38,690 bases of DNA from a virus. Lineage: Duplodnaviria; Caudoviricetes. A program made the translations under genes and the position numbers. The notes below the pieces were generated by a model, which saw only the letters and a program-made list of their open reading frames with translations, had not been told where the DNA came from and ran no database searches. The number at the start of each line of letters is the position of its first letter. The first letter of the stretch is position 1. Shown piece after piece: positions 1 through 38,690 of the stretch. Location: IMG/VR virus record IMGVR_UViG_3300028410_000003, positions 1 through 38,690 of that record; one strand, 5' to 3'.

Positions 1-21
1 ACTCAACGCCAGAAACGCAAG
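1..21. repeat. Terminal 21-bp direct repeat (copy at 38670-38690); circular assembly overlap
   Basis: ACTCAACGCCAGAAACGCAAG is at both ends, and the ORF starting at 38450 continues in frame to a TAA at 72-74. Confidence 0.95.
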
Positions 22-53
22 AAAGAACGTTAGATTTAGCGGCACGAGCAGCC

Positions 54-75
54 ATTAAAACAATAAGAGGTTAAA
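54..75 (+). repeat. 22-bp direct repeat containing an RBS (copy at 37906-37927)
   Basis: ATTAAAACAATAAGAGGTTAAA is identical at both sites, each just upstream of a start codon. Confidence 0.9.
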
Positions 76-80
76 GAATT

Positions 81-629
81 ATGAATTTTAAAAAAGGAAA
101 TGAATTCTGGAAGCAAAGAACAAAACACGGAAGGGATCAAATATTTAAAGATCCTGAATTATTAAAAGAAGCATGTGAAGAATACTTTGAATGGGTACAT
201 AATAACCCCTTAGAGGAAGAAAGGATATTTTGCTCTAAAGGTGATATATGTCATGGGAAAGTAAACAAGATGCGAGCTATGACAATTGAGGGGATGTGTA
301 CCTTTCTTGATATAAGTATCTCTACGTGGTATGAGTGGAAAGATAAAAAAGCCTATGGTTTATCGGAAGTCGTAGCGTGGGCGGGTGCGATAATGCGGAA
401 CCAAAAGCTTACAGGGGCTGCTGCTGATATGTTAAATGCAAGCATTATAGCTAGGGAACTAAGCCTTGTGGATAGTAGCGAGGTGAGGCGAATAGATACA
501 ATAGAGGAGCCAGAAGAAATTGATGATGATGCCCTTGACGCTTTAACAGATGAAGAATTTGAAGAATATGAAAGACTTGTTGCCAAAATTAAACCCAAAA
601 GAAAAGAAGATTCATCAAGCGAAAGCTAG
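81..629 (+). CDS. terS: Terminase small subunit (P22 gp3-like)
   Basis: KGNEFW..R.KHGR N-terminus; RAMTIEGMCTFLDIS and GAAADMLNASIIAREL motifs; directly upstream of terL. Confidence 0.9.
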   Translation: MNFKKGNEFWKQRTKHGRDQIFKDPELLKEACEEYFEWVHNNPLEEERIFCSKGDICHGKVNKMRAMTIEGMCTFLDISISTWYEWKDKKAYGLSEVVAWAGAIMRNQKLTGAAADMLNASIIARELSLVDSSEVRRIDTIEEPEEIDDDALDALTDEEFEEYERLVAKIKPKRKEDSSSES

Positions 630-2007
630 AAGAAACTTCTGGACGTTTAGAACTAGGATAAATAAAAAGCTCAAGGTTGGCTGGTGGCAACTAGAAATTG
701 CTGAAGAATTGCAGCAGCTCCTGAAAGATATGATTGCTGGAACAAAGCCCATCTTAATTATACAAGCACCACCTCAACATGGTAAGTCAGTTCAAATAAT
801 CGACTTCATAGCGTGGGCTATTGGAAAGTATCCACATTTACAACATATATTTGCTTCATTTTCCAAAAGGCTTGGAGTACGTGCAAACTTGCGACTTCAA
901 AGAATAATAAACTCTGAAGAGTATAAAGAAATATTTCCTAAATTCCGTTTACCGACACGAAAAGATGAGGGTTACACCAAAAATATGGAGCTTATAGAAT
1001 TTTTCGGTGAAGAGGGTTCTTTTAGAAATACAACAGTAGGCGGTTCGGTTACTGGTGAATCTCTTGATTTTGGTGTTATTGACGATCCGATGAAAGGACG
1101 GGAGGCAGCAAACAGCGACCTTATAAAGGATAAAACGTGGGAATGGTTCACTGATGATTTCTTTACACGCTTTTCAGAGCTTGCCGGACTTCTTATAATT
1201 GGAACCAGATGGAGTATAGATGATCCAATAGGTAGGTTAATAAAAGGCAATCCTGATAATTTAAGGCTATTGAAATATGAAGCTATTGCATCTAAAGATG
1301 AAAAGCATAGAAAAAAAGGAGAAGTTCTTTTTCCTGAATTAAAATCATTAGAGTTCATTCTTGCAAGGAAAAAATTACAGGGCATTGCAAACTTTGAAGC
1401 CTTATATCAACAAAACCCGCAGGAGGAAGGTGGATCAATATTTAAAGAAGAAGATTTTGGATGGTATAGTCATTACAGAAAATATAAAAGAATTGTTATT
1501 TCATGGGACACTGCAAGCAAAGCAAATCAATTAAACGATCCAACAGTTGCAACGGTATGGGGTGAGCATGAAGCCGGCTATGATTTGCTGGAAGTAGTAA
1601 GAGATAAAATGCTATATCCAAGGTTAAGGCGTGAGTGCAAAAAGTTAGCGGAAAAGTGGAAAGGTAAAGATGAAGTTTACAAGGCACACAAATTATTGAC
1701 CAATTTAATAGAAGATAAATCAAGTGGAATTTCTTTAATTCAAGACATGAAAAATGATACAATGTTTAATATAGTAGCTATTGAGCCAGAAAGTGATAAG
1801 GTTACAAGGGCTTCCACATGCAGTCCACTAGTTGAAGATGGTAAGATTTTTCTAAAAAAGGGTGCGCCTTGGGTTCAAGATTACATTGATGAAATGGTTC
1901 TTTTTCCAAACGCACCACATGATGATCAGGTTGATTCAACTTCGCAGTTTTTAAATTGGGTTGGTGGTGGTGTAGCTAAAATGAATGCAAGTTTTTTTGA
2001 CGATTAA
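550..2007 (+). CDS. terL: Terminase large subunit
   Basis: Walker A-like APPQHGKS, VIDDP Walker B, ISWDTA and FPNAPHDDQVDS nuclease motifs; start may be 568. Confidence 0.95.
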   Translation: MKNLKNMKDLLPKLNPKEKKIHQAKARRNFWTFRTRINKKLKVGWWQLEIAEELQQLLKDMIAGTKPILIIQAPPQHGKSVQIIDFIAWAIGKYPHLQHIFASFSKRLGVRANLRLQRIINSEEYKEIFPKFRLPTRKDEGYTKNMELIEFFGEEGSFRNTTVGGSVTGESLDFGVIDDPMKGREAANSDLIKDKTWEWFTDDFFTRFSELAGLLIIGTRWSIDDPIGRLIKGNPDNLRLLKYEAIASKDEKHRKKGEVLFPELKSLEFILARKKLQGIANFEALYQQNPQEEGGSIFKEEDFGWYSHYRKYKRIVISWDTASKANQLNDPTVATVWGEHEAGYDLLEVVRDKMLYPRLRRECKKLAEKWKGKDEVYKAHKLLTNLIEDKSSGISLIQDMKNDTMFNIVAIEPESDKVTRASTCSPLVEDGKIFLKKGAPWVQDYIDEMVLFPNAPHDDQVDSTSQFLNWVGGGVAKMNASFFDD

Positions 2008-2021
2008 ATTAGGTAGTAGAT

Positions 2022-4253
2022 ATGGCTGTTAAGGATGTGATAAATAGAATTTTAGGTAAAGATGCCCCTTCACCTAAACACTTCAAAGAAGAAGGCTCAA
2101 CAGGTATTGAGATATTTTCCGGCATATACAACGAAGAATATCTTGATAAGTTTGTATCAATGCCGGAAGGGATGGATGTTTTCGATAAAATGAGGCGTTC
2201 GGATTATCAAGTCCAAATGCTTTTATCTGCTGTAAAGAATCCTATTATTTCAGCAAGCTGGGGGGTTGTAGCGGTTGATGATTCTGATGAAGAAGTAGAA
2301 ATTGCGGAGTTTATAAGGTTTGCCCTATTTGAAGATATTTCCTATCCTGATGAATCGAAAAGAAAGACATTTAGAGAGTTTTTAACAGAAGCATTAACTT
2401 CTATAGAGTTTGGCTATTCTTTGTTTGAGCCTGTCTATAAGGTGGTTATGAATCATCCTAAATACGGAAATTATACTGGCTTAAAAGATATCGGTTACAG
2501 ATCCCAGAAAACCATATATGAATGGAATTTAAACCGCAACGGATCAATTAAAGATGTAAGGCAACTTGTCAATGGTGATTTAGCGGTTGATGTTCATATA
2601 GAAGGCAAACATTTAATGCCTATTACCTTTAAAAAAGAAGGTGACAATTACGAAGGCACAAGCATGTTGCGCCCAATTTACGGCAACTATATTAGGAAAG
2701 ATTTTTATTTAAAAATATATGGGATGGGTATTGAGAGAAACGCAACAGGCGTTTTGGTTGGAACCGTTCCGACTTCTTCTCAAGAAGACGAAGAGCAAAT
2801 GACCTTATTTAAAAAAATGCTGAAGTTCTACACGTCCCATCAAAGCACTTATTTACTAAAGCCCGAAGGCTTTGAAATTGACGTGACAAAAATTGACTTT
2901 GACGCAAAAGATGTACTTGATGGCATAAAGTTTGAGGATCAAGCAATGGCGAAAGCTTTCCTTGCGGGCTTTTTAGAGCTCGGCATGGGCGGGCAGGCAG
3001 GCAGTCAGTCATTAGGGCAAGACTTATCAACATTGTTTTTGAACGGCATTGAAATATATTCTGAAACCATAGCGGACGCATTAAAAAATCATATTGTTAA
3101 GAAGTTGGTTGATGCGAAATATGGAAAGCGAGTCCAATATCCACAAATAAAAGCTGCTGACGTAAACAACAAAAACGGAAAAGAACGTGCTGAAATTGCG
3201 GTTATGTTGAAGAATGCTGGCATAACAAGAGAATCTGACCAGTTAGAAGATGAAATGAATCGTGCATATGATTTCCCTGTAATAACGCAAAAACAGAAAG
3301 ATGCAGATGAAGCTGCTGGAAAAGGCAGAAAGGCAACAGGAAAGATTAACCCTAACGAAGATTCAAAAGACGAAGAAGAGCCAAAAGAAAAGCCTGTAAA
3401 AAAAAAGCTAAATGATATAGCAAAATTTGCTGATGCAGATAATGCCTCTTTGTTTATTAAGCAGCGTGCAAAAGCTGTTCACGTCTTAATGCAAACACAA
3501 TTAGAAGAAAGAGTTGCAAAATATTTAACGAAAATAACCAAATCATTTAAAGCAGAAGATAACATTGCCAAAAGAAGAAAAATATTAAGTGAAACCGAGA
3601 TTCCTTCAAAGACACAATATAAAAAAGAACTACGTTTAGAAATGGCTCAACTTTCAGAAGTTGCGACAAAAAACGTTTTGAAGGAAGTTAACAAAGAAAA
3701 TCTAAAGTTTGATGAATACACAGATTTGTTAAAAACATTGCCAAAAGCTTTAAGGGATCAATTAACCTCAAATATTGATGAACTGGTAAAGGATCAAGAT
3801 GTAGAATTAAGAAAACGTATGTTCTTTATTGCCTCGCAGAAACTCGATACAACAGATAGCGTGGCAGCCTTGATTGCCGATATGGACAAAGCCGCAGCAT
3901 CATATACAGCAACAGGAGTTCTACAAACAACGGCAACAAATGTAACGTCAAGCGCAGTAAATAGCGCAAGAAATGCAGTGTTTCAAACGCCTGAGGTTTT
4001 TGAAGAAATAGAATCTTTTGTAATTGTAAACCCTTCACCTGATGCGGCTATATGTAAAGAGCTAACAGGGCGTGTATTTAGCAAGGCTCAATATGACACT
4101 GAAGATTTACCGCCTTATCATCATAACTGTGAAACTACGGTTCGAGCGCAGCTAATAGGGCAAAAGAATATAAAACCTATAGATCCAATAGGATTAAGAC
4201 CAACTGGATCTAGCGAAGAAATAGAAAAAATACTTAAAAGTAAAACTTTCTAA
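2022..4253 (+). CDS. Portal protein (Mu gp29/DUF935-like) fused to a C-terminal MuF/SPP1 gp7-like minor head domain
   Basis: Follows terL; SIEFGYSLFE and GTSMLRPIY portal motifs; C-terminal C.EL.GRVF...PPYHHNC MuF motif; charged linker at about aa 425-465. Confidence 0.85.
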   Translation: MAVKDVINRILGKDAPSPKHFKEEGSTGIEIFSGIYNEEYLDKFVSMPEGMDVFDKMRRSDYQVQMLLSAVKNPIISASWGVVAVDDSDEEVEIAEFIRFALFEDISYPDESKRKTFREFLTEALTSIEFGYSLFEPVYKVVMNHPKYGNYTGLKDIGYRSQKTIYEWNLNRNGSIKDVRQLVNGDLAVDVHIEGKHLMPITFKKEGDNYEGTSMLRPIYGNYIRKDFYLKIYGMGIERNATGVLVGTVPTSSQEDEEQMTLFKKMLKFYTSHQSTYLLKPEGFEIDVTKIDFDAKDVLDGIKFEDQAMAKAFLAGFLELGMGGQAGSQSLGQDLSTLFLNGIEIYSETIADALKNHIVKKLVDAKYGKRVQYPQIKAADVNNKNGKERAEIAVMLKNAGITRESDQLEDEMNRAYDFPVITQKQKDADEAAGKGRKATGKINPNEDSKDEEEPKEKPVKKKLNDIAKFADADNASLFIKQRAKAVHVLMQTQLEERVAKYLTKITKSFKAEDNIAKRRKILSETEIPSKTQYKKELRLEMAQLSEVATKNVLKEVNKENLKFDEYTDLLKTLPKALRDQLTSNIDELVKDQDVELRKRMFFIASQKLDTTDSVAALIADMDKAAASYTATGVLQTTATNVTSSAVNSARNAVFQTPEVFEEIESFVIVNPSPDAAICKELTGRVFSKAQYDTEDLPPYHHNCETTVRAQLIGQKNIKPIDPIGLRPTGSSEEIEKILKSKTF

Positions 4254-4303
4254 TTAGAGCTAACTTTTCCTAATTAAAGAATCCGTACATTCAAATTGAT
4301 ATC

Positions 4304-4492
4304 TTATTTTGAATGTACGGATTTCCATATTTCATAAGTAGCGTTAATTTTATCAACAACGTCTGGCTTCATTTTATGTTGCCCTGTAGCCCAACGCCTT
4401 ACAGTTGACTTATTTACTCCTAACATATTTGCGAGGGTGCTTTTCCAATGCAGCATCCCCCATAAATCTATAGCTTGTTCTTGCCACGTCAT
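4304..4492 (-). CDS. Small XRE/Cro-like HTH protein
   Basis: LANMLGVNKSTVRRWATG helix-turn-helix. Confidence 0.75.
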   Translation of the reverse strand: MTWQEQAIDLWGMLHWKSTLANMLGVNKSTVRRWATGQHKMKPDVVDKINATYEIWKSVHSK

Positions 4493-4552
4493 AATCTTTT
4501 CTGTCTTGTTCTTGTTTAAGTGATAAAGTGTGTAAAACTATAAAGTGTTAAG

Positions 4553-4576
4553 CACATTGTTAACATAAACAATGTG
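4553..4576. promoter_or_regulatory. Perfect 9-bp inverted repeat, putative operator
   Basis: CACATTGTT-N6-AACAATGTG, about 60 bp upstream of the HTH gene. Confidence 0.5.
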
Positions 4577-4614
4577 GAAACAATAAAAACTTGTAACATA
4601 GTGTAAGCCTCCGT

Positions 4615-5337
4615 TTATGTAATAGTATGGCTAATCAGTTCGATTAATTTCTTTGCTGGTGCGGTTCGAGCAGCATTATAAGCACGAGAAGCAGCACGAG
4701 AAGCACGGGAAGCATCATAAACATCGGCACGATCAGCATAAGCACAAACAGCATAAGTATAAGCAGCATCAGCCGCACAAGCAGCATCATAAACATCGGC
4801 ACGAGCAACATAAGCATAAGCAGCATTATAAGCGGTATAAGCAGCATCACGAGCAACAGAAGCATAATCAGCGGTACGAGCTGCACGAGCAACTTCTTGC
4901 CACTCACTTCTTTCGACAGTTTCACCGTTTATTTTTCTTTGATATAAATCAGCCACATCTTGAACAACTTTCTTGTTCTTGGTGAATTTAATTACTCCAT
5001 GTTCAGGGTCAACAAGTAACCAGTGAACAAATTTATCTGTTACACCTGACAAATCAGAACCCACGTTTACAGCGTTTAGGAAATCAAGGGGAAACTGTTT
5101 TGCCTCTTGATGTGGTAAAGCCTCAAAAATAGAATCTTTTAATCTAGCTAGGGACTCAGGTATCCCAAGCTCAGTCTCATAAGCTTTATGATCATCGGAA
5201 TGTAAAGTACAACCGACTGCACACCCTTTTCCGTTCTCCCAATACGCACCTTTGATTATCTCGTCCGCATCGTAATGAGCTTTTAGACGCTTTACGTATT
5301 TATCTTTAATCTTTTGATCGTTGTGAAAAGTTTTCAT
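4615..5337 (-). CDS. Phage protein with GCAVGC motif and Ala/Tyr/Asp/Arg low-complexity repeat tail
   Basis: AAGGA RBS; globular N-terminus followed by a degenerate NNT-codon repeat at about 4660-4890. Confidence 0.8.
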   Translation of the reverse strand: MKTFHNDQKIKDKYVKRLKAHYDADEIIKGAYWENGKGCAVGCTLHSDDHKAYETELGIPESLARLKDSIFEALPHQEAKQFPLDFLNAVNVGSDLSGVTDKFVHWLLVDPEHGVIKFTKNKKVVQDVADLYQRKINGETVERSEWQEVARAARTADYASVARDAAYTAYNAAYAYVARADVYDAACAADAAYTYAVCAYADRADVYDASRASRAASRAYNAARTAPAKKLIELISHTIT

Positions 5338-5409
5338 GTTTTAATCCTTGTTTGTGTTTTTATAGAACCCCTCAAGCCTCTTCATATGCTCAACCCGAGG
5401 GGTCACTTT

Positions 5410-5661
5410 TTATTTATGAAATTCTTGATAAACTGTGTCACACAAAACATCTGCAACCTGTGAGTGAGTTCTTAAACCCTGACGCATAATAGTATCGTTA
5501 ACTTTGTTTAAATGCGCTAAACTAGCCTCTATTGCCTCTTCAAGAGTTAATTCATGCCTAATAACTTTTTTCAGAAATTTTTCTTTTAAGATAGTAGCCA
5601 CTGAGCCAGTAAAATCTGTAAAATCAGCGTTTGTCATTTGTAATTCTTTTTGTAAATCCAT
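5410..5661 (-). CDS. Hypothetical protein, first gene of the inverted cassette
   Basis: 83-aa ORF directly downstream of the predicted promoter at 5737-5709. Confidence 0.7.
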   Translation of the reverse strand: MDLQKELQMTNADFTDFTGSVATILKEKFLKKVIRHELTLEEAIEASLAHLNKVNDTIMRQGLRTHSQVADVLCDTVYQEFHK

Positions 5662-5708
5662 AATCTTATTCTCGATATTTCCAGCGGCTTAATTGCCTGC
5701 CTGATACA

Positions 5709-5737
5709 ATTGTAATCTATTAACGCCCATAAGTAAA
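5709..5737 (-). promoter_or_regulatory. Sigma70-type promoter of the inverted cassette
   Basis: TTTACT-N17-TACAAT; AACGCC/GGCGTT inverted repeat flanks the -35; followed by a GGCAATTAAGCC leader hairpin. Confidence 0.65.
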
Positions 5738-5797
5738 GGCGTTTATTGTTTTATTTTGCACTTTTAATCTACAACTAATAGCTGTGATTAATTTTAA

Positions 5798-5826
5798 TGT
5801 ACAATTCTGTTCTGTTAATATACTAT
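5798..5826 (+). promoter_or_regulatory. Possible promoter for the head genes
   Basis: TGTACA-N17-TACTAT upstream of the protease gene; weak -35 in AT-rich DNA. Confidence 0.35.
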
Positions 5827-5875
5827 ATATAGTAGTTACTATTTAAGATGCTGGTAATATTTAGGGTATATTTAC

Positions 5876-6862
5876 ATGTCAAAAAACATTCATTTCGCTT
5901 TACAAGAGGTAACAGAAGATAATCTTGAATGGGTTGAAATAATCCGTAAAGGCAAATTTAATCATAGTTTTTTTGGCAAGTTCGATATTAATGAAGATGT
6001 TTTAAAACAGTTTAAAGCTAACTTTGATAACAAGGCGATGCGTGTAGATATAGCAATTGATTATTTTCACGATGCCTATGCAGAAGCAGCGGGGTGGTTT
6101 AAAGAAATAAAACTTGAAGATGATGGAAAAAAGCTTTTCGCACGTATTGAGTGGACAGATAAAGCAAAGGCAAAGATCAAAGCAAAAGAAATAAAATACA
6201 TATCTGCTGAATTTACTCTTGATTATCAAGACTCAGAAACAGGCAAAGAATACGGCGCTGCATTATTTGGCGCTGGGATAACGAATAGACCGCATGTGAA
6301 AGACATGCAGCCTATATTTTCAGAAACAATTTTTAACAATAAAGACAGGGTAAATAATATGGCTGACTTAAAAGACGTTCTAAAATCTATTGCTACTTTT
6401 ACAGACGCAGAAAAAACAAAAATAGGTGAAGCATTGGGTTTGAAAGCAAATATCGAAGCTGAAACCAAAACACTTTCAGACGCAAAAGCACTAGCTGATA
6501 CAAAGCTTGCAGATAAAACTGCTGATGTAATTCTTTTAACAGATACGGTTAAAAAGCTTTCTACGGAAATTAAGACTTTGACGGAATCAAATGCAAAGCA
6601 AGTAAAAGAAGCTACGTTCAACGCAATGTTTACAAATGGCAAAGTCGTAGAAGCGCAGCGTGTTTCTTTCATGGAGAACGACTTTGCTACTTTTGCAGAA
6701 AAAGCGGTAGCCGGTATTAATTTAGAAGGTGCGGGAAGTGGTGAAAATCCAGCAGATGCAGAAGCAGATATTGCAGCTAAATCATTTTCTGAAAAGTGTA
6801 GTGCTTTAGTAAAGTCTGATGGAATATCATTTTCAGAAGCCGCAAAGATCGTAACTAACTAA
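5876..6862 (+). CDS. Mu-like prohead protease/scaffold
   Basis: IDYFH, AAGWF, IEWT, KYISAEF and AGITNRP motifs, plus a coiled-coil scaffold C-terminus. Confidence 0.9.
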   Translation: MSKNIHFALQEVTEDNLEWVEIIRKGKFNHSFFGKFDINEDVLKQFKANFDNKAMRVDIAIDYFHDAYAEAAGWFKEIKLEDDGKKLFARIEWTDKAKAKIKAKEIKYISAEFTLDYQDSETGKEYGAALFGAGITNRPHVKDMQPIFSETIFNNKDRVNNMADLKDVLKSIATFTDAEKTKIGEALGLKANIEAETKTLSDAKALADTKLADKTADVILLTDTVKKLSTEIKTLTESNAKQVKEATFNAMFTNGKVVEAQRVSFMENDFATFAEKAVAGINLEGAGSGENPADAEADIAAKSFSEKCSALVKSDGISFSEAAKIVTN

Positions 6863-6914
6863 GACTAACTAATAATAGTTAACTATTTTTAACATAAATT
6901 AAGGATTTAAGGAT

Positions 6915-7595
6915 ATGGCTTCTACAGCAACCCTTTCAAGAATTTTAAATCTAGCAGCTGGATCTGATCTTTCTGCTAAACAATACAAAGCCGTTATATT
7001 ATCAGCAGACGGCGCAGTTGATGTTGCCGGTGCTAACGCTTCTATTGTTGGTTTTGTGCAAAACTTGCCAGCCGCAGGAAAATCCGCAGAAATTGCTTCT
7101 GCTGCTGGTGGTGCAACTGCCATAGCTGGCGGAACAATTACAGCTGGCGATCTACTTAAAACTGATTCAGCGGGTGACGTTGTAACGGCTTCAAGTGGTG
7201 ATAACTATTGTGCAATGGCGCTATCAAACGCAGTCGATAACGATCAATTTAGTGTGTTAGTGATACAACCAACTTCAACAGCAACTAACGTTCAGGCGTT
7301 AACAGCTTCGGGCGCGGTTTCTTCTGGCATTCAATCGGTTGAATTGGCTCACAACACAGTTGTTATTGCTGCCACTATAGCGGATTTCGCAAACCATAAA
7401 GGACTCTTTGTTGCGAAAGACACAAGCGCATCAGGAACGGCTTCTCATACACTAACGTTGGCTTCTGGCACATTTGACGGAACAAACAACATTGCAACTT
7501 TTAACGCACCAGATGAAGCCTTAGCGGTTTATGTAGATGTTAGTGGTAACGGCTTTATTCTTGCGAATGTTGGAAGTGTAGGACTAAGCACGTAG
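6915..7595 (+). CDS. Capsid cement/decoration protein (DUF2190-like) with C-terminal extension
   Basis: AGGTITAGDLLKTDSAG motif; lies between protease and capsid genes. Confidence 0.75.
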   Translation: MASTATLSRILNLAAGSDLSAKQYKAVILSADGAVDVAGANASIVGFVQNLPAAGKSAEIASAAGGATAIAGGTITAGDLLKTDSAGDVVTASSGDNYCAMALSNAVDNDQFSVLVIQPTSTATNVQALTASGAVSSGIQSVELAHNTVVIAATIADFANHKGLFVAKDTSASGTASHTLTLASGTFDGTNNIATFNAPDEALAVYVDVSGNGFILANVGSVGLST

Positions 7596-7638
7596 TACAA
7601 TATAAATTTTTTTAATTATAAAAACGAGGGTTTTTAAA

Positions 7639-8571
7639 ATGGGTTCACAACAGACTGCACAAGTCGATAAACTTTTAACGGAAGTATCAAATAAAATAGT
7701 TCCTGATGGGTTTGTTTCAGAAGAAATTTTGCCGATGGTAAAAGTAAAGCAATCATCTGGCAAGCTAGGGTCTTATGGTTCTGGTCACATGCGCATAGTG
7801 ACTACGTTAACTGGTGGAAAAAACCAATATCCACAAGTTGACACACGCCATTATTCAACCGACACATATAGTGTTGATAAGCATGGTTTGAAAGACATTA
7901 TTACAGAAGAAGAGTTTGCTAACGTAGATAAGCCCTTTGACGCACAAGTTGATACAACTGATGAACTAACTGGTTTATTATTACTATCGAAAGAAAAAGG
8001 GTTAGCAGATACATTATCTGATACAGCTATTTTGACAAATAATGTAACACTTTCAGGAACTGATCAATATAATGATTATGCCAATTCAGATCCAATAGGT
8101 GATTTTAAAACCGCAAGAGCTGCAACTTATAACAAGGTTGGTATGGCTCCCGATACTGTTATTTTACCTTGGGCTGTATGGGACACTTTGCGTTATCACC
8201 CAAAGATCTTAGAAGTAGGTTATAAATATAACCGCTCCGGACAGCTAACCACTGAAGATTTAGCACATGTGCTAGATGTTAAAAGGGTTCTAGTTGCTAA
8301 GGCGATTTACGAAGCTGCCAAGCAAGGGCAAACTTCTAACATATTGCCTGTATGGGGAAAGCATATTGTATTTTGTGTTGCTCCTCAAAAAGCTTCAAAG
8401 CGTCAAGTTTCACTAGGTTATAGATTTCAACAATTTGCTGATTCTCGTAGAGTGTTTAAGCATGAGGTTAAAGATCCTGTAAATGCAATGAAAATAATGG
8501 TTGATGATAGTTATGATCAACTGATTGCAAATCCAGACGCTGGATATCTAATTAAAGATGCGATTCAATAA
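7639..8571 (+). CDS. Major capsid protein
   Basis: 310 aa; D.LLT.VS start, SDPIGD, LRYHPKI, WGK and AGYLIKDAI end; GAGG RBS; followed by a terminator. Confidence 0.9.
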   Translation: MGSQQTAQVDKLLTEVSNKIVPDGFVSEEILPMVKVKQSSGKLGSYGSGHMRIVTTLTGGKNQYPQVDTRHYSTDTYSVDKHGLKDIITEEEFANVDKPFDAQVDTTDELTGLLLLSKEKGLADTLSDTAILTNNVTLSGTDQYNDYANSDPIGDFKTARAATYNKVGMAPDTVILPWAVWDTLRYHPKILEVGYKYNRSGQLTTEDLAHVLDVKRVLVAKAIYEAAKQGQTSNILPVWGKHIVFCVAPQKASKRQVSLGYRFQQFADSRRVFKHEVKDPVNAMKIMVDDSYDQLIANPDAGYLIKDAIQ

Positions 8572-8577
8572 AAAAAA

Positions 8578-8609
8578 GGGGTAGGGCTTTGGCTTTACCC
8601 CAACTTTTT
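8578..8609 (+). terminator. Intrinsic terminator after the capsid gene (possibly bidirectional)
   Basis: GGGGTAGGGC-tttg-GCTTTACCCC with an upstream A-tract and a downstream T-tract. Confidence 0.7.
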
Positions 8610-8631
8610 AAATTCTAAACTAGGTAATGAA

Positions 8632-8988
8632 ATGACTAAAAAAACAGACGCAGAAGCAAAACAACTAGCACAAGAAAAAGAAGAAAAAGCAGCTAAAGTT
8701 CAAGAAGACGCCGCATTACTTGCAGAAATGGAAGCAGAAGACGCAAAAGCAATAGAGGCTGAAGAAGAAGCTTCAAAACTAGATGAAGAACATGAAGCTG
8801 CTACAGAAGCAAGTGAATCAGATATTGCAGAATTGGATGTAGAGCAAAAAGATATTAAAATAACTGGTAAATGTTGGGTGCTAAAACAGAATCTAAAAAG
8901 AAACGGTTTATTTTATGCTAAAGGTAAAGCTTGCCCTGAAAGTAAACTTACAGAATTTGGCAAACTTGGATTCATTAAGGAAGTTTAA
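8632..8988 (+). CDS. Acidic hypothetical head-associated protein
   Basis: 118-aa ORF in the structural operon with a TAAACTAGG RBS. Confidence 0.75.
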   Translation: MTKKTDAEAKQLAQEKEEKAAKVQEDAALLAEMEAEDAKAIEAEEEASKLDEEHEAATEASESDIAELDVEQKDIKITGKCWVLKQNLKRNGLFYAKGKACPESKLTEFGKLGFIKEV

Positions 8989-8991
8989 GAT

Positions 8992-9450
8992 ATGACCTAT
9001 GCGCTGGAATCCGATATTATAGAAGAAATGAAAGGAATTGCTTTTGGCTCAGCGGGGCAAGTTACGTCTGATGCTATAGCGGGTTTTTTAGATCAAGCTG
9101 ATGCACAAATAAACATGTATTTAGGCAAGCGTTACGATACACCTATAACCGGAGCTTCCAGCCTTTTAATCGTGAAGAAAATAGCGGTTGATTTAGTAGT
9201 ATACCGAGCCTCTAAAATATTAAATCTAAAAAAATCAGTTCCTATTCCTGATAGCAATATTCCGCAAGAAATGACAGCAGGCAGCGCATACCGTGAAAGC
9301 ATAAAGACACTAACCATGCTGCGAGATAATAAACTTGATTTACCTGATGAAACAGAAATTGACAGTGTTAGTGGGCTTTCTTCTTTTCATACCGAATCGG
9401 GCAATGCTGGGATAGTTCCTTTTTTTGAAAAAGGGGTTGATCAATGGTAG
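8992..9450 (+). CDS. Head-tail adaptor (Mu gp36/DUF1320-like)
   Basis: MTYA...D start and ADAQINMYLGKRYDTP motif. Confidence 0.85.
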   Translation: MTYALESDIIEEMKGIAFGSAGQVTSDAIAGFLDQADAQINMYLGKRYDTPITGASSLLIVKKIAVDLVVYRASKILNLKKSVPIPDSNIPQEMTAGSAYRESIKTLTMLRDNKLDLPDETEIDSVSGLSSFHTESGNAGIVPFFEKGVDQW

Positions 9451-9920
9451 GTCAAGTTTCTTATAAAATAGAGAATGATATACAGTTTAAAGCTAATCTT
9501 GATTCAGCAATTAAATCTGTTGGAGATTTGCGTTTTGTCATGGGCGAGATATCAAGAGATATATTCAAAACGACAAAGCAAAACTTTATTTTAAAAGGCG
9601 ATGGTCAATATCCGTCGTTAAGCAAAGCCTATGCAAAACGCAAAGCTGCGACACTTGGAAGTTTGCCTATTCTTGTATCAAGCGGTGCGTTAAGGGATTC
9701 AGTAACAGGTCGTGGAAATAGCGACACAATACGTCATATCGGCAGGCAATCACTTGTTCAAGGTACAAATGTTAAATATAGCGGGTATATCCAAAGAGGC
9801 ACAAAGAAGATGCCAGCAAGGAAATATTTATTTATTGATGACGCTCAATCTTTAAGGTTCCAAAGGTTGATAGCTGATTTTGTTGCCTCAAAATTGGAGG
9901 TGCTCGGACGTGTCAAATAA
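9444..9920 (+). CDS. Virion morphogenesis/neck protein (Mu gpG-like)
   Basis: ILVSSGALRDS, GTNVKYSGYIQ.G and MPARKYL motifs. Confidence 0.85.
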   Translation: MVGQVSYKIENDIQFKANLDSAIKSVGDLRFVMGEISRDIFKTTKQNFILKGDGQYPSLSKAYAKRKAATLGSLPILVSSGALRDSVTGRGNSDTIRHIGRQSLVQGTNVKYSGYIQRGTKKMPARKYLFIDDAQSLRFQRLIADFVASKLEVLGRVK

Positions 9921-10380
9921 ATACGATATAGAAAGTTATTTAGCTGATATTTTAGCAAAGATGCAATCAAAATTGCCAGCGAAAATAACAGAAATAAACG
10001 CTGAAAAAGCCGACTCTATTCAATTATTGCCTGTTGCGAATGAAAGTTATTTTAATAACGCAAACGATCAAGTCTTTAATGTTGATCCTTTTATTTATTA
10101 CGGAATTGTTGACTTAACAGCTAATGCCAGCGGCAACAAAACGGCATTACAGATAAGCGTAAACTTTGAAGTTGTTTTTAATAACTCAAATTGTGAAGGC
10201 ACATTAACTAAAGTTTTACGTTATTCACGTTGTTTAAGAGAGGTCGTGCAAGAGAGTTTTAAAAGTGGCAGGCATACGAATCTAAAAGTAACGGAATTGC
10301 TCCCAGCGAACGCATCATTGAACGAAGGCGCAGACTTTAAAGTAGGCGGTATAACGGTAGTTTCAACAATAATAGGATAA
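9880..10380 (+). CDS. Putative tail terminator/completion protein
   Basis: Size and position between neck and tail tube genes; true start is probably the GTG at 9910. Confidence 0.6.
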   Translation: MLPQNWRCSDVSNKYDIESYLADILAKMQSKLPAKITEINAEKADSIQLLPVANESYFNNANDQVFNVDPFIYYGIVDLTANASGNKTALQISVNFEVVFNNSNCEGTLTKVLRYSRCLREVVQESFKSGRHTNLKVTELLPANASLNEGADFKVGGITVVSTIIG

Positions 10381-10384
10381 GCTT

Positions 10385-10552
10385 ATGGCAGATAAAAAAA
10401 CAGAACCAAGAAACGATAAAATCATTGCAAAGAAAGATTTCTTAATCGTTCAGAATCACGAGCGTTATGAGATAAAAAAAGGCGATGATATAATAAGCTT
10501 AAAAATACCTAAAAGATTTCACACCAATTTAACAACAGAGCAAGTAATTTAA
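10385..10552 (+). CDS. 55-aa hypothetical protein (not in ORF track)
   Basis: AGGA RBS; MADKKTEPRNDKIIAKKDFLIVQNHERYEIKKGDD...; fills the gap between genes. Confidence 0.75.
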   Translation: MADKKTEPRNDKIIAKKDFLIVQNHERYEIKKGDDIISLKIPKRFHTNLTTEQVI

Positions 10553-10565
10553 GGAGCTTCTAAAA

Positions 10566-11447
10566 ATGACAGAATCACAACCGAATGCCATTTTCGGCAT
10601 CCACACGCTAACAGCGTACAATGTAACAACTGGAAACTACTTAGGTCGGGCAAGAGTTGATGCTTCTGCTGAAGTATCGTCTGAAGGGGAGCTTTTTCCT
10701 TTAAACGGCGGCTCTTCAAAATATGCTTGGAAAGTTGAACGTGGTTTAATTACTGCGGAAGTTTCCTTAACATTAAGAGAATATCCGTCTTTCTTGTTTG
10801 AAACTTTACTTGGAAAAGCAATGACAATAAACGCAGCTGAAACTTCTGGAAATGTAAGCACTCTTACAAATAAAAACGGAGCTTCTGTTGTTGCCGCAAC
10901 TGGTGTAGCGACTGCAACCGCTGAATCTGGTGAAGAAGCCAGTTTGAAGTTTAGTAAATTCGTAGTTGTCGCAGCCTCTTCAACAACAGTTGATGTTTAT
11001 GCGGGAAATGATGTCGATTTTGCTAATGGCGATGATCTTGTTTATCAAAACGATTTACTGAAAATAACAGCTTCACCATTAACAATAACTTCTTCCACGG
11101 CGGTGACTATTCCAAACACAGGCGTTGAATTAACTGGTGGATCTGGAACTATAGCATTAGTGACAGGCGATACCGCTACTTTTGACACAAGACCGATTAA
11201 TACAGGAAGCCGTGAAGTAACAGTTGGCGGTTCAACTGATGTATTTAATGACTTTGGATTGATTATATCTTCAGGTCGCCAAGGTGATGGCACTATGTCA
11301 GAGCTTGATTGCTTTAGGTGTGCGGGTGCGGGACTTCCGATAAACTTTACCGAAAACGCCTTTTCTGAAGCTTCCATAACTATCTCCATGTATAGAGATA
11401 TCGCTAAAAATGGAATTATGAAATATCGTGATATAATAGCGAGTTAA
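10566..11447 (+). CDS. Major tail tube protein
   Basis: AAGGAG RBS; Thr/Ser/Gly-rich; upstream of chaperone and tape measure genes. Confidence 0.75.
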   Translation: MTESQPNAIFGIHTLTAYNVTTGNYLGRARVDASAEVSSEGELFPLNGGSSKYAWKVERGLITAEVSLTLREYPSFLFETLLGKAMTINAAETSGNVSTLTNKNGASVVAATGVATATAESGEEASLKFSKFVVVAASSTTVDVYAGNDVDFANGDDLVYQNDLLKITASPLTITSSTAVTIPNTGVELTGGSGTIALVTGDTATFDTRPINTGSREVTVGGSTDVFNDFGLIISSGRQGDGTMSELDCFRCAGAGLPINFTENAFSEASITISMYRDIAKNGIMKYRDIIAS

Positions 11448-11448
11448 T

Positions 11449-11931
11449 ATGAAAAATTGCGTAGTTAAAGACAAAAAGCTATCAATTGTTTGTTCGGGTG
11501 CGGTTGTTAATTTAACAATCGTACCTATGACTTTTGGAAAGCTTATTGACATCAATGCAGCCCTTCCAAAAGGGAAAGATTTATCTTCTGTAATGCAAGA
11601 GCCTACACCTTTAGACTTGGCTATAACTACTTATTGTTTACTTGATGAAGAAAGCAAGAAAACAATTGATAGTATGACGGTCGAAATTGATGGAGAGGTT
11701 GAGCCAACTTCTAATGCACATAAATTATATTGCATGATGTGCGAAAGCAATGTTACGGATGGAATTCAAAATAATAATAAGATTTTATCTGTAATAGTTG
11801 ATCAAGTAAAAGATAGCACCAGCCAACAAGAAACGAAAAAAAAAACACTGGCGATTCGGTTGTTTATGATGTTGAAGAAATTTACGACAAGATCGGCTCG
11901 AACTATCCATACACCTATGAATTGTTCTTAG
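11449..11931 (+). CDS. Tail assembly chaperone (gpG-like)
   Basis: Position, and an A10 run at 11836-11845 that opens the -1 frame. Confidence 0.75.
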   Translation: MKNCVVKDKKLSIVCSGAVVNLTIVPMTFGKLIDINAALPKGKDLSSVMQEPTPLDLAITTYCLLDEESKKTIDSMTVEIDGEVEPTSNAHKLYCMMCESNVTDGIQNNNKILSVIVDQVKDSTSQQETKKKTLAIRLFMMLKKFTTRSARTIHTPMNCS

Positions 11932-12155
11932 ATAAAGTAACTCCAAAATTAGCGAACAGACTTATAGAAATTATTGATATAAGAGAAAACAATTCATTTT
12001 GTTACGATGCTATGCTTCATGGTCACGATAAACGAAAAGACATAATAAAACCAAAAAGAGCCCCTACATCAAAGCCTTTAACAGAAGAAGAAAGGCTTGA
12101 AATTGAAGCGGGCATAGATCACAGGCTAGGGAGGCACAGAATTAATGGCAGATGA
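11844..12155 (+). CDS. Tail assembly chaperone -1 frameshift extension (gpT-like)
   Basis: The -1 frame is open from the A-run (NTGDSVVYDVEEIYDKIGSNYPYTYELFLDK...) to 12155. Confidence 0.8.
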   Translation, partial: NTGDSVVYDVEEIYDKIGSNYPYTYELFLDKVTPKLANRLIEIIDIRENNSFCYDAMLHGHDKRKDIIKPKRAPTSKPLTEEERLEIEAGIDHRLGRHRINGR

Positions 12156-14694
12156 TAGATCAGTTGTTATTAAGATTGAAGGGAACTCTAAGGCATTAAG
12201 AGACGAATTTGATCGTATAAAAGGGCAAACAAAGAACCTTGATGATACCTTAAAAAGTGTTGCTAAAGGCTCAACAATAGCCTTTGCAGCACTCGCAACA
12301 ACGATAGGCTTAACCGTTAAGTCATTTGCTATTTATGAAACAGGGCTTATTGGCGTAGGTAAAACAGCGGATTTAACAGGAAAAAGCCTTACTGATTTTG
12401 GTAAGGATATTCAGAAGTTATCTACACGGCTTCCTTTTGCAACAAAAGAACTATTGGCAATAGCTCAAGCAGCGGGTCAATTAGGGGTTAAAGGAAAAGA
12501 TAACCTTATAAAATTTACTGAAACAATAGCAAAACTTGGAACCGCCTCAGATCTTTCAGGTGAGGAAGCCGCAACAACTTTAACAAGAATATTGAATATC
12601 ACTAGGGAAGGAACTGGTGATATAGATAAGTTTGCATCTGTAATAGTCGCACTGGGGAACAGCTTTGCAGCTTCGGAGCGGGAAATAGCCGCCGTTACTA
12701 CACGAGTTGCAAGGGCTACGACTCAATTCGGGGTTTCTTCTGCTGAGGCTGCGGCTTTTGGTGCCGCATTGAAGTCAGTAGGGATAGAAGCTGAAGGAGG
12801 TGGCTCGGCTGTTGGCAGATCCTTTCAGGCGATAGATGAAGCTATTCGAGGTGGTGGCGAATCTTTTAAACAACTTCAAAAGATCACAGGATTAACAGGG
12901 GACGCTTTAAAAAAGACTTTTCAAGATGATGCTGCTGTTGTGTTCCAAAAGTTTGTAGAAGGGCTGTCACGAGCCGGAGAAACCACAAAAGGTGTAGCCG
13001 CAACCCTTGCTGATTTCGGGCTAGCAGGCACAGAAATATTAAATGTATTGCCGGTTTTGGCAAAAAACAGTGATGAATTAGGGCGGGCGTTAAGAATTGC
13101 AGGCACAGAAGTGCAAAACGCAACGGCATTAGAAAAAGAGTTTGCCGCGCAATCTAAAACTTTAGATAACGAAACAAAGAAGTTATCAAATACTATTGGG
13201 GTTATTTCAACTCAAATAGGCGGCTTCTTTACTCCTACGGTAAAAAATGCCATTAAAAGCACAAGGGAGTTTATAGAAAAATTCCTTGATCTTGATGAAA
13301 GCACTAAAAAAACCGCTGCAACCATATTAGGAATTGTTACGGCAATGACAGGGTTAATTGCGGTTATAGCAGCGGGTGGTGCTGCATTTATCGGAATAAC
13401 AGCGGCTTTAACAGCAATCGGAATAGCGGCGGCTCCTGTTGTGATTGGATTTGTAGCAATCACGGCTGCAACCGCTGCAATAATAACAAACTTTGATGCT
13501 TTGAGTGCTTCAGCAACCGCTATTCAGGCTGGGTTTAGGTTGTTAGTAAGTCAAATAATTATAGGGTTTAATAATGCGGAAATAGCAACAAACAGCCTTT
13601 TAATCTCAATGAAAGAATTAAGTGTTGCAGCCCTAGAGGCGATTCCAACAGGCAAATTTGCCGCACTAGTCGAATCAATGAAGGCAAATATAAGTTCATT
13701 AAAAGATGCAAATCAAGAATTGATTGAAAATAATAATGCAGTTGGTCAAAGTTTTGCAGAAATTTATGATGAAATTGATGCTGAAAAAATGCGTGAAAAG
13801 ATTGAAGCAGAATCTGCCGCTGCATTAGAAGCAAGAACCATAGCAGCACAAGCAGAAGCGGATAGAAAACGTGTTGCAGATGAAAATAAAATTATAGCGG
13901 AAGGAGAAACAAAGGCTAGGCTTCAAGAGCAAAATATTTCTGCAGCAGCAGCTGTTGATGCTTTAAAATCATTAGAGTTATTGTTACTAGAAGCCCAAAC
14001 TAAAAAGTTTAATAAAGCTGAAATTGTAAATCTAAAGAAACAGATTCTGGACAAGAAAAACCTTTTAACAAAAGGTTTCACTGAAAAAGAAAAAACCACG
14101 TTTAAACATCTTGATGATGTGGCAAAGGCAGAAAGAGAAGATGAAAAATCAAGGCTGGAATTTAAAAAGTCATTCGCACAAGATACATTAAATTCAGCAG
14201 TTTCTTTAGGAAAGGGACTTGTAAAAGAGGGTTCATCAGCACAGAAAGCTTTGTTCTTGATAGATAAAGCAAGTGCATTTGCTTCTGCTACTATAAACAC
14301 AGCAAAAGCAATATCAATAGCACTTGCTTCAGCACCACCACCATTTAATGCAGCCCTAGCAGCAGCAGCAGCTGTTGCCGGTGGTATACAGATTGCAGCA
14401 ATTGCATCTAGTGCAATCGGACTTGAAAAGGGCGGGATGGTTGGCGCAAGTGGCGCATCAAGGTCAGGAGATAGACACAGGGCATTGCTTGCAGATGGTG
14501 AAATAGTAGCACCTCGCAAGAACTTTGAACAGGTGGTTGAAGGAACGGCACGACAAAGGGGATTTGTAAAAGAAGATGAATCTGAAGGTGGTGGATCTGT
14601 CGCAAGAATTGAAATAAGCTTTACTGATGATGCTGCTGAATTTATCACGGCTAGACAACTTGAAAATACAACACTAGGGACGGATAGGGGATAA
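12145..14694 (+). CDS. Tail tape measure protein (TP901-like)
   Basis: 849 aa, Ala-rich and helical; ELLAIAQAAGQLG and LGNSFAASEREI core motifs. Confidence 0.95.
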   Translation: MADDRSVVIKIEGNSKALRDEFDRIKGQTKNLDDTLKSVAKGSTIAFAALATTIGLTVKSFAIYETGLIGVGKTADLTGKSLTDFGKDIQKLSTRLPFATKELLAIAQAAGQLGVKGKDNLIKFTETIAKLGTASDLSGEEAATTLTRILNITREGTGDIDKFASVIVALGNSFAASEREIAAVTTRVARATTQFGVSSAEAAAFGAALKSVGIEAEGGGSAVGRSFQAIDEAIRGGGESFKQLQKITGLTGDALKKTFQDDAAVVFQKFVEGLSRAGETTKGVAATLADFGLAGTEILNVLPVLAKNSDELGRALRIAGTEVQNATALEKEFAAQSKTLDNETKKLSNTIGVISTQIGGFFTPTVKNAIKSTREFIEKFLDLDESTKKTAATILGIVTAMTGLIAVIAAGGAAFIGITAALTAIGIAAAPVVIGFVAITAATAAIITNFDALSASATAIQAGFRLLVSQIIIGFNNAEIATNSLLISMKELSVAALEAIPTGKFAALVESMKANISSLKDANQELIENNNAVGQSFAEIYDEIDAEKMREKIEAESAAALEARTIAAQAEADRKRVADENKIIAEGETKARLQEQNISAAAAVDALKSLELLLLEAQTKKFNKAEIVNLKKQILDKKNLLTKGFTEKEKTTFKHLDDVAKAEREDEKSRLEFKKSFAQDTLNSAVSLGKGLVKEGSSAQKALFLIDKASAFASATINTAKAISIALASAPPPFNAALAAAAAVAGGIQIAAIASSAIGLEKGGMVGASGASRSGDRHRALLADGEIVAPRKNFEQVVEGTARQRGFVKEDESEGGGSVARIEISFTDDAAEFITARQLENTTLGTDRG

Positions 14695-14695
14695 A

Positions 14696-15511
14696 ATGAC
14701 AATTTCAGGCGGTATAAAAGTTCTTGAAAAAAGTTCAAGTTTATTTAAAGACGGTGGTAATGCAACGGCTTCTTCGGCGGATGGCTCTATTGATAACATA
14801 CTATCTATGAATCGGTTTACAAGGTGGGACTCGGTAGGCTCTGATGATACGACTGCTGAAACCATCGCTATTACATTTGCAAGCGCCACAATAAGTAGAA
14901 TTTTCATTGTCGATCATAACCTGAAAGATTTTGCTATCACATATGGAGCAGGGGCTTCTTCTTTTGCGAATGTGGTTGGTGTTGATGGTAGTAAATCTGG
15001 CATTGTTGAAACGGTCTTTGCTGAGAATACTTCTTATTATGAATTTGATTCTGTCACGACAACGCAAATAAATATAACAGCCACAAAAACACAAAGTGTT
15101 GACGCTCAAAAATATATAACAATATTTGTTACAACTGATGAAATAGGAACTTTTGAAGGATTTGTTGACGTTAAACCCGCAACTGATGCCAATGAAAAAA
15201 GGTCACAAGTCCTTACAGGCAAATATATAACGCAAAAGAATTTTGAAACCTTTCAAGCTCAACTCAAACTTCAGCATACTGAGCAAGGTGATATTAATAT
15301 AATTGAGTCGATGTATGAAAGCCAAGATCCTTTTTTAATTTGGCTTTGTGGTGGAAAATATGGAACAGATAATTTTTCTGTGGACTTTAAAAACTGGCGT
15401 TTGAAAGATTTATATCAGGTGCAAACTTATAACGACATCAAAACCACTTGGAGAAATAATAGCTATATTGGTTCTCCGATAACAAGTATAAAATTTGCTG
15501 AGGAAGTGTAA
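14696..15511 (+). CDS. Distal tail protein (putative)
   Basis: Immediately follows the tape measure gene; beta-rich. Confidence 0.6.
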   Translation: MTISGGIKVLEKSSSLFKDGGNATASSADGSIDNILSMNRFTRWDSVGSDDTTAETIAITFASATISRIFIVDHNLKDFAITYGAGASSFANVVGVDGSKSGIVETVFAENTSYYEFDSVTTTQINITATKTQSVDAQKYITIFVTTDEIGTFEGFVDVKPATDANEKRSQVLTGKYITQKNFETFQAQLKLQHTEQGDINIIESMYESQDPFLIWLCGGKYGTDNFSVDFKNWRLKDLYQVQTYNDIKTTWRNNSYIGSPITSIKFAEEV

Positions 15512-15514
15512 TTA

Positions 15515-16690
15515 ATGAGTATTGCGTTTTATACAATTTTAGTAACACCACTACAAACAAACACTACTTATGGTGATCAAGTAGATATTTCTGATTTTGT
15601 AATTGTTAGAAAGTTTAATAAAATAAAACAATCGGTTGATTCTGGATCGTATGATATAGGCATATATACCTATGCGGATTTAAGCCTGACACTAACTAAT
15701 TATGATGGTCGGTTTAATGATGAAACAGATTCTTCAAGTATGTTTTATTTTACCAGAGATAGGGCAAAGATACAGGTCAAGTACACTAATGATGCTGGTG
15801 TTGTTAGCGTGATTTATAATGGCTTGATAAATGATGAAGCAACGCTTCAGGATTTTGAAAAGGATACTGTAAAACTTCGGGTATTATCGCAAGATTCTAT
15901 ATTTCGGAAAGTTAAAGTTATTGGTGGTTTAATCAATGATGGAATAACTTTTTCTGCTGCTATTAAGGCTGTTTTAAACCGCCCGAAAATAACGGCACTT
16001 CTGGGTTACGATGCCGCAAAAGTCACAGTTGGCTACGATGGAACAATTGACGATTCAGCGGCGTTTTCACAAAAGGATTCTCGAACCGTTTTAGAGCAAC
16101 TCTTAAACGCATCGGGTAGTGTTTTTTATATCGACGACTCTGGTGATATGGTCGTTTCAGATAGATCGGTTTCAGGTGGGGCAAGCTTGGAGTTGTTTGG
16201 CGCTGGCGATTCTTTGCAAAGAGATAATATAACAAGAATCATAAACTATAACAATGGGTTGCAACGAACTTTTAACACTATAACGGTTAACGATATAACA
16301 TCAACTGATGAAACTTTTGTTGAACGATATGGAATCGGTTTAAAAACATACACATTTGAATTTATTACAAACACCCTTACAGCAACAGCTATAGCGGATT
16401 ATTACCTTGCACAATTCAAAGTTCCGAAAGCAGAACTAAAGGTTTACATTACAACTGATATTTCCACTGGAACGAATATTCTAGATCCGGTTTCGGTTGA
16501 TTATCGTAAACGCCATAAACAATACAAAACAAATAAAATACCGTTAGCAGGCTCAAGTATTGCGGGAAGTGAGAAAACGCCATATATTGTAGGTGGCGTA
16601 AAAATATCACCTAATGTAGTATGGAAAGTGGTTGGCATTGAATACGAAACAAAAACATTTTTAACCGCACTACGATTAAGAGAGGCATAG
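15515..16690 (+). CDS. Tail hub/tip protein (putative)
   Basis: LTLTNYDGRF and VLEQLLNASGSVFYIDDSG hub-like motifs; position. Confidence 0.65.
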   Translation: MSIAFYTILVTPLQTNTTYGDQVDISDFVIVRKFNKIKQSVDSGSYDIGIYTYADLSLTLTNYDGRFNDETDSSSMFYFTRDRAKIQVKYTNDAGVVSVIYNGLINDEATLQDFEKDTVKLRVLSQDSIFRKVKVIGGLINDGITFSAAIKAVLNRPKITALLGYDAAKVTVGYDGTIDDSAAFSQKDSRTVLEQLLNASGSVFYIDDSGDMVVSDRSVSGGASLELFGAGDSLQRDNITRIINYNNGLQRTFNTITVNDITSTDETFVERYGIGLKTYTFEFITNTLTATAIADYYLAQFKVPKAELKVYITTDISTGTNILDPVSVDYRKRHKQYKTNKIPLAGSSIAGSEKTPYIVGGVKISPNVVWKVVGIEYETKTFLTALRLREA

Positions 16691-16694
16691 TATA

Positions 16695-18908
16695 ATGGGA
16701 ACAACAAATATTTCAGCGGTTAAAAGTTCCGGTGATGTCCAAGATGAAAGTTGGTATAATGATTTCAGAAGTGCATTAATCGGTGCCGTAGTCGGGCGCA
16801 ATCCCTCAACCGGTGTTGTGGCTTCTGGTCAAGATATAGGTAGTGCCGTTACGCCGTGGGGAGCTTTATACGCAACTAGCCTAGTTATAGGCGGTTCTAC
16901 AGTGGATTTAGGAAATTTAACTGGCGCAGAAAATGCTATTTTATCTGGACAAACAGTAAGCACCAGCATAAGACCTGATTTCTTACGTGCTGCCGGATCA
17001 GCAGCAACCGTAACAGTTGAAGGAGCTTCGACAAGCTTAGTTTTAAATATAGATGGAACAAGCACCACAATTGCAGCAGACCTTGCAGAAACAAGCCTTA
17101 CAGTTGCACCATCTTCAAATAATACAGCATTAGTTGATGATACAGCTCTTACAGGGCAAGAATCTAGTAAATGGCAGGGTGAAGATGGTACTATAATTAC
17201 AATTGACACTGTTGGAACTGAAATATCTAATCGTGTTGGACAATATGCAGTTTTCAAAACCTCAACTGAATATTTACTTGCTTACATTGAATCAGCAACC
17301 GAGCTATCAAATGTATATAGGGGATATTTCTTAAATAGCTCTGGTGCGCCTATTGAACGTGTAGCACTAACAAATAATGATACTCTGACAATTATGAGTG
17401 GTGGCTGGGTGTTTGTTGAAGATGATAGCCTTACAGTAGATGTAACATACACTTCGCCTATTTATTCAGTAACAGAACCTTCTTCCCCTGCAACTGGTGA
17501 TTATTGGTTCGATCTGGTGGCTGGAAAGTGGAAGCGTTATGGAGGCTCGGCATTTGCGGAAGTAAATAGAATACCTATAGGAATAGCAGTTGTTGATGAA
17601 ACAAATTGTATAGCTTCACGATCTTTTGATCTAAATAAAGTGTTCAATTCTGATAATCCTATATCGTCAAAATACATAAGCACAACCGTTTTAGCCGCAA
17701 AGGATTTTGACTTTGATATAAGTGTTTACGGAATTGCAGTAAATTCTAGAAGCAGTAAATTAGAATGGGATATTGCAACAGATCTTGAAACTGGTGTATC
17801 TGAAGGAGCGTCTACAACGTATTTTGCTTACATTACAGAAACAGGAAAAGCGGTTTTAAGTGATAAAAAACCTTATGACCTACGAGGTACATTAAAAGGC
17901 TGGTATCATCCGTATAACAGTTGGAGGGCAATCGGTTATATTTTTAACGATGGTTCAAGTGACTTTGAAGCAACAACACTATTTAATTACTATGCTGAAA
18001 ATGTTCTTAATATGTCAGAACAAGGCATAAGTAATATAAGGGCGCAAGATGGATTGACACCAGCATCTGATAAATTGTTTTATTTTACAAGTGCTATCGC
18101 TGGTGCATTAACAACTCTTACAAGCTTTGCAAGAACCTTGCTAGATGATTCTAGTGCATCAGCAATGCGGGACACTTTGGGAGTGCAAAATAATTCCCAA
18201 ACTTTTACAGCATCTGGAACGTGGACAAAGCCAGCCAGCGGAACATTTGCAAAGATTCAGGTGTGGGGCGGTGGCGGTGGCGGTTCTGGTTCTACTGGGT
18301 TTGGCGCAACTGGCGGTGGTGGTGGGTCATATAAAGAAATGACGGTTCTCTTGTCATCTTTGGGATCAACCGAAGCGGTAACAGTCGGGGCTGGTGGAGC
18401 AGGCGGTTCAACTGGTGCAAAGGGTGGAAATGGAGGAATTTCTTCTGTCGGATCACATGTAACGTCATACGGAGGTGTCGGAGGTAATTACACAGCTCCG
18501 AATGCTATTATTGCTGGCGTTGCTGGTGGCGGGGTTCAATCTACATCAGCTGCTGGATCTCAATTTAATGATATGTCTGATGGTGTTGAATATATGGAAG
18601 GTACAGGTGCAAAGGCAGGATCTGCTGAAGTAGGCTTTTCTGGTGTTATGCTGGGCGGTGGTAGTGGTGGCGGGTTAACTAGTTCATCTCTGGCATCTGC
18701 TGGCGGTGGCTCTGTTTATGGTGGCGGTGGTGGTACTGGTGGCGGTGCAAATCCCTTAGCTGGTGGCGTATCTACTTTTGGAGGAAATGGAGGGGCAAAC
18801 GGTGGAGCTGGTGGAGCTGGTTCAGCACCTTCTGGTGGCGGTGGTGCTGGTGTAGGTGGTGCTGGTGGTGCTGGTGGTCGGGGTGAAGTAAGAGTATTTG
18901 TTTGGTAA
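16695..18908 (+). CDS. Tail fibre with glycine-rich C-terminal domain
   Basis: PATGDYWFD; DKLFYFT..LTSFARTLLDD fibre linker; FTASGTWTKP...GGGGGG Gly-rich domain. Confidence 0.85.
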   Translation: MGTTNISAVKSSGDVQDESWYNDFRSALIGAVVGRNPSTGVVASGQDIGSAVTPWGALYATSLVIGGSTVDLGNLTGAENAILSGQTVSTSIRPDFLRAAGSAATVTVEGASTSLVLNIDGTSTTIAADLAETSLTVAPSSNNTALVDDTALTGQESSKWQGEDGTIITIDTVGTEISNRVGQYAVFKTSTEYLLAYIESATELSNVYRGYFLNSSGAPIERVALTNNDTLTIMSGGWVFVEDDSLTVDVTYTSPIYSVTEPSSPATGDYWFDLVAGKWKRYGGSAFAEVNRIPIGIAVVDETNCIASRSFDLNKVFNSDNPISSKYISTTVLAAKDFDFDISVYGIAVNSRSSKLEWDIATDLETGVSEGASTTYFAYITETGKAVLSDKKPYDLRGTLKGWYHPYNSWRAIGYIFNDGSSDFEATTLFNYYAENVLNMSEQGISNIRAQDGLTPASDKLFYFTSAIAGALTTLTSFARTLLDDSSASAMRDTLGVQNNSQTFTASGTWTKPASGTFAKIQVWGGGGGGSGSTGFGATGGGGGSYKEMTVLLSSLGSTEAVTVGAGGAGGSTGAKGGNGGISSVGSHVTSYGGVGGNYTAPNAIIAGVAGGGVQSTSAAGSQFNDMSDGVEYMEGTGAKAGSAEVGFSGVMLGGGSGGGLTSSSLASAGGGSVYGGGGGTGGGANPLAGGVSTFGGNGGANGGAGGAGSAPSGGGGAGVGGAGGAGGRGEVRVFVW

Positions 18909-19027
18909 GGCTATGTGATACTTCGTGCAGCACTAGAAAGACCAACATAAATAGAATTAGATTAACAGTAACAAGCTTAACTGGCTCAATGTCCACCGGA
19001 ACGATACAATACTTAGCTATAAAATAG
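18887..19027 (+). pseudogene. Possible relic 3' end of a former fibre tip gene
   Basis: Open frame with no supported start, ending TNINRIRLTVTSLTGSMSTGTIQYLAIK*. Confidence 0.5.
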
Positions 19028-19029
19028 AA

Positions 19030-19058
19030 TTTACTAATTAATAATTTTTTGTTACTAT
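19030..19058 (+). promoter_or_regulatory. Possible internal promoter
   Basis: TTTACT-N17-TACTAT with an extended -10 TG. Confidence 0.45.
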
Positions 19059-19086
19059 AATATGCAATTTAAAAAAAGGTAATATC

Positions 19087-19509
19087 ATGTCTAAATCAAA
19101 CGCTTTCGAGAACTCACTTCTTCTTTTAATATTTAATGCTATTGCAATAGCTGACATAGCGGAAAACGATACAACATCACCCGCCACAACAATAACTGTT
19201 GCGTTGCACACATCTGATCCCGGCGAAGCTGGCGATATGTCAACTAACGAGGCGACTTACACAAGTTATGTTCGTAAAACTATTGCAAGGACTTCAGGTG
19301 GTTGGACAGTAACAGACAACAGTGTTTCGCCAGCAGCTAATATTGAGTTCGCAGCCGCAACGGGCGGTAGCGAAACAATTACACATTTTAGCGTAGGCAG
19401 TGGGGTTAGCGATGATATGAAGTATTCGGGAACTGTTACACCGAACATAGTTGTTTCAAGTGGTGTAACACCGATATTAACAACTGCATCCGCAATAATA
19501 GAATTATAA
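19087..19509 (+). CDS. Virion structural/fibre-associated protein
   Basis: SNAFEN.LL, VALHTSDPGEAG..NE.Y.SY.R and ETITHF motifs of a common phage structural family. Confidence 0.75.
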   Translation: MSKSNAFENSLLLLIFNAIAIADIAENDTTSPATTITVALHTSDPGEAGDMSTNEATYTSYVRKTIARTSGGWTVTDNSVSPAANIEFAAATGGSETITHFSVGSGVSDDMKYSGTVTPNIVVSSGVTPILTTASAIIEL

Positions 19510-19532
19510 AATAACTTTCTCCGAAGTTGTTT

Positions 19533-19567
19533 GGCGGCATGGGGGGAACTTCATGCCGTTTTTGTTT
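19533..19567 (+). terminator. Intrinsic terminator
   Basis: GGCGGCATG...CATGCCGTT followed by TTTGTTT. Confidence 0.7.
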
Positions 19568-19591
19568 AAAAAGATTAAAAGGAGTTAAAAC

Positions 19592-19969
19592 ATGTCTATC
19601 TCTTGGACACCAGACTTTGCAAAACATTTGACACTTCACATTAGTGGTACTACTGAGTCAGGCGGTTATTCTTGGAATGTTTGCAAGAAAGTTATCAACA
19701 GTAAAACAGGTGAGGTTTTTACAGGCAAAGAAGCCCAATCGTTAAATAATAAAATCCAAAAGGCTGGGATTCAAAAGGAGCAAAAGATAAGACCTTTGCT
19801 ACGTGCGGAAAATCCCGAACTTGAGGGTAAAGATAACACCAACGATGATGCAGATTTTACCATAGATGAGAACCTTGAATTAGTTGTAAAATTTAAAGGT
19901 GATTTAGATTCCAAAAAGAAAGCTAAATTTGAGGCTATTGCCACAGAAAATAAAAAGTTTAAAGGCTAA
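19592..19969 (+). CDS. Hypothetical protein
   Basis: AAGGAG RBS; 125 aa. Confidence 0.8.
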   Translation: MSISWTPDFAKHLTLHISGTTESGGYSWNVCKKVINSKTGEVFTGKEAQSLNNKIQKAGIQKEQKIRPLLRAENPELEGKDNTNDDADFTIDENLELVVKFKGDLDSKKKAKFEAIATENKKFKG

Positions 19970-19971
19970 TT

Positions 19972-22110
19972 ATGGCTGAAATGATTTTAACAGCGGGGCG
20001 TGACTTTCTTAGTCAAGCATCCTCAAGTGTTTTTGCTGGTTTGGGCGACAATGCCGGAGACCTTGGTAATCCCAACTTAACTGGCACTGAGGCGTATACA
20101 GCAACTACTGTACGGGCAGCAGGTACAGCCACAGCAATATATACCACATTAACGTCCAATTCTCGGACGACAACAACCGTATTGACGCTGCGTAAAAACT
20201 CTACTGACACCGATTTGATTATTTCTATCGGGTCTGGTGTTACAGGTAACTTGTCAGACACGGGTTCGGCTGATTTTGCAGACGGTGATACGTTAGGGGT
20301 TGAGTTTGCGACGGGCACAGGAACACAATCTATCACATGTCAAAACATATCGGTTGTGTATGATACTGATAGTGGTTCAGCTCGGCAGGTTTGTACTACT
20401 AGGGATATAGGTTTCGGTGGCACAGGTTCTTTAACCCGCTACGCATCGCCATTAGGGGAGACTTTTTTAACCAGTACAGAAGTAAATGAGCATTGCGTTG
20501 CACCAGTAGCGACAACGTTATCAAATTTACAGGTATATGTTAGAGATAACGGTAGAAGTACAGCCAGCGTTTTTACGGTTCGCAATAACGGAAGCGATGG
20601 CAATCAATCAGTAAGTTTTGGCTCAGGCGTGACAGGCTTGTTAGAGGATACTAGTAACACTGACTCGGTAAGCGCAGGAAATACGTTTAACCTAAAGTTT
20701 GAGCGTGGCACTGGAACTGGAAACTTTACCATTGTTCGCATGGGTGTAATGCAGACTACGGATGGTAGCGGTTTTCCCATATCCTCAGCAGGAAGTGGTG
20801 GCTTTACAACTAGCTCCACAGCTTATTCTCAGTTTTGGGGGGATTGCGACAACTTTAGCTCTGAAAGCGACACAGACCATTTAGTACCTATCGCACTAGA
20901 CTTGAACAACTTGTCTGTAAACGTAGCTTCGAATTCAAGCACCTCTACGACTACTTGGCAGCTTAGGATTAACGGTGTAGATGGTAATCAATCGGTAGCT
21001 TATGGTTCGGGTGTCACAGGGGTTTTACAAGACACAAGTAACACAGATTCAATAAGCGCAAACGATTTAGTTAATTATAAGTGTTCGGGGCAAAATGCAA
21101 ATATTAAGGTGTCTGGAACCTCAATATTTGCAACGCCTGCGGGTGGTGGTGGCTCCGAGGCAGTAGCATCGGCAACAGGAACAAGCACATCCGTATCAGT
21201 AGGTTCAAGCCAGTTTAAAGCCGTTGCAAGCTCTACTGGAACATCAGAAGCAGTGGCGGCGGGACAGGCGACTATCTCAGCGGTTGGTGCAACAAGTGGT
21301 ACATCCTCGGCGTTGGGGGTAGGTGAAAGTGTTTTCTCCGGAGTTGCAACTTCAGAAGGAGATTCAACGACAGCCGCAACAGGTTCAAGCGAGTTTGCAG
21401 CACTAGCATCGTCAACAGGAACATCAACCTCAACCGCTACTGGTGCTAGTAAGTTTGCAGCGATTGCATCGTCAACTGGGGAAAGCTCCGCAGCAGCAAC
21501 AGGTGATTCCACAACAGCAGGAACGGAAGCGGTAGCAAGCTCAGTAGGCACGTCAGAAGCTCTTGCAGTTGGAGCAAGTGCGTTTAAAGCCGTGGCGGTC
21601 ACGAGCGGCACTTCCACGGTCACAGGTGTTTCATTTGTTAGTGGATCGGTTGCAAACGCAGCAGGAAGTTCTACAACTTTAGGTGTTGGGGGTGCTGACT
21701 TCCATGCTGTTGCAGCAAGTAACGGAACTTCAACAACTTCCGCAATAGGGGTGTCAAAATTCTTAGGTGTAGCAAGTTCATCAGGATCAAGCACGTCAAG
21801 CGGAGTTGGTACGGCTGCTATCAAGTCGGTTGGTGCTTCAACTGGTGCATCGGCGGTAAGTGGAATAGGTTCAAGCAAATTCGCTGCAACAGCCGCAGCG
21901 GTTGGGTTATCAACAGTCGCAGCGGTTGGAAGATCTAAGTTTAAATCCTTGGCAAGCTCTACAGGATTGTCAACCGTAATAGGAATAAGTGACTCAACAG
22001 GCATCATAACTTTAGATACGCTTGATCTCCAGTTGCAAATAACCTTGCTAAATAACAGTTTAAACATTAGCATAGTAAAAGAATTAGAACTGATAGTATC
22101 AACAAAATAA
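19972..22110 (+). CDS. Repetitive Ser/Thr/Gly/Ala-rich virion appendage protein
   Basis: Three GSGVTG-containing domains, then ~20-aa tandem repeats. Confidence 0.75.
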   Translation: MAEMILTAGRDFLSQASSSVFAGLGDNAGDLGNPNLTGTEAYTATTVRAAGTATAIYTTLTSNSRTTTTVLTLRKNSTDTDLIISIGSGVTGNLSDTGSADFADGDTLGVEFATGTGTQSITCQNISVVYDTDSGSARQVCTTRDIGFGGTGSLTRYASPLGETFLTSTEVNEHCVAPVATTLSNLQVYVRDNGRSTASVFTVRNNGSDGNQSVSFGSGVTGLLEDTSNTDSVSAGNTFNLKFERGTGTGNFTIVRMGVMQTTDGSGFPISSAGSGGFTTSSTAYSQFWGDCDNFSSESDTDHLVPIALDLNNLSVNVASNSSTSTTTWQLRINGVDGNQSVAYGSGVTGVLQDTSNTDSISANDLVNYKCSGQNANIKVSGTSIFATPAGGGGSEAVASATGTSTSVSVGSSQFKAVASSTGTSEAVAAGQATISAVGATSGTSSALGVGESVFSGVATSEGDSTTAATGSSEFAALASSTGTSTSTATGASKFAAIASSTGESSAAATGDSTTAGTEAVASSVGTSEALAVGASAFKAVAVTSGTSTVTGVSFVSGSVANAAGSSTTLGVGGADFHAVAASNGTSTTSAIGVSKFLGVASSSGSSTSSGVGTAAIKSVGASTGASAVSGIGSSKFAATAAAVGLSTVAAVGRSKFKSLASSTGLSTVIGISDSTGIITLDTLDLQLQITLLNNSLNISIVKELELIVSTK

Positions 22111-22112
22111 GC

Positions 22113-22448
22113 GTGGCAAAAGTGAACAAACTAGCAATTTTTCAAGGTGATTCTAGCGATACGATACAAGTTAAAGTTTTATCGAATGGCGCTCAAGTTA
22201 CGGGATTAATAGCGGCTGGGTACACCGGCACATTTAGTATTGTGGCATCCCTTGGATCCACGCCATTGGTAACAAAAACACTAACCGAGGTTACAAATAC
22301 ATTCCGTTCAACTTTGTTACCGGCTGATACGGCGGGAATAATAGCGGGATTTTACAAAGGAATTGTTCAGGTTATCAATAGTGGGTTAGATTATAAAAAA
22401 GAATACCATTTGGATGTAAGAATAAATGAACAGGGGTTCGTCGAATAA
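22113..22448 (+). CDS. Virion structural protein (BppU N-terminal-like)
   Basis: IFQGD start and LLPADTAG..G.Y motif. Confidence 0.55.
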   Translation: MAKVNKLAIFQGDSSDTIQVKVLSNGAQVTGLIAAGYTGTFSIVASLGSTPLVTKTLTEVTNTFRSTLLPADTAGIIAGFYKGIVQVINSGLDYKKEYHLDVRINEQGFVE

Positions 22449-22461
22449 TGAATGAAATTCT

Positions 22462-22695
22462 ATGAAAAATATATGGCAAACATTATTTCAATGGTCGATT
22501 GCTATCATAGCATCGCTATGTACTTTCTTTGTCAATGATATGCGCACCGATGTAAAAGAGGTTGCTAACGCATTAAACCATCAAAATGTAGTTGTCCAAG
22601 ATTTACTTATTGGTTTAAGAGAGAATGAGACTAAGATATATTACAATGAAAAACGGATTGCAAGGCTAGAAAACAGTCGAGATAGGAGTGAATGA
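22462..22695 (+). CDS. Holin-like membrane protein
   Basis: N-terminal hydrophobic helix plus a coiled coil ending RIARLE; abuts the candidate lysin. Confidence 0.55.
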   Translation: MKNIWQTLFQWSIAIIASLCTFFVNDMRTDVKEVANALNHQNVVVQDLLIGLRENETKIYYNEKRIARLENSRDRSE

Positions 22696-23103
22696 ATGGA
22701 GTTAATACTAAAAAGAACTTATTTCAATGATGCGACAATCGGCACTTTGTCTATTTTAGATGAAGACAATCCGATTTGGCACACTTTAGAGTTGCCTAAT
22801 TTGGGTAATCAGAAAAAAATAAGCTGCATACCAGAGGGTGTGTATTCTGTTATTACGCACGAATCGCCAACGCATAAGAACGTTTGGAAAGTAGAAAATG
22901 TAGAAGATAGGACGGATATATTATTCCATATAGGCAATTGGGCATCTGATACTAAGGGTTGCATTTTGGTGGGTATGTCTGGCGGATATATACATCAAAA
23001 CGGAAAGCCTGCAAAAGCAGTGCATCAAAGTCGGAGTGCATTTAGAAATATGAAAAACGTACTGGGTTATCCTAGTTCCTTCCAACTTTTAATTACGAGT
23101 TAA
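22696..23103 (+). CDS. DUF5675-like protein, candidate endolysin
   Basis: TIGTL, TLELP, SCIPEGVY and ILFHIGN...DTKGCILVG (L,D-transpeptidase-like His/Cys). Confidence 0.8.
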   Translation: MELILKRTYFNDATIGTLSILDEDNPIWHTLELPNLGNQKKISCIPEGVYSVITHESPTHKNVWKVENVEDRTDILFHIGNWASDTKGCILVGMSGGYIHQNGKPAKAVHQSRSAFRNMKNVLGYPSSFQLLITS

Positions 23104-23105
23104 TT

Positions 23106-23513
23106 ATGGCAAGATTGATAAAAGATAAAGATTATGAGCAGGTGGGTTTTAGGTCATACAGGCTTTTGCAGAATCAATCTTATCAAACTAGTATATTTGA
23201 CCAAGATATCCGTACCAAGTTTGGACACTTAAACCCTGATGGTATGTTAACATTATTCGCAGGGTTTTGGTGGGATGGTGCAACAGGGGCAATAGATACA
23301 CCTTCTATTATGCGTGCCTCATTATTTCACGATTGGGTATGTACAAACGTCTTAAATAGCATCCTACCACTATCTTATAGGCGCAAGGGTGATGATATGT
23401 TTTATCTTATCTGTATAGAAGATGATATGCCACGAATACGTGCTGAATATGCACATACTGCTGTTGTGGCATATGGCAAGTTAGTTGTTGAAATCATAGA
23501 AAGTAAGAATTAG
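23106..23513 (+). CDS. DUF1353-like protein
   Basis: GFWWDGAT, ASLFHDW and R.KGDDMF motifs. Confidence 0.75.
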   Translation: MARLIKDKDYEQVGFRSYRLLQNQSYQTSIFDQDIRTKFGHLNPDGMLTLFAGFWWDGATGAIDTPSIMRASLFHDWVCTNVLNSILPLSYRRKGDDMFYLICIEDDMPRIRAEYAHTAVVAYGKLVVEIIESKN

Positions 23514-23797
23514 TAGAATCAATTTGATGTTACAAAAAAGCTGCGCTGGGAGTGGACGGATGCCCCTTGTTATCATGCGCCCGTACAAAACTTGCAGTTT
23601 TCAAGCCGTTAATATTACATTGTTGTAACGGGGAAAAAGTGCTTTAGAGCAATGCGTTTCTTTTATGATTTGTTCACGATATTGATTTCGCTGACATGTT
23701 ATTTTGCATGATATAACAGCACCTTAGCTATTTGATTGTGTTTTGATTAGTGCCTTAATGCTAATCGGCAATAAGTAATTTTAAAAAGTTTTTCATG

Positions 23798-24256
23798 TTA
23801 ATACAATCCCTCAGCTTGCAATATATCTAAAATCTTAGGCATTTGCTTTGCAGCACTTTTATCTTGTTTTAAAATATCTTCATCGCCATAAGCATCAGTA
23901 ATAATTTCATTTATTTCTTTAAATAGCTGCTGTGTTTCTGGTTGCAAAATTAAAGCCTCACTAGCATTTAAAGCCGCTGCTAGATAGCTTAAAACCATAA
24001 TTGATTTTCTAATTATATAATCGTTATCGCTCCAATATTTCACTACTTTCTTTTCTATCCGTTCTGCCCTTCTCAAAAGCTGCCTTGAATTAAGATCTTG
24101 TATATATCCTTTTCTAAGAATATTTAAAGCATCTGCATAAAGCTTTTCATTTTGTGGGCGTTGCTTTATTTGAGCGAAAAGCAAGCCTTCTAAAATGAAT
24201 GGAATAATGGAATCTTCTATTCTATGTAAGTCTTTTTTATACACGGCGTAACACAT
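23798..24256 (-). CDS. Hypothetical protein
   Basis: 152-aa helical ORF overlapping the upstream gene. Confidence 0.75.
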   Translation of the reverse strand: MCYAVYKKDLHRIEDSIIPFILEGLLFAQIKQRPQNEKLYADALNILRKGYIQDLNSRQLLRRAERIEKKVVKYWSDNDYIIRKSIMVLSYLAAALNASEALILQPETQQLFKEINEIITDAYGDEDILKQDKSAAKQMPKILDILQAEGLY

Positions 24257-24653
24257 CCTTTATTTGCAACGCGGCTATTTTTTGCGAAACCATATTGTTA
24301 TAAAGTGGGGCGGATAATTTTTTAGAAGTTTCTTTTAAGGCTGATCTTCGGTATTCCCGTGTTCCGCCCGTTGCCATTGCTTTATATTCGGCTGCATGAG
24401 CTAGCAGTTCTTCATAATATCGAAAGCTTATATCATTAAGATAGTTATACCACCACCGATCAGCATCTTCTTTGGTTTTACCTTGCCTGATAAGATGTGT
24501 TTTTTCATGCTCTATGATTGCCTGAGATAAAGGCTTTTTTGATGGAACGTATATTTTACCATTGTAAGCAAACACAATATCCTTGCTTATAGCTTTTGGG
24601 AAAACTGCAAGAATTTCATCAAAATTAGGTGGGCGGGTGTGTATAATTTCCAT
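24237..24653 (-). CDS. Putative zincin-like metallopeptidase
   Basis: HEKTH (HExxH) followed by Q and a downstream E..A; AAGGA RBS. Confidence 0.65.
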   Translation of the reverse strand: MEIIHTRPPNFDEILAVFPKAISKDIVFAYNGKIYVPSKKPLSQAIIEHEKTHLIRQGKTKEDADRWWYNYLNDISFRYYEELLAHAAEYKAMATGGTREYRRSALKETSKKLSAPLYNNMVSQKIAALQIKDVLRRV

Positions 24654-24654
24654 C

Positions 24655-24834
24655 TTATTTTAATTCCTTAAATTTTTTGCAGCAGAAAGCAGAACAAAAA
24701 GAGTTGTTATGATCGTGCGATTTCCCATAATTTAAACAAATTTTTATAGCTTGTTTATGGCGGCTTTTAAATATTCTTTGCTCTTTGTTTAAAACGCCAG
24801 TTGCAATTAAAAGAGGTAAAATTCCAGAAAACAT
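24655..24834 (-). CDS. 59-aa Cys/His-rich protein (not in ORF track)
   Basis: AAGGA RBS; MFSGILPLL...CLNYGKSHDHNNSFCSAFCCKK. Confidence 0.6.
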   Translation of the reverse strand: MFSGILPLLIATGVLNKEQRIFKSRHKQAIKICLNYGKSHDHNNSFCSAFCCKKFKELK

Positions 24835-24910
24835 TTTCCTTTTTTCCTATTAGTTTTAAAAGTTTAGGGTGTAGGGATGGATAAGAAACCTACACCCAAA
24901 GACCGAAGCC

Positions 24911-25060
24911 TTATCTTCTGCCGCGGCTGCTGGGGTACTCATTAACCACGCTTATGTTTTCCTTCGTAAAGCACTTATCCGGTGCAACACCTTCAATTTG
25001 ACAGTGTGCGGAAGTAACAGCTCCAAAAGAAATTAATGTAATCATAATTAGTGCAAACAT
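24911..25060 (-). CDS. 49-aa exported peptide (not in ORF track)
   Basis: TAAACTAGGAG RBS; MFALIMITLISFGAVTSAHCQIEGVAPDKC... Confidence 0.7.
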   Translation of the reverse strand: MFALIMITLISFGAVTSAHCQIEGVAPDKCFTKENISVVNEYPSSRGRR

Positions 25061-25147
25061 TTTATAAACTCCTAGTTTATTATTAAAAAATTGAGCCTTT
25101 TAAAGCTTACTCAGGCTATTCTTTAGAATCTCTACTTGATCATCCAT

Positions 25148-25477
25148 CTATTTAACCATTTCACGGATTACATTTATCACTAGAATTTTATTTTCTGGTG
25201 ATAACCTTTTCCATAAACACAGAGCATCATTATCAATCTTATGAAGATCAAGAAATTCTTCAGGTATTATTTCAAGAAAATCAATGTCAAGAGCGTTTGC
25301 AAGCTCAACCAATTTTCCAGATGAAATACGGTTTTCACCGGTCTCATATTTGCAAAGCTGCTGTGATGTCACATTTAAAACTTCAGAAACTTGCCTTCTG
25401 CTTTTGCCAGCCTTTTTCCTGATGGCTCTTACTTTTTCACCAAACAATATATCTTTTTCTGTTGATTTACTTGCCAT
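25148..25477 (-). CDS. XRE-family HTH transcriptional regulator
   Basis: GEKVRAIRK...VTSQQLCKYETGENRISSGKL..LA.AL; no peptidase domain. Confidence 0.9.
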   Translation of the reverse strand: MASKSTEKDILFGEKVRAIRKKAGKSRRQVSEVLNVTSQQLCKYETGENRISSGKLVELANALDIDFLEIIPEEFLDLHKIDNDALCLWKRLSPENKILVINVIREMVK

Positions 25478-25554
25478 TTGATTTTCCCTTATGACTAATG
25501 GTTTGTTGGGGGGGGAAAGGTATTAAACCACCCCCCGCCTTCAGGCGTTCTTTA

Positions 25555-25725
25555 TTATTCCTCGGCTATGCTTACAACTTCTGGATCTATATCTTCAGTT
25601 ACATTATTCCAACTGGTAACTAATTCCAAAGCCTTTTGTTCAGCTTCATCATCACTATCAGCGTATATTGTAAGGCTCTTTTTATACTTTGCGTAGTATT
25701 CTACATCAATATTAAACTTTGCCAT
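25555..25725 (-). CDS. 56-aa protein with an ADSDDEAEQKA motif (not in ORF track)
   Basis: Starts 2 bp after the GapR stop; resembles the C-terminus of 36055-36354. Confidence 0.7.
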   Translation of the reverse strand: MAKFNIDVEYYAKYKKSLTIYADSDDEAEQKALELVTSWNNVTEDIDPEVVSIAEE

Positions 25726-25727
25726 TT

Positions 25728-26060
25728 TTAAGCCTTTTTAGTTTCTGATTTATTTTCTTTGATTGCCGGATTATCATCTTCATCAAATAAATCTGGTGAC
25801 ATTCCCAACGCTTTTTTATATGTATATAAAAGATATTCTCGTGCTTCTAAATCGCTTGCTTCAATTTTTCGTATCTTTAATATTTCACGAAGCGTTTTAA
25901 CATCAAATCCAGCACCTTTTGATTCTGCTAGAACCTCGTTGATGTCATTGGTTACGTTGCTTTTTTCTTCTTGCAAGCGTTCTAGGCGTTCTATAAACTG
26001 CTTTAAATGTTCAGCAGATAGACCGCCATAAAATGCGCCTGAATTATGTCCTTTTGCCAT
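25728..26060 (-). CDS. gapR: GapR/DUF2312 nucleoid-associated protein
   Basis: LKQFIERLERLQEEK..I.EV.AE.KG.GFDVK.LR...RK...LY..ALGM signature. Confidence 0.9.
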   Translation of the reverse strand: MAKGHNSGAFYGGLSAEHLKQFIERLERLQEEKSNVTNDINEVLAESKGAGFDVKTLREILKIRKIEASDLEAREYLLYTYKKALGMSPDLFDEDDNPAIKENKSETKKA

Positions 26061-26072
26061 GTTATACCTATA

Positions 26073-27035
26073 TTAAGTGTTAAAAAGTGGTTTTGGTTTA
26101 TCATCTTCAGTTGTGGTTTCAATCATAAGATCAGCTTCAGCTGCTAGTGAACGAACTTCTGCCTGAAAATCTTTTGTGCTTAGTTTTCCTATAATGGCTT
26201 TATCATTTAATTGTAAAGATCTCATAAAACCATCAAGGGCAACAGAGCCTGTAAGGGCAACATCTTTGCATTCCCTCATTAAGTTTCTTAGTCTCATATC
26301 AACCGCTTCACCACTTTCAGACCATTCACGAAGCTTTACACCTATATCTTTAGTAATAAGAGCTTGTTCACCATTGAAAAGATGCCTTAGTGGTTTAGGG
26401 CATTTTGTTATAATTGGTTTTCCCGCAACATTTTCATCCATCATCATTGATAAAGTCATTTCATACATAAAGTTTTTTTCTTGAATTGGCTGTGTACCAC
26501 AATCAACAACTTCGGTTTTACCTGTTTCGGGATTTTTTATAGGCTTGCTTTTTTCTCTTGCTCTTAGGCAAAAGATAATGTGCATGGGGCATTGTGTTAA
26601 AAGATTGATCAATTTCTTATGTGCCATTTTAGCCATTGCCCAGTTAGGCATTCCACGCAATTTATTATTTTCGGCTATATCCTGACAACCGCCGGAACCT
26701 TCCCATTCATGCGAGGCTGAATCAATAATTAAAACAGTCATTTTTTCTTTGATCGCCTCTTGAATTGCAAGAACATATCTTAGAGGCGTAAACGGTTCAG
26801 TTAAAGCTTGCCTGTAATATTGTCCATTAGGCATAGCAGATATTATATCTGGATCATCTGCATACATGCTACCACGTCCGGCTTCTGTGTCTATAAAAGC
26901 CACCTTGCCACCATCAACGCCCTCAGCAATACCACCAGCAATCTGTAATGCACTGTACGTTTTACCGGTTCCTGATTTTCCTGATAGTGATATTAATAAG
27001 GGTACAGCTTCCCTTTTTGCTATTTCATACGCCAT
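26073..27035 (-). CDS. AAA_24/Sak4-like ATPase (recombination)
   Basis: GKSGTGKTYSAL, IDTEAG, IIDSASHEWEG and YEMT motifs. Confidence 0.85.
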   Translation of the reverse strand: MAYEIAKREAVPLLISLSGKSGTGKTYSALQIAGGIAEGVDGGKVAFIDTEAGRGSMYADDPDIISAMPNGQYYRQALTEPFTPLRYVLAIQEAIKEKMTVLIIDSASHEWEGSGGCQDIAENNKLRGMPNWAMAKMAHKKLINLLTQCPMHIIFCLRAREKSKPIKNPETGKTEVVDCGTQPIQEKNFMYEMTLSMMMDENVAGKPIITKCPKPLRHLFNGEQALITKDIGVKLREWSESGEAVDMRLRNLMRECKDVALTGSVALDGFMRSLQLNDKAIIGKLSTKDFQAEVRSLAAEADLMIETTTEDDKPKPLFNT

Positions 27036-27068
27036 AACTTAAAACCCGTCCTTTTTTGTTAATACACT

Positions 27069-27097
27069 ATTATTACCACTATAGATTATAAAAGCAA
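27069..27097 (-). promoter_or_regulatory. Sigma70-type promoter
   Basis: TTGCTT-N17-AATAAT upstream of the ATPase gene. Confidence 0.5.
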
Positions 27098-27206
27098 GCT
27101 TTAATTTATAACTTATGGTATTAAATTTTTACAAGGGAGGGCAATAAACCAAAACGGCTATAACTCAAGTGTCAGTTAAGAACGCCCTCCCCCGATAGCA
27201 CTTTCG

Positions 27207-27419
27207 CTATTCTTGTTTGTTTATAATATCCATAGGCACAAGCTCGCTATTCCACTTGCTCAATGTTTTTGTTACCTCGCTATGCTTCATTATTTTTAGC
27301 ATAAGTGGCACGATTTGCTCCCGAACTTTACGCTTTGAAACCTCATCATCTTCGCCACCGTCAACAGTCATTCTTGAGACACGCTCCTTGTATTCGTATT
27401 CTAGTTCTTCTATATCCAT
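27207..27419 (-). CDS. Hypothetical protein
   Basis: ER...M..DGG motif; abuts the upstream gene. Confidence 0.7.
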   Translation of the reverse strand: MDIEELEYEYKERVSRMTVDGGEDDEVSKRKVREQIVPLMLKIMKHSEVTKTLSKWNSELVPMDIINKQE

Positions 27420-27716
27420 TTAATTCCTGCTCAAGATATCGGCATATTGTTTTTCTACTGGGTTTTCCCAGTTTTGATATTCTTTATATAGTAATTTGAA
27501 TTTATCTTGTGCAATTTGCGAGGTTGCAAGTTCCGAGCGTGAATATATTTTGCAAGTATTACATATAACAAATTTCGCTAGTTCTTCGGTATATGGGTTT
27601 TTAGGGTCTACTTGAAACGTAATCTTTTTGGTATAGCAAAACTCCTGAAACTTCACGTTTTTACAAAGCATAACGGCTCTTATTCTGATTTTTTCACCAG
27701 TAGTTTTTTCTGTCAT
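27420..27716 (-). CDS. Phage hypothetical protein
   Basis: LC....FQ.F and C.I.SRSEL motifs; GAGG RBS. Confidence 0.75.
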   Translation of the reverse strand: MTEKTTGEKIRIRAVMLCKNVKFQEFCYTKKITFQVDPKNPYTEELAKFVICNTCKIYSRSELATSQIAQDKFKLLYKEYQNWENPVEKQYADILSRN

Positions 27717-28039
27717 ACGATCCTCTTAATTTGTTGTTTAGTCCATTCAATCATATTATCTTGTGTGGTATATAGAGCTTCAAAAGACTTGGTTCCTTTG
27801 TGAACTGCATATCCAAAAGGCAATGGTGTTTGCGCTGAATGGTGGTTAACACACAAACCTATTGTCAAATAATGGCTTGCCCTTAGTGCCATGCCGCACC
27901 CTGTTTTGTGGTGAACTTCTATTTTATAAGAACAATCTTTTTTGTGTTCCGGGTAGTGATTGCCAATATAACAACCCAAATCAGCTACCTTTCCCATGTA
28001 TTCAGATTCTTCTTTTGTGGGCGGTTTTTTATTTACCAT
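27713..28039 (-). CDS. Ref-like (recombination enhancement) HNH nuclease
   Basis: VADLGC, EVHH, ASHY.TIGLC..HH and VH.G.KSFE motifs; start reassigned to the ATG at 28039. Confidence 0.8.
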   Translation of the reverse strand: MVNKKPPTKEESEYMGKVADLGCYIGNHYPEHKKDCSYKIEVHHKTGCGMALRASHYLTIGLCVNHHSAQTPLPFGYAVHKGTKSFEALYTTQDNMIEWTKQQIKRIV

Positions 28040-28487
28040 GTCTTTCTTCAAATCGTCTACGGTTTTCAGAGTGCCAAGCCATAACATTTGTTACAAATTC
28101 TATATCTTGTTTAGTGTGGTTTAAATCAATTATATAGCTTTGCTTTCCTCCAATATCTGCAACAAAAACAAATCCATTTTTATCTAATAGTCGCTTGCTT
28201 GCAACATTATCAGGGGTTACAAGGGCAAGCATTTTATTATAACCATCTCTAGCAATCATCTTTAAATATTTAGGTAGCTCTTTACTCATAACGCCTTTAT
28301 TCCAGCATTCTTCATTAAGCTTATATTCAAGATGTGGAATAGATCCCTTTCTGAAATATTCCACTAGTTGCAAATATCCTATAACCTCCCGCCCTTCTTT
28401 TATTTCGTGGGTATAAAAAGGCTTTGGATTCTGTTTTTCTATATATTTACTGTTACGGCTTGGTAGTTCTGGCGTTGGCACGTGCAT
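28029..28487 (-). CDS. GNAT N-acetyltransferase (RimJ/RimL-like)
   Basis: YKL...WNKGVMS and DNVASKRLLDKNGF motifs. Confidence 0.85.
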   Translation of the reverse strand: MHVPTPELPSRNSKYIEKQNPKPFYTHEIKEGREVIGYLQLVEYFRKGSIPHLEYKLNEECWNKGVMSKELPKYLKMIARDGYNKMLALVTPDNVASKRLLDKNGFVFVADIGGKQSYIIDLNHTKQDIEFVTNVMAWHSENRRRFEERHGK

Positions 28488-28574
28488 CTTAAAACCTATT
28501 ATTGATTATTATATAATGGGAAGTGTGCGGCTATACCTACGTTAAATAACCACCTACGACACACCCCCATAAAG

Positions 28575-29813
28575 TTAATAGTTAAAACTCACATGTGGAA
28601 TTTTACCACTAACAATAGCTTCAATTACTCCCGACGCTAATCTATGCGAAAACCCCTCAACCGCCACAAGAGCGTTTTCAGCTTCAAGAATCACATTCTT
28701 TTTATGTTCTTCATCGGCTTCACGTTTTGCTATTACAGCCAAATCCGCAGCCCTTTTATCATCAGCTTGCTTTTGCAAATCAGCAACAACTTTTAATCTA
28801 TCGACCTCCCTTTGGTCAGCAGCCTTTTTTTCAGCGGCAATTACAGCGGCTGCATTAATAGCCTTTGTTTCGATAGCCAGTTGTTTAGCAGCCTCTGCTT
28901 GTTCATCAGCAAGGGCTTTCTGTTTTACAAGGGCTTCCGCAGCTTCAGCAGCTTGTTTAATAGCAAGAGCCTTATCAACAATGGCTTGTTTTTTAGCTTC
29001 TTCAGCGGCTATCACAGCAGCTTTTCTTTCTGATTCTGCTTTGTCCTTATCCTGTTGAGCCTTTAAAAGTACAGCGGCGGCTTCAGAACGTGCCGCTTCT
29101 GCTTTTGCCGCCTCTGCTATGCGCTCTTGTTCCGCTTGCGCTTCTGCCTCTTGTTTTGCAGCTTCAGCAGCTTTTAAAGCAATAGCATCATCACGTTCTT
29201 TTTGTAATCTGTCGGATTCGGCTTTTTGCAAACGTTCAAATTCTAATTTATCATCAGCTTGCTTTTTGCGCTTGGCAATGGTGGATTCAATAGCTTCAAT
29301 AGCTTGCTTCTTTACACCCTCCGCTTTAAAAGAAAATTCTTGCCAATCCCTATCATCACTCTTTAATTGCAATGTAAAATTATCAATTTCTACAGTATCA
29401 ATGATATCCCATCGTGATTGAATTGATAAAGATGTTTGCTGGATGGCTGCAATAGCGTCTTGATGCCCCTTAATCCTAGCGTTCCAATCGGTAAGAGGCT
29501 GTTTAACGTTATCTTGAATTTCTTGCAGGGCATTCTTTGCCTTTTTGCCTTTTGCGTTGTTTTTATTAATTTGCGCTTGGTGGCTTTCATTTTCTTCAAG
29601 TCTTAGTCTTTCAACTAGGCTTTTTGCATTGCTGACTTTGTAAGCAAGGGAACTTATAGCTTTGCGCCCTTTTTCAGTAGTTACATCAGCTTCAAATTCT
29701 TCTGCAACTTTCCTAATGTTTTCAATGAACGGATCTAAACCATCGCCATTAAAAAGGGTGACTGCATTTGCATCTTTTTCTTCATATAAAATTACTTCTG
29801 TATTTTTAGTCAT
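28575..29813 (-). CDS. Coiled-coil phage protein
   Basis: DVTTEKGRKAISSLAYKV N-terminus, A/E/K-rich coil and AIVSGKIPHV.FNY end. Confidence 0.85.
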   Translation of the reverse strand: MTKNTEVILYEEKDANAVTLFNGDGLDPFIENIRKVAEEFEADVTTEKGRKAISSLAYKVSNAKSLVERLRLEENESHQAQINKNNAKGKKAKNALQEIQDNVKQPLTDWNARIKGHQDAIAAIQQTSLSIQSRWDIIDTVEIDNFTLQLKSDDRDWQEFSFKAEGVKKQAIEAIESTIAKRKKQADDKLEFERLQKAESDRLQKERDDAIALKAAEAAKQEAEAQAEQERIAEAAKAEAARSEAAAVLLKAQQDKDKAESERKAAVIAAEEAKKQAIVDKALAIKQAAEAAEALVKQKALADEQAEAAKQLAIETKAINAAAVIAAEKKAADQREVDRLKVVADLQKQADDKRAADLAVIAKREADEEHKKNVILEAENALVAVEGFSHRLASGVIEAIVSGKIPHVSFNY

Positions 29814-29833
29814 TTTCGTTTTCCTAGTTTAAA

Positions 29834-30121
29834 TTATAATAAATTGGCAAGGTAATCAGATCTTACTTGATCCCTATGGTTATCTTCTGCTTGAATTTCT
29901 TCAATTTCATTCTGAAAATCAACTTCACATGATTCTGTAAACTCTACAATTCCAATAGTAGATAAAGTTGATCTAGCACTATGTGCATTTTCATAATAAA
30001 CAAGGTTTATAGAAGGTAAATCTTGCATATTTTCAGCGTAATGATTGGCAATAGTCCATGAAAGATCATCTAAAGTTTTTGCTTCAAAGCCTCCTGAATT
30101 ATCTGTATCTGCATTCCACAT
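29834..30121 (-). CDS. Hypothetical protein
   Basis: AAGGACG RBS; downstream of its own promoter. Confidence 0.75.
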   Translation of the reverse strand: MWNADTDNSGGFEAKTLDDLSWTIANHYAENMQDLPSINLVYYENAHSARSTLSTIGIVEFTESCEVDFQNEIEEIQAEDNHRDQVRSDYLANLL

Positions 30122-30153
30122 GTTTAAACCGTCCTTTTTGATTGTGTTAGTTA

Positions 30154-30182
30154 CTTGTAGTTGAGAATAGAAAGATAGTCAA
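30154..30182 (-). promoter_or_regulatory. Sigma70-type promoter
   Basis: TTGACT-N17-TACAAG. Confidence 0.65.
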
Positions 30183-30212
30183 CCTTTATCAAAAGAAATG
30201 TTGTTATAAAGC

Positions 30213-31349
30213 TTAAATATCCACTGTTTGATAGATAATATTAGGAATATGCTCATCAGCTAAAATAGTAACTTCGTCTTCATCAATCCACCTAGATGTT
30301 CCGAACCTCTCATAACAAGCTTGCAATTTGGTTATAGCAGTTCTCCAAAGAAGCTCTCCTTGCTCAAAATAGGCATTTGAAGTTGCATCAGGCACACAGG
30401 ATTTTTCTAGCTCGTAGGTTTTGCATTGATAGGGCGCTTGTGTTCTGAAAAACATAATGAAGAATTGTTTGTTTGAGTTTTTAAGAAACTCTTTTAACCA
30501 AGCATTATCAACCTCACCAAAAACTTTTGCTTTTCCAGCGTTTATTTTTTTGATGATGGTTTTTAAGGCTTGGCTGTAAACATAAAATTGATGATTGTAT
30601 TTTCTATACCGAATATCATTTAGCATGGTACGCTCTAACGGCAAGTTGTAGTCTTGAACAGAAAAAGACTTAACTTCACCTATTGCCTCAGGTCGCACAG
30701 CGTCAATCATGCACTTGCACATGATGCCAGTTTCTTCATCTTTCCATATAATCACAACTTCAGACATTGAGTTTTCCAAGATAGTTGGAATGCGTTTTTT
30801 TCTTTTTAGAGATGTTTTTATTCCCTCTAAAATTTCAACATCTCCACTTGATAAAATTCGTTTACCCGTCTTTTCAACGTCATAATTAAAATCATTTATG
30901 ACTTCATCCCAGATAATGTGTGTCTTTGGGTTAAGATATCCTAATGCCCTTTCTATTAAATCTTCTTTTTTGCCCGTTATATTTTCTCCAACTAAAGTAA
31001 GAAATGCTTTTATATCTTTAGATGTTTCTAATATTTCCTTTCCATGATAATCAGAAGGAGTGGGGGGTTGTGCGTATAAAGATTTAAACTTAATCGGCTC
31101 TAGTAACATACTATGGATTGCTGTTCCTAGCTCCATCGCCGGTGTTGTTTTTTGCGGCTTGCAGTTCGGATTCATAGCGGAATCTTCCCAGAATTGTTCA
31201 ACGCTAAAAAGCAGCTTATCGGCTCCTGATCTGCTGAAATAAGGAATCTTAAAATATTCGGCTTCAGGCATATTAAAATATAAACCTTCTTTGTATGGCG
31301 TAGATGAATTTTCTTCTGTTGGTTTTTTTTCTTGGATTAATTCACACAT
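30213..31349 (-). CDS. RecE/exonuclease VIII-like PD-(D/E)xK nuclease (DUF3799-like)
   Basis: AMELGTAIHSMLLEP, SEVVIIW.D..TG..CKC.ID and EVKS motifs. Confidence 0.85.
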   Translation of the reverse strand: MCELIQEKKPTEENSSTPYKEGLYFNMPEAEYFKIPYFSRSGADKLLFSVEQFWEDSAMNPNCKPQKTTPAMELGTAIHSMLLEPIKFKSLYAQPPTPSDYHGKEILETSKDIKAFLTLVGENITGKKEDLIERALGYLNPKTHIIWDEVINDFNYDVEKTGKRILSSGDVEILEGIKTSLKRKKRIPTILENSMSEVVIIWKDEETGIMCKCMIDAVRPEAIGEVKSFSVQDYNLPLERTMLNDIRYRKYNHQFYVYSQALKTIIKKINAGKAKVFGEVDNAWLKEFLKNSNKQFFIMFFRTQAPYQCKTYELEKSCVPDATSNAYFEQGELLWRTAITKLQACYERFGTSRWIDEDEVTILADEHIPNIIYQTVDI

Positions 31350-31380
31350 TTTTCACGTCCTTTTTATGTGGTTATTTCTT
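31347..31380. repeat. Stop-RBS-start boundary repeat (copy at 31936-31967)
   Basis: CAT-T(3-4)-CACGTCC-T(4-5)-ATGTGGTTATTTCTT on both sides of the Cys-repeat gene. Confidence 0.9.
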
Positions 31381-31938
31381 TTCGGCTAGTTTCTTCATAT
31401 CTGCCATCGCATCCTCGTTACTACCGTAAAATTTTGCAGGGTTTATTCGATACCCCGATTCTCGATAAATTAATTGTGCTGCAAGAGCTGTATTAAAGTA
31501 TTCTTCTAACTCCAAACCCTCTTTACCTGCTAAAGTTACAACCCAGCCAGCCCGACAATGCGTAGTACTGCATGTATGCCAATCCTGCATATCTAGCGCA
31601 TCTGGCTTATTAGCCGCAGCGTAAACAACTTTGTGTATATTCTTTATCGAGGGTATTTTTGGCTTTTCTCCTTCTTTATTTACGTCTGAGCTGCAAGATC
31701 TGCAATAGATGCAAGATCTACAAGAGCTACAATGTCTGCAAAAGATGCAATAGCGGCAAGAGACGCAAGAGCTGGAAGAGCAGCAAGAGACGCAATCGAT
31801 GCAAGAGACGCAATCGATGCAATTAACGCAGTTCTTGCAATCAACAAGGCTATCTAGTGCCGCCTGTGCTTTCTCTTTAGTTCCGAAATACTCAACTGAG
31901 CATCTGTTGCCGTCCTTGTCTTTAATCCATGTGGTCAT
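31372..31938 (-). CDS. CxxCxx-repeat protein with a C-terminal WHTC.TTHCRAGW domain
   Basis: 17 tandem 9-bp units at 31693-31839; start reassigned to the ATG at 31938 by RBS spacing. Confidence 0.85.
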   Translation of the reverse strand: MTTWIKDKDGNRCSVEYFGTKEKAQAALDSLVDCKNCVNCIDCVSCIDCVSCCSSSSCVSCRYCIFCRHCSSCRSCIYCRSCSSDVNKEGEKPKIPSIKNIHKVVYAAANKPDALDMQDWHTCSTTHCRAGWVVTLAGKEGLELEEYFNTALAAQLIYRESGYRINPAKFYGSNEDAMADMKKLAEKK

Positions 31939-31958
31939 TTTCACGTCCTTTTATGTGG

Positions 31959-32378
31959 TTATTTCTTCATTTTACATTCAATTTGCAAAGTTGTAATAGC
32001 ATCTTCTAGTTCAATTATATTATTAAGTTGGGGGCAAATAGTAGCAGCTTTTTTTCTGTCAAACAGTCCAGCGTGTGACAAATAAGGAGAATATCCATTA
32101 CTGCCATCTTTCCAGTAAGCCTTATCTTTTTTACTCCATATTAAAACTTTATCACCCATTTCAGCACTCCCAGCTTCAAGGGGTTTATCTCTTTGTTTTA
32201 AGTATTCGTCTGCGACTTGGAATGCATCTGTAACTACTGGCATATAATCACCGTCATCAACCCATGGATTACTTGGACCGTTTCCATTTGCCAAAAACCC
32301 CTGTATTGCAGCTATTGCCACTTTATCTCTTAAATCAGTTTGTTTTTGCATTGCAATTATTGTTTGTTTATCGTTCAT
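31959..32378 (-). CDS. Phage hypothetical protein
   Basis: LRD..A.AA.QG...A...AD..L..R motif. Confidence 0.75.
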   Translation of the reverse strand: MNDKQTIIAMQKQTDLRDKVAIAAIQGFLANGNGPSNPWVDDGDYMPVVTDAFQVADEYLKQRDKPLEAGSAEMGDKVLIWSKKDKAYWKDGSNGYSPYLSHAGLFDRKKAATICPQLNNIIELEDAITTLQIECKMKK

Positions 32379-32379
32379 A

Positions 32380-32562
32380 TTATTTACCTTGGGTTAAGTA
32401 GAAAAATGCCGTTAAAGCTGCGAATAGAGCCACCAAAAGAGCAAGCAATACAATCTTAAAGCTTATATATGCGAGTATAAACCATATGCCCATTATAGTT
32501 AGGTAGAACATGGTGAATAGATAAGCCGTTACGGTAATTGCCTTTAATAATCTTTTAATCAT
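32380..32562 (-). CDS. Small two-helix membrane protein
   Basis: 60 aa, almost entirely hydrophobic; GAGGT RBS. Confidence 0.7.
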   Translation of the reverse strand: MIKRLLKAITVTAYLFTMFYLTIMGIWFILAYISFKIVLLALLVALFAALTAFFYLTQGK

Positions 32563-33046
32563 TTTTTACCTCGCTTAATAATTGATCTCGAATCTTTAAC
32601 TTTTCAACAAGCGGTTTATCCGCCATTTCTAAATTGATTTCTTTAGCGCAAAGAACAAGGTTATCAAGATTGTTTTTACCGCCTTTTGAAACTGGTATTA
32701 AATGTTCAATGCTCATATTTTCCGGCTTTAAAGTTACCGCTGTATAAAAACAAGATAACCCATCACGCACAATAATATTTTCTTTCATTTGGTTATCAAA
32801 TCTTTTGCGCGCATTCCCAGAAACATTAATCCGCTTTTTATCCAAAAAACTATAATAGACTTTTTGAGCCTCTTCATTGCTATACGAGTAATTACCCCGT
32901 TTATTATTATAAATAACACAAACTATTTCATTCGCAACAAAGCGAAAAGCCTCATAAGGGTTAGTTTTGGGCTTCTTTTCCGCGCCTATCCAATCAAGAT
33001 ATATATCAAAATCTTTAAAGTGTTTTTCTACTGTTTTTTTTGCCAT
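32555..33046 (-). CDS. HNH endonuclease with extra N-terminal domain
   Basis: RDG..CFY, SIEHLIPVSKGGKNNLDNLVL..N. Confidence 0.85.
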   Translation of the reverse strand: MAKKTVEKHFKDFDIYLDWIGAEKKPKTNPYEAFRFVANEIVCVIYNNKRGNYSYSNEEAQKVYYSFLDKKRINVSGNARKRFDNQMKENIIVRDGLSCFYTAVTLKPENMSIEHLIPVSKGGKNNLDNLVLCAKEINLEMADKPLVEKLKIRDQLLSEVKND

Positions 33047-33070
33047 TATTATGACCGTCCTTTAATTAAT

Positions 33071-33172
33071 TTAATATGGAATTAACCAAGATATTTCATA
33101 GACTATTCGGAAAGTTAGAGCCATAAGCCCTAGACCTGTAAATATAACGATTGGTACAAATAACTTTTTCAT
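33071..33172 (-). CDS. 33-aa membrane peptide (not in ORF track)
   Basis: AGGTG RBS; MKKLFVPIVIFTGLGLMALTFRIVYEISWLIPY. Confidence 0.6.
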   Translation of the reverse strand: MKKLFVPIVIFTGLGLMALTFRIVYEISWLIPY

Positions 33173-33193
33173 ATTTCACCTATATTAATTAGA

Positions 33194-33307
33194 TTAAAAA
33201 GCCGGGCAATAAGCCCCGACACAATCGCTATAACGAACAGCAATTAAGCCTGTTATAATAACCACTGTTAAAGTTATTGCTGCTGCTTTTATGATAGATT
33301 CTGACAT
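33194..33307 (-). CDS. 37-aa membrane peptide (not in ORF track)
   Basis: TAATG coupling to the upstream gene; MSESIIKAAAITLTVVIITGLIAVRYSDCVGAYCPAF. Confidence 0.6.
   Translation of the reverse strand: MSESIIKAAAITLTVVIITGLIAVRYSDCVGAYCPAF
33196..33220 (-). terminator. Possible intrinsic terminator
   Basis: GTCGGGGC-TTATT-GCCCGGC-TTTTT on the minus strand. Confidence 0.55.
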
Positions 33308-33621
33308 TATTTACCTTCTGCTTCATTGATTGCTTTTTGAACAGCGTTACAAGCTGCATGAAATTCTTCATAATCATCAAACATGATCTTGTGCATCTTA
33401 ACCCCCCTTAAAGCTTCCAGCATCTTTGGAGCTGCTTTGATTAGGTTCATATTTGCATGATCCGAATCAGAATCTGATGCTACGTTTTCGCTTTCAGAAT
33501 ATATTAACAGGCTTCTATCGCCTTCATCGTGTGCTGAAAAAGCTATAGCTGTTTGCGCTCCATCCATACCATGTTTTTGTTTACACAATATCCAAGGTGC
33601 GGGGGTGTGACTATTTGACAT
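33307..33621 (-). CDS. Phage hypothetical protein
   Basis: HTPAPW ... AN..LI.AAP.MLEAL family motif. Confidence 0.8.
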   Translation of the reverse strand: MSNSHTPAPWILCKQKHGMDGAQTAIAFSAHDEGDRSLLIYSESENVASDSDSDHANMNLIKAAPKMLEALRGVKMHKIMFDDYEEFHAACNAVQKAINEAEGK

Positions 33622-33681
33622 ACTTAATACCTAGTTTAAGATTAAAGAAAGCCTTTTTAAAACATGCCAAGGTTCAATAGT

Positions 33682-33948
33682 TTATACAACCGTTACAAGA
33701 TATCCTTTTTTTTGCTTTTCTGCGCATTCTGCTAATTTGACTTTTTCGCCGTCTAGGTAAATATCTTTAGGGTTGTAGCTGAATAGTGGCGTGATATACG
33801 ACTTCTTACCTTCTTTAAGCAAGTTTCGTTTATGCGATTCCGCACCTGATTGCGATGGGAAAGAACGCCCTTGTTCACCATAAGCAGCATTTAATTCTGC
33901 CGGTGAAATGTGGAATTTGTGCGATTCAAATACTTTAGCTCTAATCAT
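33682..33948 (-). CDS. Hypothetical protein, first gene of the leftward early operon
   Basis: AAGGT RBS; downstream of the strong leftward promoter. Confidence 0.75.
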   Translation of the reverse strand: MIRAKVFESHKFHISPAELNAAYGEQGRSFPSQSGAESHKRNLLKEGKKSYITPLFSYNPKDIYLDGEKVKLAECAEKQKKGYLVTVV

Positions 33949-33993
33949 TTTATTACCTTAATTTTAAGTTATGGCGTTAATTGCCTGTTAAAA

Positions 33994-34022
33994 CTTATAC
34001 GGTATATTTTATAACCTGTCAA
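33994..34022 (-). promoter_or_regulatory. Strong leftward sigma70 promoter
   Basis: TTGACA-N17-TATAAG; TATAC-G-GTATA palindrome over the -10. Confidence 0.8.
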
Positions 34023-34082
34023 CCGCCTAATCGGCAATTCTTTTGATTTGCTCGAGCTATATACACAATTAATTATTGTACA

Positions 34083-34110
34083 TTGCATTAAAGATCAAAC
34101 GATATACAAT
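34083..34110 (+). promoter_or_regulatory. Promoter of the candidate sRNA
   Basis: TTGCAT-N16-TACAAT. Confidence 0.55.
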
Positions 34111-34113
34111 ATT

Positions 34114-34184
34114 TAGTAGGCACTTTGTGAACTCGTCCTTCATGTGGTTGCTATGGGGTGTGTTTCTCCTAGTTTACACACCCC
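34114..34184 (+). ncRNA. Candidate two-hairpin anti-RBS small RNA
   Basis: Hairpin 1 at 34114-34153 (loop CUCGUCC) and hairpin 2 at 34155-34184 (perfect 9-bp stem, loop UUCUCCUAGUUU); loops are complementary to many phage RBSs. Confidence 0.6.
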
Positions 34185-34208
34185 GACACAAATCTGATTA
34201 TATTTCTA

Positions 34209-34237
34209 TTGCAATCCCGTTTTCTTTTGTTTAAAGT
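34209..34237 (+). promoter_or_regulatory. Rightward promoter for the cro-like gene
   Basis: TTGCAA-N17-TAAAGT. Confidence 0.55.
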
Positions 34238-34272
34238 CGTAGATATCAACATTTATTTTATGGACGTACACA

Positions 34273-34491
34273 ATGACAAAGAAGAAACACGAGCTTAATC
34301 AATTTGTAAAACATGGCGTAGAGCAGTTTTCTGTTCGGCTGATTCGTGCTGGAAAAAAGAAATATGAACTTGCTGAATCCACCGGACTAAATAGCGGGAC
34401 TATATCACAAATACTAGGCTTGAAGTCTAAGAATCCACACAAATCATCTTTAGAAAGTATTGAAAAGGCGTTGCAAAGTTGGGGTGTGTAA
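34273..34491 (+). CDS. Cro-like HTH regulator
   Basis: ELAESTGLNSGTISQIL...NP..SSLESIEKAL; first gene of the rightward operon. Confidence 0.8.
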   Translation: MTKKKHELNQFVKHGVEQFSVRLIRAGKKKYELAESTGLNSGTISQILGLKSKNPHKSSLESIEKALQSWGV

Positions 34492-34519
34492 AACCACTTG
34501 AAAAACCAACAAAAGGAGA

Positions 34520-34759
34520 ATGATTGTGACTGATGAATTAAAACAACAAATAATAGATTCTATAAACAATGAAAATTGCAATCAGTATGTTTATTTAGAG
34601 CAAGAAGACGGCGCAATAGCTCTAAAGGGTAATTATTCCGACGACGTTGGCTTGAAGTTTATGAAGGTGATGGCGATTGAAAGACCTGCTGTGTATAGGC
34701 AGTTTAAAAAATGGGATGGAAAACCACCTAGAAAACCACTTGTAAAGCCCACTGAATAG
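34520..34759 (+). CDS. Hypothetical protein
   Basis: AAGGAG RBS; 79 aa. Confidence 0.75.
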   Translation: MIVTDELKQQIIDSINNENCNQYVYLEQEDGAIALKGNYSDDVGLKFMKVMAIERPAVYRQFKKWDGKPPRKPLVKPTE

Positions 34760-34781
34760 CCTATAATAATAAAACAATATC

Positions 34782-34845
34782 GGGGCTAGGTTAATGTTTA
34801 GCGGCATTGACGACAAAAGGAGTACCCTTACAGCACTCCTGCCCC
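34782..34845 (+). ncRNA. C4-antisense-like three-stem RNA upstream of the replication initiator
   Basis: GGGGC/GCCCC closing stem around two hairpins; loop CCUUACAGC is complementary to 34857-34862 and 34867-34873; upstream TTGTAA-N16-TATAAT at 34740-34767. Confidence 0.6.
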
Positions 34846-34880
34846 ACTCTTAAAAAGCTGTATCCGTGTAAGGAGGAATT

Positions 34881-35618
34881 GTGACTGGATGGATTAAATT
34901 ACATAGAAGTTTATTAGATTGGGAATGGTTCGACGACCACAACACTTTCCGACTGTTCACATATATATTATTAAAAGCTAATTTTGAGCCGAAAAAATGG
35001 CATGGGATATCTATTGCCCGAGGTCAGCTTTTAACAAGTTTACCTACGCTTGCATCAGAAACTGGTTTATCACTGCAAACAATACGCACATCATTAACTA
35101 AGCTAAAATCAACAGGCGAACTAACAGACAAACCAACATCCAAAAATAGGGTGTTAACCGTTGTTAATTATAATGATTTTCAGTCAATGGAAGTAGCGTT
35201 AACAGGCAAATCAACAGACAACCTAACAGACAAGCAACAGACAACTAACAGACAACTAACATCTACTAAAGAAGTAAAGAATATAAAGAAGGAAAGAAAG
35301 AAAGAATTAAGTAGACCTAAAGTCAGCCTTGAAGAGTTATCTGTAAATCATATTGCCGACTGGTTAGCTAAAAAAAGAACTCAAGGTAAATATCTAAATC
35401 ACAATGAACACGACATACTAGAAACGTTTAAGAATTACGTAGAATCAAAACAGAAAGTAGGAAAACCATTATATGAAAACTTTATCGCAGCATACAGAAA
35501 CTCTTTTGAATGGGATAGAAGCCAGCCAAAAGCAGGAACTCTTAACCCAGACAAGCACCAAAGAACCCTTGAAGCAGCAACGAGAGGACACATCAGAGCA
35601 AAAAACCTTGATTTCTGA
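34881..35618 (+). CDS. Phage replication initiator
   Basis: GWIKLHRSLLDWEW, LLKAN, RGQ..TS...LA wHTH; AAGGAGG RBS; internal iterons. Confidence 0.9.
   Translation: MTGWIKLHRSLLDWEWFDDHNTFRLFTYILLKANFEPKKWHGISIARGQLLTSLPTLASETGLSLQTIRTSLTKLKSTGELTDKPTSKNRVLTVVNYNDFQSMEVALTGKSTDNLTDKQQTTNRQLTSTKEVKNIKKERKKELSRPKVSLEELSVNHIADWLAKKRTQGKYLNHNEHDILETFKNYVESKQKVGKPLYENFIAAYRNSFEWDRSQPKAGTLNPDKHQRTLEAATRGHIRAKNLDF
35109..35264 (+). repeat. Iteron array, putative replication origin
   Basis: AACAG(A/G)C units at 35111, 35123, 35201, 35213, 35225, 35236 and 35247 with 11-12 bp spacing, followed by an A-rich tract. Confidence 0.75.
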
Positions 35619-36051
35619 TAGTGATGAGGATTCTTTAAAGTTAACACGATTGGTGACGACTTGTTACGAGGCTTTAAACGTGTACGGAAAAACACCTGAG
35701 CAGCTAGAAGCAATTATTGCAATTATGCAAATGGACTTAGAGGATTATACTTATTCGGTGGTAAGAGAAGCCTTTAAGATTTACCGAAAAACAAATTCAG
35801 CAATGCCTACGACTGCTGACATTGTAAAAATCATAGAGCCGCCACAAGAGGTGCCCAAATGGTGTGGAGCAACTTACATCCAGCTTTGCAAAAGAAAGCG
35901 TGAAAATCAATTTATGTTGCTTGAGGAGGAAAAGTACATGGCTGATTTTATTCAAGCTAGGATATCAGCGCCGGAGGAACAAAGGGGATTAATTGAAAAT
36001 GCAATTAGTGATAATGCTATTGCTGATAAACGTTATTGGATAGAGGGATAG
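35473..36051 (+). CDS. Putative helicase loader/inhibitor (G39P / lambda P-like)
   Basis: L.DY....V.EAF......MPT.ADI motif; follows the initiator; true start may be further downstream. Confidence 0.6.
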   Translation: MKTLSQHTETLLNGIEASQKQELLTQTSTKEPLKQQREDTSEQKTLISDSDEDSLKLTRLVTTCYEALNVYGKTPEQLEAIIAIMQMDLEDYTYSVVREAFKIYRKTNSAMPTTADIVKIIEPPQEVPKWCGATYIQLCKRKRENQFMLLEEEKYMADFIQARISAPEEQRGLIENAISDNAIADKRYWIEG

Positions 36052-36054
36052 ATT

Positions 36055-36354
36055 ATGAGCCAAGCACAAACATACGGAGGTTTAAACCTTCAACAAATAC
36101 AAAACTTGCCTACTTTGCAGCTACGGAAGCACATGCAAAAGTATGTAAATAAAAATTGGGGCAAGGTTATTGAGGAAGGTGAAACAAAGCAAATGTATAA
36201 AATAGAAGTGGAGTTACAACAAGATCCAACATATGAGAAATTCACTGTTCAAGCTTATTCAGAAGAGGAGGCGGAGGAATTAGCAGATTTACATGTAGAG
36301 AAACACTTTTCGTACGATGATTATGAGTTGTGCGAAATCAGGAAAGAGGAATAG
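36055..36354 (+). CDS. Hypothetical protein
   Basis: GAGG RBS; VQAYSEEEAEELA motif. Confidence 0.75.
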   Translation: MSQAQTYGGLNLQQIQNLPTLQLRKHMQKYVNKNWGKVIEEGETKQMYKIEVELQQDPTYEKFTVQAYSEEEAEELADLHVEKHFSYDDYELCEIRKEE

Positions 36355-36443
36355 AGTAATAAACGTAGCGAAAGCGAATCAAAAGTTAGAAAATAAACGG
36401 CTTTTAACCGAAAACATGTTACAATAATGAAAAAAGGTAGAAA

Positions 36444-36623
36444 ATGAGGAACAAAATATTTAAAAGACCATTACTGATAATAGTTCAATTAACTTTGTTG
36501 GTAATATGTACAGTTAGTATAGCCCATACAACCTACACCTATATCACTTGCAAAGGTGTTGTTGTAAATTCAATAGGTGTTGTTATATGCCTTGAAAACA
36601 AAGGAGGGCAAGACATTGACTGA
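36444..36623 (+). CDS. 59-aa membrane protein (not in ORF track)
   Basis: AAGGT RBS; MRNKIFKRPLLIIVQLTLLVICTVSIAH... Confidence 0.55.
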   Translation: MRNKIFKRPLLIIVQLTLLVICTVSIAHTTYTYITCKGVVVNSIGVVICLENKGGQDID

Positions 36624-36771
36624 AGAAAATAAAATATATCTAAAAGGCGTTGAGGCTCTAGCAAGACACATTTGAACTTTAAGAATCCATGATGGATAGG
36701 GGCGGCATAATCGGCACTTAAGTTGTACAGCAAAATAGCCGCCTCTTTATGAAAATAATTTAAAATACTTG

Positions 36772-36800
36772 TGGACGGCGTACCGTTCTTTCTATATACT
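36772..36800 (+). promoter_or_regulatory. Sigma70-type promoter
   Basis: TGGACG-N17-TATACT followed by a CGGCAATACAGCCG leader hairpin. Confidence 0.6.
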
Positions 36801-36847
36801 GTATTTATCGACGGCAATACAGCCGCTTTACTTAAAAGGAATATCAC

Positions 36848-37192
36848 ATGACATATTTAAACACTTATATACAACAAAAAAGCGCTATAAAAAATTCAAA
36901 GGAATGGGTCGAACATCTGACGGCGCGCGGACGAGAAAATACGAGTTGCTACATTCATAGCATAGGCGCAAACCCAAATCTTAGGATACAATATACTACA
37001 GGCGGAACAAACTATTGGGAGGCGAGTTATTGTGCTGGGGAGGAGTTTACAACCGCGTTAAATAAAGAGATAGAAAAAGATTTGCAGGTTTTATGCCAAA
37101 GAGCAATTAAGACTATGGAAAAAGAATTAGCAGAAAGCGAGGCTCTTGCGAAACGAGAGTACAAAACTTTATTTAATGAAAATATGGGGTAA
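36848..37192 (+). CDS. Hypothetical protein
   Basis: AAGGA RBS; 114 aa. Confidence 0.8.
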   Translation: MTYLNTYIQQKSAIKNSKEWVEHLTARGRENTSCYIHSIGANPNLRIQYTTGGTNYWEASYCAGEEFTTALNKEIEKDLQVLCQRAIKTMEKELAESEALAKREYKTLFNENMG

Positions 37193-37193
37193 A

Positions 37194-37397
37194 ATGGAAA
37201 AAGAAGAATTTAAACAATCACGCATAGCCTTAAGACTTAGCCAACGTAAACTAGCTAAAGTTTTAGGGCGTAATGTAAGAACAATTCAGCGTTATGAATA
37301 CGGAGATTGGACTGTATCAGTAGAAATAGCGGATAAAATGCAAGTTTTAGTAAAAGCTTTGCAAGAAATAAAGGAGATTGAAGATGGACAAAGATAA
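37194..37397 (+). CDS. Small XRE-family HTH protein
   Basis: EEFKQSRIALRLSQRKLAKVLGRNVRTIQRYEYG; start reassigned to the ATG at 37194. Confidence 0.85.
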   Translation: MEKEEFKQSRIALRLSQRKLAKVLGRNVRTIQRYEYGDWTVSVEIADKMQVLVKALQEIKEIEDGQR

Positions 37398-37650
37398 ACT
37401 AATAGAAGCTGCAAGGGGTTTGCTAGAAGCGTGGGATGATGACGTGGTGGTATTTAACAATACCAAAAGGATTGGCACTCGTATCAAGGCTTTAAAGTTA
37501 GCGTTAGAGCCTACGGAGGCTGAAAAGAAAGCTGAGATGATTTGTTTTTTAAGAAGCTGTTTTGAGGCTTGGCGGAGTAATGGACTTTTGAAGCACGCAA
37601 CTAACGCAGAGGTTATAATCAAATATATAGAGAATAGTGATGGAAGATAA
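37378..37650 (+). CDS. Hypothetical protein
   Basis: AAGGAG RBS; similar to the next ORF. Confidence 0.75.
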   Translation: MKMDKDKLIEAARGLLEAWDDDVVVFNNTKRIGTRIKALKLALEPTEAEKKAEMICFLRSCFEAWRSNGLLKHATNAEVIIKYIENSDGR

Positions 37651-37861
37651 ACTAAAAGAAGCAGTAGAACAATTTTTAACCGCTTGGGATGGTGGGCGTG
37701 CTACAAACATAACCACAGCAATAACTCGTTTAAAGGCTGCAAATAAACCTACCAAGCAAGAGGTAGCAAGTTATTTGAGTAATGTAGAATGTTATTCAGC
37801 CGAGGATGAACAATGGATACAATACGCTATAGACTTCCTAGAGGAAGGGTTGGAAGTCTAG
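37637..37861 (+). CDS. Hypothetical protein, probable paralogue of the preceding ORF
   Basis: Both share DKL.EA....L.AWD and I..LK.A..PT. Confidence 0.75.
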   Translation: MMEDKLKEAVEQFLTAWDGGRATNITTAITRLKAANKPTKQEVASYLSNVECYSAEDEQWIQYAIDFLEEGLEV

Positions 37862-37929
37862 GTAAACAGTTTGCAGGGTGGTGAACGCAACAGCACTACC
37901 CTGCGATTAAAACAATAAGAGGTTAAATA

Positions 37930-38178
37930 ATGAATGAACGTAAAATAAAAGCTTTAAAATATTTCAAACCCCCTTTCCATTACGACGCAATGGGGCAGAC
38001 CATTTATTGCCAAAGTAAAAATGGTGATAATATGTGTTTGCAGGTGCGTGGTTGGGGGAATCTTATAGGAGGAGGGGCAGAAAACCTACCTCACAAAGAA
38101 GCGGCGGCAATACAAGATGAGTTCGGTGAGTGGGTGGTAGAGGCGTTAAATCAATTAACACCAAAGGAGAAAGAGTAA
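37930..38178 (+). CDS. Phage hypothetical protein
   Basis: PPFHYD..GQ.I, QVRGWG.L and IQDEFGEWVVEALN motifs. Confidence 0.75.
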   Translation: MNERKIKALKYFKPPFHYDAMGQTIYCQSKNGDNMCLQVRGWGNLIGGGAENLPHKEAAAIQDEFGEWVVEALNQLTPKEKE

Positions 38179-38450
38179 TGACAGAAGAACTACTAAAACA
38201 AGCAGATGATGAAGTAGCGGTATTACTAGATGCTTCGGAAGCTTTCGATATGTTAAATATAGAGCCAAAAACTGGCAAGAGGTTAGCGGAGCTTATTAAA
38301 GCCCTTGCCGATGAATTGCGGGAGGTAAAAAGCGTTGTGAAAGAAGCGTGTGATTACCTTGACACCAACGAATTAACCACAATAGGAAGTACGTCAGCTT
38401 TACATATAAAATTTAAAAGTGTTGTAAAACCACCAAAGGAGCAAGAGTAA
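38178..38450 (+). CDS. Hypothetical protein
   Basis: TAATG coupling with an AAGGAG RBS; start reassigned from 38130. Confidence 0.7.
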   Translation: MTEELLKQADDEVAVLLDASEAFDMLNIEPKTGKRLAELIKALADELREVKSVVKEACDYLDTNELTTIGSTSALHIKFKSVVKPPKEQE

Positions 38451-38690
38451 TGACTAAAGAACTAGAACAAGTAAAGCAGGGGTTAATTTTGGCAGATGAA
38501 GCGTTCGGAGTATGGCAAACGACATGCCCCGGAGATGCAAAAGCCCAAAGAGGATTAAAAACCGCTTTAACCGCCCTAAAGGCTTATGAGGCGAGGTTAG
38601 AGTCTGATGAGTTGGTTAGCAATATAGTGGAGGTTTTAAATTGTGAGTTTGGTCTAGTTCCTTGCTCAAACTCAACGCCAGAAACGCAAG
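38450..38690 (+). CDS. Hypothetical protein spanning the circular junction (ends at base 74)
   Basis: TAATG coupling; MTKELEQVKQG...PETQERTLDLAARAAIKTIRG*. Confidence 0.75.
   Translation, partial: MTKELEQVKQGLILADEAFGVWQTTCPGDAKAQRGLKTALTALKAYEARLESDELVSNIVEVLNCEFGLVPCSNSTPETQ

Follow-up and report, generated by a model that had tools for sequence, protein, structure and literature searches.

The c4 RNA of phages P1 and P7, as described in a 2025 review, carries complementary sequences, likely in loops, that pair around the ribosome-binding site (RBS) of the ant mRNA and block its translation (PMC12197685). In phage P4, the CI RNA is processed from the primary transcript and pairs with the flanking sequences seqA and seqC, leading to termination (PMC4825925). 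Cluster K mycobacteriophages carry SAS, an asymmetric repeated 13-bp motif that extends beyond 16S pairing and is located at the RBSs of non-structural genes from various families; in four genomes one copy is inverted, and the authors left the function open and raised an RNA partner as possible (PMC3203893). Cuckoo RNAs of Alphaproteobacteria consist of 2-4 adjacent hairpins with anti-Shine-Dalgarno (anti-SD)-like loops, with CCUCCUCCC in every loop (PMC4615179). Here we analyse a two-hairpin element in the early control region of an uncultured phage and compare it with these systems.

The stretch of DNA analysed (38,690 nucleotides; hereafter the window) is an entire virus record representing a complete phage genome of 38.7 kb with 38% G+C, and the whole record together with a 20-nt terminal repeat indicates a circular phage. 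A protein family scan identified Mu-like head genes, a leftward early operon encoding HNH, exonuclease VIII-like, Sak4-like, GapR-like and XRE proteins, and a rightward operon with a cro-like gene and replication genes, whereas none of the 62 window proteins scanned matched integrase, partition protein or antirepressor families. The GapR-like nucleoid protein (PF10073) is phage-encoded at 25728-26060, and its named homologues come from Rickettsiales and other Alphaproteobacteria. A related prophage (G022) in an alphaproteobacterial metagenome-assembled genome has the GapR-like gene and the head-tail module, with 11 structural genes, in common with the window. The -10 element of the leftward early promoter PL (TATAAG) lacks the -7 T, and such -10 elements are described as common in Alphaproteobacteria (PMC7703639). 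The host is likely an alphaproteobacterium, judging from these gene and promoter affinities. Cultured phages yielded no DNA match and no Cro match, and their terminases reach at most 49%.

The control region lies between the two early operons (Table 1), and its coordinates and layout, including a promoter ahead of two hairpins and a separate promoter for cro, proved correct when we re-checked the sequence-only reading. The element occurs in three distinct phages: the window (with the near-identical G002), G005 (a 7-kb fragment whose Cro is 50% identical) and G001 (37 kb, Cro 40% identical). PL, the hairpin promoter and the cro promoter follow in identical order in all three, and the -35 of the hairpin promoter stands at -50, -49 and -50 from loop 1. 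Spacing from the -10 predicts transcription to start near 34116-34118. The hairpins (34114-34184) are single-copy in the window, and no ORF of conserved length crosses them in the three phages. We rejected an encoded peptide. Stem 1 does contain a start codon in each phage, but in two of them the resulting frame has 14 codons, and in the window it is shifted. The 14-bp site is non-palindromic, is present in exactly two copies in the window, both on the minus strand, and takes the identical two positions in G001 and G005; with a consensus drawn post hoc, we regard it as a candidate operator, bound either by Cro or by a host factor. G002, 99% identical to the window elsewhere, has a different replication module after cro (window 34500-36400).

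Table 1. Features of the early control region and predicted target sites in the window (energies in kcal/mol; tag 1, AAGGACG; tag 2, AAACTAGG)
Feature	Position	Strand	Remarks
Leftward early promoter PL, TTGACA-17-TATAAG	33994..34022	-	17-nt spacer also in G001 and G005
14-bp site, candidate operator	34036..34049	-	13 nt upstream of the PL -35
Candidate sRNA promoter, TTGCAT-16-TACAAT	34083..34110	+	Common to three phages
Hairpin 1, loop CUCGUCC (34132-38), three G-U pairs	34114..34153	+	Loop with flanks antisense to tag 1
Hairpin 2, 9-bp stem, 12-nt loop (34164-75)	34155..34184	+	Loop antisense to tag 2
cro promoter, TTGCAA-17-TAAAGT	34209..34237	+	Conserved in three phages; 14-bp site in spacer (34220-33)
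Short tag 1 (GGACG) in cro RBS	34262..34266	+	AGGACG before cro in G001 and G005; -5.1, among the weakest
cro-like HTH gene, 72 aa	34273..34491	+	HTH_26 E 0.0011 (below cut-off); 11 homologues
Tag 2 before gene 33621	33630..33638	-	-5.6
Tag 1 before HNH gene 33046	33056..33062	-	-6.1
Tag 1 before Cys-repeat gene (ATG 31938)	31944..31950	-	Leader duplicated from that of the exonuclease
Tag 1 before exonuclease VIII-like gene 31349	31356..31362	-	Kept in G001 orthologue
Tag 1 before gene 30121	30130..30136	-	-8.2; G001 orthologue pairs over 14 bp
Tag 2 before gene 29813	29822..29831	-	-10.2; kept in G001
Tag 1 with extension (12 bp) before Sak4-like recombinase	27042..27053	-	-12.8; in G001, 12 bp before ERF gene
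Tag 2 before gene 25060	25069..25079	-	-10.0; G001 orthologue -14.3
Tag 2 before gene 8632	8616..8624	+	Gene after major capsid gene; kept in G001 and G003

Like c4, the element has loops predicted to pair at the RBSs of phage genes, but it differs in having two loops and two tags that would address about ten genes in three transcription units, and its candidate targets are many early genes rather than an antirepressor, a family that none of the 62 proteins scanned matched. Heteroimmunity in c4 systems reflects specificity that differs between related phages; the loop cores of the element are identical in the three phages and in a variant strain described below, and no lineage with changed tags was found. 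No Rfam family matched at the element, either at the gathering score or up to E 5, in the Infernal/Rfam check suggested at the outset. The element would work like c4 without being a member of the c4 family. With P4 CI it has in common the proposed RNA-based control of early genes and a position at the head of the rightward early region; unlike in P4, just the short cro tag lies downstream, and the other tags are on divergent and late transcripts. The resemblance to SAS is that of a repeated asymmetric motif a few bases before the starts of non-structural genes. Sequence and host are different, however, with two short tags (AAGGACG and AAACTAGG) in place of one 13-mer and no agreement with the 13-bp consensus, and the opposite-orientation copies here sit in the loops of a promoter-bearing hairpin pair. 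Cuckoo RNAs resemble the element in their adjacent hairpins, anti-SD-like loops and, probably, host class; by contrast, the loops CUCGUCC and UUCUCCUAGUUU are distinct from CCUCCUCCC and from each other.

Folding and base changes favour the + strand as the one that would be transcribed. Fold z-scores for the + and - strands are -3.26/-1.29, -4.97/-1.70 and -2.10/-1.07 in the three phages, favouring + in each; the sequence-only reading had expected this of hairpin 1, with its three G-U pairs. Neither the loop 1 region TCGTCCTTCAT nor the loop 2 core varies among the three phages. In the alignment of their stems, 43 of 45 cells are paired; four of the 15 stem pairs have one-sided changes, all four giving G-U on the + strand, and one has a two-sided, compensatory change. 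Hairpin 2 accounts for one compensatory and two wobble changes in its stem. These changes are compatible with pairing on +, but with three sequences the stem covariation does not reach significance, being equalled by 158 of 500 shuffles.

RsmY/Z-type sponges are transcripts that show GGA in their loops. On the minus strand, too, both hairpins can fold, and their loops then display GGA; a minus-strand RNA might in principle be a decoy of this kind for a translational repressor protein whose sites are the tags. We consider this very unlikely: minus-strand folds do not outscore shuffles (z -1.1 to -1.7), all four of the one-sided changes in the stems become A-C mismatches on that strand, and no leftward promoter to the right of the hairpins is common to the three phages. 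Two unlike tags would, in addition, call for two specificities. The fold and the wobble pattern thus set the element apart from RsmY/Z and favour a + strand RNA.

The two tags are concentrated at start regions. In the window, TAAACTAGG occurs five times, at four start regions (genes 25060, 29813, 33621 and 8632) and in loop 2, and AAGGACG occurs eight times, at five start regions, twice within coding sequence and in loop 1; the complementarity of the loops to these sites had been claimed from the letters alone, and the positions held on re-check. When start-region 8-mers were counted without using the loops, the top two were AAAGGACG (5/6) and AAACTAGG (4/5). Of the start regions with AGGA, CG comes next in 5 of 22 in the window compared with 1 of 225 in 16 control phages (p 2e-5), and in 3 of 20 in G001. 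Likewise, AACT precedes AGG in 4 of 42 window start regions compared with 3 of 434 in the controls (p 0.0015), and in 5 of 41 in G001. These counts come from a crude gene caller, and the 16 controls are capsid-related phages. The site at 8616..8624 is the sole tag in the late operon.

The set of tagged genes differs between the phages. Tag 1 is on cro in all three, and the first PL gene carries tag 2 in both G001 and G005; in the window, the first left-operon gene (33948) lacks a tag, which we count against our preferred interpretation, and the second carries tag 2. In G001, tag 2 is at seven starts among ten occurrences, including two genes without a window counterpart and two whose window counterparts lack the tag; conversely, three tagged window genes have no G001 counterpart, so each phage bears tags on non-orthologous genes. 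The Sak4-like recombinase (26073-27035) is replaced in G001 by an ERF-family gene (L393:1257-1997), and the upstream leader and last codons are kept. Two differences between these leaders fall within the paired stretch, yet G-U pairs preserve 12 bp with the RNA in each leader; wobble-compatible changes of this kind would be expected of base pairing with a + strand RNA. The recombinase match itself, first given as 11 nt with one G-U, is 12 bp with two. We had also considered the tagged first gene of G003 as an equivalent of cro and rejected it, because its product is not an HTH protein. Among relatives of the window, we found no lineage in which changed loops accompany changed tags, a further point against our interpretation.

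The Cys-repeat gene, whose start is most likely ATG 31938, and the exonuclease gene at 31349 have leaders that are a duplicate of about 30 nt, and we therefore counted them as one event; the Cys-repeat tag listed by the sequence-only reading exists as a site and not as a separate instance. That duplicated leader is also the one source of a proposed second pairing segment, UUCAUGUGGUU with AACCACAU. Runs from salt lakes contain a variant strain, about 92% identical, with five changes in the element: positions 34102-34143 and the CCUAGUU core are free of them, one replaces a G-C pair of a stem by G-U on the + strand, and those at 34144 and 34146 break the AACCACAU extension. These runs show no change in the exonuclease leader, so the extension is not supported; here the element and the leader were found on contigs of similar depth and taken as one strain. 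Among the matches listed, the element is not significantly more conserved in the variant than its flanks (5/71 compared with 26/177, p 0.14).

Loops rich in C and U could match Shine-Dalgarno (SD) sequences anywhere, and chance of this kind sets the baseline for any pairing score. We summed duplex energy and the opening energy of both partners over curated start regions and compared the loops with 300 random ones in which the anti-SD cores were fixed and the other loop letters randomised. For the 21 left genes and cro of the window (22 in all), the score was -109 compared with -60+-16 kcal/mol, with 1 of 300 controls as good; for 26 left genes and cro of G001 (27) with its own RNA, it was -152 compared with -91+-19, with 0 of 300. 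In the window test, the start of gene 37152 was mis-set. A repeat left out gene 9907, whose start was mis-set, and gene 31938, because of its duplicate leader, and the window without the duplicated leader (21 genes) scored -101 compared with -56+-14, with 0 of 300 controls as good. Both an enrichment of predicted pairing at start regions and complementarity beyond the generic SD core, as claimed beforehand, are supported by these computations in two genomes.

Late genes provide a measure of the generic component. The 22 late genes show a mild excess (-83 compared with -60+-13, 13 of 300 controls as good) and one site at -8 kcal/mol or lower, as opposed to five in the left set. Pooling the window and G001, such sites occur in 13 of 49 left-operon-plus-cro genes compared with 1 of 45 late genes (p 0.0009), a tally made by hand, with a threshold chosen after the data were seen and with other rightward early genes excluded. 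Those excluded genes reach the threshold in 3 of 12 cases in the window, through plain AGGAGA, and in 1 of 6 in G001. The late-gene excess and the AGGAGA matches indicate that part of the signal is generic anti-SD pairing; as a full account, chance is scarcely credible and largely refuted, as controls that kept the anti-SD cores still fell short in two genomes.

From the sequence, the conserved promoters and fold, and the complementarity with its excess over controls, all of which are directly observed, we conclude that the element is probably a c4-like antisense RNA that represses translation of early genes. An RNA of about 70 bases would be made on the + strand from its own promoter, starting near 34117. 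Since PL, the sRNA promoter and the cro promoter are all of housekeeping type, its synthesis would begin upon infection, alongside that of the PL and cro transcripts, and the RNA would then accumulate. It would pair loop-first either with tag 1 (recombinase, exonuclease, HNH, gene 30121 and cro), in which case pairing may extend into the 5' strand of stem 1, or with tag 2 (four genes in the window, seven in G001). Covering the SD 5-11 nt before the start codon, in leaders that are unstructured and A/U-rich, would block 30S binding. The predicted outcome is delayed negative feedback that shuts off the recombination genes, cro and the other tagged early genes, and that may silence a second infecting phage with identical tags. 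The notion of one sRNA addressing a multi-gene regulon through two RBS 'barcodes' is consequently backed by computation for a two-loop + strand RNA and two tags in three phages, but not for the second pairing segment.

The same RNA could pair with the tags and yet act mainly on transcription, through ribosome uncoupling and Rho-type termination of the PL transcript, a reading whose first steps are common to the mechanism above and which has a precedent in the P4 CI RNA (PMC4825925). Tag 2 is on the first PL gene in G001 and G005 or the second in the window, where silencing would expose naked RNA. Termination as the main effect is nonetheless quite unlikely, given that the tagged genes extend over 9 kb of the operon and include the late gene 8632, a distribution that suits gene-by-gene control.

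The lack of a U-tract after hairpin 2 in the window sequence counts against a discrete sRNA with a defined 3' end, and fits a purely cis-acting alternative in which the hairpins form the 5' leader when transcription reads through into cro, loop 1 silences or attenuates the longer message at the cro RBS, and the other tags have been spread by module recombination. In its favour, the partner sites of P4 CI are on the transcript that it comes from (PMC4825925), GGACG precedes cro in the three phages, and the duplicated leaders of 31938 and 31349 would fit such spread. We find this account unlikely all the same. The cro leader offers nothing for loop 2 to pair with, although seven G001 starts carry tag 2; cro has its own conserved promoter, and its match is among the weakest (-5.1); and the wobble-compatible changes in the recombinase leaders are not explained by copying.

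In phage HK022, put is a promoter-proximal two-hairpin antitermination element, with a copy after each early promoter. The window element likewise consists of two back-to-back hairpins directly after a promoter and upstream of the replication operon, and its loop matches would then be incidental. A put-like role is highly improbable: unlike put, the element has one copy only, with none after PL, and the tag statistics would go unexplained.

In place of antisense repression as a timer, a bolder version of the antisense reading makes the RNA the master repressor in place of a CI protein, silencing cro and the early regulon through its two RBS barcodes while Cro acts at the 14-bp sites, and so forming an RNA-protein switch with a non-integrated carrier state and superinfection immunity. 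There is no repressor gene between the early promoters of the window, as had been noted; the interval contains the RNA element alone, whereas the related prophage G022 (L531:7789-8414) has a divergent cro/repressor pair there, two repressor-family genes of 75 and 109 aa placed 74 bp apart. The claim that the RNA sits where CI would be holds for position only, because the RNA is transcribed towards cro and cI away from it. XRE-type HTH genes are present elsewhere (25148-25477 and 37146-37397), so possible repressors are not absent from the genome. With this orientation, XRE genes in the left operon and no integrase match, an immunity or switch role stays a bold reading that we regard as doubtful, and the lack of an integrase match favours a lytic timer or a carrier state over classical immunity.

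Searches beyond the three phages returned few candidates. An RNA model run against 35 records matched just its two training records, and none of the 15 other virus records (capsid relatives) with a completeness of at least 90%; against 151 alphaproteobacterial genomes it gave two weak matches, both without stems. A 14-mer pattern found at least 120 loci in viral contigs (10 of 64 parts), none of which scored with the DNA profile, and gapped patterns found 58 and 80 loci, among which the real ones were the three known phages and one near-identical genome. A metagenome pattern scan (at least 119 loci in 45 of 64 parts) recovered the window's own sequence alone, and a Cro alignment had no match in GTDB genomes. 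Locus L332 resembles hairpin 2, but we rejected it because it belongs to a GC-rich bacterial contig, where a membrane-protein gene follows it. Other capsid relatives have enriched start-region motifs of their own: G014 (L513-514; motif TTTGGGGG, 4/4), G007 (L499-500), G012 (L509-510) and G017 (L519-520). A crude search found no hairpin matching the motifs of these four, and a de novo search for loop-tag pairs in the 16 control genomes gave no convincing case, at a sensitivity limited enough that the window's own element was masked by a spurious 52-aa ORF.

Two further RNA features were seen elsewhere in the window. An Rfam abiF RNA match at 5368-5403 (+; 38.7 bits, above cut-off) is flanked by two minus-strand ORFs (4615-5337 and 5410-5661) inserted between portal and protease, and G001 has no counterparts of these ORFs at that position. 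A hairpin at 23742-23772 (+), between the converging late and early operons, has a loop complementary to ATTAAGG, which stands before three genes; it overlaps CTAATCGGCAAT, which is repeated exactly at 34027-38 and at two mismatches is not found beyond shuffles.

In the literature, mostly non-subscription papers, we found no description of a multi-target phage RNA of this type directed at its own regulon. As far as the sections of the 2025 review drawn on here go, each phage antisense RNA has either a single phage gene or host genes as its target, and the 38 sRNAs without function in its Table S1 may bear on novelty (PMC12197685). At about 70 nt with tags of 7-9 nt, the system is small enough for reporters, and the uncultured host is not needed. 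If the interpretation is true, it would provide a testable answer to the SAS question left open in 2011, the two loops would make a two-address system, and a phage RNA addressing its own regulon through RBS tags would represent a separate mode of early-gene timing.
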